Shown: positions 1 to 64,000, counted from the stretch's first letter. The stretch: DNA of 64,000 bases from Bacteroidota bacterium (GCA_041191145.1 JBEEPK010000003.1:9651-73650); one strand, 5' to 3'. Numbers and translations: made by a program. Notes: generated from the letters alone by a model not told the origin.

Positions 1-671
1 GTATAGATGCTATCTCCTGAAAATGAGAACGCGGATTTATCGTATGTTCCTATGATAGAATTATTTGTTGCATTGACTAGGGAAATAGCATTGGAGCCTG
101 GTAATATTTCTGTTTCACCGGAAACTTGTCCTCTTGACAAGAATGAAGCAAGTATGTCTCCTTCTTCACAACCAAGATGTACATTTAAAGGAAGTGAATC
201 CGGAAGTGTGTTTACAATTCGAATCTTTGCTTTAGATCTTATTGCATCTGATCTAAATGTTGATAATTGTAATACATAGGTTGAATCCTGATTCTGAATA
301 CCAGCACTTATGAAAGTTTGTATCGTATTTCGGAAAAAAGACATTTTTTGTCTTTGCAATGCAAGAGTTGAAAAGATCACCTGACCATCTTTCGAGATAC
401 TATAATGTGCACTATCGATGGTATTCACCCGAAGATCAGAACTATTGCCATAAGTAATATTTGAAAAAGTAGGACAACCATCTATAGAGAATGAGCGAGG
501 TACATTGTCTCCGGACATGTTGATAAATCGAACACTAACACTGCTATCTCGCAAACTTGGATCATACAAAAGGGGGTTTTCTTGAGCGCATCCACTGAGC
601 AGGACAAAGAGAATAGACAATCCCACAAAGAGAGTCTTATAGTAGAGAATATGTGATTTCGTTATAATCAT
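1..671 (-). CDS. Lipoprotein, DUF4397-like; partial, runs off the window start; absent from the ORF track
   Basis: Manual translation of the minus strand from ATG at 671 gives MIITKSHILYYKTLFVGLSILFVLLSGC-AQENPLLYDPSLRDSSVSVRFINMSGD..., open to position 1. It has a lipobox LSGC and repeated VRFIN/IRIVN segments as in DUF4397 proteins. Confidence 0.8.
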   Translation of the reverse strand, partial: MIITKSHILYYKTLFVGLSILFVLLSGCAQENPLLYDPSLRDSSVSVRFINMSGDNVPRSFSIDGCPTFSNITYGNSSDLRVNTIDSAHYSISKDGQVIFSTLALQRQKMSFFRNTIQTFISAGIQNQDSTYVLQLSTFRSDAIRSKAKIRIVNTLPDSLPLNVHLGCEEGDILASFLSRGQVSGETEILPGSNAISLVNATNNSIIGTYDKSAFSFSGDSIY

Positions 672-673
672 TG

Positions 674-681
674 TAGTTTTG
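674..681 (+). promoter_or_regulatory. Bacteroidota-type -7 promoter box (TAGTTTTG) for prfA
   Basis: Exact TAnnTTTG match about 40 nt upstream of the prfA ATG. Confidence 0.5.
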
Positions 682-695
682 AACTTATTATTTGA

Positions 696-703
696 CAAAA
701 ATA
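696..703 (-). promoter_or_regulatory. Bacteroidota-type -7 promoter box (TATTTTTG) for the lipoprotein gene
   Basis: Exact TAnnTTTG match on the minus strand 25 nt upstream of ATG 671. Confidence 0.55.
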
Positions 704-721
704 CAAAGTTGATGGCTAAAG

Positions 722-1795
722 ATGGAAGAGAAGATACTTGCTATAAAAGAAAGATATGATACTGTTTTACAACAGTTGAATGACCCTGAAACAATCGCAA
801 ATAATGATGTTTTTAGAGAATTATCAAAAGAATTAACTCAATTGGAACCGATTGTTCAGATGGGTGATGCTTATATTCATACTTTACATGCTTTAGATGC
901 AAATAAGGAATTACTCGAGCAATCATTAGATTCTGAATTGAAATCGCTGGCTTATGAAGAAAAACAAGAACTTCAATTGCAATTGCAAGATCAGCTTGAA
1001 AAGCTTACAATTCTGTTATTGCCCAAAGACCCAAATGATCGAAGAAATTGCATCGTAGAAATAAGGGCAGGTACAGGAGGAGATGAAGCTGGCTTATTTG
1101 TTGGAGATTTGCTCAAAATGTATTCGAGATTTTCTGAACAGAAAGGCCTTCACATTCAATTATTAGATTTACATGACAGTGAAGTAGGGGGATATAAAGA
1201 AGTTACTTTTGAACTCAATGGTGATGATGTTTTTGGCATGATGAAATATGAAAGTGGTGTTCATAGAGTTCAGAGAGTACCTGCAACAGAATCGTCAGGA
1301 AGAGTCCATACATCTGCCGCTACAGTCGCTGTCTTACCCCAAGCTGAAGACATCGATATCGACATCATGGAATCCGATCTTGAATTAAACTTCTCAAGAG
1401 CCGGTGGCAAGGGTGGACAAAATGTCAATAAAGTTGAAACTGCTGTTCGAATTACTCATAAACCTTCCGGTATTGTGGTTCAATGTAGAGAGGAAAGATC
1501 ACAATTGTCAAATAGATTGAAAGCAATGAAACTCCTTCGAACAAAATTGTATGAATTGGAGTTGGAGAAACAATCAGAAGCCCTTTCAAAAGATAGAAAA
1601 GAACAGATCAAGACGGGCGATAGATCAGAAAAAATACGAACATACAATTATCCTCAGAATAGAGTCACAGATCATAGATTGGAAGGAGAATCCAAGAATA
1701 ATCCATTGCGTGAAATAATGGATGGTGGACTTGGAACAATAATTGATCAATTAATGGTTCAAGCTAAATCAAAACAATTAGCAGAAGGTCAATGA
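722..1795 (+). CDS. prfA: Peptide chain release factor 1
   Basis: GGQ motif ([14 protein letters not shown]), RF1-specific PxT motif (VQRVPATES), [11 protein letters not shown]. Confidence 0.97.
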
Positions 1796-3576
1796 ATGTA
1801 ATTAAGTTTATCATACTCCTCTTCATTGTTTTCGGATACATACAGGCTTCAGAAAATACAATTAAAGATATTCAAAGAGTTTCGTATGGTTTATCTTTAT
1901 TGCCTTCACTATCGCTACATAGGGCAGAGATGCTCCCCCCAAAACCCATGTCAATTTGTTGTCCTGAATTTACAAAAGGAGAAGGATTAGGTTACGATAT
2001 ATCATTTTTTTCTAAATATGTTATTGATTACAGTCATTCGATTGGGGCCACTTTTGGATATAGAGATATAGGTGCAATACTTTTAGCCGATACATATAGT
2101 ATCGTAAATTCTAAGAATCAACTAGGTTTGATAAGATCAAGATTAGAAGCTGAATTATCTTTGATTAACTTTCAATTTTTATACTGTTTTACACCTTTTC
2201 GGAGACTTGACATCACTTTGGGTATGATGTTAGGTATAAATGCTTCAAAGAACTACACTTACAGGGAAAACATCATTGATAGTCAACTACTATTTGATAA
2301 TGGAACACAACAAAGAAATACATCAATTGGAGCATTGGTAGGTATTAATCCAAGGTATTTCGGCATTGTACTTGGAACTTCATACAAAATACCAATCATC
2401 AAGGATGAATTATTCCTCAAACCTCTTATGCAATATACACATGCATTGCGCCCAACTCAATTTGGTACTCATTGGTATGCCGATGCCCTTACATTTGGAT
2501 TAGGGATTGAATTACATCCTTTTGGTGAAATACAAAAACCATTTACTGTGAAAAATGATAAAGAAGAGTTAACTACCATAGTTCAATCTCCAATATCTTA
2601 TTCAATCAATATTGGTGAAGTACAAAAAGGAAAAATACATATTGACCAAAAAGTATATTTCATGCCTGTACTACATGATTTATATACAGATATTCTTAAT
2701 CCTAATGAGTTCAATTCTAGTAGTTATATAAATTGTATACATGATCATGGCTCTTGTAATTATCCGTGGATAATTGATACTATTTTACAAAGAATGCAAC
2801 AATATCCTGAAAAGAAATTACACATAGAGCTCAATGATGGAATCGATTCCGAGTTATTGATTAAAAAACTTAAGGACTATTCTACTACAAGGAATTTTGA
2901 TACTTCAAGATTTATCTTTACATATGTTCAAGAGCAAGAAACCCAAAAAATAGGAAAGATTACTAATGTAGATTTGATTGCTCCATATGAAATGCTAAGT
3001 ACTGATACATCATATGAATATCACAGGATACAATTTGATGTGCAGTCAAATAGTGAATATGCATTTGACTGGGGATTATATGACTTTGAAACAAAACAGA
3101 TCATCAAAAAAGGGAAAGCAATATGTAACAAAACCATACTTATAGATAGCATTCCCAATACATTCAGACAAGGAACTTTGCGTGCATTGATTTTTGAAGA
3201 GGAGAATAAGAAGCTCATTCAAAGTGATATCCAGATAGATAGACCTGAACTAGTATTTTCAGATCCGATTCAGTATGAAACTGCAGCAATATTTGATTTC
3301 AACAGCGATAAACTTCGAAACATTGATACAGAATCATTGAAACATTTCAAGAAAGGTCTTAAAAAAGAAGACACCATTATCATAGAAGCATTCACGGATT
3401 TAAGCGGTGATATCTCATTGAATACCGATTTAGCCAAAAGAAGAGCCGAATCAGTATCGTTCATTTTTAAGGAAAGCCCCAAAGAAATCATACTTTCCCC
3501 ATTGAAACCAAGAAATTCTGGAAAAAACGAGTATCAAAAAGCATATAATAGGATTGTCACTATCAAAAGAAAATAG
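1792..3576 (+). CDS. Outer-membrane beta-barrel protein with C-terminal OmpA-like peptidoglycan-binding domain
   Basis: Signal peptide; alternating beta-strand pattern in the N-terminal half; C-terminal FDFNSDKL...[18 protein letters not shown]...YNRIV; ATGA overlap with prfA. Confidence 0.75.
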
Positions 3577-3620
3577 CCATAACAAGGGAAATATCAGCAT
3601 GATTTTATGCTAGAATATTG

Positions 3621-3628
3621 TATCTTTG
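3621..3628 (+). promoter_or_regulatory. Bacteroidota-type -7 promoter box (TATCTTTG-CA) for secG
   Basis: Exact TAnnTTTG match; it lies inside the track ORF's first codons, which favours ATG 3664 as the real start. Confidence 0.6.
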
Positions 3629-3663
3629 CAACTTATTGCAAACATTTTCTTGACGGTTACACT

Positions 3664-4035
3664 ATGTTTACTCTCGCTATCATATTGATGATTATTCTCG
3701 GCTTATTGCTTATTGCAGCAGTTTTGATTCAGCCGGGCAAAGGCGATATGACGACATCTATGTCTGGTTTCGGAAATCAGCTCGGTACCATGTTCGGTTC
3801 ACGCAGAGCTTCAGATTTATTGACTAAGATCACAATTATCATTGGTGCTACCATCATGGTGATAGCATTGTTGGCCAATAAATTTCTATTGAATCCTGGT
3901 GATATCACCAGAGATCCTGCAACCGTGAATGCTGCAAAGCCAATTGTTCCTCCATCCACACCTGTTCAAAAGCCTGCGGCACCTCAGCCTGCACCGGCCC
4001 AGCAGCAACCGGCAACGGAACAACCTAAACCATAA
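3664..4035 (+). CDS. secG: Preprotein translocase subunit SecG
   Basis: VLIQPGKG...GFG...FGSRRASDLLTKIT two-TM pattern with a Pro/Gln-rich tail; start moved from 3607 to 3664. Confidence 0.92.
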   Translation: MFTLAIILMIILGLLLIAAVLIQPGKGDMTTSMSGFGNQLGTMFGSRRASDLLTKITIIIGATIMVIALLANKFLLNPGDITRDPATVNAAKPIVPPSTPVQKPAAPQPAPAQQQPATEQPKP

Positions 4036-4039
4036 CTTT

Positions 4040-4067
4040 AAAGCCGATCCTTGATCGGCTTTTTTTT
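4040..4067 (+). terminator. Intrinsic terminator after secG
   Basis: AAGCCGATC-CTT-GATCGGCTT hairpin followed by a T run; convergent gene ends immediately after. Confidence 0.85.
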
Positions 4068-5229
4068 ATTCATGTCTTAATTGTTCCGAGATATTTGTTC
4101 GAGTTGCCAAGAATGATGGATATATCCCGGCAATGGACGAAACGCTAATTCCAAGTATAACGCTAATTAAAACTATATCATAAGAAAGAGATACAGGCAT
4201 TGTTGAAACAATGCTATTTGGCAATGATATCCAACCATAAAATTTCTGGCCATAACAAAGAAGTACACCCAATCCCGCACCTAATAATGATCCAAAGGAA
4301 CCTATTGTTAATCCTTGTAGCATGAAAGTCCATTTGATGTCTTGTTGAGTAGCACCCATGGAAAGAAGCATAGCAATGTCCTTTGATTTCGACTTCACCA
4401 TCATCCACATTGCGATCAATATATTAAATGCTGAGACAAAGGAAATTATTCCAAGTATTATAAAACTCATATTTCTTTCAAATTCCATCGTGGAATAAAG
4501 TTCATGATGAAGATCCTTCCAAGTATCAATTTGTAATTCTCCAAGGAATCTATCTGACTTTAGAGTCTGCTGAAGCTCATAGACTTTATCGGGATTCTCG
4601 ATTCTTACATCTGCAAATCGCTTTCCCACCAACCCATTATCTTCTAGAAAGTGTAAATCAGCCATGATAAATGAATTGTCATATTGAACTCCTGAACTTA
4701 TCTGAAAGATACTGTCAATAACTACTTGAATTCCAGTAGGTAAAGCCATGCCGGAAATTGCCATATCAATCATTTCGGGAGTAGAGAGTGAAATCGTATC
4801 ACCCTTCTTAACACCCAACTTATCGGCTAGACCTATACCAATAGCAACCTTATCATCACTCTTTTTTACATACTTATGTAATGATTCTATGCCTAATATC
4901 ATACCGGCTTGTGTTACTTCTTTATGACCAATGATAATCTTTGATGATGAACTTTCATTAAATTCATAAATATCAACATATGTACTTAGTCTTTCTTTAA
5001 GACCCTTGGTATTAATACCCTCATTTAAAGTTATTCGTATATGTGGATCAATGGTTAGAAGCATGTCTCTAACCAATAATCGAAATCCATTGAATATTGA
5101 GGTCACACAGATTAGAGATGCGATACCAATCAATAAACCTAAGAATGCCAATACATTGATGAAAGATATGAATGAGCGTTGTTTAATTGAAAAGAGATAT
5201 GTACGAGATAACAATAAAGGAATGCGCAT
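4066..5229 (-). CDS. LolC/LolE-family (FtsX/MacB-type) ABC transporter permease
   Basis: SFISFI..LAFLGLLIGIASLICVTSIFNGF; C-terminal K.KDIAMLLSMGAT..DI..TF..QG..IG. Confidence 0.88.
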   Translation of the reverse strand: MRIPLLLSRTYLFSIKQRSFISFINVLAFLGLLIGIASLICVTSIFNGFRLLVRDMLLTIDPHIRITLNEGINTKGLKERLSTYVDIYEFNESSSSKIIIGHKEVTQAGMILGIESLHKYVKKSDDKVAIGIGLADKLGVKKGDTISLSTPEMIDMAISGMALPTGIQVVIDSIFQISSGVQYDNSFIMADLHFLEDNGLVGKRFADVRIENPDKVYELQQTLKSDRFLGELQIDTWKDLHHELYSTMEFERNMSFIILGIISFVSAFNILIAMWMMVKSKSKDIAMLLSMGATQQDIKWTFMLQGLTIGSFGSLLGAGLGVLLCYGQKFYGWISLPNSIVSTMPVSLSYDIVLISVILGISVSSIAGIYPSFLATRTNISEQLRHE

Positions 5230-7314
5230 CTATAGTGTTTTAAGTTTAGCTGGAATTGACTTGAATGTAGTCAATTCTTTAAGAAAATAATGTTGTGAAT
5301 TAAATCCATCTTCTCTTTGCAAGGGTCTTGTGTATTCACAATTCTCATTGAGTTTCCAAGAAGCAGAATTGTCCTCCAAATATATTGAAAGGACATGTTC
5401 CAATAATGAAAATGATTTTTTATCAAAAATAGGAAACATGATTTCAACTCTATTATTGAAATTCCTTGGCATCCAATCAGCTGATGATAGATATATCTCG
5501 GATTTTCCATTATTTGAGAAATAAAATATTCTGCTATGTTCAAGAAATCTTCCAATTACACTTTTCACGGTGATGTTTTCACTCAATCCGGGAATATTGG
5601 GAATAAGCGAGCAAACACCTCTAATGATTAACTCAATTTTCACACCTTTTTGTGAAGCTTTATACAGTGCATCAATTACTTGCCTATCAACAAGAGCATT
5701 CATTTTTGCTACAATTCTACCCGGTTTTTCATGAGTTGAATGCTCAGCTTCTCGAGAAATCAAATCTAATACATCATTCCGAAGATGATCCGGTGCAACA
5801 GAAAATCGATCCCAATGTTCATGATGAGAATATCCTGTTAACATATTGAACAGATGTATCGCATCATTAACAAAATCTTCCCGACAAGTGAAATAACCAA
5901 TGTCTGTATACACTCGTGACGTTGACACATTATAATTACCGGTACTTAAGTGTAAATAAGTACGAATCTTATGTTCTTTCCTCACAACCATTGCAATCTT
6001 GCTATGAATTTTTAACCCTAGAACTCCATAGACCACATGTACACCGACATTCTCCAATTCTTTGGCCCAATTGATATTATTCTCTTCATCAAATCTGGCT
6101 CTTAATTCAACAAAAGCGGTGACCTGTTTTCCATTCTCAGCTGCAATTTTAAGAGCTTCTATGACAGGAGATGAGCCTCCTGCGCGATATAGCGTGATTT
6201 TGATTGCCAATACTTGATCATCTGTGGAAGCTGCCTGTAGAAAGCGTACAACACTGGAAGTAAAGGAGTCAAATGGATGATGAACAAGTATGTCTTTCTT
6301 TTTAATATGATCGAATATCTCTGATGAAGCACCTAAGAATTCAGGATATTGTCTGGATAAGAAAGGTGTATCTTTTAACTGAGGTTTATCAACTTTATAA
6401 AGCGTATATAAATCACTTAGATTGAGTGGTATATCTGAAAAGTAAATATCATCATTATTGATATTCATTGATTTGCAAAGCATTTCAACTACATCTTTGG
6501 ATGTTGAAGATTCAACCTCAAGTCGTACTGCATCAGTACCCCAACGCCTGTGGCGAACTTGCTCAGCAATTTCAGACATCAGATCTTCAGCTTCATCATA
6601 GGCGATGTCCAAATCAGCATCTCTTGTTACTCTGAAACAGTGCGACTCAGATATTGTGAAACCTGGAAAGAGTATATCAGCATTCTCCTGAATGATTTTT
6701 TCCAGGAGTATGAATGTTTGATGACTAGGGTGAACATTTATACTAACCAAACGATCAAGTATAGGTGGAACTTGTAGTACAGCTACTTTAGAACCTGCTT
6801 TCTTCTCATCTTTCAGAAGAAAAACAATATTTAAAGACCGGTTGAGTAGTCTTGGAAATGGATGTCCGGGATCAATGGCCAAAGGGGTCAATACAGGTAA
6901 AATGTCTGTTACGAAAAGTCCTTTCACATATGCTTGATGGGATTCATTAAGATCGGATAATTCCAATAATTTTATGCCTTGTTTTGATAATGCAGGCATA
7001 ATATCATTCTTGTAAATCTCCTCATGGGCTGTATGCAAAGGCAATAACATCGTTCTTAATCGATGCAATTGCTCTGCAGGTGTCAATCCATCAACAGATA
7101 GATCAATAGCATGCTGCAATAATTGCTCTTTCAAACCACTCATGCGAATCATGAAAAATTCATCAAGATTCGTGGTGAAAATTATCAAGAATTTGAGTCT
7201 TTCAAGTAATGGATGGGACTGATTGTTTGCTTCTTGAAGCACTCTTTCATTAAATCGTACCCAAGCGACTTCGCGATTGATATATCTTGGGATTGTTGTA
7301 TCCATGTTTTCCAA
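5230..7314 (-). CDS. ppk1: Polyphosphate kinase 1
   Basis: YINRE..W..FNERVL, NLDEFFMIR, HHPFDSF, LKIHSK, TGNYN, RFLEHSR, SADWMPRN. Confidence 0.97.
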   Translation of the reverse strand: MENMDTTIPRYINREVAWVRFNERVLQEANNQSHPLLERLKFLIIFTTNLDEFFMIRMSGLKEQLLQHAIDLSVDGLTPAEQLHRLRTMLLPLHTAHEEIYKNDIMPALSKQGIKLLELSDLNESHQAYVKGLFVTDILPVLTPLAIDPGHPFPRLLNRSLNIVFLLKDEKKAGSKVAVLQVPPILDRLVSINVHPSHQTFILLEKIIQENADILFPGFTISESHCFRVTRDADLDIAYDEAEDLMSEIAEQVRHRRWGTDAVRLEVESSTSKDVVEMLCKSMNINNDDIYFSDIPLNLSDLYTLYKVDKPQLKDTPFLSRQYPEFLGASSEIFDHIKKKDILVHHPFDSFTSSVVRFLQAASTDDQVLAIKITLYRAGGSSPVIEALKIAAENGKQVTAFVELRARFDEENNINWAKELENVGVHVVYGVLGLKIHSKIAMVVRKEHKIRTYLHLSTGNYNVSTSRVYTDIGYFTCREDFVNDAIHLFNMLTGYSHHEHWDRFSVAPDHLRNDVLDLISREAEHSTHEKPGRIVAKMNALVDRQVIDALYKASQKGVKIELIIRGVCSLIPNIPGLSENITVKSVIGRFLEHSRIFYFSNNGKSEIYLSSADWMPRNFNNRVEIMFPIFDKKSFSLLEHVLSIYLEDNSASWKLNENCEYTRPLQREDGFNSQHYFLKELTTFKSIPAKLKTL

Positions 7315-7377
7315 TGTTCCAGCTCGAATGAAATTGAATCTATGGGGAATATAGGATTTACGGGCCTTCTTAACAAG

Positions 7378-8913
7378 TCAATTTCGCTTAATACATGGTG
7401 TGATTTTACTTATTGAATCATTTCCTTGATAATCTTTAATTCTATGAACCAAGATATAAGCAGAAGACGGTAACTCAATCACATCAAAAAAGGGAAGCAC
7501 TATTTCTGAAGGTATTAGCTTATCTACAAAGATTGATGATATAAAAAATCCATCAAGAGTATACACATCACATGAATATATTCCAATGGTAAATGGTTGA
7601 TTTATTCGTATTTGCTGACAGTTCAAGAAAGTCCCATTACAACCCTCAAATTCTATTGTGATATCTTTTGTATTTGATGAATGAATTGGACTATTCATTT
7701 TTCCAGGTGTGCCACCTAACTCATGCATTGAAATGAACCAAGTTCCTCCATTAAGAGAATCACTATATTCAAATGAGGAGTTTGGCAAGTAAGAAGAATA
7801 TTTTTGAATGAGATAATCATAGTGAATGGAATCGATTATACATCCATTTGGATCAATTATCTGAATATTTATGCCTTCATCCGACAATGAAAATCCATTA
7901 TCATACACACACAATTGCTCTGATATTCTTTGATCTGGTTCTTTTATTATCAGCACATATTCTGAAAATAGCTCCAAAGATAAATCAATAGTATCTCTTC
8001 CAATGATGCAAGTATATCCATCTTGCAGATTGATACCATTGTCTAGTATTCTTATTTCAATAAATTCAGGGAAGTTATTATCATGAACATTTATCTCATT
8101 GATGATGATACTTCTATTGGGGAATGATTGATAGAATTCAAAGACTCCATTATTGTTATACAATCGAGGATCATCCAAAAGATGTGAAGATGTTATGGAA
8201 ATCTGATTCATTCCTTTTGAAATCTGCAAATCAGATACCGATATACTTATTTCTGAAAGTTGATGTGTCTTGAGTATATCTAAGTATGACTTAACATATG
8301 ATGTTCCCGTTGAAACAATTATCTGAATATCCTGTATTGGGATATTTCCATTATTGTATAATCTAAAGTATATGGAATCATCATTTACAAATATTGAGCG
8401 AAGTTGGAGATCATTATCAAGCGGAAGTATTGAATTGATAAATCCACAAGTATGTCCGTTTGGATGTATAGAGGTTATGACATCGTTGTTTGAAGACAAG
8501 TTTTTATATCGTTCTAGACTTTTTCCTTTTTGCTCCTTGCTAATGGTATATGCAATAGAATCAATGACTGTGCTATCTTGATCCCGAAGTATGATTTTAT
8601 CTTTTGAATTATTCAGTGTTGGCAAGATAGCTTGCCTTAACTGACATTGGATTGTATTTACTGAATTCTTTAAAGTGTTTGTATCTCTTGTGATTATAAG
8701 ATATTCTCTTGAAGGAATAACAATATTCTCGACCTTAACACGATTGGTTGCATCCTCGATCCATAATACTGCTATGGAAAAAGTGTTTGCTGAATCAGTA
8801 TTGTGAAATTCTATCCATTCCGGATTCCCGGATAAAGGATTAGGCATGAATTCATTGATTATGATTTGTGAATTTGCGATAAACGGAAACAAGAAAACGA
8901 TGATGATTTTCAT
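7378..8913 (-). CDS. Secreted lamin-tail-domain protein (two LTD-like domains) with a degenerate T9SS-like C-terminus
   Basis: Signal peptide, then IIINEFMPNP...EWIEFHN and a second IIINEINV...EFIEI; start moved to 8913 because the upstream codons fall in a terminator. Confidence 0.75.
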   Translation of the reverse strand: MKIIIVFLFPFIANSQIIINEFMPNPLSGNPEWIEFHNTDSANTFSIAVLWIEDATNRVKVENIVIPSREYLIITRDTNTLKNSVNTIQCQLRQAILPTLNNSKDKIILRDQDSTVIDSIAYTISKEQKGKSLERYKNLSSNNDVITSIHPNGHTCGFINSILPLDNDLQLRSIFVNDDSIYFRLYNNGNIPIQDIQIIVSTGTSYVKSYLDILKTHQLSEISISVSDLQISKGMNQISITSSHLLDDPRLYNNNGVFEFYQSFPNRSIIINEINVHDNNFPEFIEIRILDNGINLQDGYTCIIGRDTIDLSLELFSEYVLIIKEPDQRISEQLCVYDNGFSLSDEGINIQIIDPNGCIIDSIHYDYLIQKYSSYLPNSSFEYSDSLNGGTWFISMHELGGTPGKMNSPIHSSNTKDITIEFEGCNGTFLNCQQIRINQPFTIGIYSCDVYTLDGFFISSIFVDKLIPSEIVLPFFDVIELPSSAYILVHRIKDYQGNDSISKITPCIKRN

Positions 8914-8948
8914 AAAAAAAGCTACCTCATAAAACATGGGGTAGCTTT
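8914..8948 (-). terminator. Intrinsic terminator after the acyl-CoA dehydrogenase gene
   Basis: Minus strand AAAGCTACCCCAT-GTTTT-ATGAGGTAGCTTTTTTT; stem of about 13 bp plus a 7-T tract. Confidence 0.8.
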
Positions 8949-8970
8949 AAGAAAAAGGGATTAGATTCTA

Positions 8971-10134
8971 CTATTTAAAGGCTTGTATGCCCGTGATATC
9001 GGCGCCAAGTATCAATGTATGAATATCGTGAGTACCTTCATATGTTCTTACGGATTCAAGATTTGCTGAATGTCGCATGATTGGATATTCATCGAGAATA
9101 CCATTTGCTCCATGAATGTCTCTAGCAATTCGGGCACATTGAATAGCAATGTCAACATTGTTTCTCTTTGCAAGTGATACTTGATTTGGGTTCATTCTGC
9201 CTGATTCTTTCAATTGACCCAATTGCATGCAGATAAGCTGACCTTTTGTGATCTCATTGAGCATCCAAACCAATTTTTCTTGAACCAATTGAAAACCGGC
9301 AATCGGTTTGTCAAACTGTATTCTACTTTTTGCATAATCAAGAGATGATTGATAAGTACCTATTGCACTACCGATTGCGCCCCAAGCAATTCCATATCGT
9401 GCTTGAGTCAAACAACTAAGTGGACCTTTCAATCCTTTGATGTTTAACTTGTTTTCTTTTGGAATTTCAACATCTTGGAAAATAAGCTCGCTTGTCACAG
9501 AAGCTCTAAGTGAATGTTTTCCTTTCATTTCAGGAGCAGAGAATCCTTTCATTCCTCTTTCAACAAGAAATCCATGAACTTCGCCTTCGTATTTTGCCCA
9601 TACGACAGCCACATCTGCAAGTGAACCGTTTGTGATCCACATCTTTGCACCATTGAGCAGATATCCACCATCAATATCTTTTGCATTTGTTATCATGCCT
9701 GATGGATTTGAGCCAAAATCAGGTTCTGTTAGTCCAAAACATCCAATTGCGCTTCCGGATGCAAGTCTTGGAAGCCATTTCTTTTTGATTTCTTCGGATC
9801 CATATGTGTAAATCGGATACATAACGAGTGAACTTTGCACGGAAGCAAAAGAGCGAACTCCGGAATCACCTCTTTCAAGTTCTTGCATAGCCAAACCATA
9901 GCTAATGTAATTTGCACCGGCACATCCATATTCCTGAGGGAGAGTTATGCCAAACAGACCAAGATCAGCCATTTTTCCAACCAAATCCATTGGGAATGTA
10001 CCAGCTTGATAGTGTTTTTCAATAATCGGTAAAACCTCATTGTCGACAAAGTCGGCAACGGATTCTCTGACCATTTTTTCATCCTCGGACAATTGGTCGT
10101 AAATATTATAATAATCAACAGGTTGGAAAGCCAT
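8971..10134 (-). CDS. gcdH: Acyl-CoA dehydrogenase, glutaryl-CoA dehydrogenase-like
   Basis: ELERGDSGVRSFASVQSSLVMYPI, GCFGLTEPDFGSNP, NGAKMWITNG, TYEGTHDIH; start moved to MAFQP. Confidence 0.85.
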   Translation of the reverse strand: MAFQPVDYYNIYDQLSEDEKMVRESVADFVDNEVLPIIEKHYQAGTFPMDLVGKMADLGLFGITLPQEYGCAGANYISYGLAMQELERGDSGVRSFASVQSSLVMYPIYTYGSEEIKKKWLPRLASGSAIGCFGLTEPDFGSNPSGMITNAKDIDGGYLLNGAKMWITNGSLADVAVVWAKYEGEVHGFLVERGMKGFSAPEMKGKHSLRASVTSELIFQDVEIPKENKLNIKGLKGPLSCLTQARYGIAWGAIGSAIGTYQSSLDYAKSRIQFDKPIAGFQLVQEKLVWMLNEITKGQLICMQLGQLKESGRMNPNQVSLAKRNNVDIAIQCARIARDIHGANGILDEYPIMRHSANLESVRTYEGTHDIHTLILGADITGIQAFK

Positions 10135-10183
10135 GTTAAAACCTTGGTAAATGTATAATGGCAATGATTAACTTAATTCGGTG

Positions 10184-10191
10184 CAAAATTA
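10184..10191 (-). promoter_or_regulatory. Bacteroidota-type -7 promoter box (TAATTTTG-CA) for gcdH
   Basis: Exact TAnnTTTG match 50 nt upstream of ATG 10134. Confidence 0.55.
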
Positions 10192-10237
10192 CGAATTTAC
10201 ACATGCTCTTAAAAACTGTAAATACCCCAAAAGTTCC

Positions 10238-10888
10238 ATGATATCAGTCAAAAACAAACATATTCCTTTCTTTTCGGTTATTGTGACTTGTCATAATCGC
10301 GCTCATATTCTCGAAAGAGCTCTTAAATCTCTTCTTCTTCAAGACTTACAAGATTGGGAATGCTTGATTGTGAATGACGGATCTACTGATGATACTGATG
10401 CTATCGTACAATCTTGGTTATATTCAGATGATAGATTTCGTTATTTGAAGCATAGTCATCGTGGTCAGGCTTTGACAAAGAATGCCGGAATTATAGCTTC
10501 TTCCGGTCTTTTTATCACATTTCTTGACTCGGATGATGAGTATAAAACCGATCATTTGTCAATAAGAAAAGCCATGCTTGAAGAATATACTCATCTGGAT
10601 TTATTACATGGTGGAGTTTCAATCATAGGAGATCCTTATGTACCGGACATGAATAATCCCGGTCAATTGATCCATTTGAGTGAATGCATAATCGGAGGTA
10701 CATTTGTGTTCTCGGCATCGGCAATTCATGCATTGAATGGTTTTGACAATGTATCATACGGAGATGATACGAAACTCTTTGAGAAAGCTGAACATGCAGG
10801 TTTATCCATAGCTAAAACTGATTATCCAAGTTATGTTTATTATAGAGATATGCCTGATTCATTATGCAATATCAGGAAAGAACTATAA
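10238..10888 (+). CDS. Glycosyltransferase family 2
   Basis: FSVIV..HNR, VNDGSTD, FLDSDD (DxD motif); ATG 10238 preferred over GTG 10181. Confidence 0.88.
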   Translation: MISVKNKHIPFFSVIVTCHNRAHILERALKSLLLQDLQDWECLIVNDGSTDDTDAIVQSWLYSDDRFRYLKHSHRGQALTKNAGIIASSGLFITFLDSDDEYKTDHLSIRKAMLEEYTHLDLLHGGVSIIGDPYVPDMNNPGQLIHLSECIIGGTFVFSASAIHALNGFDNVSYGDDTKLFEKAEHAGLSIAKTDYPSYVYYRDMPDSLCNIRKEL

Positions 10889-11535
10889 TGCGAGAATCAA
10901 AGACAAAGAAGATGGAACGCATGAATGCAATTTTGGCAATATTGCAAAAACAGTATCCTGATGCTGTATGTGCATTACATTATTCCACTCCATTTCAATT
11001 GTTGATAGCAACAATATTATCAGCACAATGCACTGATGCTAGAGTGAATATGGTTACACCTCATCTCTTTACAGAGTATCCTGATGCCCAAACGATGCAA
11101 CATGCAGATATCAGTCATTTAGAAGAAATCATACACTCCACCGGATTCTATAAAGCAAAAGCAAAGAATATACTAGCCTGCTCGAAGATGATCATGAATT
11201 CATACAATGGGGAATTACCACTTGATATTGATGCTTTGATACTACTCCCAGGAGTGGGAAGGAAAACAGCAAATGTTTTATTGGGGAATGCATTTGGCAT
11301 AAATGCAGGTATTACCGTGGATACACATGTAACTCGAATAATGAATGCTTTGAAATTTGTGAAAACAACAGATGCGGTCAAGATTGAGCAGGAACTAATC
11401 CCACTGATTCCTCAAAATGATTGGACAGTATTTACCCATCGTATCATAGAACATGGAAGAGCAGTGTGCATCGCAAGAAGACCCAAATGCAATAATTGTG
11501 TGATATCGGAATATTGTCCATCCGCTTCAATGTGA
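10888..11535 (+). CDS. nth: Endonuclease III
   Basis: LLIATILSAQCTD, HhH LPGVGRKTANV, VDTHV, 4Fe-4S motif C..RRPKC..C.....C; TAATG overlap with the upstream gene. Confidence 0.96.
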   Translation: MRESKTKKMERMNAILAILQKQYPDAVCALHYSTPFQLLIATILSAQCTDARVNMVTPHLFTEYPDAQTMQHADISHLEEIIHSTGFYKAKAKNILACSKMIMNSYNGELPLDIDALILLPGVGRKTANVLLGNAFGINAGITVDTHVTRIMNALKFVKTTDAVKIEQELIPLIPQNDWTVFTHRIIEHGRAVCIARRPKCNNCVISEYCPSASM

Positions 11536-13443
11536 TTGAAGTGATTCCCACTCTATCAATAAGTTGTCCACTTTCTGTTGAATATCATTTCTAGACTGAG
11601 TATGTGATATCATTTTTTCTGTATTTGAATATATTTCTTCAAGGGATAATTGCTGATCAATTGATGATAACTCTTTTTCTAATTGAGCTATTAATTGTTC
11701 TATTTCTTCAATTCTTCTAATCTTTTTTTTCTCTTCTTTTTCTCGACTTTTCTTTTCTTCTCTACTTAATTGAGTATTGGTATTTACTTTCTCATTAATA
11801 CTATGATCAACTTTTGATCGTACTTCATCCAGTGAATGTATTGCATATTTCTCCAAATACTCTTCCAATGTCAATGGATGATGTTTTACTGATCCTTGAG
11901 AAAAGTGAAATATATTATCAATGAGTCCGGAGAGAAAATCACGATCATGAGAAACAATGATCAAAGCTCCATTATAATCTAGCAGAGCTGATTTTAAGAT
12001 GTCTTTGGCGGACATATCCAAGTGATTGGTTGGCTCGTCAAGAATCAATACATGAGATTCAGTCAAAAGTAACATGGCAAGTGCAAGTCGAGCTCTTTCG
12101 CCACCTGACAAAACACGAACTTTTTTTTCAACAGAATCACCGCTAAAAAGAAATGCCCCAAGAATAGCTCTGATTTTTGTCCGGATATCTCCGACTGCTA
12201 CTTGTTCGAGTGTTTCAAAAACGGTTTTTGTGGGATCAAGTGAATCTGCATGTTGTTGTGCGAAATATCCGATTTTTAGTCCTTCCCCGGTATTGAGTAG
12301 GCCATTATAGGATTCAATTCCGGCTAAAATTCGTGAAAGAGTACTTTTTCCTTCACCGTTTTTGCCGACGAAAGCACAACGCATTTCTCTTTCTATATCA
12401 AATGAAATACGGTTTAAAATGATTTTATCATCATACTTCTTTGATAAATCATCGGAATGAAACAGAACTCTTGGTGCTCTTGGTGCAGGTGGAAAGGAAA
12501 AGGCAATTGTTTTATCAGTAGAATCATCATAAGTAATTCTTTCTTTGGCTTCCAATTGTTTCACTCTTGACTGAACTCTAGATGCAAGGTTTGCTTTTGA
12601 ACGGAATCTATCAATGAATTCTTGTGTTTTTGCTATCTCTTTCTGTTGTGCCATATAGGCTTTTTTACGATGTTCCTCTCTTTCGAGTCTTTCTATCACA
12701 TATTTTGAATAGGAGCATGGGTAATCTTCAATTCCAGCATTCCTGATTTCAATTGTTCTTTTCGTGATCGTATCCAAAAATACTCTGTCATGAGAAACCA
12801 ATATAACGGCGCCATCATATTGTGCAAGATATGTTTCCAGCCAACGAATGGAGTCAATGTCAAGATGATTGGTCGGTTCATCCAAGAGTAATGTATGTGG
12901 CTTACGGAGTAGTAACTTAGCTAGCTCAAGTCGCATTTGCCAGCCACCGGATAACTCTTTTGCCTGCTTATGCATTGATTCATGAGTGAAACCTAAACCC
13001 AGAAGAATTTTTTCAATACTTGCTTCGATTGTATTTCCACCCAATATCTCGAGTTGGGCATATAAATCGGACATTCTTTCGCATAATTCACTATACTCGG
13101 GATTATCATAATCAGTGTATTCTGTAATTGTGACTTGTAAAGATTCAAGTTCATCTTCAATATGTAATACTGCATCAAATGCTGATCTACACTCTTCTTT
13201 CACTGTTCCTGTATAATCTGCGTGTAATTGTTGTTTTAAAAAACCGATTGTATGCTGTTTCGAAGTCGTTATAACTCCGGATTCAGGTTTAATATCTCCA
13301 TACAATACATTGAGTAATGTGGATTTTCCGGCTCCATTTTTACCAACTAGACCGATTTTGTCTTGGTCACCAACTGTAAATGTAATTCCATCAAAAAGTG
13401 GAATTCCATTAAATTGCATGGTGCATTGAGAAACTGCTATCAT
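11527..13443 (-). CDS. ABC-F family ATP-binding protein
   Basis: Two ABC cassettes (GKNGAGKST, LSGGWQMR, LLLDEPTNHLD; GKNGEGKST, LSGGERAR, LILDEPTNHLD), no TM segments, coiled-coil tail. Confidence 0.93.
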   Translation of the reverse strand: MIAVSQCTMQFNGIPLFDGITFTVGDQDKIGLVGKNGAGKSTLLNVLYGDIKPESGVITTSKQHTIGFLKQQLHADYTGTVKEECRSAFDAVLHIEDELESLQVTITEYTDYDNPEYSELCERMSDLYAQLEILGGNTIEASIEKILLGLGFTHESMHKQAKELSGGWQMRLELAKLLLRKPHTLLLDEPTNHLDIDSIRWLETYLAQYDGAVILVSHDRVFLDTITKRTIEIRNAGIEDYPCSYSKYVIERLEREEHRKKAYMAQQKEIAKTQEFIDRFRSKANLASRVQSRVKQLEAKERITYDDSTDKTIAFSFPPAPRAPRVLFHSDDLSKKYDDKIILNRISFDIEREMRCAFVGKNGEGKSTLSRILAGIESYNGLLNTGEGLKIGYFAQQHADSLDPTKTVFETLEQVAVGDIRTKIRAILGAFLFSGDSVEKKVRVLSGGERARLALAMLLLTESHVLILDEPTNHLDMSAKDILKSALLDYNGALIIVSHDRDFLSGLIDNIFHFSQGSVKHHPLTLEEYLEKYAIHSLDEVRSKVDHSINEKVNTNTQLSREEKKSREKEEKKKIRRIEEIEQLIAQLEKELSSIDQQLSLEEIYSNTEKMISHTQSRNDIQQKVDNLLIEWESLQSH

Positions 13444-13465
13444 TTAGATTAACCGTGTGAAATTT

Positions 13466-14326
13466 ATGGCTCTATATCATTATTACATCAATAGTCAAGG
13501 CATCATCTCTCATGAAGGAATCATTATTGATGATACAACACTTATTGAATTGATTTACAAAAATATGGACTATAATCGTACGGGGAGTTTTCCAGAAGCA
13601 AGTTTTTATGCTCGTATCGGAAATGAAGAAATCTATCTTCACAAGGAAGATACTCCGATTGTTTGGAAATATATTGACGGCGATCGCATATGTATGACAA
13701 ATAAGATATCATTTCCATTTTCTATCAGAGATCTGAGATATTCCAAAGATGGTAATCTGTATCATCGTTCTTCTATGGGTGAATGGGGAAGAATATCAGC
13801 AAGATTATTAGTTGAGTTACGAGATAATATTCAGCCATGGGGACCACATTACATATATTTAGATGATTTCCATTCCAGAGTTATTGAACCACTTGAAAAA
13901 AATGATACGGTTTTTTTACATCCAAGATCAGACAATCAATGTTTTGGGTGTGGTGAGCTGAATAATCAAGGTTTGCACATGACTTTTGTTTATGATCCTA
14001 TTACTCAATCAGTTGAATCTTGGTTTACACCTCCCAAATCCCTCATGGGTTCTCTCAATATTATGCATGGTGGCATGGTAAGTCTTTTATTGGATGAAAC
14101 AATGGGAAAAGTACTTTCTGGTATGAATGTCAAAGCACCCACAGGTCAATTAAATGTGAGATTCAAAAAACCAACATTTATCGAACAGGAGTTGTATCTG
14201 AAGGGACGCTTATTATCCGAACAGGGAAGAAAATTTACATTAATGGCTGAATTGATTGATAGAGAGGGGAATATCACAGCACAAGGAGAAGGACTATTTA
14301 TCAAAAGGAAAGAGAATCATTCATAA
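13466..14326 (+). CDS. Fusion of a DUF4505/C8orf82 (DUF1285-like) domain and a PaaI-type hotdog thioesterase
   Basis: C-terminal half has CFGCG..N..GL and HGGMVSLLLDETMG...TGQLNVRFKKP (hotdog fold). N-terminal half has YHYYINSQG...NRTG.F...IG.E...L..EDTPIV...LRYSKDGNLYH...G.I...L..EL, resembling my recollection of human C8orf82. Confidence 0.7.
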   Translation: MALYHYYINSQGIISHEGIIIDDTTLIELIYKNMDYNRTGSFPEASFYARIGNEEIYLHKEDTPIVWKYIDGDRICMTNKISFPFSIRDLRYSKDGNLYHRSSMGEWGRISARLLVELRDNIQPWGPHYIYLDDFHSRVIEPLEKNDTVFLHPRSDNQCFGCGELNNQGLHMTFVYDPITQSVESWFTPPKSLMGSLNIMHGGMVSLLLDETMGKVLSGMNVKAPTGQLNVRFKKPTFIEQELYLKGRLLSEQGRKFTLMAELIDREGNITAQGEGLFIKRKENHS

Positions 14327-15209
14327 TTGATTGGACAATTCCATAGCGAAGTCCTTTTTTACTCACTATACAAGATTTGGCTTGAACATTTTCAAGAATA
14401 AGTGACAAAATGAGCGCGCCTGCCGGTAAAATGTCTGCTCTTTGCGGATGAACGCCGGGAATAGAAAGTATTGACTCTAAATCTGAATGCAGTAATTCAT
14501 TACTCATTTGGGAAATTCTCTCAACTGACAATACATGGCCATGAATAAGATGAGAAGAAAGATCATGAATCTCAAGGTCTATTGCTGCCAATGTTGTTGG
14601 AGTTCCTGCAGTTGCAATAATTGTTGAATTGACCGGAATGAAAATGTCATTCAACAAATTCTTGACATATAGTATGGCTTGTTCAAGTTCATTATCTGAA
14701 ATGGGTAATTGCTTCATGAATGCATCAGTAAGGCGTACGGCACCTATGTCAATACTAATGCAATGTTCATTATTGTCAATCATTTGAATAATCTCAGTGC
14801 TCCCTCCGCCAATATCGATTATTACCGGTTTATCGTGATCTTCTCGGCTTCCAAGAAAAGTAAGGGAAGCTTCTTCTATTCCTGAAATTATTTCAATTGG
14901 ATACCCCAAAGTTTGTTCGAGTATTGTTTGTACATCAACTTTGTTTTGAGCATCTCGCATAGCACTTGTTGCAATTGCTCTCACGGAAATATTGGTGTAT
15001 TGCGATATAAGTATCGCATATTCTTCAAGAATGGTGATTGCTCTTTGAATTGCTTTGTCTGAAATGTTTCCGCTTTTGTTTATTCCTTCTCCAAGTCTTG
15101 CTATTCTATGTTCATCTTTGATGATGCTGATATTGCCATCTTGATCTTTTGAAAGAATAAGGAGTAAAAGCGTATTGGTTCCGATATCGATTCCGGCATA
15201 ATATTTCAT
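14301..15209 (-). CDS. ppx: Ppx/GppA exopolyphosphatase (short form)
   Basis: DIGTNT, ATSAMRDA.N, EEA...F.G, DIGGGSTE, GLRYG. Confidence 0.9.
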   Translation of the reverse strand: MKYYAGIDIGTNTLLLLILSKDQDGNISIIKDEHRIARLGEGINKSGNISDKAIQRAITILEEYAILISQYTNISVRAIATSAMRDAQNKVDVQTILEQTLGYPIEIISGIEEASLTFLGSREDHDKPVIIDIGGGSTEIIQMIDNNEHCISIDIGAVRLTDAFMKQLPISDNELEQAILYVKNLLNDIFIPVNSTIIATAGTPTTLAAIDLEIHDLSSHLIHGHVLSVERISQMSNELLHSDLESILSIPGVHPQRADILPAGALILSLILENVQAKSCIVSKKGLRYGIVQSIMNDSLSF

Positions 15210-16051
15210 TATACAGCTCTAAAAGTAATTGCTACCCAATCTTGTTCTTTGAGCGTTTTAAGATGCTCGAATCCATGTTTGAGAGCAGATTGCACTATTT
15301 CATCCGCATCAATTGCAAGAATGCCTGAAACAATCATAATTCCTTTGCTTTCATTTAATGCTGCGTGGAATTTAGTCATATTAGGGAGTATGATATTCCG
15401 ATACATATTCGCCGCGATACCATCAACAGGGGATAGATCCAATGTAAAAATATCTGCTTGTTCAACATGCATATTATCAATTGAATTTAGAACAGCATTA
15501 TCTTTCGCATTTTCAACACTCCATTCATCATTGTCGAATGCAAAAATGTCTTTTGCTCCCAATTTTGAAGCAAGTATGCCGAGAACACCTGAACCACAAC
15601 CTGCATCCATCCATGAAGAATTTGGTTGAACCCATTCTTGCAATTCTTTGCAAACCATTCGGGTAGTGGGATGATATCCTGTTCCGAAAGCCATTTGAGG
15701 ATTAATAATGATGGTTAATGGATGATGAACTTCATCTATTTTCCATTCAGGGGTAATAGCAATGGTGTCATTCACAATGATCGGCTCAAGTGAATTTTCC
15801 CATTCTTTATTCCAATTTTGATCTTGAATGATTTCTTTCTTAAGTATTGTACATTCAATATCATGGTTCTTTGCTGTTTCCAAGATAAATCTATCGAAAT
15901 CATCATGATAATCAGAGGTATTGAATATGATCGTCATCATATCCTGTGATTGTTCTATGCCGGAAAAATCCATATTGGAAAGAAGTCCGATGAGAATGTC
16001 TTGGTATTCTTCAGGAACAAAAAAATGAATGGCAATAAATTCTGATTTCAT
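15209..16051 (-). CDS. prmA: Ribosomal protein L11 methyltransferase
   Basis: W...W, I.PQMAFGTG.HPTT, D.GCGSGVL, DND..SV.NA..N. Confidence 0.93.
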   Translation of the reverse strand: MKSEFIAIHFFVPEEYQDILIGLLSNMDFSGIEQSQDMMTIIFNTSDYHDDFDRFILETAKNHDIECTILKKEIIQDQNWNKEWENSLEPIIVNDTIAITPEWKIDEVHHPLTIIINPQMAFGTGYHPTTRMVCKELQEWVQPNSSWMDAGCGSGVLGILASKLGAKDIFAFDNDEWSVENAKDNAVLNSIDNMHVEQADIFTLDLSPVDGIAANMYRNIILPNMTKFHAALNESKGIMIVSGILAIDADEIVQSALKHGFEHLKTLKEQDWVAITFRAV

Positions 16052-16052
16052 A

Positions 16053-17045
16053 TCAAAAAATGTCTTGAGAACTCGTGAAGAGAAAGTCTAAAAGCACATT
16101 GCCTATATCGGCAAGAGTTTGAGAAGATATATTATCAATTGTATCTTGAGAAGTGTGCCAATATTGTCGACGCGGATTGGGATCAATATTTCCCACAAGA
16201 TTCACATCAATAATATTGATAGTCTTGATTCCATGTTGATTCAAAATCACATGATCATCACTTACAGAATTACCTATCTCATGAATGAAATACGGGGAGC
16301 CTCTTTTCTTTGCGATATTCCATATTCCATCAACGAGAACTGTATGTGCCTGTCTGGAAATTGGTTCATATCGAAATTCAGCTTGTTTGTCTCCGACCAA
16401 ATCCAGTAAAATTCCATATCGAGGTTTTGGAAGAGGATAATGTACTGCCAAATATCGTGAGCCTTGGAAAAAGCCATCCAAATCTCCTGAGATTCCTAGG
16501 TCTTCGCCATCAAATAGAATGAGATCAATACCAACATCAGCCTTTTGTTTAGATAAAATATTTGCAATTTCCATGAGAACGGCAACCCCACTTGCACCAT
16601 CATTTGCCCCTAATATCGGATTTGTCCTCTGTAATTGATTTTTATCTTCATCAGCGAATGGACGAGTATCCCAATGAGCACAAAGCAGAATACGATCACT
16701 CTTTTCAGGTGAGAAAGAAGCTATGATATTGGCCATGTCATATGTTTTTCCATAGACTGTGCTTGAAAATCGCTGTAAAAAAGCTGTATCTGCCGTATTT
16801 GAGAAATAATTGAGTAAATATTTCATGGTTTCGGCATGACCTTTTGAACCGGGATTTCTTGGTCCAAAGGATAATTGAGATTCAATATGCTTGAAAACAG
16901 AATCGGGAGAAATCAAGATTCCTTCATATTGCTTGGCTGATTCATTTGAAACACTTTCTTGTTCTAGGGTCTCTTTCGTGCAACCATTACTAAGGAAAAA
17001 TGTTATGATCAAGATCAAGATTGTGTAAGCTGTGGTATTCTTCAT
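16053..17045 (-). CDS. M28-family zinc lipoprotein, probable glutaminyl cyclase
   Basis: Lipobox LSNGC; CAHWDTRP, GANDGASGVA, FDGED.G, LLDLVG, DDH, WHT..DT. Confidence 0.8.
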   Translation of the reverse strand: MKNTTAYTILILIITFFLSNGCTKETLEQESVSNESAKQYEGILISPDSVFKHIESQLSFGPRNPGSKGHAETMKYLLNYFSNTADTAFLQRFSSTVYGKTYDMANIIASFSPEKSDRILLCAHWDTRPFADEDKNQLQRTNPILGANDGASGVAVLMEIANILSKQKADVGIDLILFDGEDLGISGDLDGFFQGSRYLAVHYPLPKPRYGILLDLVGDKQAEFRYEPISRQAHTVLVDGIWNIAKKRGSPYFIHEIGNSVSDDHVILNQHGIKTINIIDVNLVGNIDPNPRRQYWHTSQDTIDNISSQTLADIGNVLLDFLFTSSQDIF

Positions 17046-17102
17046 TGTTATTGTGTAATTTTAGCCATAATTCTAAGCAATTTATTGAATTTCTCTCGGC
17101 TT

Positions 17103-17621
17103 ATGACTTCTATCATGGAAAATCTACGCCAAATTGAGTTAATTGTATTTGATGTTGATGGTACAATGACTGATGGCGGCATGTATTACACCGAACAGGG
17201 TATCTCATTCAAACGATTTGATGTTAGAGATGGCATGGGAATTGTACTTCTTCACAAAGCAGGTTTAAAAACTGCAATCATCACAAGCGAAGAAACAAAA
17301 ATTGTGCAAGAGAGAGCAAGTACACTGAAAATTGATACTGTTATTCAAGGATCTCGCAACAAAATGGCTTCACTTTCGTTACTGTGCGAGCGATATTCAT
17401 TGAGTTTGGATCATATTGCATATATCGGTGATGATGTGAATGATCTTGCATGTTTGCAATCTGTTGGATTTTCCATGTCCCCATCAGATGCACATGACAT
17501 TATAAAAGAAAATGTCCATTACATCAGTGCATATCCGGGTGGACATGGAGCTGTGAGAGAATGTTGTGACATGATATTGAAAGCCAAAGGCATGTCAATT
17601 ATCTTACCTGAACAATGGTAA
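17103..17621 (+). CDS. kdsC: KdsC-family HAD phosphatase (KDO 8-phosphate phosphatase)
   Basis: FDVDGTMTDG, FDVRDG.G, GDDVND, GG.GAVRE. Confidence 0.88.
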   Translation: MTSIMENLRQIELIVFDVDGTMTDGGMYYTEQGISFKRFDVRDGMGIVLLHKAGLKTAIITSEETKIVQERASTLKIDTVIQGSRNKMASLSLLCERYSLSLDHIAYIGDDVNDLACLQSVGFSMSPSDAHDIIKENVHYISAYPGGHGAVRECCDMILKAKGMSIILPEQW

Positions 17622-17639
17622 TTAATACGGAGAGAAGAT

Positions 17640-18077
17640 ATGAAAGAAGACAGTGAAGTAGTCAATTCCTATGCAAAAGGATTTCTCCTTGGTGCATTGG
17701 TAGGTGGTGCAGTAGGTGCTATCACGGCTTTATTATTTGCGCCAAAGCCCGGAAGGGAATTGCGTGATGAATTATCGTACAGATCAAAGGATTTACTCGA
17801 AAAAGGACAGAATCTCTTTGGTGGACAAGAACATGAATCTTCTCATATTCCCAATGATGGGAGAATGCAAGCAGATGCCGTTGTCCGCAATGCACGTGAA
17901 AAGGCTGATGATTTATTGCAGAATGCTGAACAAATGCTCCGCGATGCAAAAAGCAAAGCTCAAAATGCATCAGGAAGTGTTACAGATGGACTTCATAAGT
18001 TCAAAGATGCTGCAGCTGCCGGAGTAGAAGCATTCAAACAAGAAATAAGCAATGTACAATCACGCTCAAATGGTTAA
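17640..18077 (+). CDS. YtxH-domain protein
   Basis: [28 protein letters not shown] followed by a helical coiled region. Confidence 0.88.
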
Positions 18078-18079
18078 TA

Positions 18080-18487
18080 ATGGAACAAATTACAAATATC
18101 CTGATTGTCTTTGCTTTATTGAGTTTAACCATACTCGCAATTGTTTGTGTGATGTTTATCCTCAAAGCTCAAAAAGCAGTACAGGATATCATGAGAATAT
18201 TTTCTAATCTCTCACAAACAGTACAAAGAATTGAGGAAGATTCAAAACCGGTATTTACTCAATTGGAAACAACATTACAGGATACATCCACAACGATGAA
18301 ATCTCTGCAAAAGCAAATGACGACTGTCGAGGGAACATTGGATTCCATCAAACAAATTGCTGATAGAGTGAATGATTTGGAAGCCAAATTGCAAGCAAAG
18401 ATTGAAAAACCTGTAATGCAAGCGGCCGGGTTCGTATCCGGTATAACCAATGCTATAGAGACATTCATTTCTGAAATCAAAAAATAA
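18080..18487 (+). CDS. DUF948/YtxG-like membrane-anchored coiled-coil protein
   Basis: N-terminal TM helix followed by heptad-rich helix; adjacent to ytxH-like gene. Confidence 0.65.
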   Translation: MEQITNILIVFALLSLTILAIVCVMFILKAQKAVQDIMRIFSNLSQTVQRIEEDSKPVFTQLETTLQDTSTTMKSLQKQMTTVEGTLDSIKQIADRVNDLEAKLQAKIEKPVMQAAGFVSGITNAIETFISEIKK

Positions 18488-18502
18488 ATTAAACAAGATA
18501 TC

Positions 18503-18538
18503 ACATCACCCCCTCCATGAGCAATGGTGGGGGTATGT
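18503..18538. other. GC-rich intergenic hairpin without a U tract
   Basis: ACATcACCCCCtCCAT-GAGCA-ATGGtGGGGGTATGT imperfect inverted repeat just upstream of mfd. Confidence 0.6.
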
Positions 18539-18550
18539 CTATTGTATAGC

Positions 18551-21500
18551 ATGAAAAAACATCCACTCCTGAATCATCTCACAAAGAAAAAACTTATTCA
18601 ACAATTGATATCAGATGTTGAGTCCCATGATGTTTCAACTTCTTTCTTATTGACCGAGACTAGTTCAGCATTTAAACATGTTCTCATATCTTTGCTTAGA
18701 GGACAGTTACAGAATAAGTTCATTTGCTTCACTTCCACTCCTGAAAAAGCATCAGAATTATATTTTGATTTATCTTCGATGATAGATGAAGATAAGCTAC
18801 ACTTATTGGCATTGCCTGAACATCATCTTCATCTTCTTCATGAAGATATTGATCCAGAAGTATTAAGAACAGTAGATACATTACTCGCATTCAATAAAAG
18901 TGAATCTGGAATATTAATTCTTCCCGTACATTTACTCGCATTGCAATATCCTGCTCCAAAAACTTTGGAAGAGCATAGCATTTCAATTCAAAGAGGGAAA
19001 TCAGTTCCATTCAAGCATTTCACGAATTCTTTGATGTTTCAAGGATTTGAAAGAAAAGATTATGTTTCACAACAAGGAGAAATATCCATTCGAGGTGGAA
19101 TCGTAGATATTTTTCCTTTGGGACATGATGTACCAATTCGAATTGAGTTTTGGGGTGATGAAATTGAATCACTCAGAGAATATGAACCACAATCACAAAG
19201 AAGCATCAAAGAGTTAGAGTCATATGATTTTATTGGTGTATTATATCATGAAAAAGATGAACAATTTACTTCAACTATTTTTGATCACATAGAACATCAA
19301 TCAGTACTAATGTTCTTTGATGATGAAGTTATTCTGCAATCAATCGCAAGTGAACATGCAAAACAGATTCAGAAATATAAAAGAGTTGTTTTTTCTGAGA
19401 AAAATGGTTTGTATTCAGAGCTTTCATCCAAAGAACAACCAAATTACTCTGCATCTGTTCAAATGTGTGCAAAATCCGTTATTGAATCCATTGTCGATGG
19501 CTATACCGTATTTCTCTGTGCAGATGGCCAGGCACATATTCAACGATTTAAAGACTTGTTTTTATTATCCCTTGAACAAGATGAAGTAGTAGAAGACTTA
19601 ATCCCTGAAAAGATTTCGGAAGAAGAAGTATTACGAAACATCAAATGGATTGATTCGACATTGTCAACCGGATTCATATGTCATGAATTACGATTTGCAG
19701 TCATAACTGAACATCAATTATTTGAGAGAAAACATTTCCAAAAATCTGGTAATGTAAAGCGCTTTTCCGGAATATCACTCAAAGACTTGCAACAAATGCA
19801 TATTGGAGATTATGTAGTTCATGTTGACAAAGGAATTGGACAATATGATGGACTTGTCACGATTACAATCAATCAGCAACAACAAGAATGTGTGAGATTG
19901 CTTTATCATGGAACTGATGTTCTTTTTGTTCACCTGAATAATATTCACAAGATTCAAAAGTATTCAGCACAAGAGGCTTCAAAACCTACACTCAGTAGAT
20001 TGGGTTCGAGTGAATGGGAGAAGAAGAAGCAGAAAACCAAGAAGCGTATAAAGGACATAGCTCGAGAGCTGATAAAACTGTATGCTATGCGTAAGTCTGA
20101 GCCTGGCTTTCAGTTTCCGATCGATACGCATTGGCAGAAAGAATTTGAAGCATCCTTCATGTATGAAGATACAGTAGATCAAGCAAAAGCAACTGAAGAT
20201 GTAAAAAAAGATATGGAAAGCACAATACCAATGGACCGTCTTGTTTGCGGCGATGTTGGATTCGGAAAGACTGAAGTTGCAATCAGAGCTGCTTTCAAAG
20301 CAGTTCAAGCTGGTAAGCAAGTTGCTGTTCTTGTACCCACAACAATTCTTGCACATCAACATTTTCATGTAAAAGTGGAAGTAATAAGTAGATTCCGTCA
20401 ACAATCTGATCAGAAGAACATTGTAGATGACATAACTTCCGGGAAAATTGACATTTTGATTGGAACGCATAGAATATTGAGCAAAGACATACAATTCAAG
20501 GATTTGGGATTGCTCATCATTGATGAAGAACAGCGTTTTGGTGTTGGAGCAAAAGAAAAACTCAGAAATCTCAGAATTTCTGTTGACACTTTGACTTTGA
20601 CAGCCACTCCAATCCCAAGAACGCTCAATTTTTCATTGATGGGAGCCAGAGATTTAAGTGTCATTGAAACTCCTCCAAGAAATAGACTTCCAGTCAATAC
20701 AGTCATTCATGAGTGGGATGATACACTTTTGCATGAATCAATCTCCAGAGAAATCGGGCGTGGTGGGCAAATCTATGTGGTAAATGATAATATCAAGGAT
20801 TTGGATGCCATTCATCAGAAACTCCTAAATATTTTTCCATCCATTCGATGTGCAAAAGCTCATGGTCAAATGGAATCTGATCAGCTTGAAAAAGTCATGG
20901 AAGCTTTTTTGGAGAAAAAAATAGATTGTCTCCTCAGCACAAAAATTGTTGAGTCCGGACTAGATATTCCAAATGCAAATACCATCATCATCAATCATTC
21001 TGATAATTTCGGTTTGGCTGAATTATATCAATTACGAGGTAGAGTTGGTAGATCAAATACACAGGCATATTGTCATTTGATCATACCTCCGATACAGACA
21101 ATTACCCCACAAGCAGTAAGAAGATTACAGGCATTGGAGGAGTTTACCGAACTTGGCAGTGGTTTTCACCTGGCAATGCGTGATCTTGAAATCAGAGGCG
21201 CAGGGAATTTACTTGGTGCTGAACAAAGCGGTTTTATTGCTGATATGGGACTTGAATTATATCAATCAATTCTTGAGGAAGCAGTTTCTGAATTGAAAGA
21301 AGATGAATTCTCAGACCTCTTCAAGGAATATGTAAGCGATAAAAAGATCAAAAAAGTGAATTTGGACATCGCTATTGACATATCTAGCGATGCCTTGATA
21401 CCAGCCGGATATATCTCTCATGATGGCGAAAGATTCGAATATTATAGGAGATTATATAATGTTCGAAGTGAATCGGAATTATTAAAAATTATTTCTGAGA

Positions 21501-21817
21501 TCATTGATAGATATGGTCCATTACCTGAAGTGGCAGAAAACCTTATTTTTGCAATACGATTACGCGTCATCGCCTTATCATTTGGTTTTAGTAGACTTGT
21601 CTTTAAAAACAATGTTCTGGCAATTGAATTTCCACCTGACAATAACTCGGCGTTTTATTATACGATATTCCCGGGTATTCTTGACGCAGTAGCAACTGGT
21701 GAATATGGTTCTCTGATCAACCAGGACAATAAAGTGTTCTTACATATTCCTTGCGATTCAAGAGATACATCATTACATATACTTTCCACATTACAACGAT
21801 TCATGATACCCGGATAG
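18551..21817 (+). CDS. mfd: Transcription-repair coupling factor (apparent 10-aa deletion after motif Ia)
   Basis: UvrB-like RGGIVDIF, CarD-like GDYVVHVDKGIG, CGDVGFGKTEVA, DEEQRFG, TATPIPRT, QLRGRVGR, C-terminal TRCF domain; start moved to MKKHP. Confidence 0.95.
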   Translation: MKKHPLLNHLTKKKLIQQLISDVESHDVSTSFLLTETSSAFKHVLISLLRGQLQNKFICFTSTPEKASELYFDLSSMIDEDKLHLLALPEHHLHLLHEDIDPEVLRTVDTLLAFNKSESGILILPVHLLALQYPAPKTLEEHSISIQRGKSVPFKHFTNSLMFQGFERKDYVSQQGEISIRGGIVDIFPLGHDVPIRIEFWGDEIESLREYEPQSQRSIKELESYDFIGVLYHEKDEQFTSTIFDHIEHQSVLMFFDDEVILQSIASEHAKQIQKYKRVVFSEKNGLYSELSSKEQPNYSASVQMCAKSVIESIVDGYTVFLCADGQAHIQRFKDLFLLSLEQDEVVEDLIPEKISEEEVLRNIKWIDSTLSTGFICHELRFAVITEHQLFERKHFQKSGNVKRFSGISLKDLQQMHIGDYVVHVDKGIGQYDGLVTITINQQQQECVRLLYHGTDVLFVHLNNIHKIQKYSAQEASKPTLSRLGSSEWEKKKQKTKKRIKDIARELIKLYAMRKSEPGFQFPIDTHWQKEFEASFMYEDTVDQAKATEDVKKDMESTIPMDRLVCGDVGFGKTEVAIRAAFKAVQAGKQVAVLVPTTILAHQHFHVKVEVISRFRQQSDQKNIVDDITSGKIDILIGTHRILSKDIQFKDLGLLIIDEEQRFGVGAKEKLRNLRISVDTLTLTATPIPRTLNFSLMGARDLSVIETPPRNRLPVNTVIHEWDDTLLHESISREIGRGGQIYVVNDNIKDLDAIHQKLLNIFPSIRCAKAHGQMESDQLEKVMEAFLEKKIDCLLSTKIVESGLDIPNANTIIINHSDNFGLAELYQLRGRVGRSNTQAYCHLIIPPIQTITPQAVRRLQALEEFTELGSGFHLAMRDLEIRGAGNLLGAEQSGFIADMGLELYQSILEEAVSELKEDEFSDLFKEYVSDKKIKKVNLDIAIDISSDALIPAGYISHDGERFEYYRRLYNVRSESELLKIISEIIDRYGPLPEVAENLIFAIRLRVIALSFGFSRLVFKNNVLAIEFPPDNNSAFYYTIFPGILDAVATGEYGSLINQDNKVFLHIPCDSRDTSLHILSTLQRFMIPG

Positions 21818-21821
21818 ATAG

Positions 21822-22568
21822 ATGAATGCCATTTGCATCATACCGGCACGATTACAATCAACGAGATTGCCTGAAAAATTACTCATGTCCTTGGGTGATT
21901 TTTCCATAGTTGAACATGTCTATAGAAATTGTGTGAGAGCAAATGTATTCACCAAAGTATTGATTGCTGTTGATGATCATCAAATGTTTGAACACTGTGC
22001 TGCATTTTGTGATGATGTTATTATGACAAGAAAAGGCCATCAATCCGGTACGGATAGAATATATGAGGCATATCAACAATCGGGAATAAGAGCCGATTAT
22101 ATAGTCAATGTACAAGCTGATGAACCATTCTTGAATAGCGAACACATTGCAATATTGGTACAATCTCATTCAATTACGGAATGCGATGTCATGACAGCCA
22201 TGACAAAGATTGATAATATGGAAGAATTATTTTCACCATCATGTGTGAAAATTGTACTTGGACAACATAATCGAGCACTCTATTTTTCTCGATCACCAAT
22301 ACCATTCTTGCGTGATATTCCAAAAGATGAATGGATTCAGCATCATGATTTCATGAAGCATATTGGAGTGTATTCATATACTGAATCTAGTTTGCAGGCA
22401 TTTGTCAACACTTCTCCAAGCAGACTTGAAATAACAGAAAAGTTGGAACAGTTGAGATTATTAGAGCAAGGCCACTCATATACTTGCATTGAGTTGAATT
22501 ATGATGGTTTTGGCATAGATACCATTGAAGATTATCAAAAAGCCATTGAAAGAATTACTCGTGAATGA
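21822..22568 (+). CDS. kdsB: 3-deoxy-manno-octulosonate cytidylyltransferase
   Basis: IPARLQSTRLP.K, SGTDR, NVQADEP, YFSRSPIP, HIGVY, EKLEQLR. Confidence 0.95.
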   Translation: MNAICIIPARLQSTRLPEKLLMSLGDFSIVEHVYRNCVRANVFTKVLIAVDDHQMFEHCAAFCDDVIMTRKGHQSGTDRIYEAYQQSGIRADYIVNVQADEPFLNSEHIAILVQSHSITECDVMTAMTKIDNMEELFSPSCVKIVLGQHNRALYFSRSPIPFLRDIPKDEWIQHHDFMKHIGVYSYTESSLQAFVNTSPSRLEITEKLEQLRLLEQGHSYTCIELNYDGFGIDTIEDYQKAIERITRE

Positions 22569-22569
22569 A

Positions 22570-23247
22570 ATGCAATCACATATGATCATTGCAATTGACG
22601 GTCCAGCAGGATCCGGAAAATCTACAACAGCTAGACTTGTCGCAAAGAAACTTGGATTCATCTATGTGGATACAGGTGCGATGTATAGAGCAGTTACATT
22701 ATCTTGGCTTACACAAGAAAAACCAAATATTGATGAATTCATCAAAAATCTTCCTTCAATATCTCTTGGAATAAATGCACAAACGAATGAACAACAGACA
22801 TTCCTCAATGGAATCGATGTTTCAAAAGAAATTCGTGGCCGTGAGGTTACTGACAATGTGAGCTATATAAGCTCAATAAAAACTGTTCGAGAAAAGATGG
22901 TCGAAATGCAAAGGAACATTGGAAATGCACAAAGTGTTGTCATGGATGGTCGTGATATTGGAACAGCTGTATTTCCAAAAGCTCACTTGAAAATCTTTAT
23001 GGTGGCTGATATTCGAGAAAGAGCAGTACGTAGATGGCAGGAAATGAAAATTCAATCAATGTTTCCACTTCCCAAAGTGGAAGATTTAATGGTAATGATG
23101 AAACAAAGAGATGAATATGATTCAAGCCGTGAGATTGATCCTTTGAGACAAGCCGATGATGCCATACTCTTGGATACTTCAAATCTCACGATTGAAGATC
23201 AAGCACAGAAAATCATCGAATTAGCCAATAGTATTCACAACAATTGA
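22570..23247 (+). CDS. cmk: Cytidylate kinase
   Basis: IAIDGPAGSGKST, DTGAMYRA, MDGRDIGT.VFP, RD..DS.R..DPL. Confidence 0.96.
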   Translation: MQSHMIIAIDGPAGSGKSTTARLVAKKLGFIYVDTGAMYRAVTLSWLTQEKPNIDEFIKNLPSISLGINAQTNEQQTFLNGIDVSKEIRGREVTDNVSYISSIKTVREKMVEMQRNIGNAQSVVMDGRDIGTAVFPKAHLKIFMVADIRERAVRRWQEMKIQSMFPLPKVEDLMVMMKQRDEYDSSREIDPLRQADDAILLDTSNLTIEDQAQKIIELANSIHNN

Positions 23248-23259
23248 ATTGGTATCGAA

Positions 23260-24180
23260 ATGAACATAACAATAGATAATCACTCAGGATTTTGTTGGGG
23301 CGTGGTACGAACAGTGGTCATAGCCGAAGAATCCCTTGAGCAATTTGACAAAGTCTATGTATTGGGACATATCATTCATAATCCCAAAGAGATACAAAGG
23401 CTTGAAAGTAAAGGACTAGAGACTATATCTGCTGAAGATTTTCCGAGAATTGCAGAAGAAGCAAAAACACTGGGAAAATTACCCAAAGTATTGATTCGCG
23501 CACATGGGGAACCGCCGGAAACATATAGAAAAGCTCTCGAATTGGGTATTGAAATCATTGATGCTACTTGTCCTGTTGTTACTAAACTTCAGGAAAGAGT
23601 CCGCAAATTTTATGATCAAGGATACCAAATAGTGATTTTCGGAAAGAAAGATCATGCAGAAGTGCTTGGTGTTCGTGGTGTTTGCAATGATCAATGTATT
23701 GTTGTTTTAACCGTTGAAGATGCGTTATCAAGTGTCAATCTTGATTCAAAGACAGTGCTTTTCTCTCAGACAACCATGGATCGCCCAACTTTTGTCTTGA
23801 TAAAAGAAGCACTACAAGCCCAGATCAAAGACCTGATTGTAGATACAATGGAAGGTATTGCCACTGAATTTCATGCAAAAGACACAATTTGCGGTCAGGT
23901 ATCAGGCCGTGAAGATATGTTAAGAAAGTACGCCTCTGACCATGACTGCATCTTATTTGTAGCCGGTAAAGCAAGTTCCAATGGTAAAGTTCTTTATGAT
24001 GTTTGTAAAGAAGTTAATCCCAGAACATATTTCATTGAAGATATATCGGAAATTCAATCAGATTGGTTCAATGGCATGAATTCCATTGGAATTACAGGTG
24101 CCACTTCCACTCCACAATGGTATATGAACCATGTTAAGGAACATCTTAGTAAATTCGCAGGTCATATTTCTTCCAATTAA
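23260..24180 (+). CDS. ispH: 4-hydroxy-3-methylbut-2-enyl diphosphate reductase
   Basis: GFCWGV, IIHN, RAHG, DATCP.V, SQTT, DTIC, SSN, GATSTP. Confidence 0.95.
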   Translation: MNITIDNHSGFCWGVVRTVVIAEESLEQFDKVYVLGHIIHNPKEIQRLESKGLETISAEDFPRIAEEAKTLGKLPKVLIRAHGEPPETYRKALELGIEIIDATCPVVTKLQERVRKFYDQGYQIVIFGKKDHAEVLGVRGVCNDQCIVVLTVEDALSSVNLDSKTVLFSQTTMDRPTFVLIKEALQAQIKDLIVDTMEGIATEFHAKDTICGQVSGREDMLRKYASDHDCILFVAGKASSNGKVLYDVCKEVNPRTYFIEDISEIQSDWFNGMNSIGITGATSTPQWYMNHVKEHLSKFAGHISSN

Positions 24181-24191
24181 TCAAAATTGAC

Positions 24192-24407
24192 ATGACAATC
24201 ATTTATTTGCTTTTAATTGCAATAGGTGTGTTTTTATACACAATCTCTGCTATTGTAATCAGTCAAGAGGCGTCTTTGTTCATTGCCGAATCAACAGGTA
24301 GTGCTACGATGGGAACTCTCACCTCCGTAATTACGGGAATCGTTCTCATAGTGGGTGTTGGTTATCTTGCCGTTCGTTTTGTTATTGCTCGTTTTACTAA
24401 ACTGTAA
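24192..24407 (+). CDS. Small two-TM membrane protein, hypothetical
   Basis: Fills the gap between ispH and bshB1 in the same orientation; two hydrophobic helices. Confidence 0.6.
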   Translation: MTIIYLLLIAIGVFLYTISAIVISQEASLFIAESTGSATMGTLTSVITGIVLIVGVGYLAVRFVIARFTKL

Positions 24408-24409
24408 TC

Positions 24410-25141
24410 ATGGACATTCTTCCTGCAGACATCATTGTATTTGCCGCTCATCCAGATGATGCTGAACTTGGTTGTGGTGGAACGATCAAAGATTTGACAC
24501 TAAAAGGATTTTCCGTGACGCTCATAGATGCCACAAAAGGTGAATTGGGTTCTCGTGGAGATATCGAACAAAGAAAAAGAGAAGCAGCAGCTGCAGATAT
24601 AGTACTCGGTAATCAGCAGAGAATTAATCTAGGATTTGAAGACGGAAATCTTCATCCTACTAGAGAATATTGCGATATCGTTGCCACATATATTCGATTA
24701 ATCAAACCTAAGATGGTTATTTTTCCTCCAAGGTTCGAGAGACATCCAGATCATGAAGGAATGCATGAGATTGTAAGAAATGCATATTTCATGGCCGGTT
24801 TGCATAAAAAGACATTGTTTCACGAGGGTACTTCAACCAATCCTTGGCGTCCAAATACCATATTCTCCTATATACAAGCCTATCATCAAGAACCTGATTT
24901 CATCATTGATGTCTCACATACTTTTCAGGCAAAGATCCAAGCAGTTCAATGTTATGAAAGTCAGGTCTTTGTTCCCGGTAAACACATGGAAGGTCCTGAA
25001 ACATTTATATCGGGTTCCGGCTTCATGGATGCTGTTCATGCAAGAGCGCGTTATTTTGGTTCTATGATCCAATCTGAATATGGTGAAGGATTTCTAGCCA
25101 TTGAGCCACTAGGTTTATCCTCAATCAGTGCATTGTTGTGA
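24410..25141 (+). CDS. bshB1: PIG-L family deacetylase, bacillithiol BshB1-like
   Basis: AHPDDAELGCGGT, T.GELGSRG, HPDH, PDFI.DVS, GEGF. Confidence 0.82.
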   Translation: MDILPADIIVFAAHPDDAELGCGGTIKDLTLKGFSVTLIDATKGELGSRGDIEQRKREAAAADIVLGNQQRINLGFEDGNLHPTREYCDIVATYIRLIKPKMVIFPPRFERHPDHEGMHEIVRNAYFMAGLHKKTLFHEGTSTNPWRPNTIFSYIQAYHQEPDFIIDVSHTFQAKIQAVQCYESQVFVPGKHMEGPETFISGSGFMDAVHARARYFGSMIQSEYGEGFLAIEPLGLSSISALL

Positions 25142-27036
25142 AAACATGTCTTCTCATCTTTTGTGTAATGATTTCTTCGGTGCAATCCTATGCACAAACT
25201 GTTGATTCCAATCGAGCAAAGGATTCAATTCAACATTCTATGTATGAGCATGTTCATGCTCCCATTCTATCAAATCCTCATGATTCAATAACGAAATATC
25301 AATTCCATCATCATAATTATCAAGGACTTGGTGAATTGGTTGGCTCATTGCGAGGTAGTGTTTTACAACAATTGGGTGACCCACTTACGTATTCAACTAT
25401 CAGTGTTTTTAACTCATTTGCGCATCATCTCAATGTATCATTGAATGGAATTTCTTTGAATGATCATCTGTCAAATGCAGGAAATTTATATTCAATTCAT
25501 CCTGAAGCAGTTCATAAAGCTCAAATGTATATTGGATCAGATGCAGCAATCATTGGGGGGAGTGCAGGTCCATATATATACCTTCAAGAAAACATGTATT
25601 CCACATCTAAGCCATTTTCAAAGCTTTGGTATATTCAAGGTGGATATGATCTGATCGGTACAGAAGGTTTGCTCACGCAGAATATCGACACCAATTTGAA
25701 TATTCATGGAAGTTTCAGAAGACTTTCTTCAGGTGGAATGCTTCAAAATGCCGGAAGTGAATCGTGGAATACAAGATTGGGTATTCGTTATGCGCCAACG
25801 AATAAAATTCATTATTCAATGCAATGGCTGTTTGGGAATCATGGTTCATATCATAATGGAGGAGTGATTGGTGAATATCAAAATCCAATTAATGCAAATG
25901 TTATGTATGATAATTATTTTCAGCGAAGATATTCTCATCATGTACAGTTCAATATGACTGCCCATACTTTGGTAAACACTAATGATGTATTACTTTTCAA
26001 TGCATTCTACCAAAATGAGCTTCTTGAAACACGGGGTATAAATCCATATATCATTCGTGATAGTACGCGACTAGAATTCTCTCCGTCAACTCGATTTGGT
26101 ATGCATATCAGGCATGAAATCCCTGATGTGTTTCCGGGTTTTTCATTCATGAATGAAATTGGATTCAATTATGGAAACTATACTTTATTCAATCGATTTA
26201 AAGATAGTGACTATATGCTCCATGCATATTCATATGCAAAGTATGATTTGACACCTGATAATGTTTTGAGATTTGGTATCCGAATGGTTCATTCAACCGG
26301 TGGTAATTATATAAATCCAGGCATTTCATTTACTACTCAACTTGCTCCATCTGTTTCAATGAAATTTGATATTTCTCAGACTTCAATTGTACCTTCAATC
26401 ATGCAAAGGTCATTGTTTATGCTTGGTACTTTGGAACAGCATCAATTGATGTTTGCATCTCTTAATTATGCAGTAGATTCCTTTTCAATGAGCTTTCAAC
26501 CATTTTACCGCATGATTCAGAATCCACATCTACAGTCAATTGTATATGATACATCGCAAGGACTACCTAGATTTTCTTCATTACAACCGATGTCTGAACC
26601 AGACATGTCTTCATTCGGTGTACATGTTCGCAATCGCTGGAATAGTGGACCATTTCTCATTGATGCGAGTGTTCAATATACTCAGAACAGTGATATATAT
26701 AGACCTACACCAAGAATCCAAGCGCGTATACAAGCAGAGTATTCATTAATCTTTGGTGCAAGTACTGTTACATTTGGTTGTACTGCAAGAATGATTGAGC
26801 ATTCCACAACAATGAGATTTATTCCATATATCAGTACTTTTGCACATGATTCGATGCAATCAATGAATGATGTTTCATGGAATGGGTTAGATGTACATGT
26901 ATCTGCAATACTTGGAAATGCTCGCATTAGAGCATCGGTCATGAATCTTTTATCAGCAAAGTTGATGGATGTCTCTGGTTATCCAATACAAGACAATATC
27001 ATCAGGTTATCACTCAATTGGTCATTTTTTGATTAA
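25138..27036 (+). CDS. Outer-membrane beta-barrel (putative porin / TonB-dependent-receptor-like with plug-like N-terminus)
   Basis: Signal peptide, plug-like LNG..LND segment, amphipathic strands, terminal LNWSFFD. Confidence 0.65.
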   Translation: MKTCLLIFCVMISSVQSYAQTVDSNRAKDSIQHSMYEHVHAPILSNPHDSITKYQFHHHNYQGLGELVGSLRGSVLQQLGDPLTYSTISVFNSFAHHLNVSLNGISLNDHLSNAGNLYSIHPEAVHKAQMYIGSDAAIIGGSAGPYIYLQENMYSTSKPFSKLWYIQGGYDLIGTEGLLTQNIDTNLNIHGSFRRLSSGGMLQNAGSESWNTRLGIRYAPTNKIHYSMQWLFGNHGSYHNGGVIGEYQNPINANVMYDNYFQRRYSHHVQFNMTAHTLVNTNDVLLFNAFYQNELLETRGINPYIIRDSTRLEFSPSTRFGMHIRHEIPDVFPGFSFMNEIGFNYGNYTLFNRFKDSDYMLHAYSYAKYDLTPDNVLRFGIRMVHSTGGNYINPGISFTTQLAPSVSMKFDISQTSIVPSIMQRSLFMLGTLEQHQLMFASLNYAVDSFSMSFQPFYRMIQNPHLQSIVYDTSQGLPRFSSLQPMSEPDMSSFGVHVRNRWNSGPFLIDASVQYTQNSDIYRPTPRIQARIQAEYSLIFGASTVTFGCTARMIEHSTTMRFIPYISTFAHDSMQSMNDVSWNGLDVHVSAILGNARIRASVMNLLSAKLMDVSGYPIQDNIIRLSLNWSFFD

Positions 27037-27042
27037 TATATC

Positions 27043-27732
27043 ATGAGCAAACAAGTTCAACAAATGTTCGCATCTATAGCACCGGCTTATGATCGAACTA
27101 ATTCAGTATTATCACTCGGCATTCATCATATTTGGCGCAAAAAGACAGTGCAAGTCTCAGGTGCAAAAGCTGGAATGGCGGTTTTGGACTGTGCAACAGG
27201 AACAGGCGATCTTGCTCTTGAATTCAAGAAAACAGTTGGTCCTGCAGGCCAGGTGATTGGTACGGACTTTTGTCCTGAAATGATGGAAACAGCACCAGCA
27301 AAATCTGAGGCAAGAAAATTACCTGTGGATTTTGAAGTTGCAGATGCAATGAATCTCCCATATCCTGATCATACATTTGATATTTCGAGTATTTCATTTG
27401 GTATCAGGAATGTTGATGACCCTTCCATTGCTTTAAAAGAAATGGCAAGAGTTGTAAGACCTGGAGGGAAGGTGATGATTCTGGAATTTGGTCAACCAAA
27501 AGGCTTCATGGGTGTTATATATGATTGGTATTCCCGACATATCATTCCATTTATAGGTGGTTTGCTCACCGGAAATAAAGAAGCATACCAATATTTGCCA
27601 AGAACTGCCTCACAGTTTCCTTGTCGTGAAGAGTTTCTTACTCTTATGAGGAATACAGAAATGTATAGTGAAGCATCATATCAAGAATTGACATTTGGTA
27701 TAGCATTCTTGTATAAAGGAGTTGTACGATGA
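27043..27732 (+). CDS. menG: Demethylmenaquinone/ubiquinone methyltransferase
   Basis: MF..IA..YD..N..LS.G.H..WR, LDCATGTGD, SFGIRNV, E..RV.RPGG, Y.YL..T. Confidence 0.92.
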   Translation: MSKQVQQMFASIAPAYDRTNSVLSLGIHHIWRKKTVQVSGAKAGMAVLDCATGTGDLALEFKKTVGPAGQVIGTDFCPEMMETAPAKSEARKLPVDFEVADAMNLPYPDHTFDISSISFGIRNVDDPSIALKEMARVVRPGGKVMILEFGQPKGFMGVIYDWYSRHIIPFIGGLLTGNKEAYQYLPRTASQFPCREEFLTLMRNTEMYSEASYQELTFGIAFLYKGVVR

Positions 27733-28163
27733 AATTCATCATGCTTATCATCTTGGCATTTGGAATATATTCATGTTCAGAAGAAAAGACTTATCTCGGA
27801 AAAGAACCGGTATATATGGGTGAGCCATTAACGGTAAAGGAATTACTAGGCAAAAAACTTTTGAACTCTACTGTTCAAGTTTCAGGCAAGATATATAATG
27901 TATGCAAGACAGAAGGATGTTGGTTTGTGATGAAGCAGGATCAAACCTCATTACGATGTACATTCGAAAGTCCTACAATATTCATGGATACCGTAAATCT
28001 TCATACAATAATGAAAGTAGAGGGAAAGCTGAGAGAAGAAATCATTGATGGTGAAACATCGGTAATGTATGCAGAACAAGCAGGCGAAGAAAAACCAATC
28101 ATGGAAGGAAACAAAAAAAGAGTTCCTGTTTTTGTAGTATCAACAATATTACTTAAACAATGA
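27729..28163 (+). CDS. DUF4920-like lipoprotein
   Basis: Lipobox IYSC; V.V.G....VC...GCW motif. Confidence 0.72.
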   Translation: MKFIMLIILAFGIYSCSEEKTYLGKEPVYMGEPLTVKELLGKKLLNSTVQVSGKIYNVCKTEGCWFVMKQDQTSLRCTFESPTIFMDTVNLHTIMKVEGKLREEIIDGETSVMYAEQAGEEKPIMEGNKKRVPVFVVSTILLKQ

Positions 28164-28351
28164 AGTATAAAAGATTTAAACTCGTAGTAATTAGCTTGTT
28201 TGCTGTATTCCTCTTGCAATCATGTGAAAGATTGAAGAAGAAAATGGAGAATAGGGAAAGAAGGCTGCAATACTTTCAACATACAATTGATTCAGCAAGA
28301 AAAGAACATGGGAAGAATCAAGACAGTATTAGAAAGCATTTCAAACCGTGA
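28160..28351 (+). CDS. Small hypothetical lipoprotein
   Basis: Basic N-terminus, hydrophobic core, lipobox LQSC; ATGA overlap with the upstream gene. Confidence 0.6.
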   Translation: MKYKRFKLVVISLFAVFLLQSCERLKKKMENRERRLQYFQHTIDSARKEHGKNQDSIRKHFKP

Positions 28352-28352
28352 A

Positions 28353-30008
28353 CTAGATTGATTTATATTCAGAAAACAAATGCCTTACTTTATTTCTCTG
28401 ATATTTTCCTGTGGAAGTAATTGGTAATTCTTCCGTGAATATTATGCATTTGGGTGACTTTGAAAAAGGAAGATGTTCACGACAATATGACAAGATGTCT
28501 TCAGGGGTCACATTTTCATGTTCCGGAATGACAAGTGCGCCGACTTCCTCTCCATAAACATCATGTTCAAATCCAACGCAGATTCCGGCTCTAACTCCCG
28601 GCGCTCTACTTAGTACTTCGTCGATTTCCAATGGCGCAAGATTCACGCCACCTCTGATGATCAATTCTTTAAGTCTACCCGTGATAAAGAAATAAGGTTG
28701 ATCATTTGGACCTTTCATCCAAAAACCTTCATCTCCGGATCTGAACCAACCATATTTAAAAGTCTCTTCATTTGCTTTATCATTATGTAAATATTCTTTC
28801 ATAACATTAGAACCACGAATGACAATTTCACCCCTTGATAATTCAGGGAGTGAATTACCGGACATATCATGAATAGACATTTCATTCGATGGAATCGGTG
28901 TTCCTATGCTGGGAAAGCCATATGAAACAAGCATTGTTTTATGAAGAGTATCCGAAAGTTCGAGTGGAAGGAAACAAGAATAACAAGTGGTTTCACTCAA
29001 ACCATATCCATGAAGAACTTTGATATAAAAACGATCTTCAAAAGATTGTACAAGCTCACAGGTTAGTGGTCCGGCTCCGCATATAATATGTGAGAGGTTA
29101 TCAGGTTTCACGAACTTTTTGTCCTGATAATATTTTAAGAGATATGATAAAAGCGTTGGCACTACTGAAACAACGGAAACTTTTTCTGTATCAATTATAG
29201 GAAAGAAATTCTCTGTTGAAAATTTACGATTCAGCACAATTGATGCACCAACCATCAAAGGTGTAACATGAGTTACCACAATACCATTCACATGATGAAT
29301 TGGTAATATACACATCATTGTGGTATGTTCTTGAACATTATTCCATTTTGCAATGCAGTCTGCATCAATCATCAGGTTTTGTTGATCAAGAACAACTGCT
29401 TTAGGAATTCCTGTTGTACCACTGGTATACACAATCAATGCTTCATGATCGAGCATGAGATGCTTTGGTGAAAATGCAAGTGGTTCGAAAGAATCTATGA
29501 TATGTGCATAGAGTTGATGTCCATCATTGTCAGTATCAACTTCTTGAATCAAGACTTGATTTGGATCTACGAGGGGGGCAATTCTAAAGAGATATTCCGA
29601 ACGACAGAGCAATAGTTTACAACCTGAATCACGAATGATGAATGTTAATCTCTGATCATCTTCACCCATATTAAGAGGGACAACACTCAGTCCAAGATAC
29701 CATGCGGCACAATATTGAATGATTGTATCAGGATGATTATGTGCAGCAACTGCAATTCTATCTCCTTTTTGTAAACCAATTGAAACATAATAGGCAGATG
29801 TTTTTCTAATGACATCAATGAATTCATGATATGTAAACATTGATGTTTTCTCTTGACCGACATAGTAATGGAGAAATGTCTTTTCTCTTGATTGCTTAGT
29901 ATAGTGATCAAGAAATAAATCATGAAAAGATTGATATCGCGGAAGAAGAATTCCATGAGATGTGGAACGAGCATGATTAATGCGATCTTCAAGAGTATTC
30001 ATGGACAT
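28353..30008 (-). CDS. Class I adenylate-forming enzyme (acyl-CoA synthetase family)
   Basis: YTSGTTGIPK, GYGLSET, FRSGD.G, GRLKELIIRGG, TSTGK. Confidence 0.92.
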   Translation of the reverse strand: MSMNTLEDRINHARSTSHGILLPRYQSFHDLFLDHYTKQSREKTFLHYYVGQEKTSMFTYHEFIDVIRKTSAYYVSIGLQKGDRIAVAAHNHPDTIIQYCAAWYLGLSVVPLNMGEDDQRLTFIIRDSGCKLLLCRSEYLFRIAPLVDPNQVLIQEVDTDNDGHQLYAHIIDSFEPLAFSPKHLMLDHEALIVYTSGTTGIPKAVVLDQQNLMIDADCIAKWNNVQEHTTMMCILPIHHVNGIVVTHVTPLMVGASIVLNRKFSTENFFPIIDTEKVSVVSVVPTLLSYLLKYYQDKKFVKPDNLSHIICGAGPLTCELVQSFEDRFYIKVLHGYGLSETTCYSCFLPLELSDTLHKTMLVSYGFPSIGTPIPSNEMSIHDMSGNSLPELSRGEIVIRGSNVMKEYLHNDKANEETFKYGWFRSGDEGFWMKGPNDQPYFFITGRLKELIIRGGVNLAPLEIDEVLSRAPGVRAGICVGFEHDVYGEEVGALVIPEHENVTPEDILSYCREHLPFSKSPKCIIFTEELPITSTGKYQRNKVRHLFSEYKSI

Positions 30009-30880
30009 TATTCTTTATTTCCCAATAATTTCATTTGAATGAAAGATAGCAATCCTATGATTGCAAATAATACATAAGCCAATGCGGCACCATATCCCAT
30101 TGCATCTGTTTTTTCAAATGCATTTGAGAATATGAGATAAACGACAGTTATCGTTGAATTCAAAGGTCCACCCTTTGTCATTGTATACATCTCTACGAAT
30201 ATCTGCAATGACTTAATGGTTGAAATCACCATCACAAATAAGAGTGTTGGTTTCATCAATGGAAGGGTAATGCGATAGAACATTTGCCAGGCATTCGCGC
30301 CTTGCAATTGGGCAGATTCATAAATATCTTTTGGAATTGACTGCAAACCAGCCAAGAATAACATCATGAAATAACCGGTAGAAAGCCAAACATCCATGAG
30401 CATGACTGAGAGAAGAGCCGTTGAAGTTTCTAAGAGGAAGCCCTTATCGCTTTGTGGCAATCCAATCATTCCTGCAAGAGCATTGATATATCCATCCTTC
30501 GCATAGAGGTTCGTGAATATGAGTGTTATCACGATGATTGAAGTCACAGAAGGTAGAAATAATCCTGCACGATAGAAACCGGGATATCTTGCCATTTTCG
30601 AATGAAGAAGAATGGCTAGAATCAATGCACAAGCAGTTGAAAGAGGAACAGCTCCGAATGCATAGATGATTGTATTTGAAAGTGCTTTCCAAAACAAAGG
30701 ATCAATGCCTATCGAAGTATAATTATCAAAACCAATGAATTCTGATGTATTTCCCAATGCCCTATAGCGAGTAAAACTCATATATAAAGCATAGAATAAG
30801 GGATATATCCAAAACACCCCGAGTTTAACAATCCACGGAGTGAGAAATCCAAAGGCTATATGTGACTTTTTTGTATTCAT
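30008..30880 (-). CDS. Carbohydrate ABC transporter permease (CUT1, MalF-like)
   Basis: Six TM pattern, F.GFDNY, EAA loop LQSIP..IYESA.LQGA..WQ.F..ITLP. Confidence 0.92.
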   Translation of the reverse strand: MNTKKSHIAFGFLTPWIVKLGVFWIYPLFYALYMSFTRYRALGNTSEFIGFDNYTSIGIDPLFWKALSNTIIYAFGAVPLSTACALILAILLHSKMARYPGFYRAGLFLPSVTSIIVITLIFTNLYAKDGYINALAGMIGLPQSDKGFLLETSTALLSVMLMDVWLSTGYFMMLFLAGLQSIPKDIYESAQLQGANAWQMFYRITLPLMKPTLLFVMVISTIKSLQIFVEMYTMTKGGPLNSTITVVYLIFSNAFEKTDAMGYGAALAYVLFAIIGLLSFIQMKLLGNKE

Positions 30881-30908
30881 AAAGGAAAGGGATACCGAAG
30901 TATCCCTT
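30881..30908 (-). terminator. Hairpin with a cUUCGg tetraloop between the T9SS cargo gene and the permease
   Basis: Minus strand AAGGGATAC-TTCG-GTATCCCTT, then TCCTTT and the permease ATG; the U tract is weak. Confidence 0.7.
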
Positions 30909-30916
30909 ACATTTTA

Positions 30917-33082
30917 TCATGGTTGAACGATAAATGTACCGGTCTTGATTTCTGCATCACCAATCATTTTGAACATATACATTCCGGCAGGTAAACCTGA
31001 TGGAATGATTGCTGAATGCATTGTACCATTGAGTAAGATTGTTTCAATAGTATGCAATTCCTGACCAGAGAGATTCATGATTTTTAGAATTGGTTGATGT
31101 ACAGTATTAATCTCACATTGTATTTGTGCTGTCGTGCGAACCGGATGTGGTGTAATGTCAAACTGTTCAGAAATAACATCTTCTTCAATTGATACTGCAC
31201 CCAATGCAATATCTGCATTTGTTCTTGGAACAAGTTTATAATTACCGAATGAGAAAAACATGATGCCGGTAAGATTTTTCATTCCGGTGCCACGTGCTAG
31301 AACAGTTTTTCCAGCTGATGATGAAGAACCATATGTTGATGATCCATCATCAGTTTCAACGCGCATTTTGGAAAGAGATTCGGTTGCTGCATTGTATAAA
31401 CTTGCATCCACAACATTGAATTCACCAAAATTGGAAGCTCCATCTGCATTTGAATCAGTTACAATGACATTCTGCAAAGTGACAAGCATACTTTCCCATT
31501 GTTCAGCAGAATTTGTTCCTTGTGATTTTCTGGCAAAGTCTGTGGTTGAAACTAGGACAGGAGCAAATGCATCACCATCTGTTGAAATAAGTTGTGTTTC
31601 TTGCGCATTGACTGAATCAATAGATGTTACACCGAAGTTTTCACGAATGATACCGGTAACCTTAACTTTGGCTCCTCTTGGAAAAGCACGAACTACGCTT
31701 GATGGAGATGTAGTGCGAACAAATAGACCTGAATAAGGTGAAACTGCATCTTGTACATATACTCTTGGTGCATTTACTGCTTCATTGGGAATATCAGTTG
31801 CAGAAGCTGTAACAGTTCCTGTGATAGAAATGGAATATCCTTCATAGACTGATCCACCATTTGCTTGAAGTTTTTCTCTAATATCTGCAATCTTTGGAGC
31901 GCGATCAAGAATACGATAATAATAGCCGGTAGTATCTCCCAAAGGTGATTTAAGGGAAAGACCAGACTCATCATTGACTCTTACAAACCATTTGGCCAAA
32001 GCAGTTCCATTTTGAATAGCGGCAAATGTGGGAATTGTTGCTGTCCACAATGTATCATTTACCTTTTGGGCATTTGCTGAATCAAGTGCAGACCCATTAA
32101 AAGAATAATAGGCTTTAACGGAAGTTACGGGTAAAGCACCTTGTTTAATGCCAATTGCAATAGGAACTGTTTCGCTAGAGGCCGGAAATGCTTTTGCTCT
32201 TGTAGAACGAATGCTTGTTATGACAGGTGGTGCAGAACCCATGTCCAATTCAAGATCCTCGGGCATGCCAGGTGAAATCATGAAAGGAACAGGTTGGCCG
32301 GCAATATTATTTGTTGAGATATAGCCACGGATCTTTTTGATCTTTGTACCTTCAGTCGGTGCGGTATATGTTCCAAGTTGTACTGCATCAGTTCTATAAT
32401 GATTTGATTGATCTCTTAGATAGATCTCATTTCCATCGGCATCAGATAGAATAATGGTACTTCTTTGATTCGTGCCTTTTACTAAACTTGATACGATCAA
32501 ATTTGAAAATTCAACTTTCATTCCTACATATTTACCACCGGTAGTAACATTATAAGTAGCTGCAGTCACCTTGCCGGAATTAAAGTTTGAAACCAAAACA
32601 GCAGGAGGTGTGGGAAGTGCTATTTCATCGTCTAAGAATTCAACTATTCCGGTTGAAAGAACTTCGCCTTGAGTTGTACCTAATTTATTGTTATTTGGGA
32701 ATGCAGTGACTCTAATTGCAACTTCAATCAATTGTCCTTTTTTCAATCGAACAAAATTTGAAGCTATATTGGAAGTATCACATAAAATTGGCATTCCGGC
32801 AAACTCAACAGCATTTTGATCTTGGAGATAAATTGCATAATTGCGATTGCCGGCAATCATAATTTTTCTTGTATCATCAGGGAAATTCACAACAGGTGGA
32901 ATGGAAACCACTCCACGAACAATTACTGTATCACCAACAGCGGGAGAATTCAATGAACCTGCTGAGAGTGAATCAGCAGGTATATTCATGATCTCCATGA
33001 TGGTCTTCTTGGGATAATTCTGCGCTTGAGCATTTATTGACATCAAGGCCAGAATTGAACAAACTAGTAAGACATGTTTCAT
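30917..33082 (-). CDS. Secreted multi-OB-fold protein with a T9SS type A-like C-terminal domain
   Basis: Signal peptide; two repeated modules (GDTV.VRGVV..YLQD / G..I.ITGTV..YVQD; G..VKVTG.I.E.FG.T; E.MLV...NV.V); CTD P.P....I...NLSGQ...LPAGMY. Confidence 0.75.
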   Translation of the reverse strand: MKHVLLVCSILALMSINAQAQNYPKKTIMEIMNIPADSLSAGSLNSPAVGDTVIVRGVVSIPPVVNFPDDTRKIMIAGNRNYAIYLQDQNAVEFAGMPILCDTSNIASNFVRLKKGQLIEVAIRVTAFPNNNKLGTTQGEVLSTGIVEFLDDEIALPTPPAVLVSNFNSGKVTAATYNVTTGGKYVGMKVEFSNLIVSSLVKGTNQRSTIILSDADGNEIYLRDQSNHYRTDAVQLGTYTAPTEGTKIKKIRGYISTNNIAGQPVPFMISPGMPEDLELDMGSAPPVITSIRSTRAKAFPASSETVPIAIGIKQGALPVTSVKAYYSFNGSALDSANAQKVNDTLWTATIPTFAAIQNGTALAKWFVRVNDESGLSLKSPLGDTTGYYYRILDRAPKIADIREKLQANGGSVYEGYSISITGTVTASATDIPNEAVNAPRVYVQDAVSPYSGLFVRTTSPSSVVRAFPRGAKVKVTGIIRENFGVTSIDSVNAQETQLISTDGDAFAPVLVSTTDFARKSQGTNSAEQWESMLVTLQNVIVTDSNADGASNFGEFNVVDASLYNAATESLSKMRVETDDGSSTYGSSSSAGKTVLARGTGMKNLTGIMFFSFGNYKLVPRTNADIALGAVSIEEDVISEQFDITPHPVRTTAQIQCEINTVHQPILKIMNLSGQELHTIETILLNGTMHSAIIPSGLPAGMYMFKMIGDAEIKTGTFIVQP

Positions 33083-33094
33083 AACAAACCTTAA

Positions 33095-35152
33095 TTATTT
33101 AATGATGAGAAATTTGCCTGTTTTAACCGAACCATTACTTTCATCTTTCACTTGAACTACATACATTCCTGAAGCCAAGGCTTGATCTTTGTCTGATATC
33201 AAATCCCAGGCATGTATGCCGCCGGCGAATTGTATGTCTGATGTACTGACATTGCCGGTCTGTAAAAACCAATCTATGTTTTGTCCATGCGAACTTCCTT
33301 TTTCATGAAACAGAGTTCGTACTTTGTCTCCGGAAAGAGTATAGATTGAAATCGTTGCTTTTTGTGGAAGATTATAGAAATACAATTTTCTACCTCTTTC
33401 CATATTTGCTTTTGCATCCCAAGAAGCTGAAACTGAATATGGATTTGGGAAAATACCAATTTCAGTCGCAGTATCAGCTTGATTGGTGGTTGTTCCCGGA
33501 ATGATTGTTTTTTCATTCGCCAATAGACTGGACTCGAGAGAAGGTAAACCTGCTTCTGCATCACCATCACTGAAGGCAGTAAGCGTGATTGTATATTGCC
33601 ATCCATTGAGCAAGTCATTCATAGGATACATATAATGATAGGCTACTGTGTCACCGTCGAAAAATGTAGTGCTAGGATTTCCTTGTTCATCCTTAATGCG
33701 AATTTCATCAAATCCATTATCGAAGAACAATGCATTTTTAGGTTTATCATATGAAGCCAACATTGTCCAATCATTTGTTGATTGTGAAAAATCTTCAGGA
33801 TTGGTTCTGTATATTCTATACCCCTCAAAATTCTTTTTATTGGTCAATAGATCTTTTGCATTCTCTGCATTGTCAGACCAATAAAGAATAGCTTGTCTAT
33901 CTTTTACTTCAATGCGAATTTTGGGAGATGGAGGAGGCGAGGGAAGTATATATCGTACAATTGAGCCATCGCCTTTGAGATCGATCTCATTTGTGTCAAG
34001 AATATTATTACCATTCACATCAGTTCCATTATATGCTCTTTGGGCCCAACCAGCATTATTGATGAAGATAGATCTCGTTTCATCATCATTTCTTTCCGGA
34101 CTTCCTGGCTTTTTTGCACAAATGACAGCGAATGTAACATTCACTGAATCTCCCGGATTAATTCTTGAAAACGGTCCTACTGATAATAATTGAGAACGAT
34201 TTCCTGCTTTTGAAATTAATTTATCAGCATCAGCCATTGTGACTTGATTCAAAAATGTAGAAGTTAATCGACGATATTTTTCAACATCGTTCTGTGGTGA
34301 TTGCAACCATTCATCACCTCTAGTATCTTGAAATGCCCACACATTATAATGCGTGTTCTTTTGTATTGGATCTGTACCAAGCAGTCGAATGCCCGCATAA
34401 TTGTCTGCTAAACCATTATCACCGGAAATATCCCATTCATACATCATTCGCATTGAATCAATCAATGCATTTCCACCTGCACGATAAAAATCACCACCAC
34501 GAGGAGCTCTTATCGTTGTATTTCGTATAACCAAATCCGTCCAAAAACCAATATATGCACTGTCAATAGGTGCATTAGAAACGTTTTTTACGGAATATGT
34601 CAAAAGCACGAAATAATCTGCAAAAGGATAATTCCATGCATATGATTGAAATTTGACTTCAATTCCCAAAGGATAATCATGTCCGGGGATCTTTTGATTC
34701 AATTCAGGCACAAATAGGTTGGTATCCGTGAAGACTGTTACGTAATCCCTGTGACTGATTGCCTTGGGAGTATAAAACAAATCATTTGGAAGAGATGAAC
34801 TCTGAATGAGATAATTGCTATCGATATTTGTGAATTCAAAACCTTGAGAAACATTCAATACAGATGATACATCAATCGCAGCTGTTGAAACAGCCGTGAC
34901 CCTATTTCCACCAATATCTTTGATCCCTCCAACCCATAAACCTCCCAAGAACATATGTTCAATGCCACTTCCACGAGGATATTCACAAGATGGAATACGA
35001 GGCCAGCCGGCAAAACCGGTACCAATAGTGCCAAAACTGCTGATAGACAAGCGAATATTACCTACATCGGTAATCATTCTTTGCTCACCCGAACCAGCAA
35101 TCAAGTAGGTCGGGAATAGTAAGCTGATTATGAAAGGGAGAAACTGTTTCAT
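33095..35152 (-). CDS. Uncharacterised secreted protein with an FnIII-like segment and a PNPY-type C-terminal domain
   Basis: Signal peptide; DVGNI...S.FG.IG, EYP.GSG..H.F.GGLWVGG; PP.P.......L.W, FEGYRIYR; FPNPY...F.NLP..A.I.IYT.SG..VR...WDL.......ASG.Y. Confidence 0.78.
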   Translation of the reverse strand: MKQFLPFIISLLFPTYLIAGSGEQRMITDVGNIRLSISSFGTIGTGFAGWPRIPSCEYPRGSGIEHMFLGGLWVGGIKDIGGNRVTAVSTAAIDVSSVLNVSQGFEFTNIDSNYLIQSSSLPNDLFYTPKAISHRDYVTVFTDTNLFVPELNQKIPGHDYPLGIEVKFQSYAWNYPFADYFVLLTYSVKNVSNAPIDSAYIGFWTDLVIRNTTIRAPRGGDFYRAGGNALIDSMRMMYEWDISGDNGLADNYAGIRLLGTDPIQKNTHYNVWAFQDTRGDEWLQSPQNDVEKYRRLTSTFLNQVTMADADKLISKAGNRSQLLSVGPFSRINPGDSVNVTFAVICAKKPGSPERNDDETRSIFINNAGWAQRAYNGTDVNGNNILDTNEIDLKGDGSIVRYILPSPPPSPKIRIEVKDRQAILYWSDNAENAKDLLTNKKNFEGYRIYRTNPEDFSQSTNDWTMLASYDKPKNALFFDNGFDEIRIKDEQGNPSTTFFDGDTVAYHYMYPMNDLLNGWQYTITLTAFSDGDAEAGLPSLESSLLANEKTIIPGTTTNQADTATEIGIFPNPYSVSASWDAKANMERGRKLYFYNLPQKATISIYTLSGDKVRTLFHEKGSSHGQNIDWFLQTGNVSTSDIQFAGGIHAWDLISDKDQALASGMYVVQVKDESNGSVKTGKFLIIK

Positions 35153-35175
35153 GATAGTATTAGAATTTGGGAACC

Positions 35176-35183
35176 CAAAAATA
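35176..35183 (-). promoter_or_regulatory. Bacteroidota-type -7 promoter box (TATTTTTG) for the secreted-protein operon
   Basis: Exact match 24 nt upstream of ATG 35152. Confidence 0.55.
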
Positions 35184-35385
35184 CTGAATTGACATTATGT
35201 ATAACCGTAATTATTGCCAATAGAAAGGAAGAATTCTTGAATTCCGCTCAAACATGGAAGCCAATATGGCATGGCATTGACCATTGACCGTAATCATAAG
35301 AAAACGCCATGTTAGTTATTTGGTCACACTAAGGAATTTTGGTATTTTTACGACAATATTATTCACGAATCAACAAAGTATCGCC

Positions 35386-36663
35386 ATGATACCATTAACC
35401 GCAACTTCGACGCTTGAAAGAGTACATACAGTTCGACAAAACAAGATCATGAAGGAATTGATGGACAAGGACACCACAGTGATGTTCGAAGATCCATTGG
35501 ATAATGAAATGGTTTTGAATATGGGGCCTCAGCATCCTGCCACACATGGTGTATTGCGCGTACTATTGCGTCTTGATGGTGAAACCATCGTCAAGTGTGT
35601 TCCGGAGCTTGGCTATCTTCATCGTGGATATGAGAAATTGGCCGAAGCAATGACATATCATGAATTCATTCCTCATACTGATCGATTGGATTATATGTCT
35701 CCCATGTCAAACAATATGGGAATTGCTTATGCAATTGAAAGAGCGATTGGAATTGAAGCTCCTGAAAGAGCACAATGGATTCGTGTTCTCTTGACGGAAA
35801 TGGCAAGAATTAGTTCTCATCTCATGGCTATGGGAGCCACTTGTATGGATGTTGGAGCCTTGACTTTATTCCTTTGGACATTCACCGAAAGAGAAAAACT
35901 CTATGATATCTTTGAGCTAATTTGTGGCGCTCGATTTACGACCAGTTTTTCAAGAATTGGTGGTATTGCAAATGATATATCTCCGGAAGTATTGAAAATG
36001 ATTCGTGATTGGGTGAATCAATTCCCCGATCGTTTGAAAGAATCCGAAGGGCTTGTCAATCGTAATCGAATTTTTATCGAACGATTGGCCGGTGTCGGTT
36101 ATATGCCTGCAGACAAAGCAATTCAACTTGGTTTGACAGGTCCATGTTTGCGTGGATCGGGAATTAACCATGATCTTCGTCGTGATATGCCGTATTGGGT
36201 GTATGATCAATTGGATTTTGATGTCATCACTCATAATGATTGCGACACTTGGGCTAGATATATTGTCCGCGTACAAGAAATGAAAGAATCTGTCAAAATC
36301 ATTCATCAAGTACTAGACAAATTGCCTAAAGGCCCTGTTTTGGCCGATGATCCCAAACATGTGCTCCCTCAAAAAGCTCACATCTACACCAAAATGGAAG
36401 AATTGATCAATGATTTCATGCTGATTAATTTCGGTGCAATGCCGCCTGTAGGTGAAACATATACAGCGATTGAGGGTCCAAAAGGTGAATTAGGCTTCTT
36501 TATTGTTTCTGATGGCACAGGTCATCCTTGGAAATTGAAAATTCGCTCTCCTTCATCTTCAAATCTTCAAGGATTAAAATATATGTCCGAAGGTTCAATG
36601 GTTTCTGATATTGTTGCTATTATAGGTTCCGTAGATCCCGTTATGGGAGAGGCAGATAAATAA
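35386..36663 (+). CDS. nuoD: NADH-quinone oxidoreductase subunit D
   Basis: LNMGPQHPATHGVLR, GYLHRG.EK, DRLDY, E.PKGE.G, KIRSP, GS.DPVMGE.DK; ATG 35386 preferred. Confidence 0.96.
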   Translation: MIPLTATSTLERVHTVRQNKIMKELMDKDTTVMFEDPLDNEMVLNMGPQHPATHGVLRVLLRLDGETIVKCVPELGYLHRGYEKLAEAMTYHEFIPHTDRLDYMSPMSNNMGIAYAIERAIGIEAPERAQWIRVLLTEMARISSHLMAMGATCMDVGALTLFLWTFTEREKLYDIFELICGARFTTSFSRIGGIANDISPEVLKMIRDWVNQFPDRLKESEGLVNRNRIFIERLAGVGYMPADKAIQLGLTGPCLRGSGINHDLRRDMPYWVYDQLDFDVITHNDCDTWARYIVRVQEMKESVKIIHQVLDKLPKGPVLADDPKHVLPQKAHIYTKMEELINDFMLINFGAMPPVGETYTAIEGPKGELGFFIVSDGTGHPWKLKIRSPSSSNLQGLKYMSEGSMVSDIVAIIGSVDPVMGEADK

Positions 36664-36688
36664 GTCGTTGACAATTAAGATATATCCG

Positions 36689-36716
36689 AAAGGGCAGGCG
36701 CTAGGTCTGCCTTTTT
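36689..36716 (+). terminator. Intrinsic terminator after nuoD
   Basis: GGCAGGC-GCTAG-GTCTGCC followed by TTTTT. Confidence 0.75.
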
Positions 36717-36735
36717 CATATACATCGAGTTTATC

Positions 36736-37446
36736 ATGAATATTGCTTGTATTATCCCTGCTGCCGGCAAAGGATCACGTTTTGGAAATGATATTCCAAA
36801 GCAATTCCTTAGGATTAATGATATCATGATCATCGAATATGCCATTCGCTCATTGATAGATGGATTAATCACATGTGGAGATCATGTCTTATCGCTTATC
36901 ATTGCTTGTGATCCGGAAAGAGTGATTGAATTACAAAATATTTGCAAGCAATATCTTCCATTGTCATCCATTGAATTTGTGGAAGGTGGTATAGAGAGAA
37001 AAGATTCAATCAGAAATGCAATGCATACAGCCTCAGCTATGAAATCCGATAAAGTTATTATTCATGATGCAGCCAGGCCATTCATTCCCAAAGCGGTAAT
37101 ACGAGAGTTAATGAAAGCAAGCGCAGATCATGTTTGTGTCATTCCTGCATTGGATGTTTCTGATACATTGAAAAAAGTGTCTGATGATATAGTTGAGAAA
37201 ACATGTGATCGTAAGCAATTCATGTTGGCTCAGACACCCCAGATTGTTGACACAAAAGTTTATGCTACAACAATACAATCGATTGGCGATGCTATATTTA
37301 CTGATGATGCATCAATTATGGAAAATGCTGGTTATAATGTTCTTTGTATAAAAGGACATGAAATGATGCGAAAAATAACATATCCATATGATTTGATTCT
37401 TTCCGAACTTCATGCATTTATGTATGAACATGAAAATGGAGTTTGA
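36736..37446 (+). CDS. ispD: 2-C-methyl-D-erythritol 4-phosphate cytidylyltransferase
   Basis: IPAAGKGSRFG..IPKQF, GG.ER..S, IHDAARP, DTLK, AQTPQ, TDDAS, KIT.P.DL. Confidence 0.93.
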   Translation: MNIACIIPAAGKGSRFGNDIPKQFLRINDIMIIEYAIRSLIDGLITCGDHVLSLIIACDPERVIELQNICKQYLPLSSIEFVEGGIERKDSIRNAMHTASAMKSDKVIIHDAARPFIPKAVIRELMKASADHVCVIPALDVSDTLKKVSDDIVEKTCDRKQFMLAQTPQIVDTKVYATTIQSIGDAIFTDDASIMENAGYNVLCIKGHEMMRKITYPYDLILSELHAFMYEHENGV

Positions 37447-38353
37447 CTTGAATATAGCAATCATAGGTGGTAATAGTAAGATTGCATCCGCAATCATAGA
37501 CTTGCTTATCAAAGAAACAACATGGAAATTACATGTATATTCCATGACTCTAAATCAAGTTTCCACAGAAAGAATTCAGTATAAAGCAATACCATATCCA
37601 GAGCTAAAGTCTTGGAAAGAAGAGTTTCTTTCCGTAAGACCTGATTATATAATCAATACTGCTGCAATGACCAATGTTGATGCATGCGAAGAAAAAAAAC
37701 AGGAAGCATGGGCTGCTAATGCAGTATTTGCCGAGCAATTATCTAGAATTGCATTGATAATTGAAGCTCATCTCATCCATTTTTCAACAGATTATGTATT
37801 TGATGGCCTTAAAGGCCCATACTCGGAACATGATCAACCTAGACCAATTTCTTATTATGGCAAATCCAAATTGGCAGGTGAAAATGCCGTTTTGAAATCA
37901 CATGCAAAGAATACGGTGATACGAACAAATGTTGTCTATGGTTTGACAAATGATAATCAACAGGATTTTGTCAAGTGGGTTTTACATACCGCAGACGCAG
38001 GCAAACAAATGAATATAGTCGATGATCAATATTCAAATCCAACATTGACCGATGATTTAGCTTTGGCTGTGAAGAGAATCATTGAAAAAAAGAGATGTGG
38101 GATTTATCATATTGGTGGAAATACACAATGTAATCGACTAGAATTTGCATTGGAGATAGCAAAGATTTTTCATTTGGATCAATCCTTGTTTATACCAACA
38201 AAGACAAAAGACCTACATCAACCGGCACAAAGACCACTGATAAGTGGATTGATCAATTTGAAAGCACATACAGATCTGGGAATATCATTCAGTACAATCA
38301 CTGAAGGCCTGGTCAGACTAAGACATCAGATGCATGTACAAAAACAAGAGTAA
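37436..38353 (+). CDS. rfbD: dTDP-4-dehydrorhamnose reductase-like extended SDR
   Basis: INTAAMTNVD.CE, STDYVFDG, YGKSKL.GE, V.DQ...PT; start uncertain (37424, 37430 or 37436). Confidence 0.82.
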   Translation: MEFDLNIAIIGGNSKIASAIIDLLIKETTWKLHVYSMTLNQVSTERIQYKAIPYPELKSWKEEFLSVRPDYIINTAAMTNVDACEEKKQEAWAANAVFAEQLSRIALIIEAHLIHFSTDYVFDGLKGPYSEHDQPRPISYYGKSKLAGENAVLKSHAKNTVIRTNVVYGLTNDNQQDFVKWVLHTADAGKQMNIVDDQYSNPTLTDDLALAVKRIIEKKRCGIYHIGGNTQCNRLEFALEIAKIFHLDQSLFIPTKTKDLHQPAQRPLISGLINLKAHTDLGISFSTITEGLVRLRHQMHVQKQE

Positions 38354-38356
38354 TAT

Positions 38357-39205
38357 ATGAAAATCATGATTTGTGGTTCCGGTACAATGGGAAGGGGTAT
38401 TGCCCTTGTTTCCATTTTGTCCGGACATTCAGCCATACTGTTTGATAAAAATCAAGAAGCCCTCAATCAAGCGAAATCTTTCATTGATGCACAATTGAAG
38501 AAATCACTTGATAAAGGAAGCATAAATAATGAACAATATGATAATTATTCCAAGCAGTGTGTATGTACTGGTGAATTAAGCGAACAAGTGTCACATGCTG
38601 ATATTATCATTGAAGCAATCATTGAATCAATTGAAATCAAAGAAGCACTTTTTGCATCTATCGAAGAATCTGGCTTAAGAGAAGAAGCAATATTGGCAAC
38701 AAATACATCTTCATTGTCAGTGAACATTCTTTCGAAAAACAGAAAGTATCCTTCTCATTTTATTGGTTTGCACTTTTTCAATCCTGCGCATATCATGAAA
38801 TTGGTTGAGATCATCAGAACTCCCATTACGAAAGATGAAGTATTAAATACTGCATTGGAGTTTTGTCGCTCGATTAAAAAAGTACCGGTTATAGCAAAGG
38901 ACGTACCCGGATTTATCGTAAATCGCGTTGCCCGAAATTACTACAATGAAGCAATGCGTATTGCCACCGAAAATGCTTCCAATCCAAAACAAATAGATAC
39001 TCTGATGAAATCACTCGGTTTCAAAATGGGACCATTTGAATTGATGGATCTTATCGGGAATGATGTCAATTTAGAAGTTACAAAATCTGTCGCCGCTCAA
39101 TATTTCAATGAACCAAGATTTACTCCATCACTCATGCAACAAGATATCGTGAATGCGGGTAGATATGGCAGAAAATCCGGTGCCGGATTTTATGAATATG
39201 AATAA
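38357..39205 (+). CDS. 3-hydroxyacyl-CoA dehydrogenase, resembling the PaaH N-terminal half
   Basis: GSGTMG, IEAI.E, NTSSL, HFFNPAH.MKLVE, PGFIVNRVAR.YY.EA.R, MGPFEL.DLIG. Confidence 0.88.
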   Translation: MKIMICGSGTMGRGIALVSILSGHSAILFDKNQEALNQAKSFIDAQLKKSLDKGSINNEQYDNYSKQCVCTGELSEQVSHADIIIEAIIESIEIKEALFASIEESGLREEAILATNTSSLSVNILSKNRKYPSHFIGLHFFNPAHIMKLVEIIRTPITKDEVLNTALEFCRSIKKVPVIAKDVPGFIVNRVARNYYNEAMRIATENASNPKQIDTLMKSLGFKMGPFELMDLIGNDVNLEVTKSVAAQYFNEPRFTPSLMQQDIVNAGRYGRKSGAGFYEYE

Positions 39206-39229
39206 TCAATATTTATTTAAGGATAAGTT

Positions 39230-40084
39230 ATGAATATCGTAGTAATCGGAGCAGGAACAATGGGCAATGGAATTGCTCATGTATGCGCTCAACATGGTCA
39301 TTCAGTCTCACTTGTTGATATAAGTGAAGCATCTCTTTCAAAAGGCATTGCAACTATTACCGGAAATCTTGATCGCCAGGTGAAGAAAGAGATTATTTCA
39401 AATGATGATAAGCAAGCTATTCTCGGAAGAATTATTGCATCAACTGATTTGACACAATCAGCTACCAATGCAGACCTCATCATTGAAGCGGCAACTGAAC
39501 AAAAGAATGTCAAGATTGCATTGTTTCAACAAGCACAATCAACTGCAAAGCCCGAATGTATTTTTGCTTCGAATACTTCTTCGATTTCCATAACTGAATT
39601 GGGTGCAGCGACCAATCGTCCAGATAAATTCATCGGAATGCACTTTTTCAATCCTGTACCAGTCATGAAATTATGCGAGATCGTAAGAGGTTTTGCAACT
39701 TCCGATGAAACATATCAAATCATCTTTGATCTTGCTAAGCAATTGAGTAAAGTACCTGTAACCGTACAAGATTATCCCGGCTTCATATCAAATCGCATCT
39801 TGATGCCAATGATCAATGAAGCGGTGTATTGTTTGATGGAAGGCATTGCAAGTGCTGAAGATATTGATACAGTCATGAAATTGGGAATGGCGCATCCTAT
39901 GGGACCACTTACATTGGCTGATTTTATCGGTCTTGATGTATGTCTTTCAATCATGGAAGTATTACATGATGGCTTGGGTGATAGTAAGTATCGTGCATGT
40001 CCTCTATTGCGCAAGATGGTTGCTGCCGGTCATCTCGGACGCAAATCCGGTAAAGGTTTCTATGATTATTCACAAGGTTCATGA
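39230..40084 (+). CDS. hbd: 3-hydroxybutyryl-CoA dehydrogenase
   Basis: [59 protein letters not shown]. Confidence 0.93.
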
Positions 40085-40518
40085 AAGCCATTGTTCAAAG
40101 AGTTCATTCATCATCGGTAAGCATCGATGATACTATTCATGCCTCGATTCATCGGGGCATGAATGTTCTTATTGGATATTGTCAAGGTGATGACACTAGC
40201 AAAAATGAATGGCTCATTGATAAATTGTTAGGACTCCGCATTTTTCCTGATGAACATGGTAAGATGAATCTATCTTTAATGGATATATCCGGCGAATTGC
40301 TCATCATACCAAATTTCACATTATGTGCTCAAAATGACAGAGGTTTGAGACCGAGTTTTGTTCATGCTGAAGATCCTGCAAATGCAAAAGTTCTCTTTGA
40401 ACATTTCAATTCAAGCTTGAACGATCGATATCCTTTTGCCAAATCAGGAGTATTTGGTGCAGATATGAAAGTTCATATAGAGAATGATGGTCCGGTAACC
40501 TTGATATTAGAAAGATGA
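40081..40518 (+). CDS. dtd: D-aminoacyl-tRNA deacylase
   Basis: MKA.VQRV, LRIFPD..GKMN.S, NFTL, RPSF, G.FGADM.V...NDGPVT. Confidence 0.93.
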
Positions 40519-40521
40519 TAT

Positions 40522-41532
40522 ATGAACATACTGTACAATCATGATCTCACACAGTTCACGGGTTTCAAGACTCCTGTGAATGTTAAAAAGTATGTACTCA
40601 TTGAACATGAGAATGATTTTGATGTACTTTCTTCAGTACAATTAGTAAATCCTTTGATCATAGGTGGTGGAACGAATTACTTATTTGTCAATCCTGAAGT
40701 TGATGAAGCCATTAGTTATATAGGTACAAGCATCACACTGCTTGAAGATTCAGACAAATCCTCCACAGTTAGAGTTGAAGCCGGTAAGAATTGGCATGAA
40801 TTTGTCATGGAAATGCTCGATAATGGATTATATGGACTTGAAAATCTTGTACTTATACCGGGAAATGTTGGAGCAGCTCCTGTACAAAATATTGGTGCTT
40901 ATGGAAGGGAAGTAGCAGAAGCAATTATTGCCGTACATTGTTTTGATTTAGATTCCGGAAAGAGAATCACGCTTACAAATGAAGAGTGTAAGTTTCAATA
41001 CAGACATAGTATCTTTAAAAATCTGGAATTGAAACAATGTTTGATTACTCATGTAGATTTCCGCTTACACAAGATTGAATCTCCAATGGCAAAGTATCCG
41101 GATGTTGAGGAGTATCTACGTGAACATGAAATTGGATCTCCGAATTCAAAGGATATTGCAAATGCAATAATTCAGATTAGAAATAAAAAGCTTCCAAATC
41201 CAAAAATCATCGGAAATGCGGGCAGTTTTTTTAAAAATCCAATCATACCGAATTCTACATACATAAAGTTAAAGCAAAAGTACTTTGATTTGCCCTCATA
41301 TCAAATAAATGAACATGAAGTTAAACTTCCTGCTGGTTGGTTGATTGATAAAGCGGGTTGGAAAGGTTTTAGATGTAATGGAGCAGGCGTACATGATAGA
41401 CAGGCACTTGTTCTTATCAATGCAGACAATGCATTTGGACATGACGTTTATGAATTATCAACAAAGATTCAGAATTCAGTCAAAGAATTATATGGTATTG
41501 ATCTTGAACCTGAAGTGAATATCATAAGATGA
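40522..41532 (+). CDS. murB: UDP-N-acetylenolpyruvoylglucosamine reductase
   Basis: GGGTN, GLENL..IPG.VGAAPVQNIGAYG, F.YR.S.FK, GNAGSFFKNP, LEPEV. Confidence 0.95.
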   Translation: MNILYNHDLTQFTGFKTPVNVKKYVLIEHENDFDVLSSVQLVNPLIIGGGTNYLFVNPEVDEAISYIGTSITLLEDSDKSSTVRVEAGKNWHEFVMEMLDNGLYGLENLVLIPGNVGAAPVQNIGAYGREVAEAIIAVHCFDLDSGKRITLTNEECKFQYRHSIFKNLELKQCLITHVDFRLHKIESPMAKYPDVEEYLREHEIGSPNSKDIANAIIQIRNKKLPNPKIIGNAGSFFKNPIIPNSTYIKLKQKYFDLPSYQINEHEVKLPAGWLIDKAGWKGFRCNGAGVHDRQALVLINADNAFGHDVYELSTKIQNSVKELYGIDLEPEVNIIR

Positions 41533-41539
41533 GTTTACT

Positions 41540-42724
41540 ATGAAAGTCATGAAATTTGGAGGTTCAGTTCTTCATCATGAAGCCGGTTTTCAGGCGATGG
41601 TAGATATTGTAAAAAGACAAGATGACAAACATGTGATTGTTATTTCTGCTTTTTCCGATATCACAAGAAAATTACATTCTATGATGAATTCCGCACTTCA
41701 TCAATCATATGATACATCAATGATCGAATTACATTCAATTATTCAGTATCATCAAATGCTCTCAGATGTATTGTTGCCTAATAAGTCAATATTTCTGAAG
41801 CTACTCGAAAAAACATCAATGCTACTTCAAAGACTTGTGAAGGGAATTTCTTTAACAAAAGAAATTAGTCCTCGCATTAGTGATATGATTCTTGCTCAAG
41901 GCGAAATACTAGCAACTTGTTTTGTCAAAGAATTATTATCATCACATGAAGTTAATATTGGAATGATTGATTCCGGTGATATAATCATTACCAATGAACT
42001 ACATGGATCTGCCAAACCGATAGAGGCATTGGTTTCGCATCATGTTCATACAACACTTGTACCTGCTTTTGATCACCATGATTTTATAATCATAGCAGGT
42101 TTCTACGGTAAGAATTCACATGGAGATCTTACAACCATGGGGTATGAAAGTTCAAATCTGACCGCTGCATTATTGGGTAGTACATTAAAGGCGGATGAAA
42201 TTACGATTTGGACAGATGTCTGTGGAATTCGATCATCAGATCCGAAGCATATTGTCAATACAATCGCCATCCCAAGATTATCATATTTGCAAGCCCAAGA
42301 ATTGGCAGATAATGGTTTGAAATTACTTCATCATTGGATGTTAGATCTTCCACTAAAACATTCCATTCCTGTATCAATAGCAAATGCTTTTGATGATGAG
42401 GGAGAACAAACTAGAATCTCCAATGAGTATGATGAAGTAGTTCCAACAATCATCATCAGACATTCACAGGACATGAAAAATTTTGCTCATTTATATTCGG
42501 ATGATGATAATTCAATAGTACATATTTCAATTTTTACCCAAAATGATGATATCATTCAAAAGATATATGCATTGGCATCAGAATTATCATTGAATGAAAG
42601 AATTATCGTAAACACATTTGCAACAAGAAATATGCATCATATAATCTTGCATGATCATATTGCTCAATATTTCATGAACGCTTTACATACATTGATCGAG
42701 AACGAAAATGAAACATCATCATGA
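41540..42724 (+). CDS. Aspartate kinase-like protein with a degenerate active-site motif
   Basis: MKFGGSV, ISA, GE, AGF.G...G..TT.G, WTDV.G..S.DP, SY..A.ELA..G.K.LH; the canonical GRGGSD reads GYESSN. Confidence 0.78.
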   Translation: MKVMKFGGSVLHHEAGFQAMVDIVKRQDDKHVIVISAFSDITRKLHSMMNSALHQSYDTSMIELHSIIQYHQMLSDVLLPNKSIFLKLLEKTSMLLQRLVKGISLTKEISPRISDMILAQGEILATCFVKELLSSHEVNIGMIDSGDIIITNELHGSAKPIEALVSHHVHTTLVPAFDHHDFIIIAGFYGKNSHGDLTTMGYESSNLTAALLGSTLKADEITIWTDVCGIRSSDPKHIVNTIAIPRLSYLQAQELADNGLKLLHHWMLDLPLKHSIPVSIANAFDDEGEQTRISNEYDEVVPTIIIRHSQDMKNFAHLYSDDDNSIVHISIFTQNDDIIQKIYALASELSLNERIIVNTFATRNMHHIILHDHIAQYFMNALHTLIENENETSS

Positions 42725-42947
42725 ATCCCCGGATAGATCCACTATGCCTGTACAAGGCAATTCTTACATAGTTTCTAGAGAAGGGAAAGAATTATTCTCA
42801 GCTTTTATTACTGAGTACAAACCGGCATCATGTTGGGCAAATATAGAAGTCATAGATGCAAAGCCTGGATATGAGGAATATTATCCTCAACAAGCATCCA
42901 TGAAATTAAAGGTCGCTCTTTATGATTTTACAATAAGTGAAAAGTAA
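42708..42947 (+). CDS. Small hypothetical protein
   Basis: Fills the gap between the kinase and the convergent tmk; start may be 42744. Confidence 0.5.
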   Translation: MKHHHESPDRSTMPVQGNSYIVSREGKELFSAFITEYKPASCWANIEVIDAKPGYEEYYPQQASMKLKVALYDFTISEK

Positions 42948-42954
42948 TTACATA

Positions 42955-43575
42955 TCACAAATAGCTGTTTACAATTGATTCTACTTGTTGGCGGATATCA
43001 TTCATGGCGTCATTTGCATTGATGATAAATATGTTCCTATCCGACTTCTTCGCAATTTCGAGATATCCTTCTTTTGTTCTTTCGAAAAATGCATCACCCG
43101 ATCTTTCCATTCTATCAGGTTTAGTTTGATTATCATTTGATCTAAATCCTGCTCTTTTTGCCGCATCATCAACTGATAAATCAAAAATAAAAGTGATATC
43201 AGGTATAAGTCCCGCTGTTGCAAAATCATTTATGGATTCAATGGACTCAATGGATAGTCCTCTGCCATATCCCTGATATGCTACAGATGAATCAATATAT
43301 CTATCACAGATCACAATTTTTCCTGCTTCCAATGCAGGTCTGATGACACTACTCACTAATTGAGCTCTTGCCGCAGTGAAGAGAAGTAATTCGCATCGCG
43401 GATCTACTTGTTCTCTAGAATCCAACAATAATTGTCTGATCTGTTCAGAAAGAATATTTCCACCGGGTTCACGAAGCGTTGTCACGACATGATTTCGTCT
43501 TTCAAGCATTTCCTTCAATAATTGAATCTGCGTTGATTTACCACTGCCATCAATTCCTTCAAATGTGATGAACAT
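42955..43575 (-). CDS. tmk: Thymidylate kinase
   Basis: FITFEGIDGSGKSTQ, REPGG, LLF.A.RAQ, DRY.DSS.AYQG.GRG. Confidence 0.96.
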   Translation of the reverse strand: MFITFEGIDGSGKSTQIQLLKEMLERRNHVVTTLREPGGNILSEQIRQLLLDSREQVDPRCELLLFTAARAQLVSSVIRPALEAGKIVICDRYIDSSVAYQGYGRGLSIESIESINDFATAGLIPDITFIFDLSVDDAAKRAGFRSNDNQTKPDRMERSGDAFFERTKEGYLEIAKKSDRNIFIINANDAMNDIRQQVESIVNSYL

Positions 43576-44279
43576 TATATGCTCTCCTTATCTATCACAA
43601 TCACAAATTCACCTTTTGCATTCTGTTCTGTCAACAATTGCAGTATCTCAGTAGGATTTCCTCTGAACGATTGTTCAAATTTCTTGGTCAATTCTCTCAC
43701 CACATAAAATTGTCTTGCATTTAATGATTGTGATGATTCAAATGAATTGAACAAATCCAATATCCGATATGGACTCTCGTAAAGAATTACGACATTCTTT
43801 CTATCATGTAAAGAATTGATAAAGGAATCTCTTCCTTTCTTATGAGGGGGAAAACCAAGAAAACACCAATCATCAGTTGAAAAACCACTTTGCACAAGTG
43901 CCGGTATTAATGCTGTTGCACCCGGCAAGACATGATAAGGAACTTCCATTGTGATAGCCGTTTGAATGAGAATCATACCTGGATCTGAAATACCGGGAGT
44001 TCCTGCATCTGAGACATAACAAACTCTCTTACCTTTTTTGACTTCATTACAAAGAAATTCACTTATGGATTTTTCATTATGCTCGCGACAAGAATGAAGT
44101 TTTCGTGGGATAATGGAGTATTGCTTTAATAATTGTCCCGTTACTCTAGTGTCTTCACAAGCAATGATTTCAGATACTGATAATAATCTCAATGCACGAA
44201 GGGTCATGTCCTCCAAGTTTCCAATAGGAGTTGGTATGAAATATAATGCGGGATCATATTGTCTTTCTTCATGTTTCAC
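43575..44279 (-). CDS. rsmI: 16S rRNA (cytidine1402-2'-O)-methyltransferase
   Basis: LYFIPTPIGNLED.T.RA, ACEDTR, SDAGTPGISDPG, YESPYR, RELTK.FE, KGEFV. Confidence 0.96.
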   Translation of the reverse strand: MKHEERQYDPALYFIPTPIGNLEDMTLRALRLLSVSEIIACEDTRVTGQLLKQYSIIPRKLHSCREHNEKSISEFLCNEVKKGKRVCYVSDAGTPGISDPGMILIQTAITMEVPYHVLPGATALIPALVQSGFSTDDWCFLGFPPHKKGRDSFINSLHDRKNVVILYESPYRILDLFNSFESSQSLNARQFYVVRELTKKFEQSFRGNPTEILQLLTEQNAKGEFVIVIDKESI

Positions 44280-44775
44280 TATTGTTTCCTAATTCTTTTG
44301 TCTTCATTATCCTTCCTTTTCTCAAATCGCTAAAAAAAGTAGACAATAGTTCCGAAGATTCTTTAGCCATGATTCCTTGATGAACTTCACATTGATGATT
44401 CAATCGTTTATCATTCAGTAGTTCATATAATGAATGAACAGCGCCTGCTTTTGGATCATTTGAGGCAAAATAGATAACTGGAATCCGCGAGAGAATAATA
44501 GCTCCTGCACACATAGCACATGGTTCCAGTGTAACATATAAAGTACAGTCTAACAATCTTCTTGTATTCAGTTTTTTAGATGCTGATTCAATCACCAATA
44601 ATTCAGCATGTCCTATCGGATTTTGAAGATGTTCTGTTTGATTATATGAACATGCTATGACTTCATCATTCTTCACTATAACTGCACCAATTGGAACTTC
44701 ACCTAGCGAATATGCAATCTTTGCTTGATCTATAGCAAGATTCATGAATTCTAAATGCCTAGATTCTTGAGTCAT
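44269..44775 (-). CDS. tadA: tRNA adenosine(34) deaminase
   Basis: GEVPIGAVIV, HAE, LYVTLEPC.MC.GA, DPK.GA, LNH. Confidence 0.93.
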   Translation of the reverse strand: MTQESRHLEFMNLAIDQAKIAYSLGEVPIGAVIVKNDEVIACSYNQTEHLQNPIGHAELLVIESASKKLNTRRLLDCTLYVTLEPCAMCAGAIILSRIPVIYFASNDPKAGAVHSLYELLNDKRLNHQCEVHQGIMAKESSELLSTFFSDLRKGRIMKTKELGNNSET

Positions 44776-45569
44776 TAGAAACGGATTCCAAATTTATCAG
44801 GATATATCACTTTTTCCAAAACTAGTCCTTGTGGTTCAGCAACAGGAGCTCTCTTTATCTGTGAATACCTCTGAGGTACATTCAATAAATGCATGATTTC
44901 TTCTCTTTTCATTGAACCTCGAGCATATTCCAACATTGCTCCAACCAATGAACGAACCATGGCATATACGAATCTATTGGCGCCTATATGCAAGATGTAA
45001 TCTCCTGTATCTGTGCATTTCCATTCACATAATGCAACATTACATACATAAGAAATAGTAGAAGGATTATGCTTTGAAAAAGAAGTGAAATCATGTTCGC
45101 CTATAAACATATCTCCGGAACTAAGCAGTTTTTTCTCATCCAATGGATATGGATAATAGGTAGAGAAATATCTATTGAAAACATGCTCAATGCTAGTAAT
45201 TGTATAGGAATATTCTCGATACTCAGCATCTCGAGTACAATGGAAATCACAAAGTGGTATGCAATGGCCAATTATGCGAATATCTTTTGGCAGTCTACTA
45301 TTTATTGCACGAATGATCTTATCATCCGGAACAGAGAAAATCTCATTGGTTGATTTGAAATGTGCTATCTGACCGCGAGCATGAACTCCGGCATCAGTTC
45401 TACCGGAACCCAGCACATGAATCTCATGGCCTGTTAATTTCTTGAGTGCATCTTCAATTGCCTGTTGCACACTGTTACCATTGTTTTGTCTTTGCCATCC
45501 CGAATAATTCGTTCCATCATATTCGACTTTCAAGACATGAATGATGCGATTGGACATGATGCAATTCAC
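44775..45569 (-). CDS. truA: tRNA pseudouridine(38-40) synthase
   Basis: EYDG..YSGWQ.Q, GRTDAGVHA.GQ, HDF.SF, F...MVR..VG, A...GL.L..V.Y. Confidence 0.96.
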   Translation of the reverse strand: MNCIMSNRIIHVLKVEYDGTNYSGWQRQNNGNSVQQAIEDALKKLTGHEIHVLGSGRTDAGVHARGQIAHFKSTNEIFSVPDDKIIRAINSRLPKDIRIIGHCIPLCDFHCTRDAEYREYSYTITSIEHVFNRYFSTYYPYPLDEKKLLSSGDMFIGEHDFTSFSKHNPSTISYVCNVALCEWKCTDTGDYILHIGANRFVYAMVRSLVGAMLEYARGSMKREEIMHLLNVPQRYSQIKRAPVAEPQGLVLEKVIYPDKFGIRF

Positions 45570-46903
45570 ATGACAGAAAGAGGGAAATATCTTTGATTGA
45601 CTGTAGGGATGTCAAGCAAAGAACTATTAACTAGGCCATTCTTATCATCTATAGAAAGCAATTTTATGCGATAAGGTTGAAGGTCAATATGCTGATCGGC
45701 TGAGAACTGACATCGAATATAATTATCAGTCCATCCTTTCCAAAGGCCAGTTTCCGGATCATAAGATTCGGGTATGACGATATACTCTTTGCCGATCTCT
45801 GAAGCATAAAACTCCAGTCTTTTGTGTTCAGAGAGAGTTCTCAATCTAGCATTACGTAATTTTCGAATTCTCATTGGAACTGCATCAGGATAATCAGCGG
45901 CTGGAGTATTATCTCTTTCCGAATAAGTGAAAACATGTAAATATGAAAAGGGAAGTGATTCAATAAATGTAAATGTTTCCTCAAATTCAGCATCTGTTTC
46001 ACCAGGAAAACCAACGATGACATCAGCACCTATACAAGCATGGGGAAGCAATTGTTTGTAGGCAAGCAAAGTATCTCGATATGCAGATGCTTTATATCTT
46101 CTTTTCATTCTTCTCAATACCGATGGCGATCCACTTTGAAGAGGTATATGAAGATGCGGTACGATCTTCTTTGAACTTGTGATGAGTTGAATAATATGAT
46201 CTGATACAAGATTTGGTTCTATGGAGCCGATTCTAAAGCGAGATTTGGTTTCTAAAGCTTCTATCATTTTCAAAACATCGTAAAATGTATGTTCATCATG
46301 ATGATAATCACCGAGATTGATTCCGGAGAGAATGATTTCATGATAACCTTGTTCTTCCAATCGTTTGATTCTATCTGGAATATCTTTCAAGTCAATGCTT
46401 CTGCTTTTTCCTCTTGCCATTGGAATTGTGCAAAAGCTGCAACTATAATCACAGCCATCCTGTATTTTCAAAAATGCTCTGGTTCTAGCATCCTCATCTG
46501 CTGACTGTGAAAAAGCAAACTCAGCATTATCAATTGATTGAACAAATAGCTCTGGAGTCTCCCTTTTTGAATAATCTGTGATCAATTGATCTATTTTTAA
46601 TTTATCAGCTGTTCCAATGACTGCATCAACTCCGGGTATTGTCGATATTTCTTCGGATTTCAATTGTGCATAGCAACCTGTAACTCCAATGAATGCATTC
46701 GGAGATTTTTGCTGTATTTTGCGAATGATTTTACGGCATTCCGTATCGGCATTCTCTGTCACCGTACAAGTATTTATAATCACTGCATCGGTAAGATCGC
46801 CGAAAGGAACGATTTCATGACCCAATTTTTCATATTGATCTCTTAGTTGAGAAGTTTCTGAATAATTGAGTTTACAACCTAATGTATGAAATGATATTTT
46901 CAT
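45566..46903 (-). CDS. mtaB: tRNA threonylcarbamoyladenosine methylthiotransferase
   Basis: TLGCKLN.SE, INTCTVT, GCYAQ, KIQDGC.Y.CSFC.IP, HIPLQSG, DVIVGFPGET. Confidence 0.92.
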   Translation of the reverse strand: MKISFHTLGCKLNYSETSQLRDQYEKLGHEIVPFGDLTDAVIINTCTVTENADTECRKIIRKIQQKSPNAFIGVTGCYAQLKSEEISTIPGVDAVIGTADKLKIDQLITDYSKRETPELFVQSIDNAEFAFSQSADEDARTRAFLKIQDGCDYSCSFCTIPMARGKSRSIDLKDIPDRIKRLEEQGYHEIILSGINLGDYHHDEHTFYDVLKMIEALETKSRFRIGSIEPNLVSDHIIQLITSSKKIVPHLHIPLQSGSPSVLRRMKRRYKASAYRDTLLAYKQLLPHACIGADVIVGFPGETDAEFEETFTFIESLPFSYLHVFTYSERDNTPAADYPDAVPMRIRKLRNARLRTLSEHKRLEFYASEIGKEYIVIPESYDPETGLWKGWTDNYIRCQFSADQHIDLQPYRIKLLSIDDKNGLVNSSLLDIPTVNQRYFPLSVM

Positions 46904-46926
46904 AGTATATCTACATAATTACGACG

Positions 46927-46934
46927 CAAAAATA
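46927..46934 (-). promoter_or_regulatory. Bacteroidota-type -7 promoter box (TATTTTTG-C) for the mtaB-truA-tadA-rsmI-tmk run
   Basis: Exact match 24 nt upstream of ATG 46903. Confidence 0.6.
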
Positions 46935-46955
46935 CTCAATTATGGAGTCCATTCC

Positions 46956-47366
46956 ATGAAGAAGGATATCATCGGAAAAGAATATTCCTTGACATTTACA
47001 GTACAATCTGATATGACTGCCACATTGGACGGAACAGAGATACATCCTGTCTGCTCAACCGTAACTATGGTGTATTATGCCGAATTGGCAGCAAGAAAAG
47101 TCATAGAACCATTGTTTGATACCGGCGATCAAGCCATAGGAGGCGGAATCAACCTTAAACATACTGGAATGGCTGCTCTTGGAGAAGTAGTAGAGGTCAA
47201 TGCAAGGATAGTCTCTTTCGATGGTAGAGTATTGATATGTGAGATAGAATCCACCGTCAATCATGGTGCAATCATCCTCTGCAAAGGAACACAAACGCAA
47301 TTGGTATTACAACAGGAAATCATCAATGAATTGATTGACAAGGCATATACAAGACTTCTTTTATAA
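46956..47366 (+). CDS. FlK-like hotdog thioesterase
   Basis: V.ST..M...AE.AA, G....LKH......G..V; Thr/Glu/His pattern of the fluoroacetyl-CoA thioesterase family. Confidence 0.78.
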   Translation: MKKDIIGKEYSLTFTVQSDMTATLDGTEIHPVCSTVTMVYYAELAARKVIEPLFDTGDQAIGGGINLKHTGMAALGEVVEVNARIVSFDGRVLICEIESTVNHGAIILCKGTQTQLVLQQEIINELIDKAYTRLLL

Positions 47367-48620
47367 TTTCTTCTCATCTCTTTCTAATTGCTCTCTATGA
47401 TCAGGATGTGCTATATCAATGAGGGCCTTACATCTTTGCTTTATGTTTTTCCCAAACATATCAGCTATTCCATATTCAGTGACAATATAATGTGCATGAG
47501 CTCTTGTTGTAACAACACCCGCTCCGGGTTGTAACATGCCTACTATTTTACTTTCACCGGAAGCGGTGACAGAAGGAAGAGCAATGATGGGTTTCCCTCC
47601 ATCTGAAAGCGATGCACCTCTCATAAAATCCATTTGACCTCCAACACCCGAATAAATGGATGTACCGATGGAATCAGCACAGATTTGTCCTGTCAAATCT
47701 ATTTCAATCGCACTATTGATGGCTGTAACTTTTGGATTTCTACGAATGACATTTGTATCATTGATATATGCGATATCAAGGAAAACAATTGCGGGATTAT
47801 CATCTACAAAATCATACAGTTTCTTTGAGCCCATTACAAATCCAGTCACAATCTTCCCTGGATGTACTCTTTTCATAGATCCATCGATCACACCTTTTTC
47901 AATAAGTGGGATTAAGCCATCAGAAAACATTTCTGTATGAATTCCCAGATGTTTATGATTGGACAATGAACTTAGAACAGCATCAGGAATTGCTCCTATA
48001 CCCATTTGGAGTGTTGCTCCATCTTCAATGAGAGTAGCTACATGATTTCCAATGGCGGTATGAACTTCTGATAAAATTGGGCCATGATATTCAGGCAAAT
48101 CTTGATTATGTATCACGCCATAATCTATATTGTCAATATGAATAAAACCATCCCCATGTGTTCTTGGCATATGCTCATTGATTTGAGCTATTATTGTTGT
48201 AGAGTGTTCTAATACTGCTTTGGCAATATCAACTGAAATTCCCAAAGAGCAAAATCCATGTGCATCAGGTGGTGAAACCTGGATCAATGCACAATCAACA
48301 GGCATTAAACCACGACGAAAAAGCATCGGAACTTCACTCAGAAATATCGGCATATATTCAGCTCTTCCAGCATTCACGGCTTCTCGTATGTTTGACCCCA
48401 CAAAAAAAGCATTCACTTTGAATGATTGCTCCATACCTGGCTCTGAATATGGTGCCGGTCCTTCCGTATGGAGTTGAATAATCTCAACATTTCGCAATGA
48501 ATCTGAATAATGCATCATTGCTTCGATCAATGACTGGGGAGCCGCAGCCACGCTATGAATGAAAACTCGGGAATTTGATGTTAAAAGCGATAAAGCTTCT
48601 AAAGCCGTGGTCAAGACCAT
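47361..48620 (-). CDS. Acetyl-CoA hydrolase/transferase family (4-hydroxybutyrate CoA-transferase-like)
   Basis: P.FLSE.P, SPPD.HGFCSLG, TLQ.GIG.IP, HTEMFSDG, NSAIE.DLTGQ..ADS, GVGGQ.DF.RGA, VTEYG. Confidence 0.92.
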   Translation of the reverse strand: MVLTTALEALSLLTSNSRVFIHSVAAAPQSLIEAMMHYSDSLRNVEIIQLHTEGPAPYSEPGMEQSFKVNAFFVGSNIREAVNAGRAEYMPIFLSEVPMLFRRGLMPVDCALIQVSPPDAHGFCSLGISVDIAKAVLEHSTTIIAQINEHMPRTHGDGFIHIDNIDYGVIHNQDLPEYHGPILSEVHTAIGNHVATLIEDGATLQMGIGAIPDAVLSSLSNHKHLGIHTEMFSDGLIPLIEKGVIDGSMKRVHPGKIVTGFVMGSKKLYDFVDDNPAIVFLDIAYINDTNVIRRNPKVTAINSAIEIDLTGQICADSIGTSIYSGVGGQMDFMRGASLSDGGKPIIALPSVTASGESKIVGMLQPGAGVVTTRAHAHYIVTEYGIADMFGKNIKQRCKALIDIAHPDHREQLERDEKKL

Positions 48621-48737
48621 AATTCTATCCTATTATGCCAAGTAGTTGTGGTCAATTATGTAATTTTAAGCCAAGAATACTCGAAATGAGTGTCACTTAA
48701 TTTACTGAATATCGATATTAACTTTCTTGAGAAATGT

Positions 48738-49421
48738 ATGATTAAAGCAGTGATATTCGATTTGGACAATACACTTGTAGATTTCATGGCAATGAAACAT
48801 CAGGCAATTGATGCGGCAATCAATGCAATGATTGATGCAGGATTGAATTTGACCATGAATCAGTTGCAAGGACATATCAAGACAATATATGATGCACAAG
48901 GAATTGAGTATCAAAGAGTGTTCGATGAATTGCTCACTCAACAATTGGGATATCTAGATTATCGCATCTTATCAGCCGGCATCATTGCGTATAGAAGAGC
49001 AAGAGAGGCAGCTTTGAAGCCATATCCCCATGTGACTGCAACTTTGATGTCGCTTGTAAAGTCAAATATAAAACTTGGTGTTGTATCAGATGCACCTGCT
49101 AGAGAAGCTTGGCTCAGACTGTGTCACATCAATTATCATCATACTTTTGATGCAGTGGTTACATATGATGATACCGGTGAAAGAAAGCCAAGTCCTGTAC
49201 CATTTCAAACAGCTTTGAAAAAGCTAGACATTGCTCCTGAACATGCAATCATGGTTGGTGATTGGGTTGAAAGAGACATGGTCGGTGCAAAGAATGTTGG
49301 CATGCATACAGCTTTTGCTCAATATGGTGATTCATTTGGCAATCAAGATGTAAAAGCTGATTATATACTTGAAGATATCTCTCAACTACTCCAGATAGTC
49401 CAATCACATAATGCTTCTTAA
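48738..49421 (+). CDS. HAD-superfamily hydrolase
   Basis: FDLDNTL, VSD, KP.P..F, MVGD...RD..GA...G. Confidence 0.9.
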   Translation: MIKAVIFDLDNTLVDFMAMKHQAIDAAINAMIDAGLNLTMNQLQGHIKTIYDAQGIEYQRVFDELLTQQLGYLDYRILSAGIIAYRRAREAALKPYPHVTATLMSLVKSNIKLGVVSDAPAREAWLRLCHINYHHTFDAVVTYDDTGERKPSPVPFQTALKKLDIAPEHAIMVGDWVERDMVGAKNVGMHTAFAQYGDSFGNQDVKADYILEDISQLLQIVQSHNAS

Positions 49422-49430
49422 TGAAGATTC

Positions 49431-51965
49431 ATGCTTAATCGCTTACCAATATTACGCTTACTTTCTCAATATGGAATGCCGATTCTCATATCATTGATTA
49501 TATGTGGAATCGGTTTGGGAATTTTCTCATTGTCTTTGGTAACAAAAACTTCCATTGACAAAGGTGAGATACATCACTCTGAGTCAATCATGGATTCAGT
49601 TCATATTTACAGAAACAAGTTCAGTATTCCACATATCGTTTCTAATAATGAACAAGATGCATTCATGGCAATGGGATATGTTCATGCTCAAGACAGATTG
49701 TGGCAAATGGATATAGCTCGAAGAGCTGGTAGAGGACGATTGGCAGAAATCTTCGGAGAGCAAGCTTTACAAACGGATAGATTCATGAGGGTGATGAATC
49801 TTGTGGAAATAGCAGGGAAATTATTCAAGAATTCGAGTAAAACAACAAAACAAATCCTTGAATCCTATAGCAAAGGTGTAAACCTTTTTTTGGAGATGAA
49901 TCCTGATAAAGTGCCATTTGAATTTGGAGCATTGAGTTATAAACCTGAATCATGGACACCTGAAGATTGTCTCATCATCATGAGATTAATGGCGATTGAA
50001 ATGAATATGAGCATGTGGACAGATTTAGCATTCGGTGAGATTGCTGATAAATTTGGGATTCAACCTGCTCTAGCTATGATACCGAAAAATACTCCGGGAA
50101 CTGTATATCAATATGGAGGTTCAAGTCAAGAGGTTAAGTCTGTAGATAATTCAATTGCACAAGGAAATATGGAAGGTTTTTCTACCGTACAAACTTCCAT
50201 GGTTCTAACTGCAAGGGAGTATCTTGGCTTCTCTGGAGATGGCATAGGTAGCAATGCTTGGGTAATGCGAACATCTCCAAAAGAAAAGATATCATCCGTA
50301 ATTTTGGCTAATGATCCTCATTTGAAGTTATCATTACCAGCCCGTTGGTATCAAGCACATATAACCAGCCCTGGTTTTAATGCCATTGGTGCAACCATTC
50401 CTGGTTTACCTCTCATTGTTTCGGGTAGGAATGAAGTGAGTTCTTGGGGTATCACTAATATGATGAATGATGATTTTGACTATTTCATAGAAAAAATCGA
50501 TAAAAAGAATTCAAATTTCTATTTCAATGAATCCGGCGAAAGGGTAAAATTCAAATATAAAAGAGATACCATCATCATTAAAAATGGTGAACCACTTATT
50601 TATGATATCCGCTATACTGATCGCTCTGCCGTTATTTCAGATGCGCCTCCAACTGGACCTATAAAGGATATCAAGAATGTGAAATCCATATTTGATAGAT
50701 ATTGTTTGACATATTCTTGGACAGGCATGCAGATGTCTGATGAGATTCTCGGTGTTTACAAAGTCATGAAATCAACTTCTTGGACAGATTGCAAAAAAGG
50801 ATTTGATCTATGGTGTGCACCTGCATTGAATTTTGTTTATGGAAATGCGAATGGTACCATTGCTTCTGCAACAATAGGAATGATCGCCAAGAGAGGAGAT
50901 AAAAATAATCCGAATCTTCCTTCACCTGGTTGGAAAAAAGGCTATTCTTGGACGGGTGTTTATACTTCTTCCATTTTACCATCTCAATCATTCCAAGGAA
51001 ATGATTATTCCAAACGATTCATCATTACAGCAAATAATCCGCTCACGTCTAATCCAAATGTATATCATTCTGCTCTGTGGGAACCTTCATCCAGAGCAGA
51101 TAGATTACAACAAACCTTGAAAGAATTTGATGAATATGATGTTCGCGATGCCCAATTTTTACAAATGGATGTGTATTCGGCATATGCTCAACAAGTGATG
51201 GATTCAATATTGCCTGGATTGATTAAAAAGAAAAAGTATATGCCTGTGAATGCCAAAAAGGCAATAGAAAAAATGAAGAACTGGAAATGTTATATCACAA
51301 ATCAAGATATAGAACCTTCGATATTTTCATTGTTTATTGAAGAGTATTATCGATCAGTTTTTGAAGATCAACTCACTGCACCGATATTAAAGCTCTATAA
51401 TATTGTAACCAATGTTCCTACCCGTATCATTCTGCACACATTGCATGATTCAGAAGGAAAATGGAATACTTGGTTTGACGATGTAAGGACAAAACAAATC
51501 AAGGAAGACAGATCAGAGATAGTATTCAGATCATTCTTGAGAGCAATCAAAAAAGGGGAGACATACTATGGAAATACAGATATACGGACTTGGAAATATG
51601 GCAAGTTACATTCCATCACATTGGAACATCTGTTTTCTTCAAGCAAATTATTATCACCAATTGTGACCCATGGTCCATTTCCGCATGGCGGTAATAATAC
51701 TACCTTAAACAATGGATCTTGGTCATTCAATGATCCATTCAAACAAACCTTGGGAGCATCAGTCAGAGTCATTTCCGACATGCGAGACTCCATGCTTTAT
51801 TGCGTATTACCGGGTGGTGTGTCCGGAGAGCCACTAAGCTCACATTATAGTGATCAAGTTCAATTATGGCTCAATGGGGGGTATATCGCTCTTTCAGCCA
51901 CGAGAAATATTTCACCCGATTTCACGCTTTCTTCAATCTTGGCGCCGGAACCAAAGAATGACTGA
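49431..51965 (+). CDS. Penicillin acylase family Ntn hydrolase (membrane-anchored)
   Basis: IPHI, G..HAQDRLWQM...RR...GRLAE, GSNAW (catalytic Ser), ANDPHL, PGG.SG...S.HY.DQ. Confidence 0.92.
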   Translation: MLNRLPILRLLSQYGMPILISLIICGIGLGIFSLSLVTKTSIDKGEIHHSESIMDSVHIYRNKFSIPHIVSNNEQDAFMAMGYVHAQDRLWQMDIARRAGRGRLAEIFGEQALQTDRFMRVMNLVEIAGKLFKNSSKTTKQILESYSKGVNLFLEMNPDKVPFEFGALSYKPESWTPEDCLIIMRLMAIEMNMSMWTDLAFGEIADKFGIQPALAMIPKNTPGTVYQYGGSSQEVKSVDNSIAQGNMEGFSTVQTSMVLTAREYLGFSGDGIGSNAWVMRTSPKEKISSVILANDPHLKLSLPARWYQAHITSPGFNAIGATIPGLPLIVSGRNEVSSWGITNMMNDDFDYFIEKIDKKNSNFYFNESGERVKFKYKRDTIIIKNGEPLIYDIRYTDRSAVISDAPPTGPIKDIKNVKSIFDRYCLTYSWTGMQMSDEILGVYKVMKSTSWTDCKKGFDLWCAPALNFVYGNANGTIASATIGMIAKRGDKNNPNLPSPGWKKGYSWTGVYTSSILPSQSFQGNDYSKRFIITANNPLTSNPNVYHSALWEPSSRADRLQQTLKEFDEYDVRDAQFLQMDVYSAYAQQVMDSILPGLIKKKKYMPVNAKKAIEKMKNWKCYITNQDIEPSIFSLFIEEYYRSVFEDQLTAPILKLYNIVTNVPTRIILHTLHDSEGKWNTWFDDVRTKQIKEDRSEIVFRSFLRAIKKGETYYGNTDIRTWKYGKLHSITLEHLFSSSKLLSPIVTHGPFPHGGNNTTLNNGSWSFNDPFKQTLGASVRVISDMRDSMLYCVLPGGVSGEPLSSHYSDQVQLWLNGGYIALSATRNISPDFTLSSILAPEPKND

Positions 51966-52707
51966 ATTCATCATTGATACAAAAAAGTATCCCAAACCAC
52001 GCAGCAGACATCACAATGCTGCGAATGTGTATTTCCCTTTGGACAAATTGGGTACAATACCCAGATATTATCCTCCATTGATCGAGCAAATCAATTGGAG
52101 TGATTTTTTTACCAATGGAATGCCTCCTTCGGTATTGGATATTGGTTGTGGATGGGGATCATTCATGATGAATTATTCTGTAAATAATCCTGAATCCAAT
52201 ATTCTGGGAATAGAAATCAGACATTTATTGACTGAATGGATTAATAATATCATACATGGTGAATCTATTACAAATGCACATGCTTTATGGTATTCTTTAC
52301 CAAATGGATTGCATTTCCTTGCCAATGATTCCATACATGAATTCTTCTCATTTTTCCCGGATCCTTGGGTTAAAAAGAAACATCATAAAAGAAGAGCATT
52401 CACCGAAGAACTGATTCAAGAATGTATCCGATTATCAAAACATGATGCACAATTCAGAATCATGACTGATGTTCCTGAAGTTGCAGATTATCAATTAGCT
52501 CTACTGAGTGAACACCCTGCATTTGTCATGGAATATGCAGAGTATTGTGGTGAATACGACCTTACTTGGAATGATACTGTATCGGGAATCTCTCTTCAGG
52601 AATATAATGCTGAGCTGTGGAATCTACCCATGACCGATCAAGAAGTTTTCTCACGGAAGAAGCATATTCCATATCTTAGAATATCATATCGAATTCAAAA
52701 GATTTGA
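51958..52707 (+). CDS. trmB: tRNA (guanine-N7)-methyltransferase
   Basis: LDIGCGWG, LGIEIR, FPDPW.KKKHHKRR, TDV; start moved to 51958. Confidence 0.9.
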   Translation: MTEFIIDTKKYPKPRSRHHNAANVYFPLDKLGTIPRYYPPLIEQINWSDFFTNGMPPSVLDIGCGWGSFMMNYSVNNPESNILGIEIRHLLTEWINNIIHGESITNAHALWYSLPNGLHFLANDSIHEFFSFFPDPWVKKKHHKRRAFTEELIQECIRLSKHDAQFRIMTDVPEVADYQLALLSEHPAFVMEYAEYCGEYDLTWNDTVSGISLQEYNAELWNLPMTDQEVFSRKKHIPYLRISYRIQKI

Positions 52708-53333
52708 TGACATCCATCAACATATTGGATTTTCTTGAAAATCAACCATTAACGCCTTCTCTTTTGCTATTTGCTTATCAAACCGGCTGGTTTCCCATGG
52801 CAGACGATGAAACAAATGAGATTTATTGGCATTCACCGATAAGAAGAGCAATATTTCCATTAAGTGAGGATGGACCAAAAACCACACTCAAGAAAGCTTA
52901 TAAGAAATCAGAATGGTCTTTTACAATTAACTCTGCATTTTCAGATGTAATTCAACAATGTGCCAAACGAAAAGATACATGGATAAGTCAAGACATAATA
53001 ATGACTTACACTGAATTACATAATCAAGGATTTGCACATTCTGTTGAAACATATCATGAAGAAAATCTCATTGGTGGACTCTATGGAGTATCCATAGGAT
53101 CTGCTTTCTTTGGTGAATCCATGTTCAGTCTTCAATCAAATGCTTCAAAATTGGCTTTTGTACATTTATACAATCATTTGATACATCAAGGATTCACGCT
53201 TCTGGATTCTCAGTATATAAATGATCATACTCTATCATTGGGTGCAAAAACCATATCGAGATCCCAATATCTGCAGATGCTTTCAGAAGCAGTACAAAAG
53301 AAAGACATAGCATTTACTCATTCTAATTTGTAA
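52704..53333 (+). CDS. aat: Leucyl/phenylalanyl-tRNA--protein transferase
   Basis: AY..G.FPM, W.SP..R, F..VI..CA, GGLYGV..G..FFGESMFS...NASK, DSQ...H..SLGA. Confidence 0.95.
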   Translation: MMTSINILDFLENQPLTPSLLLFAYQTGWFPMADDETNEIYWHSPIRRAIFPLSEDGPKTTLKKAYKKSEWSFTINSAFSDVIQQCAKRKDTWISQDIIMTYTELHNQGFAHSVETYHEENLIGGLYGVSIGSAFFGESMFSLQSNASKLAFVHLYNHLIHQGFTLLDSQYINDHTLSLGAKTISRSQYLQMLSEAVQKKDIAFTHSNL

Positions 53334-53338
53334 TCGTC

Positions 53339-53821
53339 ATGAGAACCATCTCAATTGAAAGTAATGGTAGAATTGAAAAGACAGCTGTGTATTTGAATGG
53401 TGAACAAATATCAGGTATTAAGGAATTACTTTTGTCAATAGATGAAGAAGGTATATTCAATGCAATAATTTCATTCAGTTCCTCTTCAGGTACTTTACTA
53501 ACAAAACAGTTGTTTACCGATGATCTATCGCAATTGCAAAGAAGAGAAGCCGCTTTCTCGGAAGATGAAGCGATGGATTTACGCTCAATGGCAATTGAAA
53601 GTGATGGAACTCTCGACAATACATCAGTATTCATGAATAATGAGTTTATTGATGGCATAGTGTCAATCATGGTGCATATCATGATTGATTCGGTTCAAAA
53701 GAGAGAAAATGTGTTCACAAAGATCTTTTCCAAAAATCAATCATATTCAGAAACACGATTTATTTCTGAAATCGTCTTAAGGAACCCTGATGGTTCTGAA
53801 AGTATCGAATCTATTTTCTGA
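53339..53821 (+). CDS. Hypothetical acidic protein with an internal duplication
   Basis: SIESNGRIEKTAVYLNGEQISGI and AIESDGTLDNTSVFMNNEFIDGI repeats; same-strand operon context. Confidence 0.75.
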   Translation: MRTISIESNGRIEKTAVYLNGEQISGIKELLLSIDEEGIFNAIISFSSSSGTLLTKQLFTDDLSQLQRREAAFSEDEAMDLRSMAIESDGTLDNTSVFMNNEFIDGIVSIMVHIMIDSVQKRENVFTKIFSKNQSYSETRFISEIVLRNPDGSESIESIF

Positions 53822-53829
53822 GGTATTCC

Positions 53830-54444
53830 ATGAATAAGTTCATGAAACATGCATATATCCTTTTCATCATTACCATGCTATCTTTCGTAGTATTGCCATT
53901 CACTTCTGAAGCGCGAGGTAGCTTTGGTGGGAGAGGCGGCCGCTCTTTTGGTACTCGATCATTTGGCGGATCACGGTCTTTTGGTTCATCCAGAAGAAAT
54001 TCTTTTGGTTCACCACGAACATTCTCTAATGGAAGATCTTTTCGATCGATGTCCACAGGTCGTTTCGCCAATGGACAACAATATAGAACTCGTTATGGAA
54101 TCCCAAGAAAAACAACTTCAATGAATCTTGCTCAAAATGGAAAAAACAGAAACTATGCGGTTCATTCGTATGGGGGATTGGGAGATGGTTTCATGACAGG
54201 ATATCTACTTGGTTCGATTCCTTGGTATTGGCATATGCCATTTCATCCGGCATTTTACTATTCGAGACCTGTGGTCGTAGATGGTACAAATGGCCAAAAG
54301 GAAGTCTATCCAGGAACATTTTCCTTCGGATCCGTAATCTTGGTGATTTTGATGTTAGGCGGAGTAGGCTTTATAATCTACGCTTTGTTCTTTAGAAGAA
54401 AAAAACAACACTTCAATTACGGAGAACATTCTTCATTTGGGTAA
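53830..54444 (+). CDS. Gly/Arg/Ser-rich exported membrane protein with SFG repeats
   Basis: Signal peptide, RSFG low-complexity tract, C-terminal TM helix followed by RRKK. Confidence 0.75.
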   Translation: MNKFMKHAYILFIITMLSFVVLPFTSEARGSFGGRGGRSFGTRSFGGSRSFGSSRRNSFGSPRTFSNGRSFRSMSTGRFANGQQYRTRYGIPRKTTSMNLAQNGKNRNYAVHSYGGLGDGFMTGYLLGSIPWYWHMPFHPAFYYSRPVVVDGTNGQKEVYPGTFSFGSVILVILMLGGVGFIIYALFFRRKKQHFNYGEHSSFG

Positions 54445-55743
54445 TCATTGTTGAATAGTCATATAAATAGTCACTGCTCTTGATTTTGTTCTTCTTTCTT
54501 GAATGGAAGAATCTCCATTCATCTCACGAATTCCTTCACCTGAAACATCATGAGATTGTAGACCACATGTTTTGAGGTAATCAGTAATGCTTTGAGCTCT
54601 TTTAATGGAGAGCTTTTTATTATACTGAACAGTACCAACATCATCTGTGTATCCTTTAATGATGACAAACTTATTTCGATCTTTCACTTGATCGCAAATC
54701 TCTTGTAACTGAGATCTATGAGCAGAAGTCAATTTCCATTGATTGCTTTCAAAATACAATTCGAGAGTGGTATTCGAAAATGGTTTTTGTACTTGAGGAA
54801 GCGCTACCACTTTTTTATCTTCAGGCCTGATATCAGGTTGAAGACACACAAAGTACATCCCTTCACGATCATTTATTGTGTCGGTTGAAATGATGCATGC
54901 CGTATCCCCTCGGGCAGTTAATGTGATAGAACGCTCATTCCCGGATGTGTTTATATATGGGCCTAAATTGACCGGTTTACTCCATGAGGTCCAGCTATCA
55001 TCCAATCTTCTTGATAAGAAGAGATCACTTCCTCCATAACCTCCCAGTCCATTTGAGTAGTAATACAGTGTTTTATTATCTTGTGCTATAAATGGGGAAC
55101 CCTCTCGTGAAGATGTATTAATTGATTTACCCATCCACACTGGACTTGACCATACATTGTCACTCTCTTTAAAAGAAACATATAAGTCTAAATCTCCCAT
55201 TGATTCTGAATGATTCATTGCTAGAATCAATACATTTTGATCTGCATTCATTGTTGCAAAATATTGAGGCGATCTCATGACAAAATCTTTAATGGTGAGA
55301 GCAGGTTTGATATCCCAAGTGTCTTTCTTTACATCTGCCATGTGAAAAGATAAATTGCCAAGTGCATTAACTGTTGCTATGAATGCTGAATTTCCATCTG
55401 AAGTAATTGAGAAAAGAGCATTGGAAAGTTTTGTATTGATTGTTGGCCCTGCATTAATAGGTGAGGTCCAATAATTATTGCTGATTCTATCGGTATACCA
55501 TATATCATCCGGATCCGAAATACCACCGATATTATCCGGATGCTCTTTTCGGACAAAATACAATCTTGTTCCTGAAGGATGAAGAACAGGAAGCAATGTA
55601 CGAGAATAACTATTCACTATGTCGGGCAATCGTTCTTTGCAATAGAAGAATTGTTGTGCTTCAACTATGTGAAACATAAACAGCTGCAAAACAATAAAAC
55701 ATATATTGTTTAATTGTTGAATTGTGCTTTTATTGCGCTCCAT
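54445..55743 (-). CDS. OmpA-family protein with PD40 (WD40-like) repeats
   Basis: P.L.P.G..LYF, GDLDLYVS, E.SPFIA.D..TLY..S.G.GG.GG.DL; C-terminal FES...GYTD..G...YN..LS..RA.S. Confidence 0.88.
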   Translation of the reverse strand: MERNKSTIQQLNNICFIVLQLFMFHIVEAQQFFYCKERLPDIVNSYSRTLLPVLHPSGTRLYFVRKEHPDNIGGISDPDDIWYTDRISNNYWTSPINAGPTINTKLSNALFSITSDGNSAFIATVNALGNLSFHMADVKKDTWDIKPALTIKDFVMRSPQYFATMNADQNVLILAMNHSESMGDLDLYVSFKESDNVWSSPVWMGKSINTSSREGSPFIAQDNKTLYYYSNGLGGYGGSDLFLSRRLDDSWTSWSKPVNLGPYINTSGNERSITLTARGDTACIISTDTINDREGMYFVCLQPDIRPEDKKVVALPQVQKPFSNTTLELYFESNQWKLTSAHRSQLQEICDQVKDRNKFVIIKGYTDDVGTVQYNKKLSIKRAQSITDYLKTCGLQSHDVSGEGIREMNGDSSIQERRTKSRAVTIYMTIQQ

Positions 55744-56303
55744 GTTATTCCTGTTGTATCTTGTTTCCCCAGAAAGTCAGACCATCGCTGTATGCTCCAA
55801 AGTCCATCAACTTGTCTTTTTATGACAAATCTCAAAGAACCGTTTGCTTCACCTGAAATTGAAATCATTCCATGCGGGACTATAAGTCGATAATCAGACT
55901 GAATAATGACTGAATCCGGGGTTATTCCATCAATATTGGTATTTGTTAATTGTAATTCCGTTTGTACTTCTTTCGGAATTTTAGACATGACATTTTGAAA
56001 ATAGACTCTTTCTTGATTGATGTTCCATTGAGAAAACAAACCACCATATCTGGTGAGTACTTCAATGCTTGGTTCAAATACAAAAAATTGGTTTGAAGCA
56101 TTCAAAGAATCTGAGAAACATCGAACATATCCTGTTGGATCTTTGAATTGAATAGATTTTTTCAGATTTAAAAGTACAGTCTGATAATCAAAAGGAGGAT
56201 CATACTGTACAGCATTTTCAGGATTCTCAGGAGTTCTTGGTTCCAATAAAGAACATCCTGAACATATGAGACAGAACAACAATATAGAAAGGTGGTGAAA
56301 CAT
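55710..56303 (-). CDS. Hypothetical lipoprotein
   Basis: Lipobox CSGC, then LLEPRTPE.P; operon with recR and the OmpA gene. Confidence 0.72.
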   Translation of the reverse strand: MFHHLSILLFCLICSGCSLLEPRTPENPENAVQYDPPFDYQTVLLNLKKSIQFKDPTGYVRCFSDSLNASNQFFVFEPSIEVLTRYGGLFSQWNINQERVYFQNVMSKIPKEVQTELQLTNTNIDGITPDSVIIQSDYRLIVPHGMISISGEANGSLRFVIKRQVDGLWSIQRWSDFLGKQDTTGITWSAIKAQFNN

Positions 56304-56305
56304 AC

Positions 56306-56902
56306 TTACATCGTTATTCTTGATTCTAAAGCTTTTGATAGCGTTGCTTCATCTGTGTACTCTAATTCACTACCAATAGGAATGCCCCGTGCAGGACGAC
56401 TGACAATGATTTCCAATGGCTTGATCATCCTGGCCAAATATTGCATTGTGACTTCACCTTCGACAGTAGGATTAAGAGCCAAAATGATTTCCTTAACATT
56501 AGAATCTAATCGTGCAATCAATTCACGAATTTTAAGATCATCCGGATTTATGCCCTCAAGCGGGTTTATATTTCCATGCAAAACATGATATAATCCCTTG
56601 AATTCACTCATCCTTTCAATAATCAATACATCCGTTGGTTGTTCTACCACGCAAATGACCGTTCGATCTCTTCTTTCTGAAGAACAAATCGGGCATGGAT
56701 CATGTTCGGTATATGTAAAGCATACTGAACATGAATGAACAGATTCTTTCATTCGTATCAAAGATGTCGCAAATGAATGTATGAATTCATCTGATTGTCT
56801 TAAGAGAAAAAAGGCAAGTCTTTGTGCTGTTTTTCTTCCAATCGATGGAAGGGAAGCAAAATGCTCCACAACAGCTTCTATGGCTTCGGATTGAACATTC
56901 AT
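56306..56902 (-). CDS. recR: Recombination mediator RecR
   Basis: LP.IG.KTAQR, C..C......PC.IC zinc finger, ICVVE, YHVL.G, TOPRIM ALNP.VEGE, A.GIP.G.ELEY.D. Confidence 0.96.
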   Translation of the reverse strand: MNVQSEAIEAVVEHFASLPSIGRKTAQRLAFFLLRQSDEFIHSFATSLIRMKESVHSCSVCFTYTEHDPCPICSSERRDRTVICVVEQPTDVLIIERMSEFKGLYHVLHGNINPLEGINPDDLKIRELIARLDSNVKEIILALNPTVEGEVTMQYLARMIKPLEIIVSRPARGIPIGSELEYTDEATLSKALESRITM

Positions 56903-56927
56903 AGTATGAGGTATGATAGTTGACACG

Positions 56928-56935
56928 CAAATTTA
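56928..56935 (-). promoter_or_regulatory. Bacteroidota-type -7 promoter box (TAAATTTG-C) for recR
   Basis: Exact match 26 nt upstream of ATG 56902; supports that start over 56926. Confidence 0.6.
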
Positions 56936-56988
56936 CTAAGTTATTCGTGTTCGACTCTCTGATATGGTCAATTCATGGAATTATCTGC

Positions 56989-56996
56989 TATTTTTG
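56989..56996 (+). promoter_or_regulatory. Bacteroidota-type -7 promoter box (TATTTTTG-CA) for pspA
   Basis: Exact match about 44 nt upstream of ATG 57040. Confidence 0.6.
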
Positions 56997-57039
56997 CATG
57001 TATTATCATGAAAATCACACTTTTTAACCGGAGTTAGTT

Positions 57040-57744
57040 ATGGGAATATTCTCTCGAATAGCCGATGTGTTCAAAGCAAATGTAAATGATGCACTTGATA
57101 AAGCAGAAGATCCGGAAAAGATGCTCAAGCAAATGGTCATTGAAATGGAAGAATCTGTAAATAAAGCTACATTAGCCATAGCAAATTCCATGGCCCATGA
57201 AAAATCACTCCTACGCAAGATTGAAAAAGCCAAGAGTGATTCTGCCGAATGGTTACATAAAGCTCAACAAGCAGTAACTGCTGGCAGGGAAGATTTGGCA
57301 AGAGCAGCTTTAGAGAAGAAAGCTATTCAGGACAAGAACATAAGTGATCTAGAGCCGATTTATCTTACTGCAAAATCTACATCTAATAAATTACGTACTC
57401 AACTTGATGCGCTAAAACATAAACTTGATGAAGCAAGAGCTAGACAAGGCACTTTAATAGCCAGATCTCAAGCCGCTAAAGCACAAAAGCAAATAGCCCA
57501 AACATTCAGCGGAGTAGGTTCTGATGCTTTCTCAAAATTTGACAAATTTGAGTCAAAAATTGAAACACTAGAATCTCAAGCAGAAGCATTTGAACAATTG
57601 GCAGGTGAATCAACTTCACTCGATGATGAATTCAAGAAACTCTCTTCATCTTCTCAAGTTGAACAACAATTACTCGAGTTAAAGGCATCTATGGGCAAAT
57701 TGCCTTCTGCATCAAAAGATGCACTTCCACCACATCAAGAATAA
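57040..57744 (+). CDS. pspA: PspA/IM30 family protein
   Basis: MGIFSRIADVFKANVN..LDKAEDPEKML.Q...EM, A..A...GREDLARAAL..K, F.KF..KI...E..AEA. Confidence 0.93.
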   Translation: MGIFSRIADVFKANVNDALDKAEDPEKMLKQMVIEMEESVNKATLAIANSMAHEKSLLRKIEKAKSDSAEWLHKAQQAVTAGREDLARAALEKKAIQDKNISDLEPIYLTAKSTSNKLRTQLDALKHKLDEARARQGTLIARSQAAKAQKQIAQTFSGVGSDAFSKFDKFESKIETLESQAEAFEQLAGESTSLDDEFKKLSSSSQVEQQLLELKASMGKLPSASKDALPPHQE

Positions 57745-57755
57745 GGAATGGAATC

Positions 57756-58196
57756 ATGCATACTCCCGAAGATCTCATACAAAAGACAAGAGATAAAGTA
57801 GAAACAGTACTGAAAACTCAGTATCCCGATCATGTGTGTTTTGACAATGAATCATTTTCAATTGATGCCGGCTCTTCCAGGGTGATGATCATCATCAGAC
57901 CTTTTACTGACAATGATACTTGTATTGAATGCATGGCTACTTTGGTTACAGGAGCAAATATCAATGAGGATTTACTCAGATTTCTCATGAGAAAGAATGC
58001 TGAATTACATTTTGGTGCATTCTCTTTGATGTTTGATGATACAATTTGTTTTGCGCATTCAATAGCGGGAATCAATGCCGATGAAAATGAAATCATCACC
58101 AGCATACAATCTGTGGCTTTGATTGCAGATCACTATGTTGATGAGATTATGACTATGGCCGGCGGTGAAAGATGTAGCGAAATTTCCGGTATATAA
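57756..58196 (+). CDS. YbjN/CesT-like (T3SS chaperone fold) protein
   Basis: GS..V.I.I, L.R.L...NA.L.FGAF, I.F.HS..G, I..VA..AD..D.E. Confidence 0.7.
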   Translation: MHTPEDLIQKTRDKVETVLKTQYPDHVCFDNESFSIDAGSSRVMIIIRPFTDNDTCIECMATLVTGANINEDLLRFLMRKNAELHFGAFSLMFDDTICFAHSIAGINADENEIITSIQSVALIADHYVDEIMTMAGGERCSEISGI

Positions 58197-58205
58197 TGCA
58201 AGTTA

Positions 58206-59009
58206 TTATGGAGTATTCGGACTGGGAGCAAACATTCTAATGGAATATCTCAGTCCGATTTGTCCTCTAAAGCCGGATATGTTCAATGTTGCATCACTCA
58301 ATGTGGAAGAAAACGGAAGATCATACAAAGCTGAGGCGGTAATATGCATAGATGGGGAAATTCGTATCATTGGTTCAATTCCTATCACTCCACCAATCTG
58401 CAAAGGATTATATGTAGTAATTGCACCTGAACCCAATGTTCTTTCTTGGAATGTTTGATTGCCAACCACAAAGCCAATGGATTCCGGACTCACTATTCTT
58501 GTTTTCTGATTATACTCACCTGATGACGGAATGCCAAGTCTCAATCCTCCAATCCCACGAAGAACAAATCCATAAATTTCAAATATATTATATCGAATAT
58601 CCGCTTGAAATTCTATGAATTGCATGCTTGCATCAATAGTGTTCTCCATGATTGCTTGTGAAAAACCACTTGTGGAATTATCATCTCTTATTGGAAATGT
58701 AGAAGAAGTTGTAAGTAATCCACTTCTATCGCGGTAACCCAGACCACCGGTTAGAGAGAGAACATTAGATAAAGGAAATTCACCTTGAATACCAAAGGAG
58801 AAACCATTACCTGTTCCGGAAGTAAATTCATCACAAGAAACTGTCCCACCGAATTGTTTAAATTCAGATGAAAATGTATTACTGATGAATCCACCGGATG
58901 CTTGAACTGCATAAATTTCTGTTTGTAAGAATCTATAGGACTGTGCCTTTAATCCGGGTGTGGAAATGGTTAGTAGTATGAAGTATATGTAGTATTTGAA
59001 CATTTTCAT
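58206..59009 (-). CDS. Outer-membrane beta-barrel protein
   Basis: Signal peptide, amphipathic strands, terminal R.QIGLRY; homologous to the N-terminal part of 1792..3576; start moved to 59009. Confidence 0.72.
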   Translation of the reverse strand: MKMFKYYIYFILLTISTPGLKAQSYRFLQTEIYAVQASGGFISNTFSSEFKQFGGTVSCDEFTSGTGNGFSFGIQGEFPLSNVLSLTGGLGYRDRSGLLTTSSTFPIRDDNSTSGFSQAIMENTIDASMQFIEFQADIRYNIFEIYGFVLRGIGGLRLGIPSSGEYNQKTRIVSPESIGFVVGNQTFQERTLGSGAITTYNPLQIGGVIGIEPMIRISPSMHITASALYDLPFSSTLSDATLNISGFRGQIGLRYSIRMFAPSPNTP

Positions 59010-59111
59010 GTTTTTATAAACTTTAATGAATTCAGATTCCAAATTACACACTTTGAGTAAATTCGTTCATCCATATTTATACACATTATCGTATTACCAT
59101 ACTCTAATTTA

Positions 59112-60347
59112 TCAGGCAATAGGTGACCTAAGAGTTATAACGGTGATTTCAGGCGGAATACCCACTCTGATAGGTGGACCAACTGTACCGAGTCCACGAT
59201 TCACATATAAATACTTGTCATGCTGCATATACAATCCTGACCATTGTTCATAAACAAATTGTGCAGGACTATATGCTTCGCCTAAAAATTCAATTCCAAT
59301 TTGGCCTCCATGAGTATGTCCAGATAGCGTTAGATCTGCCAAACCCGAATCCAATATCTCCATTTTCCAATATGTTGGATCATGAGCCATTAGAATTGAT
59401 GTGGCTTCTTTTGAAACACCGTCAAATGTTTGGGTTAAATCTCCAAACTTTTGATTGAAACCTGTATTGTCAGTACCGGCAATAATCAAATCAGCATTAT
59501 TGATTTGTAGAGTTCTAGCATTATTGATCAATAAATCAATTCCTGTCGAGCGAATCATAGTACACAATTGCTTATGCTTAATTCCGGTCATATAATGATC
59601 ATGATTACCCAAAGAACCATATATGCCAATTTGAGCATGAAGTTGGCGAAGAATTGGAAGATAGATTTGTAATTCATCTGGATCGAAATTCACATAGTCA
59701 CCGGTTATGGCAATTATGTCTGCTTTTTGCTTATTGATGATATGCACTACTTCTTGTAAATAACCGGTTCCAAAGTATGAACCCGTATGAATATCTGAAA
59801 TCTGTAGAAGGCGAATGCCATCTAGATTTCTACTTAGTCCAGGAAGAACAAGTTCAATCTCTTTTGTTTCAATATCATAAATGGTATGTAATACCCCTTG
59901 AGCTGTTATAATGAAAGGCAATATAGAAGCTGAAACACCAATTGTGTGTAGTACTTTTCTTCTTTCAAGAGAAGGTGAATCATCAACCGTTACTATTGAA
60001 TTACTCTTAATTTTTTTAAAGAGTGTAATGACTAGACCGATTCCATCTTTTAACAGAAGAAAGATTGTCAATGGATATTTAGGTACATACCAAATGGCAA
60101 TCATGATTTGAAATACATGTCCGGTAGCAAGATTATTCCCTGTAGATAATCTCTCAATTGTGGTTCCGATGAGTAATAAGAACATGCATACTGCTACATA
60201 GATATATGTCTTTTTCCAGAATGGCTGAACATTTTCAAGCACATCAAGGTAATTCTTATATTTTCTATAGATATAGTAATCTATTCCACCTTGTATAATT
60301 GCAAGGATTCCTAAAAACATAATGAGTCTAGCGATATCAGGTGTCAT
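59112..60347 (-). CDS. Membrane-anchored calcineurin-like metallophosphoesterase
   Basis: Several N-terminal TM helices; SDIH, TGD.V, GNHD, AHDP, SGHTHGGQ, VNRG.G. Confidence 0.92.
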   Translation of the reverse strand: MTPDIARLIMFLGILAIIQGGIDYYIYRKYKNYLDVLENVQPFWKKTYIYVAVCMFLLLIGTTIERLSTGNNLATGHVFQIMIAIWYVPKYPLTIFLLLKDGIGLVITLFKKIKSNSIVTVDDSPSLERRKVLHTIGVSASILPFIITAQGVLHTIYDIETKEIELVLPGLSRNLDGIRLLQISDIHTGSYFGTGYLQEVVHIINKQKADIIAITGDYVNFDPDELQIYLPILRQLHAQIGIYGSLGNHDHYMTGIKHKQLCTMIRSTGIDLLINNARTLQINNADLIIAGTDNTGFNQKFGDLTQTFDGVSKEATSILMAHDPTYWKMEILDSGLADLTLSGHTHGGQIGIEFLGEAYSPAQFVYEQWSGLYMQHDKYLYVNRGLGTVGPPIRVGIPPEITVITLRSPIA

Positions 60348-60383
60348 GCTTGAAACTTGTGGTGAATCATCTACTGAACAAAT

Positions 60384-63300
60384 CTATTGATTTTCACCAT
60401 AATGCGGATAGAGGATTGTTTCTTTCCACAATGTTCCTTGAATTGTGATAGCATATGTACCAAAGATCAAATCATTAGGCAATGCTATATATCTATTTTC
60501 ACCTGAATGTAACTGAAAATGCTCCTTGAGAAGAATTCTTCCATCTATTGTTGATACAATGCAATGAAGTTGTTCATTCAATCCCGACTGAATATGAATA
60601 GTATTATTCTTCACCATGAATTGATATTGACCTTTTCTTGTGATGGGTCTAATTGTCCAAGCACAAGTTTGCTCATAGGGGACATCACATCCTCTTAGAT
60701 CTCGAGTTGTACAATCGATCTCACCATCTAGCCATTGAATGACATAGGTATTGAAAGTTCTATCATCAGGTGGGAGATAGGGCATGACAGAAAGTGAAAT
60801 CTCACCAGTTTTATTTCCGGGATTATCAAGCATGAGTTGATATTCGCCGGGAACTGTTTGTACATGAGACGCACCTGTAATACCGGAAGTAACATGCTGT
60901 TCAATCATGCTTCCCAATGGATCATAAGTAATTGCCAATTTAGCATTTGAATAAGCGGATGGTATAGATAATTTCATGGAGAATCTTTCACCAGGTTTTA
61001 CTGAACCATTTGATTGCAAAGTGAATGCAGCAATATTGGGATCAATGACTGAAATTCTCATTTCATCGGAAGATTCACAAAATCCATTATTTCCAATAAC
61101 TTTTACAATTATGTCCGATGAAATAGAATCAAAGCGAATAAGACTATCATTCAATTGAGTATAGGTACTATTGCTCGACCAAGAATAGGTATTTGCTCCA
61201 TTTGATTGTACTTCAATTGCATTGCCTCTACACATGACTGTATCCTTGGGTAAAGTGACAATTGGGACATCTTTGACATCAACATAAAATGAGTCTAGAG
61301 ATGCACATCCTGCTCTTTGTCCATTGATGATGATATATCCTGATGAATTTGGCATTATAATCAGTGAATCATTCTTGCTGGAAAGCAAAGAACAATCTCC
61401 TTTCAAAGTTATTCCTGTGGATGGAAAAACAGTAACAGTAATTGGATTATTCCTACATGTAATTGTATCAGCGGTTTTCAGGATTGGTAGCGAAGCATTG
61501 ACATTAACTAGAATGCTGTCAATAGGTGAGAAGCAACCGTCTTTACTTCCACGATATGTATAGTATGTGTTCTGCAGTGGTTTTGCCAATAATGTATTGC
61601 CATTTTTTGAAATGATGCTCGGATGATCCGACCATTCATATGTGTCTCCACCTTTCGCTGACAATGTAATTTCATTACCCAAGCAAGTTACAGTATCACC
61701 CGATACTGAAATTATTGGTATATCTTTTACAATGACCAAAACGCTGTCCTGAACAGAACATCCGCCATTTGTTCCTTCTACAAAATACATTGTTGTTTTG
61801 CCAGGACTGACTTGTATATCCGCTTGATTCGATGTAAATCCTGAAGTCTTTTCAGTCCAAAGATACGTCATGGCACCTGAAGGTTTCAGTATTGCTGTAT
61901 CTCCCGGACAAATTGAAATATTACTTCCTGCATCAACATTGGGTAAAGGTAAAACCCGAATGATCACGGAATCATATCCAATGCAATTCCCATTTTTTGC
62001 TTCAACATAATATGTAGTTGTTGTACTTGGTGAGAATGTTGGTTCAGATGAATTAATATCATCAATTCCATTTCCGGGTGACCAACGATATGTCATTGCA
62101 CCTTTCGGTTTGAGAGTAATAGGAGTTCCGGGACAAGTTGCAGTATCATCAACCAAAGAGATTTTCAATTCATCAGCTACGGTTACTTTTACGGTGTCAT
62201 ATGAAACGCAACCCGCAATAGAAGTCACAGTCAACACATACTCTATGGATGCAGTAGGCGTGCAAACAGGCATCGCTGTTTGACTATTGTCCAGATAAGT
62301 ATTGGGTGACCAAGAATATCGTGCGCCATTTTCAGGAGCAGAGCCAAGTTGCAATGGCTCTTTGGGACAAGTTGATTTATCAATACCGGCATTAGCAACA
62401 AATCCTTGTACCACATTCACTCGAATAAATGCTGTATCAATACATTGTCCACTCGATACGATGACACCATATGTTGCATTATTTTCTGGTTGAACTATTG
62501 GTGTTGATGAATTTGTATCGGATATATTCGGACCCATGAACCATCTAAACACACTTCCACCTGATGCGCGAAGCTGTATTCTATCTCCTCGACAAATAGT
62601 TGTATCAGGTGATGTCAAAGCTGTTAAATTATTTTCTGTATTGATTATTACAGTATCATATGCAATGCAACCAAACTCATTGGTTACTTTCAAAATGTAC
62701 CTAAAATTTGGACCGGGAGGACTTGCAATTGTCTTGGATAGGAACTTATTAGTAACATATTGTTCCGGTGACCACAGATAGGTATATCCACTCTTGGGAT
62801 TCAAACCGATCTCTACTGATCCACCCGGACAAGTTGTCTTATCTTTGCCAGCATCTGCAATAGGAAAGGGAACAACATCAACTCTTATTGGTACTGTATC
62901 TGTACAAATACCATTTGAAGCTATGAGATAATATTGTGTCGTTGAATCAGGGCTTGCAATTGGATTAGCAATTGTTGTTGAAGATAATCCATAGGATGGG
63001 ATCCATTTATAGGTAGTAGCTCCTGAAGCTTTCAATTGTACTTTGCCACCTTTACAAATACTACTTGGAACTTCATATTGAAGATTAACAGGAGGAAGTA
63101 AACCCACATGGATTGTTTGCTTGGTTTGACATCCAAATGGATTGGTAATGAACAATGTGTAAGTTGTGGGAGCATTTGGTTTTGCAATTGGATTTGCAAT
63201 TGCAGCATTACTCAAACCTATTGTTGGTGACCAAGCATAGGAATAGCCAGTCATTGGTGGAGCACCTATTCTAATACCTGAACTAGGACATGCCAATACT

Positions 63301-64000
63301 GAGTCAATGCTCAATCCAAGACCATATTCAATTTGAGTTGGCAAGCCCAAAACAGTTCTTCCACTTTGATTTAGAACATTTAGAGTATACCCAATTTCAT
63401 TACCAGACTTATTTGGCTTATTGATTACATCTAATTGGCTCGGCCTGTCTGCTACAACATAGATTTTGCCATCCGGTCCCAATTGCATACCGAATAATTT
63501 TCTTGTTCCTAAAGGTAGAGTCCACATGGAACCTGCAATTGATACCTCATCATTGAATGAAACATCGAATTGGAATAATGCAGATTCTGCACTCTGTTGT
63601 TTATCCAATGTTCCTGTTGTAAAGAGTTTCTTGCTATCCGGTGAAAATGCAGCCCCATAATTTCCATAACATTTGTTTTTGGCAATGAATTTGGGGTTCG
63701 TTGCTTGACCAGATTGTAGATTGAAATCAAAAAGTACTACAGCTTGCAAATAATTTGTACCATCAGCTTCGGAGAGTACTACCAATTTAGAGCCATCCGG
63801 TGAAACCTTCATAGCGCCAACTGTGTAATAGTTAAACAAATTACTATAATTGGAAAGAACTGGTGAAGAAACTCCTGATGCAGTCACTTTATAAGCTATG
63901 ATTCTGGATTGTGATTTATGATGAAAAATTGCCCAATATGAATTATCCGCACAATGTTGTGTGCCCGCCAATTTCTCTGACATATTATCTTGCAATTCTA
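60384..64000 (-). CDS. Large secreted protein: beta-propeller-like region, ten Cys-containing Ig-like repeats, degenerate T9SS-like CTD; partial (5' end beyond window)
   Basis: Frame stays open to the window edge; SPDG.KL, FSPDS.KL, QLGPDGKIY propeller-like motifs; C..G....L...G...Y.W.P......P.....Y......GC...D.V repeats. Confidence 0.85.
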   Translation of the reverse strand, partial: ELQDNMSEKLAGTQHCADNSYWAIFHHKSQSRIIAYKVTASGVSSPVLSNYSNLFNYYTVGAMKVSPDGSKLVVLSEADGTNYLQAVVLFDFNLQSGQATNPKFIAKNKCYGNYGAAFSPDSKKLFTTGTLDKQQSAESALFQFDVSFNDEVSIAGSMWTLPLGTRKLFGMQLGPDGKIYVVADRPSQLDVINKPNKSGNEIGYTLNVLNQSGRTVLGLPTQIEYGLGLSIDSVLACPSSGIRIGAPPMTGYSYAWSPTIGLSNAAIANPIAKPNAPTTYTLFITNPFGCQTKQTIHVGLLPPVNLQYEVPSSICKGGKVQLKASGATTYKWIPSYGLSSTTIANPIASPDSTTQYYLIASNGICTDTVPIRVDVVPFPIADAGKDKTTCPGGSVEIGLNPKSGYTYLWSPEQYVTNKFLSKTIASPPGPNFRYILKVTNEFGCIAYDTVIINTENNLTALTSPDTTICRGDRIQLRASGGSVFRWFMGPNISDTNSSTPIVQPENNATYGVIVSSGQCIDTAFIRVNVVQGFVANAGIDKSTCPKEPLQLGSAPENGARYSWSPNTYLDNSQTAMPVCTPTASIEYVLTVTSIAGCVSYDTVKVTVADELKISLVDDTATCPGTPITLKPKGAMTYRWSPGNGIDDINSSEPTFSPSTTTTYYVEAKNGNCIGYDSVIIRVLPLPNVDAGSNISICPGDTAILKPSGAMTYLWTEKTSGFTSNQADIQVSPGKTTMYFVEGTNGGCSVQDSVLVIVKDIPIISVSGDTVTCLGNEITLSAKGGDTYEWSDHPSIISKNGNTLLAKPLQNTYYTYRGSKDGCFSPIDSILVNVNASLPILKTADTITCRNNPITVTVFPSTGITLKGDCSLLSSKNDSLIIMPNSSGYIIINGQRAGCASLDSFYVDVKDVPIVTLPKDTVMCRGNAIEVQSNGANTYSWSSNSTYTQLNDSLIRFDSISSDIIVKVIGNNGFCESSDEMRISVIDPNIAAFTLQSNGSVKPGERFSMKLSIPSAYSNAKLAITYDPLGSMIEQHVTSGITGASHVQTVPGEYQLMLDNPGNKTGEISLSVMPYLPPDDRTFNTYVIQWLDGEIDCTTRDLRGCDVPYEQTCAWTIRPITRKGQYQFMVKNNTIHIQSGLNEQLHCIVSTIDGRILLKEHFQLHSGENRYIALPNDLIFGTYAITIQGTLWKETILYPHYGENQ
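61044..63314 (-). repeat. Ten tandem protein repeats of about 75 aa, each with two Cys
   Basis: Counted by eye in the translation, from LSIDSVLACP to DEMRISVI; diverged at the DNA level. Confidence 0.8.

Follow-up and report, generated by a model that had tools for sequence, protein, structure and literature searches.

A diverged aspartokinase paralogue with Asn in place of the catalytic Asp in a Kapabacteria-type order of Bacteroidota

The window, i.e. the whole 64,000-nucleotide stretch of Bacteroidota DNA analysed in this study, contains a gene for a 394-aa protein that we read, with a probability of roughly one half (0.5), as a neofunctionalised paralogue of the AKIII-type aspartokinases. 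On the evidence of its sequence, the product would still be a kinase that binds ATP and an aspartate-like amine, and it would be distinct from the housekeeping enzyme. The alignments indicate that the family to which it belongs, hereafter type N, is defined by the replacement of Gly-Gly by Glu-Ser and of the catalytic Asp by Asn, with Arg43, Leu207, Arg231 and Met267 as later additions, and not by a change of Arg to Tyr. Two of the four aspartokinase residues that mutagenesis has defined as essential are lost in this paralogue. The catalytic Asp is gone, yet the two lysines remain, as do the phosphate loop and the residues of the nucleotide site, and next to the site an invariant Glu has newly appeared; this retained core, together with the coordinated gains, looks like an active site that has been rebuilt, not abandoned. 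The coordinates of the gene, its main features and the adjoining ORF are compiled in Table 1.

Table 1. Features of the type-N gene and of the overlapping small ORF (nucleotide positions of the window; residue numbers of the 394-aa protein).
Feature	Position	Strand	Basis or remarks
Gene of the diverged aspartokinase paralogue (type N, G-x-E-S-S-N family)	41540..42724	+	ORF, 394 aa
K5-F-G-G, N-terminal phosphate-binding loop with the catalytic Lys (AKIII K8)	41552..41563	+	Alignment
S36-A37...T42-R43, including the counterparts of AKIII ligand contacts A40 and T45 and the family-specific Arg43	41645..41668	+	
E122, equivalent to AKIII E119, binder of the alpha-amino group	41903..41905	+	45/45 in the family, 19/19 in canonical enzymes
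TTMGYESSN, rewritten TTLGRGGSD	42131..42157	+	Residues 198-206; HMMER alignments; column and motif counts; pattern match at G000:C3:51781 = window 42131
T225-D-V-C-G-I-R-S-S-D-P-K236, nucleotide-site segment	42212..42247	+	D234-P235 invariant, R231 family-specific
K261, conserved Lys of G-x-K-(V/L)-L-H	42320..42322	+	44/45 in the family, 17/19 in canonical enzymes
Single ACT-like C-terminal domain, residues ~300-390	42437..42709	+	AF2 secondary structure; alignment gap
Tail ENETSS (six residues) and stop codon	42704..42724	+	Read-through extension overlapping the start of the next ORF
Conserved small protein of 79 aa, SH3-like five-strand barrel	42708..42947	+	Overlaps the kinase stop codon; separate gene family

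Assignment of the gene to the aspartokinase fold

The 394-aa protein matched a single Pfam model, PF00696 (AA_kinase; E 3e-29, 102.8 bits against a cut-off of 24.9, profile positions 3-234), and its AF2 model (pLDDT 93.2, pTM 0.90) showed the open alpha/beta sandwich fold of the amino acid kinase superfamily. Among relatives of solved structure, the aspartokinases of M. jannaschii (E 1e-34) and E. coli (AKIII, E 1.5e-27) ranked best in the HMMER alignments. Aspartokinase structures also came first when the AF2 model was submitted to Foldseek (2hmf, 3c1m and 2j0w at the top, E 1e-28 to 1e-29, TMq 0.81), and were followed in the list by isopentenyl phosphate kinases with 11-15% identity. Taken together, profile and model place the ORF in the amino-acid-kinase/aspartokinase fold, in agreement with the preliminary description, in which the protein had been called aspartokinase-like and a structure model had been proposed as a check.

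Source annotations call the G-x-E-S-S-N genes 'aspartate kinase'. The NCBIfam models nearest to the protein are indeed those of aspartokinases, and every one of their curated cut-offs was missed: TIGR00657, the curated aspartate kinase model (EC 2.7.2.4), gave 198.6 bits, under its cut-off of 208.7, and the best equivalog, NF006570 (AKIII type), gave 190.5 bits against 455. Our literature searches returned no paper on the G-x-E-S-S-N family, and a scan for sigma-70 promoters stayed at chance level (36 sites vs. 31.4 ± 5.5).

Family size and selection

About 50 relatives of 374-435 aa were obtained in a protein search, and alignments showed that G-x-E-S-S-N-L-T-A is conserved down to about 25-30% identity. 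A profile search was then run over 1.84 billion representatives, from which the best 150 clusters (50% identity) were taken, 144 of them newly retrieved. The motif pattern was present in 137 of these 144 clusters, 136 of which had N, S, T or A directly after G-x-ESS, the residue x across the 144 clusters being mostly I, F, K, M, L, Y or R, with I, F, K and M as the commonest. More than 150 clusters at 50% identity carry the family signature.

Close orthologues of the window kinase exhibited dN/dS values of 0.11-0.23, which denote purifying selection, and none of the 45 aligned members, nor any of the extracted orthologues, had a broken reading frame. The G-x-E-S-S-N gene is an intact, selected member of a large family. 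A private mutation in a decaying gene had been named beforehand as a finding that would overturn the proposal, and this was excluded. Indeed, a decaying pseudogene or a strain-private lysC mutation, in favour of which only the divergent motif itself can be adduced, is extremely improbable in view of the intact frames, of a signature shared by so many clusters at ~25% identity, of the selection detected and of a model with pLDDT 93.

Active-site residues changed and kept

In the HMMER alignments, Y202, E203, S204, S205 and N206 of the window protein are equivalent to R198, G199, G200, S201 and D202 of AKIII. The pairing of TTMGYESSN with TTLGRGGSD that had been made from the sequence is exact, with Arg replaced by Tyr and Asp by Asn. 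Conservation was counted by columns in a 64-row alignment comprising 45 family members and 19 canonical aspartokinases. Glu203 and Ser204 were found in all 45 family members, and Gly occupies both positions in the canonical enzymes. At position 206 the family has Asn (43/45) or Thr (2/45), compared with Asp in 19/19 canonical sequences, so that the catalytic Asp (AKIII D202, NAGK D162) is missing throughout. At position 202, Tyr (28), Lys (6), Thr (4), Phe (4), Arg (2) and Leu (1) were recorded where the 19 canonical enzymes all have the alpha-carboxylate Arg (AKIII R198), which is retained by basal members of the family. In type N this position is free to vary and mostly hydrophobic.

These counts modify the emphasis that the preliminary description had laid on the substrate motif: the Asp change was confirmed by its presence as Asn in 43/45 members, whereas the Arg change did not stand as a defining trait, since Y, K, R, F, T, I, M or L can be found at position 202 and basal members have Arg. 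Conservation of GYESSN among orthologues, which had been put forward as a check, was found for Glu203, Ser204 and Ser205 (45/45 each) and for Asn, but not for the variable Tyr. Similarly, TDVDG does read TDVCG, but the significance attached to this was not upheld. The variable residue of TDV-x-G is D (13), S (5) or N (1) in the canonical enzymes, and E (13), D (8), S (7), C (5), A (4) and N (4) were counted in the family; the position varies in both, and TDVCG was ruled out as a signal.

Regarding the retained residues, the N-terminal Lys, Ser, Thr and Glu previously listed as kept are K5, S36, T42 and E122, equivalent to AKIII K8, S39, T45 and E119. The catalytic Lys of KFGG is present in 44/45 family members, as are G7, G8 and A37; S36, F188, S205, D234 and P235 are present in 45/45, and T42 in 42/45. 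Residues D115, G121, T198-T199 and G259 are no less conserved in the family than in true aspartokinases. In AKIII, aspartate is contacted by A40, T45, E119, F184 and S201 (PMC5481828), and all five contacts, which lie towards the amino and beta-carboxyl end of aspartate, have their counterparts in the window protein (A37, T42, E122, F188 and S205). E119 of AKIII binds the alpha-amino group of aspartate (PMC5481828; PMC4142519), and by site-directed mutagenesis D202 was shown to be important for activity and the alpha-carboxylate to be bound by R198; the roles of K8/D202 and E119/R198 are given in the same study (PMC4142519). In MjAK, D239 and R241 bind the nucleotide (PMC4142519), and in NAGK the Asp equivalent to D202 positions the two catalytic lysines (PMC2851564).

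The family-specific gains comprise M200, E203, S204, N206, L207 and M267, often together with R43 and R231. Each of the two arginines was found in 34/45 members, the canonical enzymes having D, N or S at position 43 and L, Y or M at position 231. Some members (L025, L036) have no Arg or Lys at any of positions 43, 202 and 231. The hydroxyl residue that follows KFGG is often lost in the family, with Ala in 16 members and Ile in five at position 9.

C-terminal domain and tail

In the AF2 model, residues 304-390 form one beta-alpha-beta-beta-alpha unit plus one extra strand (strands 304-308, 326-332, 356-358 and 365-371; helices 336-349 and 372-390). There is thus no ACT pair, and alignment with the canonical proteins showed a gap of ~85 columns in the window protein, whose 394 aa compare with 438-476 aa in canonical relatives. 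The short C-terminal region without a clear ACT pair had been correctly recognised from the sequence. An internal deletion of ~85 alignment columns has left one ACT-like unit from the ACT1/ACT2 pair, whereas both units are probably retained in other, longer proteins of the family (430-454 aa). The Pfam ACT models miss even the canonical aspartokinase of the same genome, so that a missing Pfam ACT match is no evidence of absence.

Residues 391-394 have pLDDT values below 50. The orthologues L005 and L006 end at a TAA codon, and the same site is GAA in the window. A 'HETSS' tail recurs on several of the related kinases and was also considered as a functional motif. This was rejected, as the tail merely reproduces in the +1 frame the conserved beginning (MKHHHE) of the small ORF, exposed by the loss of the TAA.

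Order of the changes in the tree

A maximum-likelihood tree of 94 rows was obtained by an IQ-TREE quick search under LG+G4, with SH-aLRT support only, and the window protein, whose own row had dropped out as a duplicate, was represented in it by the orthologues L005 and L006 (86-87% identity). All 'ES' proteins grouped in one clade (SH-aLRT 96) within the AKIII-like aspartokinases of the class. Within this clade the RESSD forms branched at the base, and the forms with Asp replaced by Asn were nested as a group of their own (SH-aLRT 96), the first branch of which, f7, still reads RESSN. The series of column states starts with the canonical LGRGGSDY and leads through MGRESSDY to MGRESSNY in f7, accompanied there by N43, L231 and T267. 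Next in the series is the order-level family, with R43, L207, R231 and M267 and with Lys or Arg at position 202, and last are derived clades with Y, F, I, M, L or T at this position, the window protein included. According to the tree, GG would have changed to ES and then D to N, followed by the acquisition of R43, R231, L207 and M267, and the alpha-carboxylate Arg would have been lost last.

The RESSD aspartokinases (L047, L048 and L051, in genomes G011, G004 and G001, respectively) read TTMGRESSD and are of full length (453-474 aa). In G004 and G001 the RESSD form is the sole aspartokinase-like gene, asd is present in both genomes, and the two proteins, L048 and L051, pass TIGR00657 with 283.7 and 335.6 bits; we therefore infer that the change of GG to ES alone is compatible with aspartokinase function. 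The basal RESSN form barely passes the same model (215.7 bits) and the other order-level type-N proteins fail it (189.9-196.2 bits). The replacement of D by N coincides with the point from which the protein is never a genome's sole aspartokinase. As a separate observation, TTMGRESSD is an undescribed variant of a motif regarded as invariant, and the aspartokinases bearing it are apparently functional.

Distribution and co-resident aspartokinase

All the named relatives come from MAGs labelled Kapaibacterium, Kapabacteria, Ignavibacteria or Bacteroidota. Two MAG contigs labelled Hyphomicrobiales (L022 and L023) carry a Kapabacteria-type gene with 30-35% identity to the window protein, and are probably mis-binned. 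When the pattern TTMG-x-ESS-[N/T/K] was searched at the codon level in 401 genomes of the class, 59 of them gave a match, compared with two matches in the 401 genomes for the reversed-pattern control. The window's order accounts for 52 positive genomes out of 58 (f1, 8/8; f2, 18/22; f3, 18/19; f4, 7/8; f29, 1/1), and outside this order the pattern was found only in f7 (5/21), apart from one doubtful match. Among the genomes sampled, type N is almost confined to one order (Kapabacteria-type MAGs).

The canonical pattern T-x-[LIMV]-GRGGSD was also detected in 33 of the 35 type-N genomes searched for both motifs, and the remaining two lacked only the exact canonical pattern; in no genome checked for co-occurrence was type N the sole aspartokinase-like gene. 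The search for a canonical lysC elsewhere in the genome, advised in the preliminary description, was positive: a canonical 447-aa aspartokinase (TTLGRGGSDYSAA), scoring 279.9 bits with TIGR00657, is located on contig C67. The same genome has two further amino-acid kinases and carries asd. This last gene is divided between two contig ends (G000, C21:3-872 and C125:2-202), which represents an assembly break and not a broken gene.

Genomic neighbourhood and the 79-aa ORF

The kinase gene is the sixth of seven close-packed genes on the + strand (rmlD, two 3-hydroxyacyl-CoA dehydrogenase genes, dtd, murB, the kinase gene and a 79-aa ORF), a block that converges on tmk, rsmI, tadA, truA and mtaB. 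It lies directly downstream of dtd and murB, and no aspartate-pathway gene was found among its ten flanking genes (37412-46903), just as had been stated beforehand. Throughout the window's family, at kinase identities as low as 37%, the block is conserved in full. The tandem dehydrogenase genes (38357-40084, + strand) are likewise conserved as a pair across the synteny block of the family; the product of the first is PaaH-like, below the cut-offs of that model, and that of the second passes the 3-hydroxybutyryl-CoA dehydrogenase model.

Gene contexts differ among families. With K standing for the kinase gene, the arrangement rmlD-hbd-hbd-dtd-murB-K-small ORF is found in f1, and K-small ORF adjoins smc and rpsR in f3. 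A ccmB-like gene and an APC-type amino-acid permease gene precede K on the same strand in f4 (L094-L096), K-pyrD-relA/spoT (L097, L022) or nfeD-cheB-K is found in f2, and PRTase-truA-K or K-DUF3109-rpoN in other members. No shared pathway emerged from the contexts compared across families, and none of them has an adjacent aspartate-pathway gene; the f4 permease and the f2 pyrD-relA/spoT contexts point weakly to a connection with amino-acid supply.

The 79-aa ORF is a real gene. Its 30 distinct orthologues in f1 and f3 start between -20 and +27 nt from the kinase stop, dN/dS values are 0.05-0.32, and H5, Y20, C42-W43-A44, Y59 and K68-V69-A70-x-Y72 are invariant in the protein family. The AF2 model (pLDDT 83.8) is a five-strand SH3-like barrel, for which structure matches (best Z 6.7) revealed only a generic Sm/Tudor/KOW resemblance, and no match was found in Pfam, in a PDB sequence search or in the ESM Atlas. 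The 79-aa family is present in at least seven families of the order (f1, f3, f4, f26, f27, f29 and f36), and the gene is single-copy in f26 (10/10), f36 (4/4) and f27 (2/2). The type-N motif was found in none of the genomes searched from f26 (0/3) and f27 (0/1), f36 being outside that sample, and the 79-aa gene was not found in f2 (0/10), a family carrying type N. Furthermore, the small gene is unlinked to the kinase gene in f4 and adjoins it only in f1 and f3. An obligate partnership with the kinase was rejected because of this uncoupled distribution. The idea of a detached ACT domain was also discarded, since no aspartokinase C-terminus resembled the profile of the small protein (best E 0.98), and the protein folds as an SH3-like barrel.

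Interpretation of the type-N paralogue

The neofunctionalised paralogue would descend from a duplication that took place in the ancestor of a single Bacteroidota order (Kapabacteria-type MAGs), in which it would then have been kept in single copy. It would no longer supply aspartyl phosphate for Lys/Thr/Met synthesis, would still bind ATP and an aspartate-like amino compound without a free alpha-carboxylate, and would most likely still transfer phosphate. This kind of substrate is predicted because the anchor site of the alpha-carboxylate is hydrophobic and the anchor of the alpha-amino group is untouched. A retained and retargeted kinase is favoured because both lysines and the nucleotide site are kept and the invariant Glu arose before the Asp was lost. 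Glu203 precedes Asn206 by one turn of the helix, at its N-cap, and may take over from the lost Asp the positioning of the two lysines, a compensation suggested by this helix geometry (i, i+3). Against phosphoryl transfer, mutation of the replaced Asp disrupts function in characterised enzymes and, by analogy, catalysis may have been lost. In addition, some members (L025, L036) are devoid of Arg and Lys at positions 43, 202 and 231, and no single scheme of substrate anchoring fits all of the family. It is a tentative and rather doubtful extension of the kinase reading that type N constitutes a new enzyme class, with a rebuilt centre in which a helix-cap Glu stands for Asp and with an aspartate-like amine without free alpha-carboxylate as the acceptor; examples of such acceptors would be beta-amino acids, or aspartate that is alpha-substituted or linked in a peptide.

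A kinase for another substrate or a pseudo-enzyme had been the two options offered at the outset. The pair does bracket the two leading readings. The pseudo-enzyme, a possibility to be taken seriously although we lean away from it, would be a non-catalytic or very slow ligand-binding paralogue acting as a sensor or regulatory subunit, e.g. of the canonical aspartokinase or of another partner, with the pocket for ATP and amino acid kept and with the single ACT-like domain as the element through which pairing could take place. Loss in every member of an Asp needed in AKIII and NAGK fits this explanation, and so do the frequent loss of hydroxyl residues after KFGG, the almost constant co-residence of a canonical aspartokinase, and the appearance of Asn before the relaxation of Arg, which is the order expected once aspartate turnover is no longer selected; a precedent exists in the classical N-acetylglutamate synthases. 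However, K5, K261, E203, S204, S205, N206 and the ligand contacts are near-invariant at ~25% identity, beyond what is usual for a scaffold, and R43, R231, L207 and M267 were gained in a coordinated way that resembles rebuilding and not decay. Moreover, no conserved partner gene was found, and the adjoining small ORF does not co-vary with the family.

An unlikely alternative to the retargeted kinase is a second aspartokinase isozyme with altered regulation through one ACT-like domain, in which Glu203 and Asn206 would substitute for the Asp and Arg43/Arg231 for the alpha-carboxylate Arg. It would explain why the five aspartate contacts of AKIII, the alpha-amino Glu included, are all kept and why Arg43 and Arg231 arise before Arg202 is lost, and it agrees with the ability of a protein with ES in place of GG to be the sole aspartokinase of a genome. 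Bacteria commonly have multiple, differently regulated aspartokinase isozymes. However, the two positions altered are those that site-directed mutagenesis identified as important for activity (D202) and as the alpha-carboxylate binder (R198) (PMC4142519), and several members are without a basic residue at 43, 202 or 231. The consistent presence of another aspartokinase-like gene wherever co-occurrence was checked (canonical pattern in 33/35 genomes, two without the exact pattern only) and the TIGR00657 scores under the curated cut-off also argue against an isozyme.

The relevance of type N lies in the Asp that it has replaced. This residue is regarded as essential throughout the amino-acid-kinase fold and, to our knowledge, is conserved in every characterised active member, and type N is a large, strongly selected, order-wide family without it. 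If it is a kinase, the fold can catalyse phosphoryl transfer on a new substrate by means of a differently built centre, and if the new enzyme class were real, an unknown acyl-phosphate-dependent pathway would be core to Kapabacteria. If it is non-catalytic, it may be a clear-cut case from nature in which an aspartokinase has become a ligand sensor. Metabolic reconstructions based on Kapabacteria and Ignavibacteria MAGs can be led astray by the annotation 'aspartate kinase', and the series RGGSD, RESSD, RESSN and K/Y/F/I-ESSN supplies natural intermediates ready for mutational study.

Comparison with known systems

Isopentenyl phosphate kinase, FomA and LysZ belong with the window protein to the PF00696 superfamily and illustrate how the fold has been retargeted via changes in the N-lobe pocket. 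Unlike type N, they keep the conserved Asp; they have no ACT domains and are distant from the window protein (11-15% identity). In classical N-acetylglutamate synthases, an inactive amino-acid-kinase domain has been kept for regulation or oligomerisation, but this kinase-dead domain has no specific sequence relation to the window protein and is found in another domain architecture, so that the likeness is one of analogy only.

The aspartokinases AKIII (E. coli LysC, 2J0W/2J0X) and MjAK (2HMF, 3C1M) have the same fold as the window protein. With AKIII it shares the counterparts of K8, S39, A40, T45, E119, F184 and S201, the DP motif and the lysine of GxK(V/L)LH. It differs from AKIII in having Asn for D202, Tyr for R198 and Glu-Ser for G199-G200, and in the new residues Arg43, Arg231, Leu207 and Met267. 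Furthermore, it has one ACT-like unit, compared with two in AKIII and MjAK, and its gene is unlinked to those of the aspartate pathway. The RESSD-type aspartokinases of the class (L047, L048 and L051) fall into the same clade as the window protein (96 SH-aLRT) and have M200, E203 and S204 in common with it. In contrast to the window protein, these enzymes have kept the Arg and the catalytic Asp, are 453-474 aa long and pass TIGR00657 (L048 and L051); they are presumably working aspartokinases.
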